Assembly: GCF_964213995.1 (NCBI RefSeq)
Contig: NC_135812.1
Location: 77,190,001 to 77,254,000, forward strand
Length of the DNA stretch: 64,000 bases
Source: Mustelus asterias
Taxonomy: Eukaryota
Reading direction: 5' to 3'
Shown here piece after piece: positions 1 to 64,000 of this stretch (the first letter of the stretch is position 1; every line of letters begins with the position of its first letter). The position numbers were made by a program, and so were the translations under genes. The notes under the pieces were generated by a model. It was given only the letters and a program-made list of their open reading frames with translations. It searched no databases and was not told where the DNA came from.

Positions 1-559
1 CTGGGTTGCATTGAGCATCTTGAATGTTGTTGGAAATGTATTCACCCAGGGAAGTGGAAAGCATTCCATCACACTTCCGACTTGTACCTTTTCCTCATTT
101 CTAAAGAGATGTCTTTGACATTATGGATACTGATACAAACGTTGAAACAGAAATTGCATAGGATTAAGCTCTGTTACGAGACAAAGTCATTCTTGCAATA
201 TTCACCATTCCCCAGTGGAGGTTCCCTTGTTTAGTCTATGGCTATGCCTGAAGTTGGAGATAATTTTCAGACGAGAATTGGTTTCTTGGGAATAGTTTTG
301 GCTTTAAAGGCACTTATTCAAAGCAACGGCTTGCATTCAACAGGACTGTTACCACTGTCCTCAAAGGTAGGTTGACTGATTGGGAATGGTTTAAATTAAA
401 TTGGCAGGATGTGGGCACCAGTACATGAAGGAGTTAAAGTCTTGGAAGTACTAAAGAATGAATTAGTGAACTACGAGCAGAAGACAGGTTTACAGAGCAT
501 GTAAATAAATGCAGATTTTGTGACAAAAAAGGTTGGCGAGTTACAAGTACAAATAACTG

Positions 560-1795
560 TGGGGGAAAATTATGTAGTGGCAATAATGGAACCATAGCTG
601 AAAATTTATGAAGACTGTGCACTTAGTATTCAAGATTAAGAAAAGGCAGAGAAGGGAAAAAAGGGAGGTGGGTGGCAGCACCGATTAGGGAGGACATTGT
701 TGTGTTGGAAACACGATGTCTTTGAGGAAGCAAGTACAGAATCCAATTGTTTAGAATTGAGAAGCAAAAAATATATTCACACAGCGAGGCCTCCATATAG
801 CGAGAGAAACAGATATGCAAATCTGCTAGATGAGCAAAACTATAGATTGGTGATATTGGGAGATTTTAATTACCCAAATCCAATAAGGATAATGTTAGAG
901 TAAAGGATAAGGAAAAAGTAGAATTTCTGAAATGTGTTCAGAAGAACTTTGTTCTTCTTGGGTCAACAAGAAAGGAGGCACGGTTGGATGTGATGATGGG
1001 GAATGAGGCGGGTCAAGTGTCTGTGGGGGAAAACACTTGAGAGAAGAGTGGTCATTATATCTTTATATTCCTTCTTAGTTTGCTCCCATCTAATATGGTA
1101 CTACTTCCTTCTCTAGTATTATCTATCATTCTCACTCTTACGCACCTTGTTCCTCTTTCCCACTTCTACATGCTGGTCTTCATATCCCTGACAACTTGGT
1201 TTAAACCCTCCCTGACTAGATGTTATTACACCCTTCCTTCGAATAAGAATATTTACCACTCTCCAGTCCTCTGGCTTTTCTCTATTACCTTGGGCAGAAT
1301 GAAAGATCATGGCAAGAGCTTCCTCTTTCTGCGCTCCCACTTTCTTTACCACCTGGAATGCATACCATCCAGACCAGGTGCCTTATCCACTCTAAACTCC
1401 TAATAACTACAAGCCCTTCTGTTTACCCTCAATAGGGGCAAGGTTTGACACACAATCTGGAGGCACTTGGAGAGGTTTAAATTAATTGGTGAGAATGAAC
1501 ACAAATTTGTAAAAGACAGATTGTGCTCAACTAATTTAATTTTCTTTAGGAAGTAAGACAGAAGGCGAATGAAGGGAATGCAATGGGTATTGGCTGTATA
1601 GTGCTTAAGAAAGTCTTTGCTAAAGTACCACATATAGGATTTATTAAATTAACTAGATTAAGATTAGATGGTCCAGAGTCATCTTATATATTTTTTAAAA
1701 TTGGCTTAAGGACAGCAAAGAGTTGTTCTTTCAGGATTGGAAGATGATAGACAATACTGTTCCAAGGGTCAGTAATGGGCCACTATTTTTGATAT
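560..1795 (+). mobile_element. Decayed CR1-type LINE ORF2 fragment (endonuclease to RT), with an opposite-orientation CR1 piece at about 1056-1430
   Basis: Translations give LVILGDFNYPN (APE motif) and, on the minus strand, ALAMIFHS..PEDWRVVN (CR1 pre-RT); many stops and frameshifts. Confidence 0.75.
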
Positions 1796-1929
1796 TTCAG
1801 AGGTGTGGTTTTTAGCTCTCCGTGAAACCTGGTTTTTAAACTCAATGATAGTTCCTGCCGCCATTGCTAATTAAGCAGCATCATTCAGTTCCCCATGGAA
1901 AAACATTGCCGGTCAAAACCATTATATAC

Positions 1930-2055
1930 CATCTCCCTTCTTCCATCCATAACGTCGACCTGGGCTCTTGCCACCAAGATTTTTGGAACTGCCTCCTGCC
2001 TTCTTGGATGCACATCTCAAAGTAGTTACCACCGGCTGTGGAAAAGTTAAAAATC
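1930..2055 (-). CDS. MRPL27: Mitochondrial ribosomal protein L27 (bL27m), coding exon 2
   Basis: ttccacag|GA acceptor and G|gtatat donor; 126 nt, phase 1-1; reads GFLTFPQPVVTTLRCASKKAGGSSKNLGGKSPGRRYGWKKGD, the bL27 ASKK.GGSSKN..KS.GRR.G.KK signature. Exons 3-4 were not found in the window. Confidence 0.95.
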
Positions 2056-2849
2056 CTGTGGAATATTAAAAGGAAAAAGCATGTTACTAAAACAAACCAT
2101 TACATTAGAGGAGTAAAGAATACTCATTGGGAAATTTCACTTAGACTGGCGTATTATTTCTAATTTACATGTTGACAGAATAAGAAGTGAAATGAATATT
2201 AGGGAATTATATCAAATTTGGGGAAGAATGGAAAACTAACAGCTCAAACTTGGAAACCGAGTTGGACAACTTGAAAACAATGCTACAGGACATTTATGAT
2301 GGACAAGTGAGGATATGCATGAAGGTAACTTGGATGATACGTGTACACCATAATTTTTTTAAAATTCATTTGTGGGACATAATCTTGTTGCATTTGCACA
2401 TGGACTGCTTCAGTATCCGAGGAGTCATGAATAGTGCTCAACATTGACAAACGACAGAGGAAAGGTCATTGATGAAGCAGCTGAAGATGGTCGGAGCTAG
2501 GACATTGAAATTGCCTGGAACCATATTGAAAGAAAGCCCAAGTAAACTCAATATGCCTAGACAATGCAGAACAACATCAAGAAAGCAGTTAGCCAAGTGC
2601 TTAACACATTTCACTACTTTAAAAGGTGCTACATAAATGCACGTTGTGTTTGAACCCATTTCCTCTATTCTACTTCAGACAGATATAAAATCAGTAATAT
2701 CCTAGATTTCCTCTTATTTCCCCTAATGTGGTTTCCAAAGATGTAACGGTAGAGAGGAGCAAGAGTTCCAAATGTGTGTTCAGGAAGGTTTTCTCCTGCA
2801 ATATGCTTCCAGTCCAATGAGAAAGACCTGGTTTTTGGAATGAGCTGGG

Positions 2850-3540
2850 CCAAGTGAACCAAATTACAGTTAGGGAACATATAGAAGACAATGATTGTTG
2901 TATCATAAAGTTTAGGCTAGCTATGGAAAAGGACAAGAAACAATCCAGAGTAAGAATAATTAAGATAAATTGGAATCAAAGGTTGGCCTGCAGAAATGTA
3001 ACTGAACAATGGACTGCCTTTATATTTCCTGAAAGAGAAAGGTAGGGCAAACAAATCCAAAGCTTCCTGGATGGCAGAGATAGAGATCAAGATGAAGAAA
3101 CAGCGTGTTTATAATAGATATCAGGTGACTAATAAAACACAGAACTAGGCTGAATACAGAAGGTTCAATGGGAAATTGAAAAAACAAAGAGAAGCAAAGA
3201 GAATAATGTATAAGAGACTGGCAGCTAACATAAAAAGGAATCCAAAAGTCTTTTACAAGCACACAAGCAATAAAAAGGGGGGTAAAAGAAGAAATGCAGC
3301 TCAGTAGCAATCAAAAAGGGGATTTACACATATAGGCAGTAGGAATAGCAGAGGAACTAAATGAATACTTTACATTTGTCTCTACCAAGGAAGAAGTTGC
3401 CACACAGATCATGGTGAAAGAGAAAGTAATTCAGGCATGAGAAGGGTTTAAAATTGGTACTGGATAGACTGTCTGTACATAAAATTGATGAGGACCGGAT
3501 GAGATGCATCCAAAGATACTGAAGGAAGTGAGAATGGAAG
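2850..3540 (+). mobile_element. Decayed CR1 LINE ORF2 fragment; the same element appears to resume at about 4940-7590
   Basis: CR1-like peptides (IIKFRLAMEKDK, LAANIKRNPKVF, MHPKILKEVRME); downstream part resumes with ALVKIF..VPED and continues to a 3' UTR, interrupted by nested inserts. Confidence 0.7.
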
Positions 3541-3559
3541 TAGTGTTAGAGTACTGTGT

Positions 3560-4395
3560 GCAGCAACATTAAACATCACTCTACACCTACCAATCTTGGT
3601 ATCATTTTGGACCACACACCGACTTTCAAACCACACCTCCAGTAAGTCTCAACTAAACCGAAGACTCAATAATCTCATCAGCAAACTAGCAGGAACCATT
3701 TGGGAGCCAGGGCACTTGTTGATTATATGCACCATGCTTTGCACTTCTCCACAGTTGCACAACCTCATCTTTGGCTCTCTGCTATTCAGTAGCTGATTAG
3801 AGCACTTCTGTCTGGAAGAAATTTGTGCACTGCAAACTGGTAGGTGTCCAGCTGAATGAGACCATGAGGAGCATCTTGGGAGCAATCCAATAAACAAAGA
3901 CAAATTGGCTACCTGTGCTCTGTAACATTGTACCATCACAAATCCATTGTGCAACTAGCACAGCATGATTGCTAGAAAGAATGCACAAAAGTCCTGATCT
4001 GCCACTGGTAGAAGACATCACACACCCACCAAGCAAATGTCTCATCTCAAGGCGGCCAATCTGGACCAATCAGCCCAAGCCAGACAGTACTGTGGAAGGA
4101 TCTGTGGCACAACAACAACAAATGCCCAAAATCAACACTTGGTTGATGATCCCACATTGGAAATCTCAGGCTTCAACCTCCCATGGGGAATGGGTCAAAC
4201 TGAAGAGGTTTCGCACTGGGGTCAGACCCAGTTGCAACAATCTCTTTCGTTGAGGACACCATGACTCAACCCTTTGCAACTGTGGAGAAGTGCAAAGCAT
4301 GGTGCATATAATCAACAAATGCCCTGACCTGTGCTTCAGTGGCTTACACTAGGCTGATGAGGAGGAACTGGCTGAAGAATTTCAAATTTTACTTC
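3560..4395 (+). mobile_element. Vingi/Ingi-like non-LTR retrotransposon, 3' fragment
   Basis: Peptides NNLISKLAGTIW, WLPVLCNI.P, RRPIW, GFNLP..WVKLKRFRTG and a C-terminal CNCGEVQSMVHIINKCP zinc knuckle, typical of Vingi/Ingi ORF C-termini. Confidence 0.7.
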
Positions 4396-4419
4396 TAATT
4401 GCTCATTAGTGCACATGAT

Positions 4420-4940
4420 TGCAATAGTAGTGTGGAGTTCTTGTCGCTGCACTACAGGAAGGGTGTGATTGCATTAGAAAGGGTGCAGAGGAGATTTACC
4501 AGGATGTTGTCTGGACTGGAGTTTTTCAGCTATGAAGAGGTTAAGCTGGGATTGTTTTCCTTAGAACAGGGAAGGCTGAAGGGGGACCTCTTCACAGTGT
4601 ACAACATTGTGAGGGATATAGATAGGAAGAAACATTTCCCCCTAGTAGAGGGGTCAATAACCAGGAGGCATAGATGCAAGTTAAGAAGCCAGAGATTTAA
4701 AGTGGATTTGATGAACACCTTTTTCACCCAGAGGGCGGTGGAAATCTCGCTGCCTGAAAGGGTGGTAGAGGCAAAAACACTCAACATTTAAGAAGCATTT
4801 AGATGAGCATTTGAAAAGCCATAGCTAACAAGGCTATGAACCCAGTGCTAGAAAATAGGATTAGAATGGATGCTTGATGGCCAGCACATACATGATGGAC
4901 CGAAGGAACTCTTTCTATGCTGCAAAACTCTATGACCATG
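4420..4940 (+). mobile_element. CR1 (HER1-like) 3' end
   Basis: ORF 4399-4791 contains ALERVQRRFTRML..LGLFSLE..RLKGDL..FFTQRAV; followed by the typical 3' UTR with ctatga tail. Confidence 0.85.
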
Positions 4941-5666
4941 AAAACTGCAGAGGCATTGGTCAAAATTTTTCCAATTTTCCTGCAATACAAGATGGTGCCA
5001 GAGGACTGAAGAATTGTAAATATTGGACCCTTGTTCAAAAAGTGTGTAAAATTAATCCCAGCTTCATCTTTGTCAACACAACAAAAACAGAAAACGCTGG
5101 AAAATCTCAGGAGCATCTGTGGAGACAGAACAGAGCTAACTGAGATTTTCCAGCACTTTGTTTTTGTTTCAGATTTGAGCATCTGCAGTAAGTTGCTTTT
5201 ATCTTAAGTTTAATCTTGGTGGTTGGAATGCTTTTAGAAATGATAATTCAGGACAAAATTAATAGTCACATGGATAAATGAGAGTCAATTAAGGAAAGAC
5301 AGTATAGATTTGAGGGAAAATTGTGTTCAACTAACTTACGAGATTTCTGATGAGGTAACAGAGCGGGTTGATGAGTTAATGCTGCCCTCTTTTTAGGTCA
5401 AACCAAATAAACAAACTCAGATTAAGTCAGGACAAAGTAAAAGGGGCAGCTCCCCAAAAGGAGGGGGAACAGCCGCATGGTGTACATGGACTTTCAAAAT
5501 TCATTGGATAAATTCTGCAAACAGACTTATGAGCAAAGTTAGAGCTCATGGAATAAAAGGTGCAGTAGCCGCATGGATACAAAATTGGCTGAGTGACAGC
5601 AAACAGAGTAGTGGTTAAAGATTGTTTTTCAGACTGCAAGAAGGTTTATAGTGGAGTTTCCCAGGA

Positions 5667-6308
5667 TGTTAGGATGCCCTCTGAAATGGTTAATAATCAC
5701 ACAAGTTTAAAAATCACTTAAGTTGCTATGAGAGAAACCACATTATTAAAATCAACCCAGATAAGTGTCAAGGCCTAGTTGCAAGGGAGGAAACTCTTGG
5801 ATATAGGTTTATCTAACAAAGGCCCTTAATCTGAAAGAATTCATTAAATCAGACATCTGTCCCTGGGAGATGTAAATGGTCCGTACAAATCTGGACACAA
5901 GCTGGGATGTCAAGGATAACTTGTAACAATGGCCAGCTAACATGATCAAACATTTACACTGATTGGATATCATAATTAAGCAGACATGCAACAGTAGTGA
6001 TTGGTTTTAACATTTGTATCTTATGCATGATGCAACTCTAATCAATAGTTGAGAGTGGATAGAGATAATTCCTGTACCTTGAGTGGTATGTGTTAATTAC
6101 TCATAATCGAATCTGAAAGTATATTTGCTTGTGCAATCCTGAAACCCATACTCTGACTGGCCACTAACATGCTTTCCAGAGTCCTCGCTATGTAGTTTAA
6201 ATCAACTGATAGTGAAAAACTCCGTGACTTAGTCTGACTACTTGAAGGGAACAAAGTTTATTCCCATGTAATAAATTAAAAGGCTGAACACCAAAAAGCC
6301 CTGCAACA
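5667..6308 (-). mobile_element. Probable solo LTR inserted into CR1
   Basis: Non-CR1 block with TGTT...AACA termini interrupting CR1 RT sequence; minus-strand AATAAA near 6257. No clean TSD seen. Confidence 0.5.
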
Positions 6309-6929
6309 TTCTCCTGATGTATATTAATAACTTACACCTTGGTATATTGGGCACAACTTGGAAGTTTTGTGAACTGTGAGGATTGTGTAGAGCTTCAAAA
6401 ATTATAGACAGTTTAGTGGAGTAGGCAGAAAAGAGAGGTGATTCATTTTAGTAAAAAGGACATGGAGAGGCAACAGAAAATAACTGGTGCAATCCTAAAG
6501 GTGATGCACGGGCAGAGAGACACAAGTGTACATGTGCATAAATCATTAAACTTGGCAGGACATGGTGAGTGAGCAGCTAATAGAGCATATGACATCTGGG
6601 CTTCATCAAAAGGAGTACATGGTGCTAAAGCAAGAAAGTTAGGGTAAACCTCTTTCAAACGCTGGCTTGACTTCAACTAGAGTACTGCATATATTTTGTG
6701 GACGCTACACTTATGAAGGATGTGAAGGCATTAGAGAGGGCACAAATTGTTCCAGGGATGAAGAAACACAGTTATGTTAGTAGATCAGAGGATTAGGACT
6801 ATTCTTCTTGAAGAGAAGGTTGAGGGGAGATTTGATGGAGATATTCAAGATCACAAGGGATCTGGAAAGAGTAGACAGGGAGAAACTATTCCCGTTGGTG
6901 GAAGGATCAAGAACCAGAGACCAGATTTA

Positions 6930-7300
6930 AAGGCAAAATACTGCAGATGCTGGAAGCTGAAATAAAAACAGAAAATGCTGGAAAAACTCAGCAGGTCTGA
7001 CAGCATCTGTGGAGAGAGTATCAGGTTGTCCCCTGACAATCTCTATCTTTGTTCTGTCATTTGCACATTCCAATCACTCAATTGGATGCTTAGCGCCTTT
7101 TCCTGTCTTTATCACCACCATTTACATTCCCTTTGTCCAATTACAGCAACCCCCCCTCCCCCTCCTCCTCTGCCGTCATAGTATAAATTTGTCCTATTTT
7201 CATCTTTAGCTCTGACAAAGGGTCATCCTCTTTGGCTCTATTCTCTCACCACAGATGCTGTCAGACCTGCTGAGGTTTTCCAGCATTTTCTGTTTTGGGC
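6930..7300. mobile_element. Penelope-derived fold-back insert (family B, ctgcagatgctgg...aaatgctggaaaaactcagcaggtctg)
   Basis: Inverted arms aaaacagaaaatgctggaaaaactcagcaggtctgacagcatctgtgg / ccacagatgctgtcagacctgctgaggttttccagcattttctgtttt; related copies at about 5080-5190, 23750-23900, 28660-28765, 45280-45420 and 56320-56530. Confidence 0.6.
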
Positions 7301-7964
7301 CCAGATTTAAACCCACATGTGCAGCAGATGGTTAAGATCTGGAATGTACTGCCTGAGCATGTGGTGGAGGCAGGTTCAATCAAGAGGGTATTTTCACAAT
7401 AACTTCATTGCAATGTTAGTGTAAACCCTACTTATGACAACAATAAATAAACAAACTTTAAATAGGCATTCAAGCAGGAATTATGATTTGAAAATGAAAA
7501 GTGTGGGTTACAGGGGAACACACTCAGTGAAATGCAACTTTGGAGGGCTAACTTAGACACGATGGGTCATTTGGGCTGTAAAAATTCTATGGTTCAGTAA
7601 TTTTGATTTGATTTATTATTGTCACATGTATTGGGATACAGTGTAAAGCATTGTTTCTTGCACGCTATACAAAGCATAACGTTCATAGAGTATATATAGA
7701 AGGAAATCCTGCCTCATTACACAGTATTAAAGATAAACCAACGTAATCACTAGTTGGTTCCACAATGCACCGTGTTAAGAAACTAGTAGGTCACCACTTT
7801 TTTTCACTTCATGAGCCTTTTATCAAATCTAGAGCCAAAATAATTAACATAAAAAAATAACATTTAGGCACCTTGTAAAATTGACTGCAGTTTCTCCAGC
7901 CCGAGACTGGTTGCCAGTGTTTGGGTTAAGTGAGACATGTTGTGTGGCTACGATGCTAACTCAC

Positions 7965-8007
7965 CGGGTTGAGCGCAGCTCCTGACAAAGGACATGAGCG
8001 CCGCCAT
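7965..8007 (-). CDS. MRPL27: MRPL27 coding exon 1 (mitochondrial presequence start)
   Basis: aagATGGCGGCG start, MAALMSFVRSCAQP+G, donor G|gtgagt; 43 nt, phase 1 matches exon 2; inside a CpG island. Confidence 0.88.
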
Positions 8008-8660
8008 CTTATTGACCTCTGACCCGGCTCAATGACACGACGAGGTACGAACTTCAGCAAAGGTTATAAAGGCTGTTCCAACGGCGCATTCTCCTTTAAC
8101 CTTCTTTCTATAACCTTCTCAGAATAATAGATGGTTCATTAGGGTTTTTCTTTTTGCCTCTCAAGGAGGAAAATTTCAAACCCAGCGTTCGATTTCCGTT
8201 AACCGGCACTTGGAGCTGACGCCGCCGGCTGTACTGCGCATGCGTTAGTCTGACAGGCGGCCGAGTGATGAACAGGTGTCACTGATTGGACAGCCTTTTG
8301 TTAATGGGACAGTAAATGTCAAAATTCAAAAATATTTAAAACAAGACACCTGAGTCTTTCTCTACAAACATTTATAACTGTTTTCTGTTTCAGTTTATAT
8401 TTTTAAATCCTTTTCGGCCATCTGGGTGTTAGTCAATGCTGTTCTCTGATTGGTCACCTAAACCGTCCATCAAATCGGTCCTGCATTTCCATTGGACCGG
8501 CTCTGATTGTATTCCGCTCTGAGGTGATTGGATGCCGATGTTTGTTCCTCAGCCAATGGGTGGCGAATGGGCGGGGTTTAGCTCGCGCGGTGGCGGTTAA
8601 GCAGCGAGAGCGCGGGGAAACTGCCCAGGCAGCCCGGGGGATCCACAGGAAGGTTACCGA
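8008..8660. promoter_or_regulatory. Bidirectional CpG-rich promoter shared by MRPL27 (-) and EME1 (+)
   Basis: CpG-rich; NRF1-type TGCGCATGCG at 8235-8244; CCAAT boxes at about 8285, 8449, 8491, 8527 and 8553; GC box GGGCGGGG at about 8569; head-to-head gene layout as in human. Confidence 0.75.
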
Positions 8661-8960
8661 CCCACTGTTCACCCCCCCCACTCACCTCCTCTTCCCCCCC
8701 AACAACTCACTTCCCCCCCCCCCCCGCCCCCCCAACAACTCACCCCCTCTCCTCCCAAATCACTGATACCCTCCTGGAGGATCCATCCTCTAGCCCGCTC
8801 ACTGACCCCCTGGTGGAACCCCCGAGATCACTGACCACCCCCTCCCCCCAGCTCACTGACCTTCTTCACCTCCCCCCCCCCCCCCCCCTTCCTCCCAGCT
8901 CACTGACCCTCTTGCCCCCCCAACTCACTCACCCAGCCGGTGGACCTCCTCCCCCATTTT
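8660..8960. repeat. C-rich degenerate repeat (cccccc(a/g)ctcact units)
   Basis: Repeated ccccccaactcac / cccagctcactgacc motifs with long C runs. Confidence 0.8.
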
Positions 8961-9189
8961 CTCTGCCAGCCGTTCACTCGGTCCACTCAGGAGTTGCTGA
9001 ATCAGGTTTTTGGCTGATACTGTGATGACGGTTGAGGTAGGATCAGCCTTTAGTTAATGTCCTTGGTACCCCAGTATCATCCAACACACACTTCCTCTCG
9101 ATATATTGTTTGTAAAAATGCATTTTGCTTATATTCGATCATGCATGTATACACTTATGCAAAATTATATATATCTGTGCATAGGGGGA

Positions 9190-11470
9190 AGTGGTGGTGT
9201 AGTGCTAGTGTCAATGCTAGTAATCCAGAGATTCAGGGTAATGCTCTGGGACATGGGTTGGGAATTCCACCTTGGCAAGAGGAAAATCAATAAAAATCTG
9301 GTATTAAAATGTCTAATGATGACCACGAAATGATTGCTGTAGAAACCCATCAGGTTCTCTAATGGGAAGGAAATCTTTGGTTGTTACCTGGACTGGTGTA
9401 CACGTGACTTCAGACCCACAACAGATCATGTCCCAGACACCACCATCACCGTCCCTTGGTATGTCCTGTCCCATTGGCAGGATATACACAGCCGATGTTG
9501 TGTTACAGTCGGGAGGGAATTGCCCTGTGATTCCTCAACATGGACTCTGGACTCCATTAAATCTCATGCCATCTGGTTAAACATGCACAAGGGAACCTAC
9601 TGCTGATTACCCAAAGCTGTCATCCCCCCCCCCCCCCTTTGGCTGAAGTAATCCTTCATGTTGGATGCCACATGGAGGAAGTACTGAGGATGCTAAATGT
9701 ACTCTGGGTTGGGGGCTTCAATGTCCATCATCCAAGAAAGGTTTAGTAACCACCACAGTCCAAGCTGGCCAAGTCCTAAAGGACATAGCTATTTGACTGG
9801 GTCTGCTGAAGGTTGTGAGGGAACTGATAAACATTCTTGACCTCATCCTCACTGATCTCCCTGCTGCAGATGCATCTGCCCATGACAGTATTAGTAGGAG
9901 TGACAACTGTATTGTCCTTGCGGAGCAAAAGTCCTGTCTTCACATTGAGGATACTCTTCATTGTTTATGTGGCACTACCACCGTGCTAAATGGGGTAGAC
10001 TTTGACAGATCAAGACTGGGCATCCATGAGGTGTTGTGGGCTGTCAGCAACAGAATTATACTCAACCACTATCTAATGGCATGGCCTGCATATCCTCCAA
10101 TCTGTCATTACAACCAAGCCAGGGATTAACCCTAGTTCAATGAAGTGTGCAGGAGGGCATTCCAGATTCAACATCAGGCATACCTAAAAATGAGGTGTCA
10201 ACCTGGTGAAACTACAAACCAGGACTACTCGCCTACCAAACAGCATAAGCAGCATACAATAGACAAGAGTGAGTGATTTCACAACCAGTGGGTTAGATGT
10301 AAGCTTTGCAGTCCTGCCACATCCAAACATGAATGCTGGTAATTATACAACTCACTCGAGGAGAAGGCTTCATAAATATCCCCATTTCCAATGAAGGAGG
10401 AACCCAGCACATCAGTGTAAAAGATAAGGCTAAAGCATTGGCAACAGTCTTCAGTCAGAAGGGCCAAGTGGATGATCCATCTTAGCCTCCTTTCGAGGTC
10501 CAGAGCACCAGAGATGCCATTCATCAGCCAATTTAGTTCACTCCACGTGATATCAAGAAATGGCTGAAGGCACTGGATACTATAAAGACTATGGGCTCTG
10601 ACAATGTTCCGGCCATAGTACTGAAGATTTGTGTTCTAGAACTTGCCACATCCTTAACCAAGCTGTTACAGAATGGCTGCGACACTGGCATCTACACAGC
10701 AATGTGAAAAATTGCTCTGGTATGTCTTGTACACAAAAGCAGGCAAATCCATACTGGCCAATTACTGCCACATCAGCCTATATCAGTCATCAATAAAGTG
10801 ATGGAAGCATTATTTAGTGGTACTTGCTTAGCAATAACCTGCTCACTGCTGTTCAGTTTGTGTTCTGCCAAGGTCACTCACCGTCTGACCACATTACAGC
10901 CTTGGTTCAAATGTAGACAAAAAAGTTGAATTTCAGAGATGAGGGTGAGAGTGACTGGCCTTAACATCACAGCCACATTTGACAGCGTGTGGCATCAAGG
11001 AGCCCTAGCAAAACTGGAGTCAGTGGGTATCTGGGGCGGCTTGGAGTTATACCTGGCACAAAGGAAGATGGTTTTGTGGTTGGAGGTCAATCATTTCAGT
11101 TCCAGAACATCACTGCAAGAGTTCCTCAGGGTAGTGTCCTAGGCCCAACCATCTTTAGCTGCTCCATCAATGACCTTTTTTCCATCATAAGATCAAAAGT
11201 GGGGATGTGCACTGTTGAATGTTCATTACCAACGTTCATGAGTCTGCAGGTACTGAAGCAGTCCATGTCCAAATGCAGAAAGACCTTGAAAGTATCAGGC
11301 TTGGGTGGAAAAGTGGCAAGTAACATTCACTCCACCAACAAACAGTGGCAGCAGTGTGTATCATCTTCAAGATGCACTGTAGGAACTCGCCAAGGCTTAT
11401 CAGACAGCACCTTCCAAACCCACGATTGCTTTCATATAGAAGGGATGGGCAATGAACGCTGACCCAGCCA
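9190..11470 (+). mobile_element. Decayed L2/CR1-group LINE (endonuclease plus RT)
   Basis: Peptides NVLWVGGFNVHH, NILDLILTDLP, ATFDSVWHQG, VPQGSVLGPTIFSCSINDL; related fragments at about 2440-2520, 15050-15400, 31280-31680 and 43100-43930. Confidence 0.8.
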
Positions 11471-11574
11471 GTAACGCCCACACCCTGTATATTAATGTAA
11501 AAAGATTCCATGTGCACATACTGTGCTTGCATTTCTTGGGCACATTTAACATAGTGAAATGGGGTAGTGAAGAG

Positions 11575-11752
11575 AGTCATAGATCATAGAATCCTTACAG
11601 TGCAGAAGGAGGCCATTCGGCCCATTGAACCTGCGCCAACATCAATCCCACCCAGGCCCTATCTTTGTAACCCCACGTAATTGCCCTGCTAATCTCCCTG
11701 ACACTAAGGGACAACTTAGCATAGCCAATCAACCTAACTTGCACATCTTTGG
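11575..11752 (-). mobile_element. HE1-type SINE, 3' half
   Basis: catagaatccttacagtgcagaaggaggccattcggccc...gcacatctttgga, the same as other copies in the window. Confidence 0.85.
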
Positions 11753-11802
11753 AGTCAAATGATCTGTTCCAAATTCTGCCTGATAAGTAGTCTGGGTGGT
11801 TT

Positions 11803-12528
11803 TGTTACTATGAGAACAATGGGGGCTGATATTGACACCTACTAGGAGCAAAGTGCAAAATATTCACACTTGAAAATAAAGGCAAGAGCAGCCATGGGGT
11901 CTCTGGGTAGAATTTTAGTCTCCTAAGCTTTTGGACTCAAAAGGAGAGAAATGTCTCAGAGTCAAAGGCTGTGCAGCGAGGAGAGAGAATAAGACTGCAT
12001 GTTGGCCAAGAGCTACCCATCAGAAATGCAGGAAAAAGGATGGTCTTTAGCCAAAGAAACACATCCCAAGGCAATCTAAGGAATCTGGATGATTCCTCCT
12101 AGGGTACAGGAAAGAATCACTGGAGTGGGCCTTATTGCTGATATTTGGTTTTGGAGTTTTCTGAAAACTAAGAAACTTGAGAGAAATGCTTTTTGAAGGT
12201 CATTCAATGTTATGATTTAGCAAAATGTGGAGAAGCGAACCCATTGAAAGCTGGGATTGATGTTGGTGTGGTTCCTGTAAAGACTGCAATTCTTTGGAGA
12301 GTGAACAGTGAAGTAAAACTGGCCTGGGGTTTTCGGTTGAGTTAAACAGTTAAAACTGGGATATCTTTGTAGTTTAGCGTAACAGTTGCTTAACAAGTAG
12401 TGTTTGGTGGGTGTTGCTTTTAGTTAGTTTGTAATAGTAAAAGTCTTAAAATTTGAAATCTTGTCACAGATTATTTTAAGTTGGTCACTGGGAATTCAAA
12501 AGTTCTCTGTTTTTACAGGGATTGTAGC
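11803..12528 (+). mobile_element. Possible solo LTR
   Basis: tgttact...gggattgtagca termini enclosing unique-looking sequence; no clear TSD. Confidence 0.35.
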
Positions 12529-12585
12529 ACATTTTACGGGGAAAGGCCGGGACAGTGACATTTGCTGAGTTGCTCTTGCAGAGAG

Positions 12586-14202
12586 CTGGCATGGACACAA
12601 CAAGCTGACTGGCGTCCTGTGCTGTAACCATTCCACAATTCTTGTTGCTTCATGTGCTATAAGTTACATATTTCAATGCTATTTGTAACATTGAGCAAAA
12701 TATACATTTAGTTACTTGTGATATTCCAATTCACCTGAAATTTTTCTGAATGAATATTTGACTCATTTGTTTATAGTTTATTTTAACTCTTATCAGGAAG
12801 AAAATACAACTGAAAGATCAATGGTTAAAAAAATGTTCACTTCATTCCAATACAGCAAACAGAAATGATTTCACTGAGAAGTCAGTAACGTCACGAGAGG
12901 AGTCAGAAAACTGAGCAGCAAAGAGACTCCTCATACAGTCTCATTATTTCTAAGGGCATCAAAATGGATTTGCACCTTCCTACAAGCTCCCAATTTTTAC
13001 ACGTGGGTTTAGCATTATATGATTATTGTTTCCTTGCTTGGCTCTCCTTGGAAGTGCCCTGCAATAAGGGACACAGTTTTTTAAAAATTTGATTTTATAA
13101 ACTACTAAATGCAGGATTGTTGCTGTTTCTGTCCAAACCCAAGGCAGGATTAGTGGATAGTTACAGAACTGGTTCTCCTGCAAGCTCCACTAGAATGAAT
13201 TACTGCCCTTGTTACAATGTCCATAGAGACATTTTAAAATGAGATGTGAATTTTCCTAGTGACTGACATCAGGGATCACACAGTGACATTTCTCATTTTA
13301 AGATTTTTACTGTAGCAAACACACAAAAATCAAAATGGACTAAACATTCCTTAGTCGGCAGCTAATACACTAAACTACAGAAAAGGAATTCACTAGTAAC
13401 TTCTTAACACAATCGCAAACTCCATGTTGCATTTATACATTACACTGAACTCTCTGCGTCCAAAGCTCTTCGCTCGAACAGGATCTCTTCTTGCATCACC
13501 AGGGTGAATCTTCCAGTGTCTTTTCCCTTCGCTCAACCCTATAGGATAACTAAATGAAGTTCCCATTACTTGGTACTCTCTGGTGATTCTGTGGTCTTTA
13601 ACGGGCGGCATGGTAGCACAGTGGTTAGCATGGCTGCTTCACAGCTCCAGGGTCCTGGGTTCGATTCCCGGCTTGGGTCACTGTCTGTGTGGAGTTTGCA
13701 CATTCTCCTCGTGTCTGCGTGGGTTTCCTCCGGGTGCTCCGGTTTCCTCCCACAGTCCAAAGATGTGCGGGTTAGGTTGATTGGCCATGCTAAAAATTGC
13801 CCCTTAATGTCCTAAGATACCCATTTTGATGCCCTTAGAAATAATGAGACTGTATGAGGAGTCTCTTTGCTGCTCAGTTTTCTGACTCCTCTCGTGACGT
13901 TACTGACTTCTCAGTGAAATCATTTCTGTTTGCTGTATTGGAATGAAGTGAACATTTTTTTAACCATTGATCTTTCAGTTGTATTTTCTTCCTGATAAGA
14001 GTTAAAATAAACTATAAACAAATGAGTCAAATATTCATTCAGAAAAAATTCAGGTGAATTGGAATATCACAAGTAACTAAATGTATATTTTGCTCAATGT
14101 AACAAATAGCATTGAAATATGTAACTTATAGCACATGAAGCAACAAGAATTGTGGAATGGTTACAGCACAGGACGCCAGTCAGCTTGTTGTGTCCATGCC
14201 AG
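12586..14202. repeat. 382-bp near-perfect inverted repeat: arms 12586-12967 and 13821-14202, 853-bp spacer
   Basis: Direct reading: the right arm is the reverse complement of the left; about 2 mismatches noticed. Confidence 0.97.
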
Positions 14203-14330
14203 TTTGGAGGGATTGGCGGGTAAATATGTAGGGATGGGGGAGTAGGGCCTGGGTGGAATTGTGGTCGGTGCAGACTCGATGGGCCAAATGGCCTCTTTCT
14301 GCACTGTAGGGTTTCTATGATTTCTATGAT
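13603..14330 (+). mobile_element. HE1-type tRNA-derived V-SINE, split by the 382-bp insertion
   Basis: A/B boxes (tagcacagtggttagc...ggttcgattcc), V-domain gggtttcctccgggtgctccggtttcctcccacagtccaaaga, CR1-like tail ending ttctatgatttctatg; interrupted at 13821-14202. Confidence 0.92.
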
Positions 14331-15597
14331 TAACTCTTTGCAATCCTCGTTTCCTTGGACATGACATCCCTTCTCATTGGCCCTCCAGTTGGTGGTTTCT
14401 TCAAGCCAGTTCTTTTCTTCTGCTTACCATAGCAGCACTGGTTGTGGGTCTTTCTCCCCAAAACTCTTGACTTGACTGCCACTGAGAGTTTGTCAATTTG
14501 GAAAGGATAAGGTCAACTGTCCCTTCCTTTGTGGCCAGATGTTAAAACTAGCAGCTTGTTGAGTAGGTTTCGACCGAGGCTCCTGTCCTGATGGCAATTA
14601 GGTCACGTGAGCTCAGCTTTTGTTGGAACTAGTATAAAGTCAAAATGGTTTGTCTCTGGGCAGAACTAGTAAGAGGTCCCACATAGCTCCTCTTCAACCC
14701 TACAACATACTTCAAATTACTCCATTTTACATTTCATTAAAGGATATAGTTTAAAATATAACCATTGGTTAGAACACCCTAACTGGGCTCTCTGTGGCAT
14801 TGCAAAGAGTATTGATTATAAATATCAAGGCCATTCCCCCTCTCTCAAACCAAATTTGTGATTGTTCGTTTGTACAATTTATGATGTTCTCTGCAAAGCT
14901 TTTTTCATGGTGATGGATCTTTTCATCTTTGACCATTATGTGTGTTAGCTGGACTAACTACAAATTCCTCTGTTTAGTTAATTCAGAATGCAAGCAGAGA
15001 GTGTTGAGGAAATGAGTCTAGTAAGGCTGAAGTAAGTTTTATTTATTAATTTTTATGGGATGTGTGTGTTGCTGGCTGGGCCCAGCATTTATTGCTCGTC
15101 CCTAATTGCCCTCCATTTCAGAGGGTATTTGAGAGTCAACCACATTGCTGTGGGTCTGGAGTAATATGTAGGCCAGATCAGGTAAGGACGCAGATTTCCT
15201 TCTCTGAAAGACATTAGTGAACCAGATGGGCTTTTTATGACAATCGACAATGGTCATCATTAGACTTTTGATTCCAGATTTTTTTTTAATGGTTTCAAAT
15301 TTCGCTATCTGTCATAATGGGATTTGAACCCGGGTACCCAGAGCATTACCCTGGATGTCTGGATTCTAGTCCACTGACAATACCACAACGCCATGACCTT
15401 CCTTGTTGTTGGGTTGGAATAGTGTGTGACTGTCCCTCTAACTTATGCTGTTTTTGACCTGGAAGTGCTAGATACTGTGTACTTATAGTGGGATGTATTT
15501 GTTTCCTCCACACAATCATTTTTCACTTGAGCAGAATGAAATGTACCAAAAAGAATCCAATATTTATTTTACTTTCATATTTGTTTCTATTTGAGGT

Positions 15598-16516
15598 ATG
15601 ATCACTTGTGGTGTGACGATGGAAGACGAGTCTGGTGACACAGACATAAATAACGATTCATTTGAGCTGCCCGTTTTCGGCTTTACTGGCCTTCGAAGCA
15701 AAGTCTGTGATGGCACAGTGGATTTCAAACACAGGTCTCCAGGACAGTCTGATTCAGTTGTCGTAGAGGGTTCAGACTCTGAACGCCATGACGCTCCGTT
15801 GGCCAAAACGAGACGTTCTCAGCGGATTCGCAGCCACTCTGTTAAATGCTTACCTAAGGAAATAGTAACAGTTGTGAGTAGTGAGAGTGATGGTGATGAT
15901 GATTTAATCATTCCTTTATCCGATAGACTGAGGGCAAAGCTAACTGGGAATCAAAATGTTGAGAAGCCTGACCACTCTCTTTCTAAATTTAGTCAAGAAA
16001 ATTCCAGACATAACTCTGTCTTTGGGACTTCAATTCCCAATAACCCTCAACTTAATCAAGTTGACCCTGAAATGAAGAAGACTGATGCTATGCTCAGTGA
16101 GAGCCAAGCCACAGAACCTACGTTCATTAGCCAAAGAGCTTTGCCTTCACGCTCTACATGGGACATTTCAGACTCAGATGATGGAGATGAAGTACTCATG
16201 TTGCAGCCAACAAAATCGCATGAGCCTGATTTAAATTCAGCTCAACTGTGTGTTAGGAATGTGCCACCCTCCAGGAAAGTGGCATCAGATTCATCCCACC
16301 CACAGAAAAAAGTTAAACGGAATGTAGCAGAAGTCGAAAAGACTCAACAGGCGGCACTGAGAAAATGTCAGGAACGAGAGCATCAGCGAGCAGAGAAGGA
16401 AAAAGTTCGTCAGCAACGGGAAGCGGAAAAAGCCATGAAGAAGGAGTTAGCTGACATTGAGAAGATGTTGAGACCGGGAGAATGCATCAAACACATGCTG
16501 GTCTCCATTGATCCAG
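15598..16516 (+). CDS. EME1: Crossover junction endonuclease EME1, first coding exon (start at 15598 or 15619)
   Basis: Open frame MITCGVTMEDESGD...DSFELPVF...IIPLSDRL...KMLRPGECIKHMLVSIDP; donor G|gtgagt; the RPxEC.KH...DP motif matches EME1. Confidence 0.93.
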
Positions 16517-17782
16517 GTGAGTGTTTAAAAAAAATAGTTTGGATCTCATGAGAAAGCATTGATAGTTGTTAAAACAGGGCTTAAATTAGCCTTTGTTACA
16601 AAGCCTATGCTGTTTAATAACAGCTCAAGTACATTTTTAAGTACTTGATGATAGGTTGGTTGTAGTGCAGAAGCTCATTCAGCCCATTGTTTCTGTACCA
16701 GTTCTGCAAGAGCAATTCAACTCCTACCACTCCCCACCTTTTCTTTGTATCCGAGCAAGTTTTCTTTTCTATAGGCCAATTCCCTTTTGAAAATCACAAT
16801 AGAATCTGCCTCCTCCACATTTTCAGGTAGTGCATTCCAGATCCTCATTACAAAAGTAAGTTTTTTCTCATGATACCATTGCTTCTTTTGCCAGCCACCT
16901 TTAAATTGGTGTCATCTGGTTCTCGATCTTTCTGCCATCAAGAACAGTTCCTCCTTATCTACTGTTGTCTGATTATTTTGCTAACCTTGTATCCATGTTT
17001 CCACCTCAGCTCAGCTTCTCATTGTGAGTTGGCTGCACAGTTCAATATTTTCCCTTCACCTCCTCTCCGGTTTCACTACTGGTGGCAGAGCCATAAAATC
17101 ATCAGCTCTCTGCATATGACATTCTTTTTCTAACCCTCGCAACTTATTTTAATCTCTGCTGACCTTCAAAAATGTCCATCTACAAGTGCTCCTTCAATCC
17201 CTGCCCCAAATTCTAACTGCTGCTCCAGGTGAATTTTATCTCATCCTCAGTGATGTTTATGTGCTTTGGGGTATTGCTATATAAATATAAATTGTTACAT
17301 TTAATGCTTTGCATGTGGTGTTGCTAATCGTCATGAACAGTGGATCCAATATAGATACTACTAAGTCCCTGAAGACTATTCCAGAATCCAGAGTTAGACA
17401 CGGACGCATTTTTATTTGGTTTTTCTTCCAATCTACCCCTCTGACCTAGTTGGTACCACACCTGCCTCTGGGATTTAAATTTAAAAGATTTAAATCCCAT
17501 CTATGACTCGCTAATGGCAGTGCTGCATTGTCTTGCTGTCCATCATTTGAGACATGGAATTGAGGACCATTTGCCTACTTCTGCATAACAACAGTCTCAC
17601 ACTGCTCCAAAAGTGATTTAGGAGAAGCCTCCTTTTAATTTAAATTTAACATTTTTGAAATGATCTTAGTGGTCACAGATGGGAGTGCAATACTCAGTAT
17701 GATATTTTCCCAAAATCTTGATAAAATCTGACTCTTGCTGTGGCACATGTGAACATGATGTTTTATCTGTTTCACTGCACAG

Positions 17783-17922
17783 GGCTGCTTCAGGTAGAAG
17801 GAGGTGGACAACTGCTCAGTACTCTACAGACCATGGAAGTTAGCTGTGTGATAGAAAATCAGACTATTCCCCACAGTGTGACCTGGAGGAGAAGACAGGC
17901 TTGCGTTGTAGGGCAGCAGATG
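17783..17922 (+). CDS. EME1: EME1 coding exon 2
   Basis: cag|GG..ATG|gtatgt; [38 protein letters not shown]; 140 nt. Confidence 0.95.
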
Positions 17923-18399
17923 GTATGTGATATTCATATGTCTTAACAGGATTGGAAAAGTTGTGGTAACGCATTATTTACACTCTAATGTAGTGGAGTT
18001 AAAAGTTCCTGTTAAAAATTGTAAAATATCACACTGAAAATTTTGTCTGCTGTCCATGAAGTCCTACATCGATCAAGATGTGGGGATGCTGCAATTGCCC
18101 ACATGTAATGGTGTGAGGAGAACCGTTCAGCTTGATTTCTGCTGCTAACTATGGTATCCAATGGCATGTGGAATATGGGAATTAGACAGAATCAGATTCA
18201 GTTATGATGGCGCAGTTTTACAATCACATTGCAGATCAGTTGTAACTTATGTCCAGTTGAACAGTGAATGAGAAACAGTCAGAACCCGTGGAGGCACACC
18301 CAAAACACAACTCGAAAGGAAACTTTTGCTCATGTGTCTCTGATCCTTTGGTAGTTTACTCTTCATTCTCTTGGTTTAAGTACTGCCTTAACGACATAG

Positions 18400-18630
18400 G
18401 AAATGGGAGCAGGAATGGGCCATTTGGCCCATCAAGCCAAACACACAGACTATGGCTGATCATCCACCTCTAAGCCATTTTTTCTTACTAACCCCATATC
18501 TCTTGATGTCATAAGTATCCAGCAATCTATGGATTGCTGTCTTGAACATGCTCAATGATTGAACTTCCACAGCATTCTGGGGTAGAGAATTCAAAAGGTT
18601 CACCACCCTCTGAATGAAGAAATCTTTCCT
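18400..18630 (-). mobile_element. CR1 3' fragment
   Basis: FFIQRVVNLLNSLPQNAVEVQSL peptide plus 3' UTR. Confidence 0.75.
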
Positions 18631-18679
18631 TATAATAGGTAGAATTCTTTTTGGCTTGATGGCAGCATCCTGTCTCACA

Positions 18680-19240
18680 ACTAAGTAATGTGGTATATGA
18701 ATTTCAGTGCCGATGAGATGCCAGATATGTAGACCATGTGTCCCAAAGACTGGCGGACCATATCAAACAGCACGTCCCTTTGGCTGTTCATAACAGGCAA
18801 AGTACAGGAGATACCCAACCAGCCGCTACTTGTAAAACTCAAAACATGATGTCCAACATTAGATGTGATTTCGTGATTGGACAACACTCGCTAAACAATT
18901 CTGATTGTGCTGAAGAATTGCACTGAAAACCATTTTAAAATGATTTGTTGGGCTAACAGTGTGGCTCTCTTAGGCACATTGGAAGCTACATAATACTCAC
19001 ACACGACCCAGTCCTTTGCAGACAAAAGGAGTACATCTATTCATTGCACTTTTTCAACTAAACAAAAGCTTGGACAATAGCCATTCTGTGGTTCATTCTC
19101 CATGGCAATGCCACTTGCCAACCAATTAGCACTCTTTTCTCATGCAGTATAAATTGTTGTTCCCTTTTACTACTGGTACTCCTAATAAAAAGTCCTGATG
19201 AGTACAAGATGAAAAGCTTCACCAACATGTATCTTTTTTT
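18680..19240 (+). mobile_element. Penelope-like element 3' part (GIY-YIG endonuclease remnant plus terminal region)
   Basis: VVYEFQC..ARYV..SQRLADHIKQHVP..IGQHSLNN resembles the PLE GIY-YIG domain; CTGATGA..GAAA core near 19195. Confidence 0.7.
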
Positions 19241-20181
19241 CAATAATACTCCCAAGTTCTGCACTGCGAACTGAATATTATCTAGATGTATGTAACTTCA
19301 CATTTAAATACTTTCAAGTGTATTGGGTCTACTTTCCCTGTAGATCCTGTTCTTCAATATCTCCAGATGTTGGGTTATTCAATTTTCTTTGCTTAAGACC
19401 CTGACTGTTGCGCAATATTGTAGCATTTGTAAACTGTAGAACTGCAATTTCCAAAGTGACATAAACAGAAGGTGGAGCCCAGCACACACCTCAGGGATCC
19501 CAATCATCATCAGGCCCTTTTTGGAAAGGTCCCAATTTAAGGTATCCTTGACCTCTGTTCTTTCAGTTAATGTGCAATCTGTCTTTCAGCATTCCCTTTT
19601 ACGCTGGCTCAAAATCCTGTGTGTTCATGTTTGTCTTGCAGAAATATCACCATCTGAAAAAAAACAAGTGTCCAACCTTGTTGGATCTCCCAGTCTAGTG
19701 GCCACCACCACTGCTCTCAAATGCTACCAAGACCCACATGGATATTCAGTGACCTGGGATTGCTTCCTGTCAATGAGCTTTTCTGTTCCTGTCCTACCCT
19801 CACTCCCATTTGGGCTCCTCTCTTCTCCATACAACTTTTTCTATTGATGTAACTCCAATTTTCGGAATATGAGATCTGGAGGGTTATTTGCTGCTCTATT
19901 TTCACCTCTTATAATCTTCAAGCTTTTAAAACCTCGATAAGTTTGTGCTTTACCTTGCTTTTTTTTTGCATCTGAACCTTGCTGATGTCTTGCCCTTTGG
20001 CTTCAACACTTTACTTTGGTTTCTCAATAATGAAGAATAAAAATCTCAGTTGAACATTTGAGATGTACTTACAGCCTGTGCAATGGTCATACAGGCTGGT
20101 TCAACACAACAGCCAGACTATTCCATTTTGTAACTTGTTTTTACACTTTGATAAAATATGTCCTGGAAATTATCTTAACAG

Positions 20182-20271
20182 AATGAAAAGACTGACTGGG
20201 TGGATGAGCTTCACGTTCTGATCTATATTCCACTGGAGGAGTTTGTTTCTATGGTTCACAACTACAAACAG
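20182..20271 (+). CDS. EME1: EME1 coding exon 3
   Basis: aacag|AAT..CAG|gtaaca; NEKTDWVDELHVLIYIPLEEFVSMVHNYKQ; 90 nt. Confidence 0.93.
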
Positions 20272-21446
20272 GTAACATTACACAATAATGTATCAATTTT
20301 CTTGTGTTTCAGCCCTCTGACATCTAGAATGGTCAAAGTCAGGCACTCGTTACTTTCCACAGTTAGATAGCTGATGGTTTTCTAGAATTCACTTTTTAAC
20401 ATTTAGAATCAGTTTTTTAATAATTTCTGTTTTAAACAGAAGCCCCAGAAATCAATTGTTTGCTTTATTTAAAATAGCGCAGGTTAGGTTTTGTCTTTTT
20501 CCACAGTTTCATCTGCGATTTCTGGCTAACAAGGCTGGCAGAAACTTTCCAGATGGCCCAGTGAGAATACAAGATCTTGAGTTTGATTCCTGCTCTCACT
20601 GATTTCAGTTAGAACCTCAGGGGAGAAATAAAATATCAGCTCTGGTACTCACTCCCGATCAATAAACAGTGGTTCCTGATAAAGAGCATCAAGTGAAGAT
20701 TGGGTTATACTGTGAAACCCTGTGTGGTTGAACAGCCCATTGGCACTTTCTGGTTAGGCTCATGTCTGAAGAGTGGCCAGTTGGGTGGCATGTCAGCAGC
20801 TGGCCTGTACTGGTAAAAGCATTACGTTCGCCTGTGTCATTGAAGAAAGAAGCCTCCTAACAGACAAGGTCACATTGATGTCTTGCAGCAACAAGATGTT
20901 TAAGTTTTCGTCCTCCTCTGTATTTGTTCTCTTTGATTCACTGAGGCCAGAAAAACAAAAAGAATTATTGAATTTTCCAAACACTATAGAAATCCCACAG
21001 TCTAATGTAATAGAAGTGGAACTTGAAGGGAGGAAATAGTAACCCTGTTGTACATTATAGGCAATGCTGTTAGATTCTGCTTTCAGCTAGAATACGTGCC
21101 ATAAAACACGATTAAAGTTCCTAGAATTCCTTATAAAGAAACAACATGATTAGTGCTTCCTGTTGGGAATCGAATAGCCTGGTGGTAAAGGATAGAACAC
21201 TGGAATCTAGTCTTTGTACAATTTGGATAAGGTGTTTAACCAAAATCCCAACTTCCCTCTGAAATGGACACAAAAGATCCTACAGTGCAATTTGACAATA
21301 ACAAGGAATATATCTCCGGCTAATATTTATCCATTGATTTGCAGTACAAAACATATTATTTGGTCATCATCACATTGTAGTTTGTGGGAGTGTTGTGCGC
21401 AAAAATTGGCTGTTACATTTCTGATATTACAATAGCGAGTACACTC

Positions 21447-22208
21447 TGTTGCCTGGTCTGTGTTGTGAAGTCCTTCTCTTGAGGCTGTGTATTGCTCAAA
21501 CTAATGCAAAGGCTCGTGAAACACAGTGTACTGATTTTAAGACGTTATTTTATTTAATCAAACGATCGAATGGGAGAGTGATATAAAAAAGCCCAGCACT
21601 CCAGATAGAGGATGTGGGCTGCCCGATATCATTCTGCTATACAATGCCCTCGCAAGGACAATTATTGGTTACAAAATCATTTCTCCCACCTTCCCGGTAG
21701 GCATAATCCAATAAACATTAATACAAATCAGTCAATAATCATCCTGTCATTAATTCCAGTCAATAACAATACACATCTTGATCTAATAGGAGGATTTCAT
21801 TTGTTACTAATTATGAACGTTATTTGCTTGGAGTTGCATAGCTCTATTCATAAAATAGATGAATAGCCATCTTGTTCCCGACCACTGCTGATTACATAAC
21901 TGCTTTCAGTGAAACCATTGTCCCTTGGAATGCAGGCACTGTCTATACCTCTCCCACCAAGCCCTGCTGTATTTTGTTATTGACTGAAGCTTAACAAAAT
22001 CCTAAATTAAACTTCATTCATTTCATAAATTCAAAATACATGTTTTTAAATGAAAAGTACTTGTTAATCATATGGTGATGTATTCTTTAGCAGCAGCCTT
22101 GTCAGTGTTCCCATAGTCCCAAGATCATCACTCTTAAGTCAGTATCATGTTAATGTTCCTAAACCTATGGTTATGTGTTTTATTAGCCTATTCTAGCCCT
22201 CTACATCA
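21447..22208 (-). mobile_element. Solo LTR (762 bp) with 5-bp TSD CACTC
   Basis: TGTTG...CATCA termini; cactc at 21442-21446 and 22209-22213; interrupts an older SINE-like remnant. Confidence 0.75.
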
Positions 22209-22516
22209 CACTCCAAAGGTACTTCATTGTTTGTACAGTGCTTTGGAATGTTCTGTGACCACGAAAGGTGCGTTATCTTCTTCTTGACCTTTTGTCTACA
22301 GAGGCACATCTTGTATATCATACACCTCTGACTACCAGCTGCACTTCGTACGTGCTCCTATACTATTATATAAAAATGTGTATGTAGATATAAGTATGTG
22401 CACATGTAAGTCCCCAATGAGTACCACCACCTGAATACAATTAAGCACCCATTTGATAACAATCCTGATTTTAACTTTAATTAAGCACACACACTTCCCT
22501 ATAATTTCTCACCCAG

Positions 22517-22638
22517 GAATTGCAAGGGGCTGCGACTGAAAACCAGATGACATTACAAGGTTTTGCTCTTGATATTCTCCAGAAAAGTGCTCGGAGAGTT
22601 CCATGTTTCGTTGTTGTGGGGTTGGAAAAATACTTCAG
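22517..22638 (+). CDS. EME1: EME1 coding exon 4
   Basis: ccag|GAA..AG|gtgagc; ELQGAATENQMTLQGFALDILQKSARRVPCFVVVGLEKYF; 122 nt. Confidence 0.93.
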
Positions 22639-23382
22639 GTGAGCACTGCAGTGAATCTTTTTTGAAGTGTTGTCTTAATGTTTATTTTACTGCCCTAAAG
22701 CAGCCATAGTGTTCTGCAGCTCAGTGCCATCTGCTCAAACTGAGGGGAATGGTTGTGTTTGTGAAGAGTAGATCCACAGTTATTGTGGCTAGTGCGGATT
22801 GAAGTATGATTAAAAAGTAACCCAGTTTTTAAGAAAGTGCTGCCCACTCTGAAGTTAATTCCATGAAATCAGGTACTTCTTACTGGCCCACTATCAGTGG
22901 CTAACTTCAAAAGCAGTCCATGCGAGCTTCTCTGCACTGCAGCACAGGAACTGTTGTAATACCAAAACCCATCAAATACTGTGGGAGTGTGCACTCGAGG
23001 CACGGCCAGTAGCTGGAATCAATCCCAGAGCTGTTCACGACCCCAGGAACCCACACGTTTGTTACCATGTATATTATGAGTAAAATGCACTGTGTTGTAA
23101 TCCAGTAACAATTGTATTAGAAAAAGGAAGGCAAGCCAAGAAAATGACCTGCACTCCCCTGTGTTTAAATATATAGTATGGTTCTGTGCCTAGGAGTTCA
23201 CTTAGACCAACTATTTTGTAACACACACACTAGATTTTGGTTGATTTCAGCTGAGCCAGCAACTGTGACCTGACTGTTGGTCTCAGCATCGCTGGGCTAG
23301 AAAGGAGCAAAACTACTGATCACTATTCAGTTACCTCTGCTGGGAATTATACATGTCTTGATGCTTGGTCTTATACTACAGG

Positions 23383-23444
23383 ATTTAGTTGTGACATCAT
23401 TGAAGATCAAATAATTTAGTTGTGACATCATTGAAGATCAAATA
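23383..23444. repeat. Exact 31-bp tandem duplication
   Basis: atttagttgtgacatcattgaagatcaaata x2. Confidence 0.9.
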
Positions 23445-23545
23445 ATTTGCTGATAATTACTGGAATTGGATGAGATATAGACTTTAGCTGGAGCAGGAGA
23501 AATGGAAAGTAAAAATTAATGTCATTTTTTGGTTTGTTTCTGCAG

Positions 23546-23663
23546 GCCACAGAAGAAGCACAGGTCACAGCAGACAAAGTGCAGTGAAGAACAAGCAAAG
23601 CAAAGAAAGGCAAAAGGCTATAATCAGCATGTGCCTCTGATATCACGAGCGGATGTAGAATTA
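23546..23663 (+). CDS. EME1: EME1 coding exon 5
   Basis: tgcag|G..TTA|gtgagt; RPQKKHRSQQ...ISRADVEL; 118 nt. Confidence 0.92.
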
Positions 23664-24099
23664 GTGAGTTTTCACTGGCTTCAGAGACACGGTGCAACTT
23701 TGATTTCACAGGCGGAACTCAGTAGAGGTTACACAAAACTATATTGTTAGGAAGCAAAAAACTGGCTGTTAAAAGACTGAAACTGTAAATTCAGCAAACA
23801 ATCGTAGGCCAGGCAGCATCTGTGAGGAGCATAGGGGAGTTAGCACTAGGTATGTGCTCTTCATCTCTACACAGATACTACCTAAGCTGCTTTATGTTTC
23901 TGGTGTCTTATGTTTTCCTGTGATCTTCCAGTTTTATTTTGATATTTATTTCCCTTCAGCACCTTACTAGTGATGGGAAGTTTGGCATGGAAGTATTTGA
24001 CCACGGAGTACACCTTTGCTGAGTCTGGTTCTGTCCTTGAGATGCTTTATGTTAAATCTGTTGTATAATGTAGGTTATTGCTGGCCTCACAGGCACATT

Positions 24100-24360
24100 T
24101 CATAGAATCATAGAATCCCTACAGTGCAGAAGGAGGCCATTCGGCCCATCGAGTCTGCACCGACCACAATCCCACCCAGGCCCTACCCCCACATATTTTA
24201 CCCGCTAATCCCTCTAACCTACGCATCTCAGGACTCTAAGGGGCAATTTTTAACCTGGCCAATCAACCTAACCTGCACATCTTTGGACTGTGGGAGGAAA
24301 CCGGAGCACCCGGAGGAAACCCACGCAGACACGAGGAGAATGTGCAAACTCCACACAGAC
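24100..24360 (-). mobile_element. HE1-type V-SINE, 5'-truncated
   Basis: V-domain plus CR1-like tail; used here as the uninterrupted reference for the split copy at 13603. Confidence 0.9.
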
Positions 24361-24554
24361 ATGAGTAGGGATAGTGAGAGGACAGATTATTCGTTTCACT
24401 GACTCTAGCCTAGCAATGCTGATACCATTTGTAGTATCCCTGCTTGCTGAGATTAGCTAGCTCACTAGAGATCAAGGAACAGCAGTTTTAAAAAAAACAG
24501 TTAGACCATTGGATTTCTTTCCAGTGACCACTTTGGACAGTACACATATATTTC

Positions 24555-25735
24555 AGTAGTACATATGGACTTCCGAAAGGTGTTTGATAAGGTGCCGTAC
24601 CAAAGGTTAATTCACAAGGTTAGATCACATGGGATTGGGGTAATTGATTAGCTTGGATAGGTGACTGACTGATGGACAGAGAGTCGGGATAAATGTTTTT
24701 TTTCTGGATGGCAAAATGTAACTAGTGGGGTGTCACAAGGTTCGGTCCTTGGGCCCCAGCTATTTACAATCTATATTAATGGCTTGGATACAGAGATAGA
24801 AGGCTCTATAGCCAAATTTGCAGATGACACAAAAATAGGCAGGACAGTAAGTTGCAATGATGAAATAAGAAACTTACAATGGATATGGTTAGGAGAGTGG
24901 GTCAAAATGTGGCAGATGGAGTTTAATGTGGATAAGTGTGAGGTCATGCATTTTGGTCGGAAAAGTGGGACGGCAACTTATTATCTAAATGGGAAGAGAC
25001 TTTGGGGTTCTCCGGTGCAGAGGGATCTGGGTGTCCTCGTTCATGAGTCACAGAAAATTAGCATGCAGGTACAGCAGATAATAAAGAAAGCAAATGGAAT
25101 GTTGGCATTTATAGTTAAAGGAATAGAATATAAAAGTAAGGAAGTCTTGTTGCAGCTGTACAAGGCATTGGTGAGGCTGCACCTGGAGTATTGTGCACAG
25201 TTTTGGTCTCCTTATTTGAGGAAAGATGTGGTGGCATTGGAAGCAGTTCAGAGGAGGTTCACTAGATTGATTCCAGAGATGAGGGGTTTGGCCTAAGAAG
25301 AGAGATTGAACAGTTTAGGCTTATACTCTCTGGAATTTAGAAGAATGAGGGAAGATCAAGTTGAGGTATACAAATGATAAAAGGTAGACGTGGATAAAGT
25401 AGACGTGGAGCAGATGCTTCCTCTTGTGGGGCATTCTAGGACGAGAGGTCATAGTCTTAGGATAAGGGGTAGCAAATTTAAAACAGAGTTGAGGAGAAAC
25501 TATTTCTCCCAAAGGGTTGTGAATCTGTGGAATTCGCTGCCTCAAAGTGCGGTGGATGCTGGGACAGTGAGTAAATTTAAGGAGGAGTTAGACAAATGTT
25601 TAGTTGGTAATGGGTTGAAGGGTTATGGGGAGAAGGCAGGAAAATGAGGATGAGGAGCATATCAGCCATGATCAAATGGCGGAGCGGACTCGATGGGCCT
25701 AATGGTCTAATACTAATGCTCCTATATCTTATGAT
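24555..25735 (+). mobile_element. CR1 LINE 3' fragment (RT to 3' UTR)
   Basis: ORF 24730-25296 SQGSVLGPQLFTIYIN..KFADDTK; C-terminal FSQRVVNLWNSLP. Confidence 0.92.
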
Positions 25736-25966
25736 CTTTAGTTGGGTCAGCAGAGTATTGGTCTCTGTCATTAGTTTTGCAACAATCAATAGCCTACCAG
25801 TCCAGACAAGTTACCTGAAACCTTTGGAATTTTTATCTGGAAATAAAAATCCTTCAGGAGAGGAAAAATAATGTGTTTAAAAGCAATTCCATTGTACATC
25901 ATTTAGTTTGATTTAAAATTATTGTTGTGTAGAGTCTTAGTTATTTGTTTTTCCTTCTTGCCTCAG

Positions 25967-26082
25967 GCTCTAGTACACATGCAACTGTCCGTTGGAACAC
26001 AGCTTCAATTATTGGAGGAGTGGAAGGAGTTTGCAGATTATATCAGCATGTTCACCAAAGCTGTGGCTGAGGCCCCATTCAA
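25967..26082 (+). CDS. EME1: EME1 coding exon 6
   Basis: ctcag|GCT..AA|gtaggt; ALVHMQLSVGTQLQLLEEWKEFADYISMFTKAVAEAPFK; 116 nt. Confidence 0.96.
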
Positions 26083-27199
26083 GTAGGTGCTGAGCTTGAG
26101 CAGAACTTCAACGAGCAACTTTCTTTTAAATGAATTGGTCAGCATTAATCCAATTCCCATTAGGTGTGAGCAGACAGCACAAAACCGTCCCTCACTTAAA
26201 TACTAAGCCCCTCTCCAAACAACTGCAAGGTGGCTGGAGTGCGAAGTAAAAAGTACACAATGGTGAGATTGTGGGCTCCTTCCCGAAGCAGAATGAGGAT
26301 GTGGGGTGAACGGATGTGATTATGATGTCCTTATGGTAGAATAGTTTGCCAGTGTTTATGAAGAATGTGATAGCTAAGGATTTCCTTCATGCTTGGAACA
26401 GTATCCCATAATCAGACTATCTAATGAGCTTTTTATATATTGAATGCCACAAATGATTTATTGGACCATAACTTCCAATCTCCCCAAAGATGTGTTTGGA
26501 AATGCCCTTTGGGGGTTCCCAAATAAGGTTTGCATGGTAATTGGCCAGAAGTGCAAACTTCCCCTGAGCAATTGCTTTGCATAGGAAACCATCAACAATT
26601 GTTTAAATTACAAACTTCTGATGATTCTGACTGGGTGATACCAGTAGTTACCCAGGGACGGTTAGAAGGATTGAAAACACGTCTAAAGTCTGAGTTACTA
26701 TTGTACACACATACACACACACAAAATGGTACTCCTCCCACATAGTTAACCATGGGGAACTTCATAGGTAACTGACTACCAAAGATATTGGTCTCTGGAT
26801 TGTTGGAGATGGAACAAACGTATGTTGGGACTAGTTAGGACTCTGCAAAATCCTAATGTAAGACATATGTGCAATTTACCTTCCGATGGATTTATTCCCT
26901 GCTGCCTAGGACCCTGCATAATTGTCATCAAACCTGAGCTTAGGTTGGATGTTTGGGCCAGATATAAGGGACTTAGCTGAATGTCTATCCCCAACTGCCC
27001 ACCTCCAACCTGACCTGATTATTTCTTCTGACCAGTCAACTATGCCACCCACTCCTATCTCACACCTGCCCAAGGACTGGAACTTATAAAAAATTTACCT
27101 GAATATAGCAGCTACTGTCATAAAAGGAGTGTGTCTTCTCCTTCCCTAGCTCTCGCTGGACTTGCTCTCGAGTGCCTGCGCTGCCCATTTCTGCTTCAG

Positions 27200-27477
27200 T
27201 AAGAAGTCTCACAACACCAGGTTAAAGTCCAACAGGTTTATTTGGTAGCAAATACCATAAGCTTTCGGAGCACTGCTCTCAAACAGTGCACAGACACAGA
27301 AATCAAGTTACAGAATACTAATTAGAATGCGAATCTCTACAGCCAGCCAGGTCTTAAAGGTACAGACAATGTGGGTGGAGGGAGCATTCAACACAGGTTA
27401 AAGAGATGTGTATTGTCTCCAGACAGAACAGCTAGTGAGATTCTGCAAGATCAGGGGGAACGCCGGCATCTCCACAT
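27200..27477 (-). mobile_element. Penelope terminal-repeat fragment (family A) with 14-bp TSD
   Basis: agtctcacaacaccaggttaaagtccaacagg motif; catttctgcttcag at 27186-27199 and 27478-27491; short inverted end piece. Confidence 0.8.
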
Positions 27478-28306
27478 CATTTCTGCTTCAGCCAGGATTG
27501 GGAGATCCCAGAAGAAATGGGTAGCATCATCAATGTGAAAGGCAGAGGCAATGCACCCAGCATTGCTGATTGGCCGGAAGATCATTGACCATTGTCAGTA
27601 TGGTCTTCATTCCTCCTTTGAAACATGTACAGTTGAATAAAGAATTCAGTGCATTGTAAGACCTGCGAGTGGCATAACTGGTACCTAAAAACACTTCCAA
27701 TCCCTGCCCAAACCACACCATCTCTCTGATGTCAATGTAATTCAGTGACCATTTTAAGCTGGTTTGAGTGATTTTCGCACATGACATTTAACTGAATCAT
27801 CCTGCTTTGTAAGAATCCCAATGGTTGTTAGTCAAGATTGCCAAGTGTGATTGCTTTTATAAAGGCTATATTGCTTATTGGTTCTACTCGTGTATTGTGA
27901 CAGCATTTACTTAACTTCCAGATCAGTAAAGTCTTACATTAGAAAAATATTTGTATTTTAAAAGAAATTCAGTGGCTGAGATATTATGAGGCTCTGAAAG
28001 GTGCTATATAAATCCAAACCTTTCTTTTTAAACTGAAGTAGATTTGAGATGACAATACTGGAGAAACAGCAACTGTTTGATTGAGCATTTGGACAGCAAT
28101 AAAAGACTATATGCTGACAACCAACTGTGTATTTCAAGCATTATCTCTGCATGCCATAATCTAAAAATAATTTTGTTGAAAGAACAGTTTGTTTTGCAAA
28201 TTGATAGGGAGAAGAAATGACTCTTTCAGTTGGTATATTCATGCTTGAATTTATAAATAAGTTGGTACCAAAGGGTGTTGATTAAATATTTGCTCTTTAT
28301 TGCCAG

Positions 28307-28496
28307 GAGAGCACGGGAGAACAAAGGACTCTCGGTCTATTTGGAGAGTGACAGGTCCAGAGGGGCAAAGGTAGATCGTTCAGGGAAAGGTCTCCTGAGC
28401 ATTTGGAAGAAACAGATCCAGCAATTAAACAGAGTTAGCTCTGAAATGGCAAATGCCATAGTGTCTGCCTATCAATCACCATGGTTACTTGCTCAG
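28307..28496 (+). CDS. EME1: EME1 coding exon 7
   Basis: ccag|G..CAG|gtac; RARENKGLSVYLESD..KVDRSGKGLLSIWKKQIQQLNRVSSEMANAIVSAYQSP; 190 nt. Confidence 0.96.
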
Positions 28497-29570
28497 GTAC
28501 AAATTACCCCGATTACTCTTTCAGCGAAACAGTATTTTTGTTAAAGTTAATGGTAATTGGTTGGAAGATAGGAGATGGGAAGTGAGAATAAACAGTATGG
28601 ATTCTAGCGAATGTGAAAGGTAGGTGTTCCCCAAAGATCTACTGAGGCAATAATGTAAAAGCAAATGCTGCAGATGCTTGAGATCTGAAATAAAAATAGA
28701 AAGTGCTGAGAAAACTCAGCATGCCTGGCAGCATCTGTGGAGAGAGAGACAGTTAATGTTTCGACAAAGCTGATGAATGCATGGCAGGAGAGAGGGCTTT
28801 AAATTCATGGGACATTGATACGGCTTCAGGGGGAGGTGGGATCTATACAATTAGACAGGTTGCACCTCAAAGCCTGGATCAGTGCCCATTTAGGGCAGTT
28901 GCTAGGGCTGTTGGAGAGAGTTTAACCTAACCTAGTAGGGATGGGAATGAAGAGGTAGCATCAGAAAAGAGAAACAAGGTGCACCAAAGGAGAGACAGAC
29001 AACACTAGAGTAAGAAATAGGTCGTAGATGGGGTCAGAGTAAGAGAAAATGCAATGCAGACTAAATTAAGTTTATAATGCATGAATGTAAACGCACAAAA
29101 CTTGGTAAATAAGAATGGTGGGTTCCAGACATGAACACTTTCAGACTTGTACCCACCAGTGCTATACCCCAGTTTATGCAGTGACAGACCCATACCCACC
29201 AATATGAACCCCAACATCATACAACTTTAAATGTTCACTCCAGATACCAACCAGGTTTGGATGGATTGAATGTATATTTGTGCTGCTGGGTGGTTTTTCA
29301 CAATTCAAGTGTGTGGTGTCAGAAGTCCATATTACTGTTAATTATTCTGTGAAATAGTTTAAGGTGTTACATAAAGGCGATTAAAGGGACCATGTACTGT
29401 ATATACAAGTCAGTGTCCTCTCTTTAGTAATATTTATATATTTTCCTGTAAAATTCAGCTGAGGCAACAATATTACTGAAGTTGATTCTTGTATATGTTG
29501 TTCATAAGTGAATTATTGATATAATAAATATATTAGCTAGACGGTCAGTTGTCTTTTTTTTTCTGATTAG

Positions 29571-29738
29571 GCATATCAAATGTGCAGTTCTGAACGAGAG
29601 AAGGAGAATCTGCTTGCTGACATCTCTGTCCGACGTGGCGAAGGAGCAATCTCAACAACACGAAGGATTGGACCAGAGCTGTCAAAACGGGTCTATTTTC
29701 TGATGACTTCTACAGATGCTGAATTTTTTCTGGAATAA
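29571..29738 (+). CDS. EME1: EME1 last coding exon (HhH region) with stop
   Basis: ttag|GCA; AYQMCSSEREKENLLADISVRRGEGAISTTRRIGPELSKRVYFLMTS..LE*; exon lengths total 1863 nt (620 aa plus stop). Confidence 0.96.
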   Translation, partial: AYQMCSSEREKENLLADISVRRGEGAISTTRRIGPELSKRVYFLMTSTDAEFFLE

Positions 29739-31684
29739 CAGAGTAGCGCCAACTCCTCAGGATCTTTGGCAGAAGCATCTGGAATCGTATAGCTTTTTGA
29801 TTCCTTTCCATAGAGCATCAGTATTTCTCTTTATAATGACTGAGCATTACTAAGTCGGCTAGTGGCAGAACAATTGTCATGAGAAGCGGTTTGTAGCTTT
29901 ACAATAGGAGGACATATAAACCAATTAGCACAGCTTAAGTTACCACCATAGCAGTAGTACTATTAATACACTAATAGTAGCTGATATACAGTTCCACTAT
30001 GGTTAATTTTTGTTGGTGGGTTTGGTTCTCATTCACAAATGTGTATAGGACATTTACCTCCTACTTTCATAATGCAGGTGTGCTGGCTGCTAAGTGAAAA
30101 TGAGACTTGCTCTTTTCTTTCTTCTTTATGTCACTTGTTCTTTGGTTAATGGAGGTGATGCATTTCTTCCTCACCGAAACTGCCAGGCAGTGGGAGAGGC
30201 GTGAGTGACAGTGACCTCCCTCCAGAGACATTGAAAAGATCAGTGGGTCTACACACATTTCTGCACTCTGTCATAGTGCTCAATTGGTGTATCACTTTGA
30301 GACTGTTTGAAAGCTGGCTTGTTTCCCTATGGCCTGCTGGGCAAAGATGCTGCCTTGTGTGGTACTGAATCATACAAACCACAAGGGTCCCTGCTTCAGT
30401 CTGTGTTAGGTGAATTAATCTCAGCCAAGACAACATTTGGCACATTGGAGTCCTTGAGCTGAGGAAACAGTTGCTCAGGGTTCCAGTCCTTGATTGCAGT
30501 CCATTGACTCTTCTGTAGATGTTGGGTGAGGACAGGTTGAGACTTGGCTTTGATGCCTTCACATCTCGGCTGTTGGTTATTCTTTTAATTGTCAGTATCC
30601 AATTATAAAGAATGTTTTTATAGGTGATTTGCTGGGACAATTATAACCTGAACCAGCAAGAATCAGAGTTTTCAAGGAAAGAGGGGAGAAAAAATGGAAA
30701 AAGAAAATCTGTATACATCTTCATCACATTCAGGATAAAAGGATATATATTTTTTAAAGATAATGGTTAAGTGTAAATGTGTTGGTGCTAAAGCTTTTGA
30801 TCATTTTTTGCAATAAATTTCATGATCATTTCATAGAATCTTAGAGTCATATAGATATTACAGCACAGAGGCCATTCAGCCATCAAGGCCATACTACTGT
30901 CTACAGCAGCCAAGTCAGTCACATTCCCCTGTTCTATGCCTGTAGCCCTGCAAGTTTTTTCTCTCAAGTGCACATCCAATTTCCTTTTGATATAATTGAT
31001 TGTCTCACTGCCCATGACGCTGGTGGAAGCAGAGTCCCAGGTCATTGCCACTTGCTGCATTAAAAAAATTCTTCCTTGATTTCCTGTATCTCTTGTCCAA
31101 AATCTCAAATCAGTTCTGGCTCTCACCCTACACATGTGATGTCTCATTATTCAATTGCATCCATATCCCTCCCTCACTTTACACACCACATATTTTCCCA
31201 TTCTTTCTATCAAGTGCAGCATGGATTAGATCCAGTGTTTCTTCAAACATTCCCAAAGTGGATGTCGGTCCCTGATTGCCCTTATGAAAGTGGCGCTGAG
31301 CTGCCTTCTTGAACCATTCTAGGTACACCCCAATGCTGATCGGGAAGGAGACCAAGGATTTTGACCCAGTGACAATTAGTGGAATGGTGATATAATTCTA
31401 AAGCAGCATGCTTTGTCACTCTGGGGGTTTTGTGATTGTGGTTTTCACAATCACCTGCAGCCTTTGTCCTTCTAGGTGATAGAGTTTGCAGGTTTGGAAG
31501 TTCGAGTTGAAAAAACTTTGGCAAATTTGCAGTACATCTTGTATATGGCCCACATGGGTGATGGCAAGGTGGTATTATCACTGGACAGTAATCCCGAGAC
31601 CCAGGATAATACTCTGGGACCCGGGTTCAAATCCCACCACAGCAGGTGGTGAAATTTTAATTCAATAAAAATCTGGAATGAAGA

Positions 31685-32316
31685 TGTCGTAGCTTCTTTG
31701 CTCCAGGAAGTACTGGACAATGAAGGGTACTCTGTCGGTCTGTCCCATGTTTGTCTTCTGAGGAGGTCAGTGCGGTTTTTCACGTCAGAACTGTCGATCG
31801 TTGAGTCGAGCGCCATATCCTGTTCTTTTGAGGGCATCTTTCAGCGTCCGTAGGTGCCTGTTGCGTTCCTTCTCACCTGCACAGATCCTCTGTATATGGA
31901 GGGCTTGTCCGTAGGGGATGGCTTCTTTAACATGTTTAGGGTGGAAGCTGGAGAAGTGGAGCATCGTGAGGTTATTTGTGGGCTTGCGGTACAGTGAAGT
32001 GCTGAGGTGACCGTCCTTGATGGAGATGTATGTGTCTAAGAATGCAACCGATTCTGGAGTAGTCCATGGTGAATCTGATGGTCGGATGGAACTTGTTGAT
32101 GTCATCATATAATTGTTTCAGTGATTCTTTGCTGTAATTGTCTTGCAATTGAGTCTGTGTCTATATATGCCCTGTTTGTGAACCCAACTCTCCACTCACT
32201 TAATGAAGGAGCAGCGCTCCGAAAGCTCGTGATACCAAATAAACCTGCTGAACTTTAACCTGGTGTTGTGAGACTTCTTACTGTGCCCACCCCAGTCCAA
32301 CGCCAGCATCTCCACA
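31685..32316 (-). mobile_element. Penelope element: RT fragment (-) joined to an oppositely oriented terminal repeat (32135-32316)
   Basis: FLDTYISIKDGHLSTSLYRKPT..LHFSSFHPKHVKEAIPYGQALHIQRIC..LKDALKRTGY is the PLE RT C-terminus; the adjacent repeat is family A. Confidence 0.9.
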
Positions 32317-33860
32317 TTAAAGTTGATAAGGCACAGGGACCAGCTAAGATGCATCCAAGGATATTGAAAGAAGTGAGAATAGAAATTGCTGGGGCACTGG
32401 CCATAGTCTTCCAGTCTTCTCTAGACTCGGAGGTGCCAGAGGACTGGAGAATTGCAAATGTTATGCCCTTGGTCAAAAAAGATTGTAAGGATAACCCCAG
32501 CAATTACAGTCCAGTCAGTTTAACATCAGCGATGGATAAGCTTACAGAAACAATTATTTGGGATAGAATTAATGGACACATTGAAAAATGTGGGTTGATT
32601 TGGAAGAGCCAGCATAGATTTCTAAAGGGGAAATCATGTTTAGCTAAGTTGCTAGAGTTTTTTGAGGAGGTAACAGAAAGGGCCGATGAGGTAATGCTTC
32701 TGATGTGGTGTACAAGGACTTTCAAAAGGCATTTGATATAGTGCCACACAACAGACTTGTGAGAAAAGTTTAGCTCATGGGATGAAAGGAGTAAGAGGTA
32801 CAGTAGCAACATGGATACATAATTGGCTGAACAATAGGAAGCAGAGAGTAATGTTAAATGGATATTGTTTGGGCCGGAGAAAGGTTTATAATGGTGGTCC
32901 CAAAGGGTTGCTATTGGAACCCTTGCTTTTTCTGATACATTAATGATCTAGATCTTGGTGTGCAGGGGAGAATTTCAAAGTCTGCCGATGACAGAAAACT
33001 TGGAACAGTGTAAACTGTGAACAGTGTAGAATATCAGAAGAACAGAGACCTGTCGGTGGAGTGAACAGATAAGTGGCAGATGAATTTCAATGTGGAGAGG
33101 TGTGAGGTGATGCATTTTGGTAGGAAGAACATGGAGACAATCTTAAGTAAGATGTAAAATCCTTAAGGGGGTGCAGGAGCAGGAGGACCTGGGTGTATAT
33201 GTGCTTATATAATTGAACATAGCAGGACAGGTGGAGTGAGCAGTTAATAAAGCATATAGTATTCTGGGTGTTATTGATAGAGGTTATGCTGAACTTATAC
33301 AAGCCACTAGTTACATCTTAACTGGAAAATTGCATACAGTTCTGGGTGCCACACTAATGGAAGGATGTGAATGCATGGGAGAGAGTGCAGAGCAGGTTTA
33401 CAAGAATGGTTCCAGGGATGAGATACTTCAGTTATGAGAATAGATTGGAGAGGTTGGAACTGTTCTCCTTGGGGGGAAGAAGGCTAAGAGGAGATTTGAT
33501 AGAGGTGTTCAAAATCATGTGGGGATGGACAGTGTAGACAGGGAGAAACTGTTCTTGCTTGCAAAAGGATCAAGAAAGAGTAGGCACAGATTTAAAATGA
33601 TTTGCAAAAGAAGCAAATGTGATGTGAGAAAAAACTTTTTCACACGGAGTCGTTCGGGTCCGGACTGCATTTCCTGGAATTGTGGTGGTGGCAGACTTAA
33701 TTGAGGCATTCAAGAGGGCATTAGATATTTATTTTGATGGAAACAATGTGTAGGGTTATAGGGAAAAGGCAGCGGAATGGCAATAAGTTATGATGGTTGG
33801 TGATCCAGTGCAGAATTGATGTGCCAAGTAGACTTCTTCTGCCCTGTAACAGTTCTGTGA
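32317..33860 (+). mobile_element. Decayed CR1 LINE (RT to 3' UTR)
   Basis: KAQGP..HPRILKE..VPEDWRIANV..NYSPVSLTS..KSCLAKLLEFFEEV. Confidence 0.9.
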
Positions 33861-33879
33861 TTTTCTGAGGAGGTATGAC

Positions 33880-36720
33880 TGGTTCCATATCTTTATTCTG
33901 TTGGTAGCAACAAAGGTTTAATCTAACAAGGTCCCCTTTCCCTTGGGTGCCTTTTCCAGACTCAATAGTTGTGTTTAAAAAGAAGCTAATTTAACCAGGC
34001 CTTGTGAGTTAAGACAATGTAAGTTTCTTAACAACTAAAACAATAAAAAGAAATAGTAAAACACATGCATCTATATTCATATGAATTAGAAGTGAGAATT
34101 GAATCCAGTAGTAAGTAAATATAAATGAAAAGTTATGCCAACCAGGAGTAGATGATGTGCTGCAGCTGTTCCGGATTGGTTCCAGTATATTTGACCTCTA
34201 CAGGTGAGTAGTTGACTCTTCGATTCAGTCATTGTGTTGTTTGGTAAAGAGATTTCAGGGTTTTTTCCCAGCTGCAATCCTTCTGCTGGCTGATTTTTAA
34301 AAATTTATTTATCCAATTCAATCAAATCAAGTCCAATTCAGAGTCTCAACAAGTGAGACATTCCCGATCCGAGCTGACAAGACAGGGCTCTCACCTCCTG
34401 TCTTGGGCTTGATCTACATGGTCCAAGCTGATTGGAGTAGGCATTGCACCTCCTCCAAGGCTTGATCTCATTTGCATCTTAGCCAAAAGGCCGAGATGCT
34501 GCTTTTAAAAATTGCTTCAAATAAAGCTAAAAATGTAACCTAATGACTTCAACCAAGTACAGCATGTCGATACTGCACTTGATCTTAGCCAAAAGGCCGA
34601 GATTTTTAAAAAAAATACTTTTCCAATTCAATCAAATCAAATCCAATTCAGAGTCTCAACAAGTTGAGACATTTCAGATCCAGGCTGACAAGACAGGGTG
34701 AGCGACCAAACCACCCTGTCCTGGGCCTGATCTACATGAGCCAAGCTGATTGGAGAAGGGGGAGGTTCCTCCTCCAAGACTTGAGCTCATTTGCATCTTA
34801 GCCAAAAGGCCGAGATGCCGTTTTAAAAAATTGCTTCAAATAAAGCTCCAGTGTAACCTCATTGACTTCTATCAGGCGCAGGACAGCAAAACTACACTTG
34901 ATCTGAGCACAGACACAAACTGACAGACAGACACCAGCAGGCCAGTAACAACAGGTGTTTAACCCCCTCCTATGTACATTTCAAGAGGACCAGAGTACAA
35001 TAGTCTTGTCTAGGCTATTATACCCAGAGTGTTCATGATGGATTGGCAATTATGTTCCTTTGTCTTTACCAGAAATAGTAGTCAGTCTTTGGAAGTACCT
35101 CGTCTGGAAACACAGGGAGAGATTCCGTTTTCAATTAGAGAAACACTCCCGTCAGCGGCTAATTGTTGTGTTAATTTAGAAATATAAAACTCAGGTCTTT
35201 TTAAAGTCCAATGTTTCTGTGTATAACTCCTTGGTTTTTTCCCCCCATCATCATTACACTTCGCTGCAGAATGAAATAAGGCTCATTCTCATTTCATTAC
35301 AAAAAGGGAGAAAAAATATGAATAACAACACTCTCTTACACACGCATTCACTCTCTTAGTAATGTCAGTTGTATCTTTTCTCAGTCCTATTGAGGCAGCT
35401 TTAAGTTCTGGACAGGGCATTCGTGATCATGTTCCATTTCACAGGAATGTGGGTGATTTTTAAGTGGTACAGTTGGAGGAGCAAACTCCAACAAAATGGA
35501 CTAGCATTTTGGGTTTTAAACTTTTCTACAAAAGTTAACAAACTGTGGTTGGTATAGACTGCAGTCTCTCTCTACCCATTTTGGACATTTTTCTCAAAGT
35601 GTTTGAGAGCCAGTAACAACCCAAGGACTTCCTTCTCTATTGTGGAATACCATTTCTGATGCTTGTTAAGTTTTTTAGAGAAGCACCTGATAGGTCTTTC
35701 TATTCTGGGTGTGTCCTCCTGTAGGAGAACAGCTCCCATCCGGATGCCAATGGCTACTTTAAATGTTTGGCTAAAATCAAGGACTGTAAGCACAGGTTCA
35801 CTTATTCAAATGGTCTTCAGCTTTTTGAAAGCAGTCTGGCATTTCTCAGTCCGTACTACCTTTGCTTCTTTCAAGAGTAGATCTGTAGGTGGGGCAGTGA
35901 CTGTGCTAAAACTCGGGACAAACTTGCAGTAGATCCCATATTCCCCAAGAACCTCACAATTTCCTGTTTTGTGGTGGAAATAAGGAACTGGACTAAGACT
36001 TATACCTTGGCAGTCCTGGGGCAGTATCTGTCCTTGACCTACTACGTTTCCTAGATAGATCACTTCAGGCTTAGTGAACTCGCTCTTGGTGAGATTAATC
36101 ACTAGGCATGTTGGCTGTACTGTCTGGAAGAAGCCTCCCAGTAACTCTTCGTGGATTTCCCACACCATGCACTAGGAGATTGTCCAGGTACATCATGCAA
36201 GTGGACGAGCCCGCCACTATCTGGTTCATCGGCCTTTGGAAGGTAGCCGGGGCATCTTGGAGTCCAAAGGGCATAACCCGACACTGATATAACTTTATAT
36301 CTGGAGTCACAAATGTGGAGATTTCCTTCACGTGGGTTGTCAAGGCAACCTGCCAGTATCTCTTGAGTAATTCTACCTTTATGGTATAGGTGGCTCTACC
36401 TGCTCTATCTATGTCTTTCAGCCGGGATATCGGGTAGGAATCAGCCCAGGGCCCTGCATTAGCTTTTCAGTCATCAATGCAGAATTTTGTGAATCTATCC
36501 AGCTCGGGTACAAGCACAACTGGGGAATTCCAGCTACTGTTGCTAGGCTCTGTTAGTTGGTGCTCCAGGATGTAATTAATCTCTTCCCAGACTTGGGCCA
36601 GCTTTGTTGGGCCTACAGGGTAGGGATGTTGCGCTATGGGAGGAGCCTCTCCCACATCATGCATGATTAGGGTGGTGCAGCTGGATCTGTCTCTTAGATG
36701 TGGTGAGCAGCCTGTCAATA
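33880..36720 (-). mobile_element. Decayed Gypsy (Gmr1-like) LTR retrotransposon: RT, RNase H and probable 3' LTR
   Basis: SWNSPVVLVP..FCID, MPFGLQDAPATFQR..YLDN, GAVLLQED..FSKKL..YSTIEKE, then WSLLLQ..NALSRT*; purine run on the minus strand near 35240. LTR extent is uncertain. Confidence 0.8.
34294..34902 (-). mobile_element. Tandem dimer of a ~300-bp U2 snRNA-headed structured unit (candidate U2-derived SINE or ncRNA)
   Basis: Units 34294-34602 and 34603-34902; 34569-34602 matches U2 nt 7-40 at 33/34; a second U2 stem-loop I in each unit; CTGA flanks both ends (possible 4-bp TSD). Confidence 0.75.
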
Positions 36721-37129
36721 AAGCGGCAAAGCTGATGACTAGTCCGGTGCACCACTAAAAACTGATGCCTCACTGAATTATCCTGGTATTTGGACAATAA
36801 ATCCAAATATCACTTAATTGAATATCAAATAGAATATTTTCAAAAACTGCCCAGTTTTCAAAAAACTGGATTTTGGACGTCCAACTTGTAATATACTGAA
36901 TTTAAACAATTTGAGTCTTAGGAATAAATGATGAGATTCACTGTAAACCCATCTAATGGAGCCAACTTAGTAGGAAAGTATATCATAGCATCATTGTACG
37001 TCCAACCTCTCAATTTTCATCCCATTTGTTCCCTCTGCCATCTCCATTTCTTGCAATATTTTGTCAGTATCATCTTACTTAATAAACATTAATATAAAGT
37101 ACTTGTCCTGTTCCTCTAAGCATATATTC

Positions 37130-37655
37130 TGATCACCCTATTATAGAAAGGATATTATTAAACTAGAAAGAGTGCAGAAAAGATTTACTAGGATGCTACC
37201 GGGACTTGATGGTTTGAATTATAAGGAGAGGCTGGATAGACTGCGACTTTTTTCTCTGGAGCGCAGGAGGCTTAGGGGTGATCTTATAGAGGTCTATAAA
37301 ATAATGAGGGGCATAGATCAGCTAGATAGTCAATATCTTTTCCCAAAGGTAGGGGAATCTAAAACTAGAGGGCATAGGTTTAAAGTGAGAGGGGAGAGAT
37401 ACAAAAGGGTCCAGAGGGGCATTATTTTCATACAGAGGGTGGTGAGTGTCTGGAACAAGCTGCCAGAGGTAATCGTAGAGGCAGGCACAATCTTGTCTTT
37501 TAAAAAGCGTTTAGACAGTTACATGGGTAAGATGGGTATAAAGGGACATGGGCCAAACGTGAACAATTGGGACTAGCTTAGGGGTTAAAAAAAGGGGCGG
37601 CATGGACACATTGGGCCGAAGGGCCTGTTTCCATGTTGTAAACCTCTATGACTCT
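37130..37655 (+). mobile_element. CR1 (HER1-like) 3' end
   Basis: ORF 37172-37576 QKRFTRMLPGL..FSLERRRLRGDLIEVYKIM..QRVVSVWNKLP; ctatgactctat tail. Confidence 0.92.
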
Positions 37656-39123
37656 ATATCACCTTTTTTGTACTTAATAGACCCCTGCATCTTACTAGCC
37701 GCTAACTGTTTACATGCCAGTAGTAGATTTTTGGCTTCCTTTTATTCATTAATTATGTTCATATTCTCTTTTTGCCAGTTTTTCCTCTTCACCCACCCTC
37801 CACTTCCAGCCACAACCTGTCTCCAAAGGTTGTACTTCCTGATTCTCCAGACTGTTTCAAACTGCCGCACTTACCACTTCACTTCTCCTGTTGGTCAACT
37901 AGTCTGTGAGATAAACAAGTCTGCTTTATTCCCATCTCTGCGTCAGTTGGATGCATTAGTTTTTTGGGTGTAAATTGTAAGTCAGGTGCTGCTGACAATC
38001 ATTCTTCAGGGACCTGAACAAAGGTCTTTCCATCTGCAAAAAGGCAATGTCATTGTCAAATCCCAATTTATTATTTCTCCACACAAGTTAATACCAAAGC
38101 TTCAACCTTCATCATATCATGCTCACGCCAGTTCATCTTCCAATGCTTAATCTTTCTGATGGGGAATTCCATGTAAAGTAAAGTAAAGTTTATTTATTAG
38201 TCACAAGTAAGGCTTACTTAACACTGCAATGAAGTTACTGTGAAATTCCCCTGGTCACCACAGTCCAGCGCCTGTTCGGGTCAATGCACCTAACTGTCCT
38301 AACATTGCTCCGAAAAAAATCAATTAACCTCTGTTGTTTTGGTGATGATCTTAAAAGTTTGCCTGTTAATTATTAGCTTACCAACCAGTGAAAATTATTT
38401 TCCTTAGCTTCCTCATTTAAACTTCTCAATATTTGAAACCCTATATAAGATCTCTATTTAACTTTATTTAACCTGTTTTAATAAAATAAATCCCTATTTC
38501 GGCAGCCTTGTTTTCATTGCAGCCCAACCAACGATTTGAAAAGGTTTAACTTTGCCCTTGTTTTAGTAATCTATACACTCATTTATTATACTGAGAATCC
38601 CAGAGGTATTTTTATATATGTTCATTTGCAAATACATGTCCACCATCTAATGTTTATGTATTTTTGATACATTCTTGGGATGTGGACATCAATAGAAAGG
38701 CAAGCATCTATTACCTATTCATAACTGCCATTGAGAATATGGTGGTGAACTGCCTCTTGAACCACTGCCCTCGATGTGATGTGATACACTCAGTATCAGG
38801 GAGGTAGTTCCAGGATTTTGCCCAGGATACAAGTGCAAGTCAGGATACAAGTGGAGTTTTCTGATCAGTCACACCGAAGCAGGCAACAGCAAACCACTGC
38901 AGTGCTTTGGCAATGATGGATGCATCCATGATTTTACAATGTCTTTTGAAGGCATGGTCCCTGACAGAGGAGGAAGACCTTGGTGTGACTGCACTACCTA
39001 ATAAAGAAGTTAGTGAGAATGGTAAAGGAGCCCCAGAAAAACGAACATCTGCTACTGCCAAGCTCCAGGGCCCAGTCCCTCCCCAACCCCCTCTGGATGT
39101 TCCCAGATAAGGATCGCACACTG

Positions 39124-39437
39124 AGGAGGCACGGTGGTTAGCACTGCTACCTCACAGCACCAGTGAGCCGGGTTCAATTCCAGCCTTGGGTGACTGTGTG
39201 GAGTTTGCACGTTCTCCCCATGTCTGCGTGGGTTTTCCTCTGGGTGCTCTGTTTTCCTCCCACAGTACAAAGATGTGCAGGTTGTGTGGATTGATTGGCC
39301 GTGCTAAATTGACTGTTAGTGTCAGGGCATTCGTAGGGTAAATACGTGGGGTTACAGGGATAGGGCGTGGGTGGGAGTGTTGTTGATGCAGGCTTGATGG
39401 GCCAAATGGCCTCTTTCTGCACTGTAGAGATTCTATG
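39124..39437 (+). mobile_element. HE1-type V-SINE
   Basis: tRNA-like head, V-domain and ttctatg tail. Confidence 0.9.
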
Positions 39438-42400
39438 AACAATTGGCTGGGAAGTTGAGACTCCTAATGGGCAATTGCCTTGCACTGAAAACCATCCAAA
39501 AATGTGATTTATATTGCAAACTTCAGATGGTTCTGATTATGTTCTGATTAGTTATCCAGAAAAGGTTAGAACAATTAAAACCACTTCTAGCTTCCCGGTA
39601 ACTATTGTACTGATCTTCCCTGATGCCTCCACAGGATTCCCCCTAACCCCCCCCATTATCCCGCTCACCACCCTGGCTATCTCCCCATTGGACTCCCCCA
39701 CAGCATACCGACCCCCAATGGAACCCCCCCACCCTTTCACTACCACCCCCGACAACCATCCCCAAACAGGACTTAAACCCCGGCCCCCAAACTCCCTCCC
39801 TTCCCAGGACTAACTGCCAACTTCCCATGCCCAGGGCCAACTTGCCTCACTCCAAGGCCCAACTCCCGACCTCCCTCACTCCAAGGCTCAAGGAATGCAG
39901 CAATTCCCTGGCATGGACATGATTGGCCTTCAACAACCATAACAATATTCCTTTCTGCTCTGTATGATGATAACCTATAGGGAGTTTCCCGATTCCTATT
40001 CACTTAGACCATAAGACATAGGAGCGGAAGTAAGGCCATTCGGCCCATCGAGTCCACTCCACCATTCAATCATGGTTGATTTCAACTCCATTTACCCGCT
40101 CTCTCCCCATAGCCCTTAATTCCTCGAGAAATCAAGAATTTATCAATTTCTGTCTTGAAGACGCTTAACGTCAATTGTGCCAGAGCTCCTTGATGCCACT
40201 GTCTATCAAGGGTCACTCTCACTTACCTCCAGAATTCAGCTTTTGTCTATGCTTGGACAAGGCATAAAATCAGGAGCAGAGTGGCCCTGGCAGAATCCAA
40301 ACCTAATTGCCCTTCATGAGAAGATGATCTGCTTTCTTGAACGCTGCACCCACTGTTGTATTCAGGAATTAGTTCCAGGATTTTGACCCAGCGACAACGA
40401 AGGAAGTGTGATTTCTTTCCAAGTCAGCATGTTGCTTTACTTGGAGCAGAACTTATCAGTGGTGTTCCCATGCATCTGCTGTCCTTCCAGGTGGTAGAAG
40501 TCGAGGATTTGGAAGGTGCTGTTGAAGGACTCTTGGTGAGCATCATGTAGATGCTACACACTGATATCGCTGTGTACCACTGGTGGAGAGAGTTAATGTT
40601 TAAAAGGGTGGATGGGGTACTGATCATGAGAACTTTGGCAGCCTGGACGTAGTCTCTCAGTATTCAAAGAACAAAGAAAATTACAGCACAGGAACAGGCC
40701 CTCCAAGCCTGCACCGACCATACTGCCCGACTGAACTAAAGCCCCCTACCCTTCCTTGACGTCTTTTGTCAACCAGCATACCATCACTTATTTGATTATA
40801 GACGCTCTCAGTTTAAACACTTGAAAGTTTGTTCACACTTGGAATACAGCACAGAAGCAATGCTGACTTGACACAAACTCTTTTCATGCAGCACGTGGAT
40901 CTGGACTGCACTGCATTGCCTGAGCAAATGGTGGAGACAGAAATATAGAAACTAGAAGTAGTAGACCATTCGGCCCCTTGAGCCTGCTTCACTATTCATT
41001 ACAATCATCAATTTCAATATCCTGGTTCCCCCCATATCCCTTTAGCCCCAAGAGCTATATCTAATTTCTTCTTGAAATCACACAACAAATTTCTGTGGTA
41101 ATAAATTCTACATGTTCACTGTTCTCTGAGTGAAGAAATTTCTCCTTGCCTCAGTTCTAAAAGGTTTATCCCTTATCCTCAAACTATGACCCCTCGTTCT
41201 GGACTCCCACACCATGGGAAAATTTCTGAATCTATCCTGTCTAACCCTGTTACGTGGAGACAGAGTAAATAGAAGCTTTCAAAAGGCAATTAGATTATCT
41301 GAAAATGAAGTTTGTGTAGCTATAAAGGCAGGGTTTTGGAACTTGGAGAATTGCTCCTTCAGAAGGCTGGCATAAACAGAAAAGGCTGAATGGCCTCCTC
41401 TGTACTGTAACCATTCTACGACTCGTGTAAAGACACCTCCATCAGTCACTAAACTGGTGTTCAAAGTACTGTATCGGGTCAGGATCACAACCTACTCTCG
41501 TGACGATTAAATGATAGGAACCTTCTCCTTCAGCATCAAGGTTACTGAATGAGAATATTCTAGAAATTAGGAATAATTTCATTTAGAGCACAAAATAGTT
41601 TTTCGTAAAAATAAATCCCACTGAAGGGATTTAATAAAACCACTCCAGGTAACTGTTCATTAGATGCAAAAGGATCAAAATAGCACGTACGAGTTAAAAA
41701 TTGAAATGCTGATGGAATGTTTTCACCCAAACAGTAATCGAGTTGTGGAATGAGTACTCAGGGAAGGACATTGTAGCAGAGATGAAGGGTCATCTTTGTC
41801 TGAAAAAAGAACAGTTTTTCCAGACCTAACATCCTCGTTTAGTTCCTAAATTATAATTGGGAAGTCATCATGCATTCACCGTGATGAAACTTCATGGTCT
41901 TCATATCCAATTCCAAACTCTGAAATGGACACTGCACAATTCTTGTCAATTCAGGGACAAATTCAGCCTCACTGAGGATTCACACTGCTGCAATGTTTTG
42001 CACTGGCAATTAATTATTAAATGCTAGTTTACGCAGAAAGTTGTGTGGCTTCATAGTTTGTTTAGGTAGGAGATCAGAAGGTGGCCTGGAAGAAACCATA
42101 TGAGACACAGAGCTAAATCAGGTCAAAGATTTGTTGTGCCAGCCATGAGTCTTACAGGAATCGATTTTTAAAAGGTCTTTTTACTCTTGTCTTGGGCCAA
42201 CATCCAAAAACGATAGAGCTCATCAACAGGATTGTCAAATTGTGTGTGTCCAGTCTGCTGTCTGACTTTCTCCCCTTTACAAGTCTTGGGTTAATGACAG
42301 CTCCTACTGCCATCTCAGTACAAAACAAGAATTAAAACCAAAATCGTCTGGTCTGCTAACGGATTTCATCAAACCAAGTCAAGCAGGAGTTTAAAATCAG

Positions 42401-42592
42401 AGCATTTAAAAAGACCACAATACAAGAACTGAAGACAAAAAGCTGGCGAATGCAAAATATCTTTTATTGTGTAGCATTTAGGCAGGGCAAGTGAGTGGCA
42501 TACCGGCCCTTTTAAAGTTTTATGTGCTATATAAGAACACACAAATTAATCAATTCCATAGGAATTTCAGTGCCTCTTCAACTGGCTATTGG

Positions 42593-42834
42593 TCATGGGA
42601 ATGGGATGCTGCGTAGAATCCTCTGGAGAATCTCATTTCCCCGAAGGGCATGAAGCGTGTCTTCGTACAGATGGTTCACAGCGCTACACAGCTGCTCATG
42701 TGGGAAGTCTGTTCTCCTGCACATCACCACAGTGATGACGGTGCACAGCAGCAGGAAGAGCAGCACCTTCAGAAGCACTTGGTGGAATAAGTGTCCCTTT
42801 TGAGATGCTGATGGACTGGCGGAAGAAACCGGTT
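42593..42834 (-). CDS. LRRC59: LRRC59 exon 7 (transmembrane segment and lumenal tail) with stop
   Basis: ttttag|AA; KPVSSASPSASQKGHLFHQVLLKVLLFLLLCTVITVVMCRRTD..QLCSAVNHLYED..ILQRILRSIPFP*; exon lengths total 927 nt (308 aa plus stop). Confidence 0.92.
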
Positions 42835-43286
42835 CTAAAAGAGATTATAGAATGGAGAAAAACCAATGATTTAATGAACACATGTATACTTGAACATTGT
42901 TCAAACTAATAATTTATACTGTTTCCATGGAAAATTGTGATAGCACAAAGCAATTAGCCTTAAACACACACAGGCGATGATTGAGTATTAAGGACAAGGC
43001 ACAATCTTTCTTCACGGTTTGGCCCTGTCTCCACTGGACTGCTCAGTTTCGGCAGCTTTTGTTTATTCTTTCATAGAATGTGGTGGGGGGGGGGGGGGGG
43101 GGTTTCGCATATTAAGACCAGCATTTATTGCCCATCCCCAACTGCCCTTGGGAAGATGTGGGTGAGTCTTCTTAAACTGCTGCAGACATGTGGTGTAGGT
43201 GTACCCACAATGCTGTTGAAAAGGGAGTTTCAGGACTTTGATCCAGTGACAGTGAAAGGATGGTGACAAAGTTCCTAGTCAGGATG

Positions 43287-43605
43287 TGGTGATGGGAGGA
43301 TTTGTGGGTAACGTCCCTGCCTCTGAGCCAAAAGCTCTGGGTTCGGGTCCCACTCCAGGACTTGACAGCCAATTAAGGTATGTTCATATAATAGCCAACA
43401 GGTTGAGTATCAACTTGCAAATCCTTCCAACACACCAATGGCAGGCGGTAAGAGAGACTCCTCGTCAGCCATGCTTAATGTGGAGTGGTACCCTTCAAGC
43501 TATAAGCCACTGGCGACAGACTAGCGACTGGTTTCAGCTAAAACTTAATATGGGAACAGAAAAAAGTCTGCCTTGTGCAATGAGGTGCGGGAAGAGAAAC
43601 AACAA
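43287..43605 (+). mobile_element. tRNA-derived SINE of a distinct family with (CAA)n tail and 7-bp TSD
   Basis: Head with B-box gggttcgggtccc; tail gaaacaacaa; caggatg at 43280-43286 and 43606-43612; interrupts a LINE remnant. Confidence 0.7.
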
Positions 43606-44469
43606 CAGGATGGTATGTGACTTGGAGGGGAACTTGCAGATGGTAATCTTCCTATTCGTCTGCTGCTCTTGTCCTGCTACGTGGTGGCAGTCAGAGGTTT
43701 AGAAGGTGCTCTCAGGGGTTTGGTGAGTACATTTATAGTGGTTACACACCGCTAGTGGAGGGAGTGTACACTGACATTAGTGACTTTGTTCTCGTGTCAA
43801 GCTTCTTGAATGCTGCTGGAGGTCCACTCATCCAGGCAAGTGGAGACTATCCCATCACACTCCTGACTTGTACCTTGTAGATGGTGGACAGGCTTTGGGT
43901 AATCAGGCAGTGAGTTAATTGCTGCAGATCATTGATGAAATAGTTAAGGATGATTCAACAAGTTGCAAGGAGGATACCTCTCGGACAGGATGCTCCAACT
44001 TATTATTCCCCCTAGTGAAGGCACATTAGCCTCCAACAAGCATAATTTAAGGCTGAGCTGAATTAAACCAACATTTGCCTGCTGTGGTATCCAAATGTTA
44101 GTGTTCTAGCATTCTCCGTCACTGGCACCAACATTATTTATTCCCTTTGTTTTGGTGATCAGTGAGAGGTTTGTCTTTCCAGTTTACACCCTTGTTATGG
44201 AAACATATGGCCTGTAAAATCTGCACTGGCGTTTACCTTGCTACGAGCCACCTCATCTAAACTCCACTCTCATTCATTCCCCATACCATTTAAGATCCAT
44301 TATTATTCAAAAACCTACTTTTTTCAAAATAAATTGTGGATTGTGTGTAAGAGGGTTGCAGCAGAAAATTCCACGCTCTCACCAGCTTCCACATAAAGAG
44401 GTTTCTCTTCATTCCTTTAATTCTTTTTGTAATCAGCATAAAGGCATTCCCTCTGCTGACCAATGAAAA

Positions 44470-45580
44470 TCATCTGATCTTGTCAGCAAATTAGAACCCA
44501 TGGAATAAAAGAACAGCAGCATGGACACAAAATTGGCTGAGTGACAGGAAAAGTGAATAGTTGTGAACAGTTGTTTTTTTGGATTAGGGGAAGTCATACA
44601 GTGGGGTTCCACAGGGGTCACTATTATGATCCTGCTTTTTACATCCATATTAATAACCTAGATATGCAGGGCACAACTTTAAAATCTGCAAATGGCAAAA
44701 ATTTAGAAATATTGTGAACTATCAGGAGGACAGTGATAAAATTTAGGAGGGCATAAACTGGCTGGTAGAATGTGATGACAAGTGGCAGATGACATTGAAT
44801 GCAGAAGGGTGATGTGTTTCATTCTGACAGGAGGAATGGGAGGAGGCAAAATAAAAAGAAAAAGTAGTAAAATTTGATTTATTAGTCGCAAGTAAGGCTT
44901 ACATTAACATTGCAATGAAGTTACTGTGAAATTCCCCGAGGGTATAATTCTAAAGGGGTCAAAAGCAAAGGGCCCTTAGGATGTATGTACATCATTGAAA
45001 GTTACAGGGCAGGTTGAAAAAGCTTATGGTATCCAGGGACTTCTCAATAGGGGCACAAAGTACAAAAACAAGAGAGTTATGATAAACAAACATCAAATGC
45101 AGGTTCAGCCTGAACTGGAGTATTTTGTCCAGTTCCGGGTGCCACACTTTAAGAAGGATATTAAGGCATTAGGATGCAGAACGAATTAATGAGAATAGTT
45201 CTGGAGATGAGGAGCTTTGGTTATGTGGATAGATTGGAGAAAATGGGGCTGTTCTCCTTGGAGGTGGTTAAAACGAGTATAAACAGAAAGTGCTGGAAAT
45301 TATCAGCAGTCTGGCAGTATCTATGGTGAGAGAAATATTTAAAGTCAAACATGACTCCTCTTCAGAACTTTTGAGTATTTCCAGCACTTTCCGTTTTTAT
45401 TTCAAATTTGCAGCATCTGCGGTATTCAATTGTGACTTTCAGAAGAGACTTGGCTCATTATCTGAAGAGGAAAACCTTGCAGGGCTACATGGAAGGTGAG
45501 TTACCAGGTGAGTTGCTATTGCAGAGAGCCAGCAGAGACACAAGGGACTGAATGGCCTCCCGCTGTGCTGAAACCATTAA
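44470..45580 (+). mobile_element. Old CR1 fragment with nested small inserts
   Basis: CR1 RT-region nucleotide motifs and QPELEYFVQFRVPHFKKDIKAL peptide. Confidence 0.7.
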
Positions 45581-46150
45581 AACTTGATCGTATGTCATTT
45601 ATCTCTAGCTAGCAACCTAACTTTTCAGATCTTTCTTCATATTATGCTCAAAATGTTCAGAATGCAATGCCCAGCCCAACAGCTAAGCTCAAATCTACGA
45701 CTCAGTTTGCAAGCTGTACAAGCTAGCAAGGAGGAAGGAAACAAACACGAACCGGGCTTCCTATTGCTGCTCGCCATCCTACTGACGCTGCATGTGTGGA
45801 CGCAACCAGGACAGATCAGACTGGACTTTCAAAGGCTTCCACAATCGAGAGCCTGTCAACACACACTCTTAGCTCCAGCTATTGTAAGATGTTTGGTACC
45901 CATGTAACCATATCCAGCAAATGATCAAGCCTTCAGGAGCCCAGGGAACAATGATGCAAAATTAGGGAAGGGGATAATAAATAATAATTAAGTGATTGCA
46001 ATTTTCAGGAGTTTATGTCAAGAGAACGATGAACTTGCTTCTCATTGCCCACCGTGTAAGGCTCATGGCAGAGATGCAATTGAGAGCAAGATATAGTTTG
46101 TAATTCTGCTAGAATTTACACAGCTCACCCAGCTTCCACCTTTCACTTAC

Positions 46151-46321
46151 TTTCCAATGTACCAGTAGGTTTCTCCTCCTTTGGATGGTTGAATTTCTGT
46201 AATTTCTGTGCATCGTACTCCTTCCTGCGCCTCTCCTTCTCCTCCATTTTCTCTCGTTTACGCAGCTCACGTTCCTTTGCTTCTTTAGCCCGTAATTCTG
46301 CTTCACGCCTTTTCTCCAACT
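46151..46321 (-). CDS. LRRC59: LRRC59 exon 6 (charged coiled coil)
   Basis: gcag|AG..A|gtaagt; [40 protein letters not shown]; 171 nt. Confidence 0.93.
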
Positions 46322-46384
46322 CTGCAACAACAGACATTTAGCTATAAAGATGGTAGTTGAAGCTTTTAGATGCTTTAATTTGTC

Positions 46385-46531
46385 CCATGATTCAGTGCTA
46401 GCACTAGCCTCAGAGTCAGAAAATCGTGGGTTCAATTGCAGTCTGGATTGGAGTACATAGTTCAAGCTGACATTCCAGTGTGTTACTGAGGAGTGGCGCA
46501 CCATTGGAGGCACTGTCTTCAAGATGAGAGG
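46385..46531 (+). mobile_element. SacSINE1-like DeuSINE remnant
   Basis: tRNA-like head then gctgacattccagtg..actgaggagtggcgcaccattggaggcactgtcttcaagatgaga, resembling the Deu domain; a similar remnant lies at about 56200-56650 (-). Confidence 0.55.
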
Positions 46532-46695
46532 TCACACGACAAGGTTATAGTCCAACAGGTTTATTTGGAATCACAAGCTTTCAGAATGCTGCCGAAAGGA
46601 GCAGTTTGTGATTTCAAGTAAACCTGTTGGACTATAACCTGGTGTCGTGCGACCTCTCATCTTGTCCATTCCAATCTCCACTTTAAGATGAGAGG
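46521..46695. mobile_element. Palindromic Penelope family A insert with aagatgagagg direct repeat
   Basis: Arms ggttatagtccaacaggtttatttggaatcacaa / ttgtgatttcaagtaaacctgttggactataacc. Confidence 0.75.
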
Positions 46696-47197
46696 CCAAA
46701 CCAGGTGTTAAATCTTTGTTAATATAGCATATTCTACTGAATGTTACAATTTTACTGCTGCTGATGCAAGTTTATTCTCCCGTGAAGCTTGTGTGGAAGT
46801 CCAGAGAACAAGACCAGGTTTGGTTCAGACTCTGGACTCCAATAATAGAACATAGAACAGTACAGCACAGAACAGGCCCTTCGGCCCACGATGTTGTGCC
46901 GAGCTTTATCTGAAACCAAGATCAAGCTATCCCACTCCCTATCATCCTGGTGTGCTCCATGTGCCTATCCAATAACCGCTTAAATGTTCCTAAAGTGTCT
47001 GACTCCATAATGAATGGAAACTTGGTTGCTGGAGGCTGCTGGTCCCAATGGAATTGCCCCTAAGGATCTGTAAACATTAGTGCAGTGATAAAAAGGAAAA
47101 GGCCACAGCTTGCTTAAATTTTTGACTGATTCTCAATTCCACGCTCAGTAATCCATGTATCCAGATGAACATTTATTTTAGAAATTTCATTTCTTAC

Positions 47198-47270
47198 CCC
47201 TTTCAACTTGCAGCCTCCGCTGTTTCTCACGATCTTGTTCAGACTGAATGGTTTTCATGTACCGCAGTAC
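47198..47270 (-). CDS. LRRC59: LRRC59 exon 5
   Basis: acag|GTA..G|gtaaga; VLRYMKTIQSEQDREKQRRLQVER; 73 nt. Confidence 0.94.
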
Positions 47271-48097
47271 CTGTAGTATCAAAGGGTAAAAACAAAGTTA
47301 ACTATGGATTTTCATTGATTCACGTGATTCCAAATAAACCTGTTGGACTTTAACCTGGTGTTGTGAGACTTCTTACTGTACTTCCTTATCAAATTACTCC
47401 TTCCAAAGTGTATCACCTCACACTTTTCAGGGTTAAATTCCATTTGCCACTTATCTGCCTATTTGACCATTCCGTCTATATCTTCTTGTAGTCCAAGACA
47501 CTCCACCTCACTGTTAACCACATGGCCAATCTTTGTATCATCTGTAAACTTACTAATCTTACCCCCCACATAGTCATCTATGTAATTTATATAAATGATG
47601 AATAAAAGGGAGCCCAACACAGATCCCTGTGATACGTCACTGGACACTGGCTTCCAGTCACTAAGGCAGCCTTCTGTCATCACCCTCTGTCTCCTACAAT
47701 TGAGCCAATTTTGAATCCACTTTATCAAAATTACCCTGTATCCCATGTGAATTTAACTTCTTTACAAGTCTCCCATGTGGGACCTTGTCAAAGGCTTTGC
47801 TGAAATCCATATAAACTACATCGACTGCACTACCCTCATCTCCACATCTGGTCACCCCCTCAAAAAATTCAATCAAATTTGTTAGGCATGAGCTCCCTCT
47901 GACGAAGCCATGCTGACGATCCCTGATCAAGCTTTGTCTCCCAAGTGGAGACAGATGCTCTCCTTCAGAAGTTTCTCTAATAGTTTTCCTACCACTGATG
48001 TGAGACTCACTGGTCTGTAATTCCCTGGTTTACCTTTACAACCCTTCTTAAAATAGCAGAACCACATTAGCTCCAGTCGTCTGGCACCTCCTCCGTG

Positions 48098-48390
48098 ATG
48101 TGGAGATGCCAGCGTTGGACTGGGGTAAACACAGTAAGAAGTCTCACAACACCAGGTTAAAGTCCAACAGGTTTATTTGGTAGCACAAGCCACTAGCTTT
48201 CGGAGCGCTGCCCCTTCATCAGGTGAGTGGGAGTTCTGTTCACAAACAGGGCATATAAAGACACAAACTCAATTTACAGAATAATGGTTGGAATGCGAGT
48301 CTTTACAAGTAATCAAGTCTTAAAGGTACAGACAATGCGAGTGGAGAGAGGGTTAAGCACAGGTTAAAGAGATGTGTATTGTCTCCAGCC
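48098..48390 (-). mobile_element. Penelope family A terminal repeat nested in CR1
   Basis: Same sequence as the repeat attached to the PLE RT at 32135-32316, in reverse orientation. Confidence 0.85.
48190..48230 (-). ncRNA. Minimal hammerhead ribozyme motif in a Penelope repeat
   Basis: CAC CUGAUGA A GGGGC-AGC-GCUCC GAAA GC UA GUG: intact core, stem II, short stem I and palindromic AGCU in place of stem III. Confidence 0.75.
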
Positions 48391-50329
48391 GGGGTCCCGG
48401 CTCCACCTAGATTGCCCCTTCGTCCCTAATGGGCCCTACTCTTTGCCTGGTTATCCTCCTCCCATTGATAAACTTATAGAATAACTTGGGATTTTCCCTA
48501 TTTTTAACCAGCCAGAGCTTTCTCATATCCCGTCTTTGCTTTCCTAATTGCTTTCTTAAACTCCACCCTGCACTTTCTATATCTTACTAATGCCTCCACT
48601 GATTTGCCCCCCTTGTACTTTTTAAAAGCCTTGCTTTTCCTTCTCCTTGTATCCTGAATATCTCTCATCCATGGTTTTCTGGGCTTGTTATTCCTACCTA
48701 TCACCTTAGAGGGAACATGCTGGGTTTGCACTCTCCCCATTTCCTTTTTGAATGCCCCCTACTGCTCCTCTGTAGATTTCCCAATCTACCGTGGCCAAAT
48801 CGTGTCTTATTTCACTAAAATCTGCTCTCCCCCAATCCAAAACTTCTTTTGCCTATTTCCTTGTCCATAACAAACTTAAATTGTACCTTGTTGTGACTGT
48901 TATCGCCAAAATGGTATCTCAACCACCTGTCTGGCTTCATTCCCCAGAATCTGATCCAGCACAGCTCCTTCCCTTGTTGGACCCTCTACATATTGCTCCA
49001 AAAAGATTCTCCTGTATACATTTCAAAAAATCTACTCCATCCAAGCCCTTAACACTATGTTTGTCCCAGTTAACGTTGGGAAAGTTGAAATCACCTAATA
49101 ACCCTATTGTTATTGTTTTTACACACCTCCACAAACTGAGCACATATTTGCTCCTCAATATCTCTCTATCTAGGGGTCTACAATAAACACCTAACAATGT
49201 GGCTGCCCTTTTTTATTCCCAAGTTCTACTCACAAAGCTTCATTTGATGGCCCCTCCAAGATATCATCTCTCCTTATTGCAGTAATTGACTCCTTAACTA
49301 ATGACGCAATGTGTCCTCCTCTTTTACCTCCTCCATTATCTCCACCCCCTGCCAAATTAGTTTGAACTCCTTCCAACAGCACTAACAAAACATCCCGCAA
49401 TGATGTCAGCCCTGTTCTGGTTCAGATGTAGACCATCCCGCTTGTACAGGTCCCACGTTCCCCAGAACTGGTCCTAGTGATCCAGGAATCTAAAGCTCTC
49501 TCTCCTGCACCAACCCTTAAGCATTCATCTGCACTATCCTCCATTCTCTGTGTTGGCTAGTATCTGGCACTGGGAGTAATCCAGAGGTAACAACCTGAGA
49601 GGTCATGCTTTTTAGTCTACTGCCCAACTCACTGAATTCTTGATGCAAGATCTCATCCCTCTTTCTATCTATGTCATTGGTACTAATATATACCATGCCT
49701 CTGCCTTATTACCCTTCCCCTTCAGAATGCCCTGCAGCCGTTCAGTGACATCCCAGACCCTAGCACCAGGGAAGCAACATACCATCCTGGAGTTACGTTG
49801 ACAGCCAAAGTAGCATCTATCTGTACCCCTGACTACAGAATCCCCTATTACGATTACTGCCCCCCCCCCCCAAAATCACTGTACAGACAAGTTGCTTGTG
49901 GCGCCAGATGTTTGGTTCTGTCTGCACTCCGGGGAGGAACCAGCCTCCAAAATATGGAATACCGATTTGCAAGCGAGACCCCAGGGGACTTCTGAATCAC
50001 CTGCCTACATCTCTTGGACTGCCTGGTGGTCACCCATTCCCTTTCTTCCTCAAGTTCCTTCAGCTACAGTGTGACCACCTCCCTAAATGTGTTATCCACA
50101 CTGCTCTCAGACTTGCGATTGTTCCACAGTTAACCCATCCGCCATTCCAACTCCAAAACTTGAGTTTCCAGGAGCTGCAGCAGGACACGACTAAACCCTT
50201 TAAGTTTAAAAACTTTATAAGACTTGTTTAAAAAATAAAATAATTCCTTACCTGTGCGTAAACAAAGAGCTTCAATTTAATATGGTTTGGAAATACCCAC
50301 CAGGACTTCTCACCCATCAGCTGTGCCCG

Positions 50330-52590
50330 TTAGTCTCATGTCATTTTCTGACCTGTAATGTCTGTGCCCTTTTGAAATATATTCAATGGCTTGGCTTCCA
50401 CAGCCTTCTGTGGTAGAGAATTCCACAGGTTCACCACCATCTCAGTGGAGACATTTCTCCTCATCTCAGTTTTAAATGACCTATCCTGTATCCTGAGACT
50501 GTGACACCTTGTGGACCCCCAACCATAGGAATCACCATCTCTGCATCCAGTCTGTCCAGCCCTGCCAGAATTATACACCTTTCAATTAGATCCCTCATTC
50601 TTCTGAATTCCAGTCAAGACAGGCCCAGTCACCCCAACCTCTCCTCATACAACAATCCTGCCATCCTAGGAATCAGTCTGATGAACCTTTGCTGCACTCC
50701 GTCTATGGAAAGTGTACTGTTTCTTAGGTAAGGAGACAAAAACGCCACATAATACTCCAGGTGTAGTCTCATCGAGGATCTGTAGAGTTGCAGTAAGGCA
50801 CCCTTGCTCTTCTACTCAAGTCCTCTTGCAATGAAGGCCAATCTTCCAATTTCCTTCCTAAAGACTTGCTGTACCTGCATGTTTGCATTAGGACACCCAG
50901 GTCTCCTTATACATCAACATTTCAATTACGGCGATAGTGATATAACCGCACAAACTAGTACAATATCCCAGTGCATCACAAGCGCTGGACGTTTACAGAA
51001 TCACAGAATTGTTACAGTGTAGGAAGCCATATCTGCACCAACTGTTCAAACAAACAAGATGACTTAGTGCCAGTCCCCTGCCTTTTCCACGTACCATTGC
51101 TCATCATCTAATGTCCTCTTGAAAGTCTTGATTGAATCTGCCTCCACCAAACTTCCAGGCAGAGCAGTCTAGACCTGAACCACTCGCGGTGTGAAGAAGT
51201 TTTTTCTCACATCATATTTGTTTCTTTTGCAAATCACTTCAAAACTATGTTCTCATTCTTGATCCTTTTATGAGCAGGAACAGTATCTCCCCCTCTACTC
51301 TGTCCAGCCCCATGATGCTTTTGAGCATCTCTGCCAAATCTCCTCTTACCCATCTCCTCTTCAAAGAGAACAGCCCCAACTGCTCCAATCTATTCTCGTA
51401 TCTGAACCATCCCCGGAACCATTCTTGTAAACCTCTTCTGCACTCTCTCCAATGTGTTTACATCCTAGTGTGGTGCCCAGAACTGTACACAATACTTTGG
51501 CTGGGCTTAACTGGTGTTTTGTACAAGTTCAGCATACCCTCCTTGCCTTAGTACTCTATGCCCCTATTTATAAAGTCCAGAATACAAAATGCTTTATTAA
51601 CTGTTCTCTCCACCTGTCCTGCCACCTCAATGATCTACACACATATACGCCCAAGTCCCTTTGCTCCCTTAAGGATTTTACACCTCATTTTATATTGCCT
51701 CTCCATGTTCTTCCTACCAAAATGCATCACACTTCTCCGCATTGAATTTTATCTGCCACCTATCAGTCCACTCTTATGTTCTGCTTCCTATTTTTCAGCC
51801 AATTTTGTATCCACATTGCTACTGCCCTTGTTATTCCATGAACTATAGCTTTTCTCACAGGCCTGTTGTGTGGCACTGTATCCAATACCTTCTAAAAGTC
51901 CATGTACACCACATCAACTGCTTTGTCCTCATTGACCCATTCTGTTACCTCAAAAAACTCCAGTAAGTTTGTCAAACACCATTTCCCCTTCAGAATTCCA
52001 TGCCGTCTCTTCCCAATCAATTCACATTTTTCCAGTCTTTCCTGAATAATTGTTTCTTGAAGTTTCCCACCACTGATCTTAAACTGACTGGTCTGTAATT
52101 TCTGGGGCTATCCTTACAATTTTTTTTGAATATCCATAATTCTTCAGCCCGCTGGCATCTCCCGAGTCTAGGGAAGATTGGAAGATTATGGTCACTGCCT
52201 CTTCAAATTCCACTCTCACTTCCTTCAATATCCTTGGGTGCATCTCATCTGACCCTGGTACTTGCCAACGTTAATTACCAATAGTCTATACAACACTTCC
52301 TCCTTATCAATTTTGAACCCATCTAGGCGCAGAGTTTCCTTCTCTGTCTCCATGGCCTGGGGAAGTATCCATTTCCTTGGGAAAGACAGATGCAAAGTAT
52401 TCATTTAATATCTCAGCTATGTCCCAACCTCCATGTGTGAATGCCCTTTTTGGCCTCTAATCAGTCCTACACCTTTTGCCACTCTTACTATTAATATGCC
52501 TTTGGAAAACTTTGGGATTCCCCTTTATGTTGGCTGTCAATCTTTTCTCATAATCCTTCTTCATGTCTCTAATGCGCTTTTTCACTTAAT
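50330..52590 (-). mobile_element. Two adjacent decayed CR1 fragments
   Basis: VVNLWNSLPQKAVEA peptide (50336-50578); 50995-52590 mirrors the CR1 at 32317-33860. Confidence 0.8.
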
Positions 52591-53301
52591 TTCTACTTCC
52601 TTTTTCATTCAGGATTGAGATGAGTAATTCCTTCACTCAAAAAGTTTTGAATCTTTGGAATTCTTGATACCAGAGGGCCGATGGTGCTCAATTAGCATAT
52701 TTATGACTCAGATTTATAAGAGTTTTGGGTAGAAGGGGAATGAAGGGATGTGAGAATAGTGCAGAAATTTGGAGTTCAGCCATGGTTAGTATTAAACAGC
52801 AGAGCGGGTTTGAATAACAAATATCCCAAAGCAATTCACAGGAGTGTTATAAAGGAAGCTTAGATAATGAACTACACAAGACAACATTTGGGCAGATAGT
52901 CAAAAAGGTTAGTTCTAAGCTATATCTTAAAGAAACAGAAAGAAAGGCTGACAGGTGTAAGGAGGATATTCAAAGCTTGGGGCCCAGACAACCGAAAAGG
53001 CAGCTGCCTATGGTGGAGCAAGAAGCTGATCAGGAGGGTTGGAATTGGCAAGTCTATAGCATTTCCGCAGATGAGCTGAGGCAGGACTGAGTCAGGTGAT
53101 GTTAGAGATGGAAGTAGGTTAATCCTAGTGTTGGCATGAATATGTGATAGGAGGTGCGATTTGGGGTCAAACGTGAGTCCTAGGGTGCGAGCCATCTGGT
53201 TCAGCCTCAGACATTTGCAAAACAAAAGGCCAAATGAGCTACTCCTGCTCCTATTTCGTCTGTTCTTATGCCACAACTTGGAAATAAAACTAGGGGTATA
53301 A

Positions 53302-53628
53302 TAGAATCATAGAAACCCTACAGTGCAGGAGGAGGCCATTTGGCCCATCAAGCCTGCACTGACAACAATCCCACCAAGCCCCTATCCCCGTAACCCCACA
53401 TTATTTACCCTGGTAATCCCCCTGACACTAAGAGGCAATTCAGCATGGCCAATCAACCTAGCCCACATACCTTTGGACTGTTGGAGGAAACTGAAGCACC
53501 CGGAGGAAACGCACGCGGACACGGGGAGAACGTGCAGACTCCGCACAGACAGTGACCCAAGGCTGGAATTGAACCCGGGTTCCCTGGCGCTGTGAGGCAG
53601 CAGGGCTAACCACTGTGCCACCTTGCCG
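53302..53628 (-). mobile_element. HE1-type V-SINE, full length
   Basis: Head ggtggcacagtggttagc..ggttcaattcc, V-domain and ttctat tail. Confidence 0.92.
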
Positions 53629-53694
53629 CTCAATGTCAGATGCTGAAACCGCTCTCGTGTTATCTATATTGTGAGGATAAATCCTGAAGCTTAC

Positions 53695-53799
53695 ATTGGC
53701 TGCACTCAGTTTGCACTGCTTCTCATCCAGGCAGTCGCCAGCCACCTTCTCAAGCAATGGATCGAGTGGATTTCCTTTTAAATCCAACCACTTTAAGTT
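53695..53799 (-). CDS. LRRC59: LRRC59 exon 4
   Basis: acag|AAC..AAT|gtaagc; [35 protein letters not shown]; 105 nt. Confidence 0.96.
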
Positions 53800-55133
53800 C
53801 TGTGGAGAGAAAGTGGAGTCACTCAGTCAGCCTCATTGTGTCTGAGAGAAATAGCAGCATGCATTTAACTACCACATTTCATAAATTACAACAGTAGCTG
53901 CACTTCATTGATTTAAAATGCTTTCTAATGTCAAGGTGGGGAAAGGTGCTATATAAATACAACATCTTTTCTTTCACGATAAATGCTGCCCTTAATCCTT
54001 TCACCTATATAACGTGTTTCTCCTTTCCTGGGCCCCAACAGAACTAGATCCATGTATTAATAAATGAACTGGAGGCAATACATTGTAACAGCATCAGAAA
54101 GAAATCTCAGCACCTGGTTTTAATTATCATTGATTTTTTGCTCCTGAATTTTAATTACTGCTACTCATTAAGGTCCGAATTAAAAAACTGCATTATCCAA
54201 TGGCCTTTCCTACCAGGGAGATATGAAAACCACCAATAATTTCCACTTAGAAACCACATTATAACAGGTGCAAAATGTGTTAAGTCACACAGGTATGTAG
54301 GAAATGGCTTACTGAGGTTGATCCAGAGAGAGATTGCCGAAGGAGGTGGAACTTTATTCATCACATCTCCTCACACATTCCCCAGGGCTCTATCCTAATC
54401 ACAAAACAATTTTTAACTTCAGCTTTAGTACTTGCTCCTTTGTCACAGTACTAAGGAGAAGTTAATCACTTTTAATCTTCCTAGTCCATAGCCACCATAC
54501 TGACCTTGCCATTAACATGGTCTACTCCCATTGTATCAATCACAGATAGGGTCACCTCAGATCACTTTATATCACTCGCCACCCTCACCCCACTTCTCCC
54601 CTCAACCCTACTTCCACCAGTGACCTATCCAGAGAAAAACATTACCCCCAATTCACTTACAACTGCACTTTCAAAATCCCACTGTCCAGCCTTTGGCCAT
54701 CTGCTCTCCACAATATTTCTGCAGTTACTGATTTGTTCAACCAAAACACTGACTTCAATCTTCTATACCCTAGTCCCAAATTCAACCATTCCTCCCTCTC
54801 ACTCTATTACCTGAATGCATAATGAATGAGCAGAAACTTCTTCCAGTTAAATATTAGGAAGACTGGAGTGTTGTCTTCAGTTCCTGCCAAAACCTCCACT
54901 CCTTCGCCTCCATCCCTCTTCCTGGTAAGTAACTACCAGTCTGTTCACAACCTTGGTATCATATGTGACCCAAAATTGAGCGTCTGACCACATTTCCATT
55001 TCAACACTAAGATTGGTAATTTCCATCTCCATATTGCCCAACTCCACTCCTGCCTCAACACATCGGCTATTCATTGCATCATCTGCTTTAATTCTTAATT
55101 ACACTGAAGATCAATTTCTGAAATGCGTTTCTC

Positions 55134-55432
55134 ATAGAATCCTACAGCGCAGAAGGCCCATCGAGTCTGCACCCACCGCAATCCCACCCAGGCCCTATCC
55201 CCATAACCCTTCATATTTACCCTGCTAATCCCCCGGACACTAGGGTTAATTTAGCATGGTCAATCAACCTAACCCGTACACTTTTGGACTGCAGGAGGAA
55301 ACCCGAGCACCCGGAGGAAACGCACGCGGACACGCGGAGAATGTGCAAACTCCACACAGACAGTGACCCAGGGCTGGAATTGAACTCGGTCCCTAGTGCT
55401 GTGAGGCAGCAGTGCAAACCACTGTGCCACCC
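55134..55432 (-). mobile_element. HE1-type V-SINE
   Basis: V-domain and tail as in other copies. Confidence 0.9.
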
Positions 55433-55552
55433 TCTAAAATGATAAAACATGAGCAGCGAAATTCGGGGCTGAAGGGGAGAAATTGGCAAACTGAAAACAG
55501 GTTTTTCTCTCTAATCTGTCCAATGTCCGAGGTATTAGAACAGACTTCCTAC

Positions 55553-55711
55553 CTTGAGCTGAGCAAAGCTGACAGGCAAGTTGGTCAGTTTGTTGTTGTA
55601 AAGGTCCAAATGTTGCAGGTTAAGGAGACGTCCAAAATCTGAAGGAAGCTCCTGCAACTGGTTTTTGCTGAGGTCGAGTTTGATGAGGTGAGTCAGGCTG
55701 CAGAATTCTGG
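55553..55711 (-). CDS. LRRC59: LRRC59 exon 3 (LRRs)
   Basis: gcag|CCA..AAG|gtagga; [53 protein letters not shown]; 159 nt. Confidence 0.97.
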
Positions 55712-57068
55712 CTGCATTTGATGGGAGCACGGTTTTTCATAAAAACAAGAGAGGAAAATTAATTAAAACACAACAGTGGCTCTGGGGAAAATCCCACATG
55801 GAACTTTGAAACCAGTAGAATCTGCTTTTGCTCGAGCTGCACAACTCTAGTTACCTCATTCCTCCCGGACAATATCCTACACACAGCTGTCCACTCACAA
55901 TGTTCAAGGGGGATAAAACAGCACCTGGACAGCACCAAATTAACCAGCCATCACCAACCAGGATTGGCTTGGCTGACTTTTCATTTTCATTGCCTAGCTC
56001 ATGGACACCTCAGTCCCCCGACCTAGATATGAAAATTGAAAGTCAGCCCGGATTCCTGCCCTGATTGTTAGCCAGTGGCTTCTGCTACAATGTGCACGTG
56101 GATCTTGAACGAGAATGGGATTGGGATCAGCTATGTTTACCTCTATCCTTAAATAACAAAACCTGCATTTATAATATTAGGAGTAAATTTCTTTGCTCTT
56201 CTTTGAATTAGTAGCCATATTATTTTATGTGCACCCAAGAGGACAGACAGAGAAACTTGCTATCCACAAAGAAAACGCCACTCTGACAGTGCAACACCCC
56301 TCCAGCACTGCACTGGCCACAAAAGACAAAATGCTGGAAAATCTCAGCAGGTCTGGCAGCATCTGTAAGGTGAGAAAAGAGCTGACGTTTTGAGCTCAGA
56401 TGACCTTTCGTCAAAACTGCTCCGGGCTCCGACAAAAGATCATCTGGACTCGAAATGTCAGTTCTTTTCTCTGAGATTTTCTAGCATTTTCTCTTTTGGT
56501 TCCAGATTCCAGCATCCGCAGTAATTTGCTTTTATACTGTACTGGCAGCATCAGCCTAAATTTTGATCAAGTCTCTGGAGTGTACTTGAGCTCAAAACCT
56601 TCTGAGTCAAAAGTGAGAGAGTGCTGCACACAACACCAAGGCTGACAGCTACAGCATGCTGTTGCTGGCTGCCTAGCCTCAAGCACGAATAGTGGGTTAA
56701 ACCACTGATTCCCCAAACAAATCATAAAACCAATACGTATCAATGTAATTGGAAGGAAGAAAACATGCAGACAAAAAGCTACATTCACACAGAATGCAAT
56801 GGGCATTGTAGAGAGCGCTTTATTCTGTATTTAATTTGTAATGTAGCTGCAATGGGAGACACAACAGTATCAGGCTGGGTTTATATACAACACTCTGATG
56901 TGGTACAGGAATTGATCACCGTATATACAGAACTCTAAACCAGTGGACTTAGCTCCTTCAACCTGGTAAAAAATATAAAAACTGGAGAAAGCTGACAACC
57001 CTTTGTGCGCAACAAGAATTGAAAAGCAGACAAACTTACACTGAAGCTTATCGAGAGCTCATGTGGAA

Positions 57069-57410
57069 TAGAATCATAGACTCCCTACAGTGCAGAAGGC
57101 GGCCATTCAGTTCATCGAGTCTGCACCAACTCTCTGACAGAGCATCTCACTCAGATCCACTATCCCTGTAATCCCACATATTTACCCCACTAATCTCCCT
57201 AACCTACACATCCTGGGACACTAAGGGGCACGTTAGCACAGCCGATTCACCTAACGTGCGCATCTTTGGACTGTGGGAGGAAACCAGAGCACCCGGAGGA
57301 AACCCACACAGACACGGGGAGAGTGTACAAACTCTACACAGTCACCCAAGGCCTGAATCGGACCAGGGTCCTTGGCGCTGTGAGGCAGCAGTGTTAACCA
57401 CTGTGCCATC
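57069..57410 (-). mobile_element. HE1-type V-SINE
   Basis: Head, V-domain and tail present. Confidence 0.88.
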
Positions 57411-58079
57411 CTCAAGAAAAATGTGCTCAAACTGTATACGGTATACAACATAAATAAACTGTAACAGTTTTAGTCACAATGTTATCAAAAGATCTCGGGG
57501 CACAGGATTGAGTGTCAATTTCTATGTAATTCCACATATAGCGGATATATATAGGACTCTGACTGCTTTGTTGCTATTGTTGTTTTTGTAAAAGCTGAGA
57601 TTTCATAAACAGGCTGGAGTTTCGTGGTTGTCTCCCATGACAGTCACACAAGGGTATTGCCAATGTTTATTTTAAGCCAATATTCTTTCACTCTCTCCTG
57701 AAGGTGTTTTTCTGAGTGAGGACTTTTCAGCTAGTGCCAATTCTCCCTCCCCCTTCCCCTGATGGCGTGGATTCCCTCTGGGCTCAAGAATGTTTTTGTA
57801 AACATCCCAATATCCCAGAGCTTTCATTCAATGATTGCTGAGCTATGAAATGTCCCCTCCCTTGACAGCGGCAAAGTTAGCACCGAGCTGAACCTTGCCG
57901 TTCAGAGAATTGATGTCGTGCCTCATTCAACTAATCACTACTATCTACTCAACCTTTTGTCCCACAGCCCCACAACACACACAACACGTGCACACATTTT
58001 GCATGCACTGACAACCAACCCCACACATAACAGACCCACAATTCATGCGCACACAAATGCATCCTTTATAAAGTCTTAC

Positions 58080-58139
58080 CGGCAACATGACGATACAGTT
58101 GCAGGACAGATCCAGAATGATGGCCTTGGGGAGGGCTGC
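58080..58139 (-). CDS. LRRC59: LRRC59 exon 2
   Basis: acag|GCA..CCG|gtaaga; AALPKAIILDLSCNCIVMLP; 60 nt. Confidence 0.95.
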
Positions 58140-58249
58140 CTGTAAACACAAGGCAATATCATATATTGAGATTTGACAGAATTACAATGCAGCTGCTGCA
58201 CAAACAGGCAGTGAACTCTGACTCTTCATGGACTTGGAGCTGAATAAAG

Positions 58250-58553
58250 TTTTTAAAAGTTCCATTTATTAGTGTCACAAGTAGGCTTATATTAACACTG
58301 CAATGAAGTTAATGTGAAAATCTCCTAATTGCCACACTCCGGTGCCCGTTCGGGTACACTGAGGGAGAATTTAGCATGGCCAATGCACCTAACCAGCACG
58401 TCTTTCACCTGTGGGAGGAAACCAGAGCACCCAAAGGAAACCCACGCAGACACAGAGAGAACGTGCCGACTCCGCACAGACAGTGACCCAAGCCAGGAAT
58501 CAAACCCGGGTCCCGGGCGCTGTGAGGCAACAGTGCTAACCACTGTACCGCTC
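58250..58553 (-). mobile_element. V-SINE with an alternative tail (aacttcattgcagtgttaat..cctacttgtgacactaataaa)
   Basis: Same head and V-domain as HE1 but a different 3' part; second copy at 59730-60066; tail-only copies at about 7390-7460, 38175-38295 and 44875-44940. Confidence 0.85.
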
Positions 58554-59034
58554 TAGAGAGATAACCATTTCATAAATGCACACGATTCAGCTCAGTTGTA
58601 CTTTATTGTAAGTCCAACCATGCCTTTTGATAGGACAGGACAGAGTAGGATTCACTCTGTATCTAACCCTGTGATGTACTTGTCCTCAAACTGTTTGATG
58701 GGGATAGTGGCGAGGGAGCTGTGATTGATGGGGACTCTGGGTTTATAAATGTGAAAGAAATAAGCATCCTTTGGCTTGATGAGCACAGTAACAAGAGATT
58801 TTAAAAGGCACACAAGAGGTTAGCCCATCGCAAGCCGCTTTAGTCATTTTGAATAAGAATGTGGAAGCATTTTTTGTTATTTTAAATGAAAATATTCCAC
58901 ATTTACCAAATTGTAAACTTGCTAAAAGCAAAAGAAAATCCTGTTGCTGTCACTGAGAGCCTTTGGCATCGCTGAAACACTTTTGTTGAATGGTTCAGTC
59001 ACACAGGTGCTGGGATCCACAGTGAACAGGACAC

Positions 59035-59152
59035 TGGGGGGGGGGGGGGGGAGGAGAGAGGGGGGGAGCCGGCCCGGAGGGGGTGGGGCACCCCAGGCCG
59101 GGGCACCCCAGGCCAGGGCACCCCAGGCCAGGCACCAACCTCAGGCACCCGG
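59035..59152. repeat. G-run plus 15-bp GC-rich tandem repeat (ggcaccccaggccrg) in LRRC59 intron 1
   Basis: Long G run followed by three to four ggcaccccaggcc units. Confidence 0.8.
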
Positions 59153-59364
59153 GCTCAGTCTCTGGGATCCCCGTCCTGCCCTCCCCAGGTGGTGAAGTCT
59201 ATCTGGGCCGCGGTGCCTGGGGACAGGCTCAAAGGCCCTTCAGAGAGGCAGCTGGCCGACTGCGGGAGGCATCACAGCCGGGCGCTGTCGCGGCCCCAGG
59301 GCCGCCCTTTGCTCCTGTTCCAGCCGCCGCCGCCGCACCAACAGCCCCCCGCTCCTCCTCTCAC

Positions 59365-59481
59365 CAGCTCCCGGGTCGGGACCTCACTCAGGCCGCTCAG
59401 GCTCAGGTCCAGCTCGTTGCCATCCAGCCGCTCCCGGAGGCTGGGGTTCGGGTTCAGCTGCTTCCCGCTGTTCTTCGGCAT
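59365..59481 (-). CDS. LRRC59: LRRC59 exon 1 (coding part)
   Basis: gagATGC start; MPKNSGKQLNPNPSLRERLDGNELDLSLSGLSEVPTREL; donor CTG|gtgaga; 117 nt; in a CpG island. Confidence 0.96.
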
Positions 59482-59700
59482 CTCCGCTGTTGCGGCCTCA
59501 CTCCCTGGCGATTCCCCGGCTCCGGCCCCGCACTCCAGCGGCTCCCGGCTCCACGGCGGCGGCTACACGTCAGATCAGACCCCCGGGACCAAACAAGGAG
59601 ACAGCGCGGAGACAGGAGCAGCCACTCCGGCCCAACTCCGCCCACAGCGCCCCACTCAACCGGGAGGAGTATCGACATCCTGCAAATCCCAACTGCCCTA
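59482..59700 (-). promoter_or_regulatory. LRRC59 CpG-island promoter and 5' UTR
   Basis: High GC and CpG content upstream of the ATG; TGACGTG at 59566-59572 (-). Confidence 0.65.
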
Positions 59701-59729
59701 CACCTCCTCATCCAAGCCCAAATGTATAG

Positions 59730-60426
59730 TTTAAGTTTTAAAGTTTATTTATTAGTGTCACAAGTAGGCTGACATTAACACTGCAATGAAGTTACTGTGA
59801 AAAACCCCTCCCTTTTGGTGAAAATCCCCTAGTCGCCACACTCCGGTGCCTGTTCGGGTACACTGAGGGAGAATTTAACATGGCCAATGCACCTAACCAG
59901 CATGTCTTTCGGACTCTGGGAAGAAACCGGAGCACCTGGAGGAAACCCACGCAGACATGGGGAGAATGTGCAGACTCCGCACAGACAGTGACCCAAACTG
60001 CAAATCGAACCCAGGTCTCTGGCGCTGTGAAGCAACAGTGCGAACCACTGTGCCACCATGCCACCCCACATTCATCTCCCATCTGAATAGGAACCCAGAG
60101 TCCTATCCAAATATAAACTCCAAGTTTATATTTCTAAGATGGCACGGTGGCAGGGACTTGGGTTCAATTCCAGCCTTGGGTGACTGTGCGGAGTCTGTAT
60201 GTTCTCCCTGTGCCTGTGTGGTTTTCCTACGGGTGCTCCAATTTCCTCCCACAGTTTAAAGATGGGCAGGTTAGGTGAACTGGCCATGCTAAGTTGCCCC
60301 TTAGTGTCAGGGGGACTAGCAGGGTACATACGTGGTGTTACCGGGATAGGACCTGGGCTGGATTGTTGTCAGTGCAGACTCGATGGGCCGAATGACCTCC
60401 TTTTGCACTGTCGGTATTCTATGATT
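59730..60426. mobile_element. Two divergently oriented V-SINEs (59730-60066 minus, 60140-60426 plus)
   Basis: V-domain and respective tails recognisable. Confidence 0.85.
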
Positions 60427-60629
60427 CAAATCTAAATATAAATATCAATCTCCAATTCAAATCAGCCCACAAATCTCCTGCCTAGTATAAACCCCAACTC
60501 AAATGTAAACCTCAATTTATAAACCAAACATAAACCCAATCTCCAGAACATAAAGTACCAATTGACAAAATTACAAAGAACTGTAGAGCACTACAGAAAT
60601 ATCTCATAGAAACCTCTAAAATTCTAACA

Positions 60630-60968
60630 GGACGAGACCGGGTGGATGCAGGAAGGATGTTCCTGATGGTGGGGGAGTGCAGAATCAGGGGTCATTGTCT
60701 GAGGATACAGGGTAAACCTTTTAGGACTGAGATGGAGAGAAATTTCTTCCCCAAGAGAGTGGTAACCTGTGGAATTCCTTACCACAGGAAGCAGTTGAGG
60801 CCAAAACATTGTGTGATTTCAAGGAGGGGTTATATACAGCACGTGGGGTCAAAGGATAAGGGGGAAGGTGGGATCAGGCTATTGAGTTGGGTGATCAGCC
60901 ATGATCATAATGAATGGCGAAGCAGGTTTGACAGGGGGAATGGCCTACTCCTGCTCCTATTTTCTATG
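60630..60968 (+). mobile_element. CR1 3' end
   Basis: RVDAGRMFLMVGECRIRGH..FRTEMERNFF; tail ctcctgctcctattttctatg. Confidence 0.85.
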
Positions 60969-61789
60969 CTTAATATGATATTACCAGATAATTTGATCTG
61001 GTGAAGTTGATATGGGGATAAATAATGAGCATTGCACTGGAGGAATGCCCTACTGTTTTGAAAAATCATTGCAGAAGAAGGAGGTCACTGATTCGTGTGA
61101 CCATTTAAAACTCCTTATATTCAGTTGAGAACTGAGAACCAAGCAATTTGTTGAATTAACACCAAATGAAAAGACCTCCAGCAGGACTCCTGGCTAACCA
61201 AGCAGCTGGTTACATGTCTCAACTCCTTGAAGCCTGTATGATTTTAAGTCTCTGACCATCACCTGCCAAAAGTTCTAAGTACAGAAATCACATCATTCAC
61301 TTCATTTCAAAGATTTTTTGTTGCTATTTCCATCTAGGAATTCACCTGGACTGAACTCTGCCACAAAGTAAACATCCATTGGACTTTAACTGTCCGGAAC
61401 CTCGAAATCACATGAGCTAATATTCATTTCTGTAATTATTTTGCTGTTGTTATCTATAATTGTAAAAACTCAGTCTTTTCTACCTCCAATGCAAATATAT
61501 CCCTTCTTAAGTAAGCATATCAAAACAGTACACTGTATACGATGTGGTCTGACCAATGCCCTGTAGAGTTTTAGACTTCCCTACTATTATATTTCATCCC
61601 CTTTGCAATAAAGACCAACGTTCCATTTTGCCTTCCTAATCACTTACTGTGCCTGCAAGCTAACCTTTTGTGACTTATGTACAAGGACACACAGATCGCT
61701 CTGTGCTGCAGCATTCTGAATCTCTCTCCATTCAAATAATATTCTGCTTTACTATTCTTCTCATCCAAGTTGGCAACCTCACATTTTCC

Positions 61790-61910
61790 CACATTATATT
61801 TGATCATATTTCATCATACTATATCATATTACATTATACTCAATCATACTATACCATATCAGACTCCATTATGCTATATTATACCATACTCCATTATACT
61901 ATATTACTCA
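61790..61910. repeat. Degenerate pentamer low-complexity tract ((c)attatatacta-like)
   Basis: Repeated attat/atact/ccata units at the end of a minus-strand CR1 fragment (about 61530-61800). Confidence 0.7.
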
Positions 61911-62305
61911 CTTAACCTGAATCCCGTTGAAAACTTTTTATATCCTCCTCTAGATTTGATTTCCTGCCCACCTCTTTTCCCCGCCTAGTTTTTAAGGAGA
62001 TTGAACTTCGTCTTTGGGCAAAGAGCAATTAAAACAGATGTGCAAGTGCTCTTTCCGGAGCGAGTGTCGAATTCGTCTTGCAATCTCTCAGAGATGTAAC
62101 AGGTCCTGGCAGCAGTGGGCAGTTCCTGAATGGTTCGCCGCTCTGTCAATCTCCCAGTTCGCTGAACTGGGTTGCAGCCCGTTCTGCTGTTGCTGTTGAC
62201 TGGAAGTTTGCCCGGGCTGGCTGCAGTGAACAATGCGGAAATATAACAGTCCAGTCTGAAGTTTTGTCAGCAGGAAGCTCTCCCCTCGCCCCTGTAAAAG
62301 TAACC

Positions 62306-62412
62306 ATGCTCAGGAACCTGGCGCGGAGAAGCCACTCTGGCCCCTGGAGACATTTCCAGCCGGATTTCTGCAAAAGCAGCAGTTGGGACAGGAGGAGACT
62401 TGACCAGAACAG
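62306..62412 (+). CDS. Probable first coding exon of the next gene (ACSF2 by synteny)
   Basis: accATG start in CpG-rich DNA; MLRNLARRSHSGPWRHFQPDFCKSSSWDRRRLDQN (Arg/Ser-rich, presequence-like); AG|gtaaag donor. Identity inferred from gene order only. Confidence 0.45.
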
Positions 62413-63197
62413 GTAAAGAGCGCAGCTGGCTGCGGGAAACGCCGAGGGAGGTTCAATTTCGCTTTTAAAAATACACAATAAAAGCCCAACATAGGCTGAG
62501 AAAATGGGGCATTTGTCGGATTGTCTTTTTCTAACCACTTTCTAACTCACCTAATTCACTGCGGGTGTCTCAAATTCACGCTGCTGTACAGACTCCCTGG
62601 AACAGAATTTCCCAAACTTTCCCAGCCCCTTAGACCTCCCATAAGTACCGACAGAATCCTTGAGAAAGATCCTTGTGTTCGAGAGACAAGCCACAAAAAA
62701 ATGATTGTTTTCGCGCATTAGGTAAAAACATACAGAAACCTACTTTCTACACGTCTTCTATATGGTTGCTGCAGTTAAAGCGTTCTCCTTATTAAAAACA
62801 TACTTAGGTTTTTACCTGAGTTATTTTTAATAGGGTGTTGCTGCTTCCTTCGTTTCAAATGGGAAAAATGACAATGGAATAATCGATTCTCACACTGAAC
62901 ACACTCACACCTCTCTCTCTCGCACACACACACCTCTCTCACACACACGGCACAATCTACCAAAAACATTTAATGTCCTAGAAGTTAGAAAACAGAAGCC
63001 AGCTGCAGATTACGTGGGGCATTGCGCGAGCAGGTAAGATCGCGGTCTCAGTCTTATCTGTCTCACACACACTCATCACAAGCATACACTCTCATCTGTC
63101 ACACACAGTCACTCTCACCTCTCTCACACACACGCCCTCTCTTACACACATTCGTCTCACACACACATCTTTTCATCGCTCACGCTCTCATCATACA

Positions 63198-63400
63198 TGA
63201 TGTGGAGATGCCGGACTGGGGTGGGCACAGTAAGAAATCTCACAACACCAGGTTAAAGTCCAACAGGTTTATTTGGAATCATGAGCTTCCAGAGTGCTGC
63301 TCCTTCATCAGGTAAGTGTGAAGGAGCAACACTCTGAAAGCTCGTGATTCGACATAAACCTATTGGACTTTAACCTGGTGTTGTGAGACTCCTTACTGTA
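63198..63400. mobile_element. Palindromic Penelope family A insert with 11-bp TSD, inside a CA-rich tract
   Basis: About 80-bp inverted arms around an 11-nt loop; ctcatcataca at 63187-63197 and 63401-63411. Confidence 0.85.
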
Positions 63401-63429
63401 CTCATCATACACACACACATCTCTCTCAC

Positions 63430-63965
63430 TCACTCCACAGTTTGGGAACCCCTACCCTGGACTTAAAGAGGTCTTTCAAACACTGATTTGTAGAAGAGTG
63501 AATTGGGGTTGATCCTGTGTTGGATCTCCTGATCGAGTGTCCTTTGAGAGGGGTGGGTGAGGTACAGGAAGTGCTGAGGTACAGGGAATGCTCAACATAT
63601 TTCAGGGTCTCTTTTTCAGTATATGCAGGCATATTTGATCGACCAGGTGTGGGTTGATATGAGTTTGTTAAAGGCAACATTCAAGGAAAAGTTTCTTGTA
63701 TGCAGAATTGAAGCGATCAAGAGGGCTTGGAAAACTGCTACAGAGTGGGCAAAAAATACTGCAGTCGTCCACAAACTGTAGAGTATATATACCTACGGTT
63801 GTCATACCGTACAGAGGAATTGATGTTACTGTACTCCTATACTCCTGTACTGCAGCGAAATCTGGAATGTGTAGCAGCGACACATAAACATGCTGGAGAA
63901 ATCCCAGCAGCAATGTCTCCACCACATTCTCTGGGGTCAGTGGGAGGACCAATGTGGTGTCTTTC
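63430..63965 (+). mobile_element. RTE-clade LINE fragment
   Basis: Plus-strand peptide PILLYCSEIWNV..RHINMLEKSQQQCLHHILWGQWED matches the RTE LLYGSETW..LE.F.Q.CLR.IL...W.D pattern. Confidence 0.75.
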
Positions 63966-64000
63966 TTGAAGTGGAGATGCCGGCGTTGGACTGGGATGAA

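Follow-up and report, generated by a model that had tools for sequence, protein, structure and literature searches.

A U2-headed SINE family of Mustelus asterias and its probable propagation from invaded U2 genes

Within the open literature, to which the search was confined (Repbase, Dfam and subscription papers lay outside its scope), the only prior descriptions found that resemble the present locus are the SINEU families of crocodilians and the elements Keno and Utopia. SINEU-1, -2 and -3 (Kojima 2015, PMC4494074) are reported from crocodilians only, and the accessible part of that paper gives no source locus or promoter for them. The same part names SINEU transcription as an open question, and the available portion of PMC5786205 still treats it as unsettled. 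According to the accessible text of PMC4640811, the 3′ junction of Utopia lies at U2 nt 39 and that of Keno is identical. No U2-headed SINE family of fishes is described in this open literature, including the available parts of PMC5381603 and PMC5786205.

The window, that is, the whole 64,000-nucleotide stretch of Mustelus asterias DNA that was analysed, contains two such U2-headed units in tandem on its minus strand, with the following parts.

34294..34603, minus strand: unit 1, a near full-length U2-headed SINE of a middle-aged subfamily
34569..34603, minus strand: first U2 head of unit 1
34543..34588, minus strand: stem H, seen in the folds, which pairs onto U2 nt 18-38 and covers the branch-point recognition bases
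34475..34499, minus strand: second U2 head of unit 1, 96% identical to U2 nt 4-27 and following a tail-like T/A run
34470..34477, minus strand: octamer ATGCAAAT on the boundary between head 2 and the body
34420..34468, minus strand: stem C of unit 1, with the C/UCA loop and a private change at 34421
34366..34414, minus strand: stem B of unit 1, with the C/UCA loop and a private change at 34371
34343..34359, minus strand: stem A of unit 1
34294..34342, minus strand: 3′ tail of unit 1, made up of short repeats rich in T and G and then an A/T-rich end
34604..34904, minus strand: unit 2, a 5′-truncated SINE copy in tandem upstream of unit 1
34891..34904, minus strand: truncated first U2 head of unit 2
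34794..34818, minus strand: second U2 head of unit 2
34737..34789, minus strand: stem C of unit 2, seen in the fold
34677..34732, minus strand: stem B of unit 2, with the G-C form of the swapped pair and an extended tip
34653..34670, minus strand: stem A of unit 2, seen in the fold
34604..34652, minus strand: 3′ tail of unit 2, the last ~12 nt of which look by eye like the Keno-type LINE at its 3′ end

In the alignment, unit 2 is a chimera, with a 5′ half of the oldest type and a 3′ half of the youngest type. No Rfam family matched at its gathering score anywhere in the window, and no ribozyme or processing family of Rfam matched the units. The U2 match in the window is partial and scores 43.5 bits, under the gathering score of 46, where true U2 genes reach 175-190 bits; a functional U2 snRNA gene, which would possess a full-length U2 with its 3′ domain, was accordingly rejected. 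Weak Rfam matches to snoRNAs and miRNAs (E 0.05-9) were taken as chance. Elsewhere in the window, positions 12586-14202 hold an inverted repeat of 382 bp (99% complementary, 853-bp spacer), possibly a young DNA element, and a decayed LINE-like stretch upstream of the units (32500-33830), which we take to be of CR1 type, has several relatives within the window.

The two units belong to an abundant family. A genome-wide search with an 18-nt linker pattern gave 5,683 matches and its reversed control 0, which sets the copy number at 5,683 at least, and DNA queries against the 3.68-Gb genome returned 2,121 candidates for unit 1 and 724 for unit 2, the best 40 of each being 96-99% and 97-99% identical, respectively. 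These linker matches, together with subfamilies of 97-98% internal identity, identify a true family of shared structure rather than a set of independent chimeras. A full copy measures ~330 bp. From 5′ to 3′, it opens with a first head identical (100%) to nt 1-39 of the U2 gene of this genome, followed by the stem-H stretch that pairs back onto it. A small hairpin and a tail-like T/A run lead to the second head, 96% identical to nt 4-27 of the same gene, after which come stems C, B and A, then short repeats and finally an A/T-rich end. In 63 copies, target duplications measuring 9-24 bp were read, a few of the short ones being perhaps spurious. Head 1 is present in 77 of the 97 copies of a chromosome-ordered sample, in which U2 nt 1 is the most frequent 5′ end (11/77). 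For comparisons among copies, 189 were collected, part of them picked by likeness to the window units, and 147 full-length ones were kept; dropping four hyper-edited copies left 143. The largest young subfamily, distinguished by a long head tip, accounts for 36 of the 147. Inside a subfamily the head-body junction is constant, and the youngest group is mosaic, with 40 of 55 site pairs failing the four-gamete test. The SINE body is covered by contigs of three out of four sequencing runs, from three organisms (39, 84 and 141 records), so the family is common to related species.

No tRNA head was found in the SINE, and no tRNA, 5S or 7SL family of Rfam matched it up to E 10. In addition, T4 and T5-6 runs lie inside the element, and a Pol III class of SINE was rejected on both grounds; the accessible part of PMC4494074 likewise takes internal T runs as an argument against Pol III transcription. 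The element is very probably a U2-headed retroposon moved by a Tx1 LINE. The octamer ATGCAAAT stands where head 2 meets the body in 71 of 77 copies; in the window it occupies 34470-34477 and 34789-34796, and in tandem arrays it lies ~200 bp ahead of the next head. Its presence may be chance, and a promoter made by tandem copies themselves through this octamer was set aside as speculation, the distance to the proximal element being variable. Sm-site-like motifs of the tail were also discarded, as they are absent from the oldest subfamily. One variant (L099:51-350) lacks the second U2 head and lies immediately 3′ of the U2 upstream flank. At L141, L176, L183 and L226, neighbouring copies stand head-to-head or on opposite strands within ~500 bp, the head region having been struck in both orientations.

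A partner LINE of 5.6 kb occurs inside U2 genes, between U2 1-35 (or 5-35) and U2 38-191. Its ORF1 carries ZCCHC3-type RNA-binding and zinc-knuckle domains and its ORF2 an AP-type endonuclease, a reverse transcriptase (RT) and zf-RVT, and it shares with Keno both the two ORFs with AP-type endonuclease and RT and the insertion in U2 genes at nt 38/39, where the A at nt 38 is indistinguishable from a tail A. One copy retains open frames of 364 aa and 1,144 aa, and the best 150 matches to its proteins are 94-100% alike. Exact 3′ ends number 596 in the genome, and this wide dispersal points to a relaxed target specificity. Like the SINE, the LINE has a 5′ end that pairs back onto its own U2 head. 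Two further elements were observed: a Keno-type element reduced to 1.2 kb by internal deletion, which carries a U2 head of its own and adjoins an intact U2 gene (L095:3883-5074), and a dispersed LINE copy with ~90 nt of U2 spacer at its 5′ end (L231:1500-1604), like the SINE at L230 described below.

The insertion site of the LINE is also used by the SINE. U2 sequence from nt 38 onwards directly follows the SINE tail at 8 places (control 0), and one on-target SINE, beside a LINE tail, has an 18-bp duplication of U2 38-55, the LINE's own being 21 bp. Seven of the first 30 LINE 3′ ends, at 6 places, have a SINE within 600 bp where 0.14 are expected, an adjacency weighed against the expected count alone. 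As in SINEU, a Tx1-clade LINE with a common target is thereby associated with the SINE, by junction and adjacency, and would be its means of mobilisation. SINE copies gather near one another as well (25 of 100 have a SINE neighbour within 600 bp; 0.2 expected), and the family's 8 exact on-target places compared with 5,683 copies indicate that most insertions ignore U2. The targets seen are U2, the SINE's own heads and sites with a weak pyrimidine-A preference (33 of 45). An origin of the SINE by internal deletion of the LINE was rejected, given that both share the U2 head only and that the body matches the LINE UTRs no better than shuffles. None of 18 comparisons of the body with the 5′ and 3′ UTR of the LINE, the U2 spacer, the U2 upstream and downstream flanks and U2 itself was convincing, the best being equalled by 14 of 300 shuffles; a likeness noticed by eye between a hairpin in the LINE 5′ UTR and the base of stems B and C does not reach significance in the shuffle test.

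True U2 genes of a first family form arrays on contig C24, and a second family on contig C21 (175 bits, 448-bp units) is about 85-90% identical to the first. At C21:28.05-28.08 Mb (L235-L240, L271) this second family has a different spacer and is heavily invaded by LINE and SINE. Its upstream flank was found at 12 places, followed by a SINE at 6, by the LINE at 2 and by an intact U2 at 4. In the first-family array, one unit is occupied by a SINE whose flank is identical to that of the neighbouring intact gene over 494/494 aligned bases. The junctions of these embedded copies are seamless, with U2 nt 1-39 followed by the SINE. Of 57 matches to the first-family flank, 54 lie in the C24 arrays and the 3 outside are all SINEs that carry 4-7 nt of this flank, for about 0.2 expected. 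Dispersed copies with a U2 flank carry about 4-95 nt of it, the longest piece being that of L230, with ~95 nt of U2 spacer within its target duplication, while at L229 a LINE tail, the 3′ part of U2, spacer and SINE all lie inside one target duplication. An extra U2 5′ piece stands in front of L230, L308 and L309. Among copies tied to U2 flanks there are six head-tip types, and the largest young subfamily was not seen in U2 genes at the U2-linked places read. Both families of U2 flank contain a similar element ending in AAAG ~45 nt upstream, which we take to be the proximal element from its consensus and from the position stated in PMC4494074.

The arrays show other signs of invasion as well. 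At C24:44815159-44935499 (L091), units of ~8,035 bp each combine an intact U2 gene with a Keno-type LINE. The LINE ORF2 is broken by an insertion and a frameshift in the one unit that was read, and the copies are near-identical, which suggests amplification at the level of the array. In several units of an array with a 1,833-bp U2 repeat, short duplications around U2 nt 18-37 with loss of the following bases (L092:2625-2831, L092:6349-6519 and neighbours in L093, L094 and L100) may be scars left where insertion at the Keno site was aborted.

Both window units fold strongly on the minus strand, with z -6.96 for unit 2 (0 of 200 dinucleotide shuffles as stable) and z -5.57 for unit 1 (0 of 100). 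Since the plus strand of unit 2 folds well too (z -5.52 and -96 kcal/mol, compared with -117 kcal/mol for the minus strand), folding by itself does no more than lean to the minus strand; an RNA of U2 sense, favoured by the initial annotation, gains its firmer support from the A-to-G hyper-editing described below. That annotation had also proposed stems A, B and C in both units, a change of A-U to G-C in stem B (34409/34372 vs 34727/34683) and the same asymmetric loop, C opposite UCA, in stems B and C, all of which were recovered here. The swapped pair is G-C in 87, A-U in 41 and G-U in 14 of the 143 copies (other, 1), so that G-U intermediates exist. Stem B pairs as had been written out, save for one bulged base that had been left out, and a fourth long stem, H, which had gone unmentioned, pairs back onto the first U2 head. 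The suggested pairing of the tail with AGAUCAAG appears in the folds of the window units, which have a truncated head or a damaged stem B, but not in those of 11 subfamily consensuses, where AGAUCAAG pairs within its own hairpin, and this long-range pairing was discarded as the family fold. Two private changes of unit 1, at 34371 and 34421, disrupt stems B and C in the RNA of U2 sense; at both positions, nearly all the contig depth of three runs carries the other letter.

Selection on RNA structure had been put forward for these stems, and it can be addressed by separating shared from private variants. In 53 scaffold pairs, pairing is kept by 9/9 variants found in six or more copies, by 9/21 found in 3-5 copies and by 31/124 found in one or two copies, the private ones (Fisher p 1e-5 between first and last class, with a six-copy threshold set after the base-pair counts had been inspected). 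Per site, private changes are about as frequent in stems (1.17) as in other unpaired sites (0.98) and in tips (0.84), whereas shared variants are rare in stems (0.09) compared with other unpaired sites (0.27) and tips (1.22); hence the copies decay neutrally and the source line keeps the stems. The source line turns over its stem tips while the stems stay. Constraint on structure thus applies to the source lineages and not to the window units themselves, which are dispersed, neutrally decaying copies.

Formal covariation in the larger alignment is weak. Of the 41 cluster representatives, 40 were used (one hyper-edited copy was excluded and another retained), and in these 95.2% of cells pair. 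Double-sided change affects 2 of 61 pairs only, no more than in shuffles (mean 3.0; 458/500 as high), though the cell count is higher, at 17 vs 6.7 (4/500 as high). The two pairs are the swapped one of stem B (G-C 18, G-U 12, A-U 10) and one at the tip of B (A-U 12, G-C 7, G-U 2). The C/UCA loop is kept in 134/143 and 132/143 copies in the two stems, one 7-copy subfamily having C/CCA in stem B. Stems H, B and C all begin with U2 nt 24-31 and end on the complement of this stretch; duplication or repeated addition of heads is therefore the likely origin of the repeated loop. Of the protein-binding or processing motif suggested earlier, the duplication of stems B and C therefore stands, and a special role of C/UCA is not supported: its 8 loop bases hold one shared variant, too little for a comparison with other unpaired sites (0.27 per site) to support any special constraint.

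Four of the 147 copies are hyper-edited: most of what separates them from their neighbours is A-to-G change in the U2 sense.

L016:1509-1817: hyper-edited copy
L018:2142-2450: hyper-edited copy
L141:394-701: hyper-edited copy
L195:1125-1423: hyper-edited copy

The A-to-G share of changes in these copies is 22/26, 15/20, 11/12 and 7/8, the copy highest in T-to-C reaching 8/18, and this bias on the U2-sense strand fixes the strand of the RNA. Edited sites have a 5′ A/U in 33/55 cases vs 79/218 (p 0.002) and favour a 3′ G (p 0.03), the neighbours preferred by ADAR. An inverted SINE neighbour lies beside two of the four copies. These clustered changes likely represent edited RNA fixed by reverse transcription, and no such case was met among the titles and abstract openings listed for the literature on edited retrotransposed copies. 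Editing also bears on the stems: 4 of the nine shared changes are A-to-G, which weakens the test for selection, and the other five are C/U transitions, all of which keep pairing. Enrichment of A-to-G among recurrent variants is confined to the youngest group (6/11; others 2/11 and 3/15).

The reading that we consider likely is that the SINE, which also resides inside U2 genes, is transcribed there from the U2 promoter and is copied by the Keno-type LINE at the same site. Transcription from this promoter, mobilisation by the LINE and the role of the stems are the parts that we infer. A SINE landing at nt 38 of a U2 gene would join it seamlessly through its own U2 head and, once under the U2 promoter, would become a source. 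Its RNA would begin at U2 nt 1 and fold into stems H, C, B and A, and the ORF1 and ORF2 proteins of the LINE would reverse-transcribe it from the A-rich end. Nearly all new copies would miss the target, be devoid of a promoter and undergo neutral decay; as only U2-embedded sources would propagate, the stems would be kept solely along the chain of sources. Most likely, the job of the stems would be to make a compact and stable RNA, with its U2 branch-point bases hidden, that is taken up by the LINE proteins. A more ambitious version, which we regard as possible and put forward tentatively, is a closed-cycle parasite of snRNA genes, in which a SINE devoid of its own promoter would be made as a transcript of the U2 promoter, combining U2-gene sources renewed by the LINE, hiding of the branch-point bases and ADAR-driven evolution of the stems. 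In that case, stem pairs would pass from A-U to I-U, read as G-U, and then to G-C, each editing event being fixed by reverse transcription. If true, such a cycle would explain the transcription of snRNA-headed SINEs and would mean that RNA editing feeds compensatory evolution.

Two counterpoints concern the sources, as flank extensions could be template jumps onto U2 transcripts and SINE copies in arrays could be read through from upstream. It might thus be argued that the sources are dispersed or array copies transcribed from outside promoters of host genes or of the LINE, with heads renewed by template jumps onto U2 snRNA. The same route is argued for crocodilians in the accessible part of PMC4494074, and it suits the retrotransposed array piece in the single target duplication of L229, the extra U2 5′ piece ahead of L230, L308 and L309 and the fact that no U2-embedded copy of the largest young subfamily was seen. 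However, renewed heads fit poorly with a head-body junction constant per subfamily, with six head-tip types linked to U2 flanks and with nt 1 as the most frequent start, and we hold this route to be unlikely. The choice of the LINE can be questioned as well, if the SINE were moved by another element (CR1, L2, L1 or a different Tx1) and met the Keno-type LINE only at common open sites. The two lack a common 3′ UTR, the site preference is weak and a quarter of the SINEs examined (25/100) cluster with their own kind; the 8 places where the 3′ junction falls precisely on U2 nt 38/39, the duplicated U2 38-55 of 18 bp that resembles the 21 bp of the LINE and the youth of both families, each 95-99% alike internally, nevertheless make this very unlikely.

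As for the stems, mutational processes (hairpin template switching, A-to-I editing or recombination between SINE RNAs) might keep them in place of selection. The four A-to-G changes among nine shared paired ones, the four hyper-edited copies, the strong mosaicism of the youngest group (40/55 four-gamete failures) and the weakness of formal covariation all leave room for this, yet the other five shared changes are C/U and all paired, compared with 25% of private ones, and shared variants per site amount to 1.22 in tips and 0.09 in stems. Moreover, one-sided G-U intermediates, bulges and asymmetric loops persist, where template switching would be expected to perfect the palindrome, and we judge a purely mutational origin to be quite unlikely. 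That the window units are themselves functional non-coding RNA genes (a variant snRNA, a ribozyme or a small-RNA precursor) with a protein-binding C/UCA motif would agree with their strong folding and with the retention of the loop in 134 and 132 of 143 copies. The existence of thousands of copies, dispersed with target duplications and decaying neutrally, the stem-breaking private changes of unit 1 and the lack of any Rfam family at gathering score render it extremely improbable.

With specific candidate source loci located behind U2 flanks, a young partner LINE whose frames are open and subfamilies that display G-U intermediates in series, the family makes the question of SINEU transcription directly testable. 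As far as the literature searched reaches, the family extends snRNA-headed SINEs beyond crocodilians, and it preserves apparent A-to-I editing as DNA.

Among known systems, the crocodilian SINEU families are the closest. In both cases, according to the accessible part of PMC4494074, the element is shorter than 500 bp, has a U2-derived head, more than one head, an A-rich tail, target duplications and internal T runs, shares its 3′ body with no LINE, inserts in tandem around the target duplication and has a Tx1-type partner with a U2 head at its own 5′ end. SINEU heads may come from U1 or U2 snRNA, and here both (nt 1-39 and nt 4-27) are from U2; the SINEU type of short non-coding retroposon with an A-rich tail and target duplications is represented by a copy of ~330 bp. 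The differences, within the same part of that paper, are that SINEU targets Mariner-N4 through Tx1-Mar whereas the present partner targets U2 itself, that its text leaves RNA structure undescribed, and that here SINE copies stand behind U2 upstream flanks. An origin independent of the crocodilian bodies is presumed. Keno, as given in the available parts of PMC4494074 and PMC4640811, matches the partner LINE in its AP-type endonuclease and its 3′ end at U2 nt 38/39, but the new element is a non-coding passenger and not the LINE, and the partner is also dispersed. Truncated U2 retropseudogenes and snRNA/LINE chimeras likewise carry a U2 5′ fragment of ~35-39 nt and target duplications; they are one-off products, in contrast to the thousands of copies with one body and subfamilies found here. 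R2, as cited in the accessible part of PMC4494074, similarly occupies a multicopy RNA gene, that of 28S rRNA, probably relies on the promoter of its host and has a seamless 5′ junction. Unlike the SINE, R2 is autonomous, co-transcribed by Pol I and released by a ribozyme, whereas the present family, with no ribozyme match, retains the 5′ end of the host RNA as its head.
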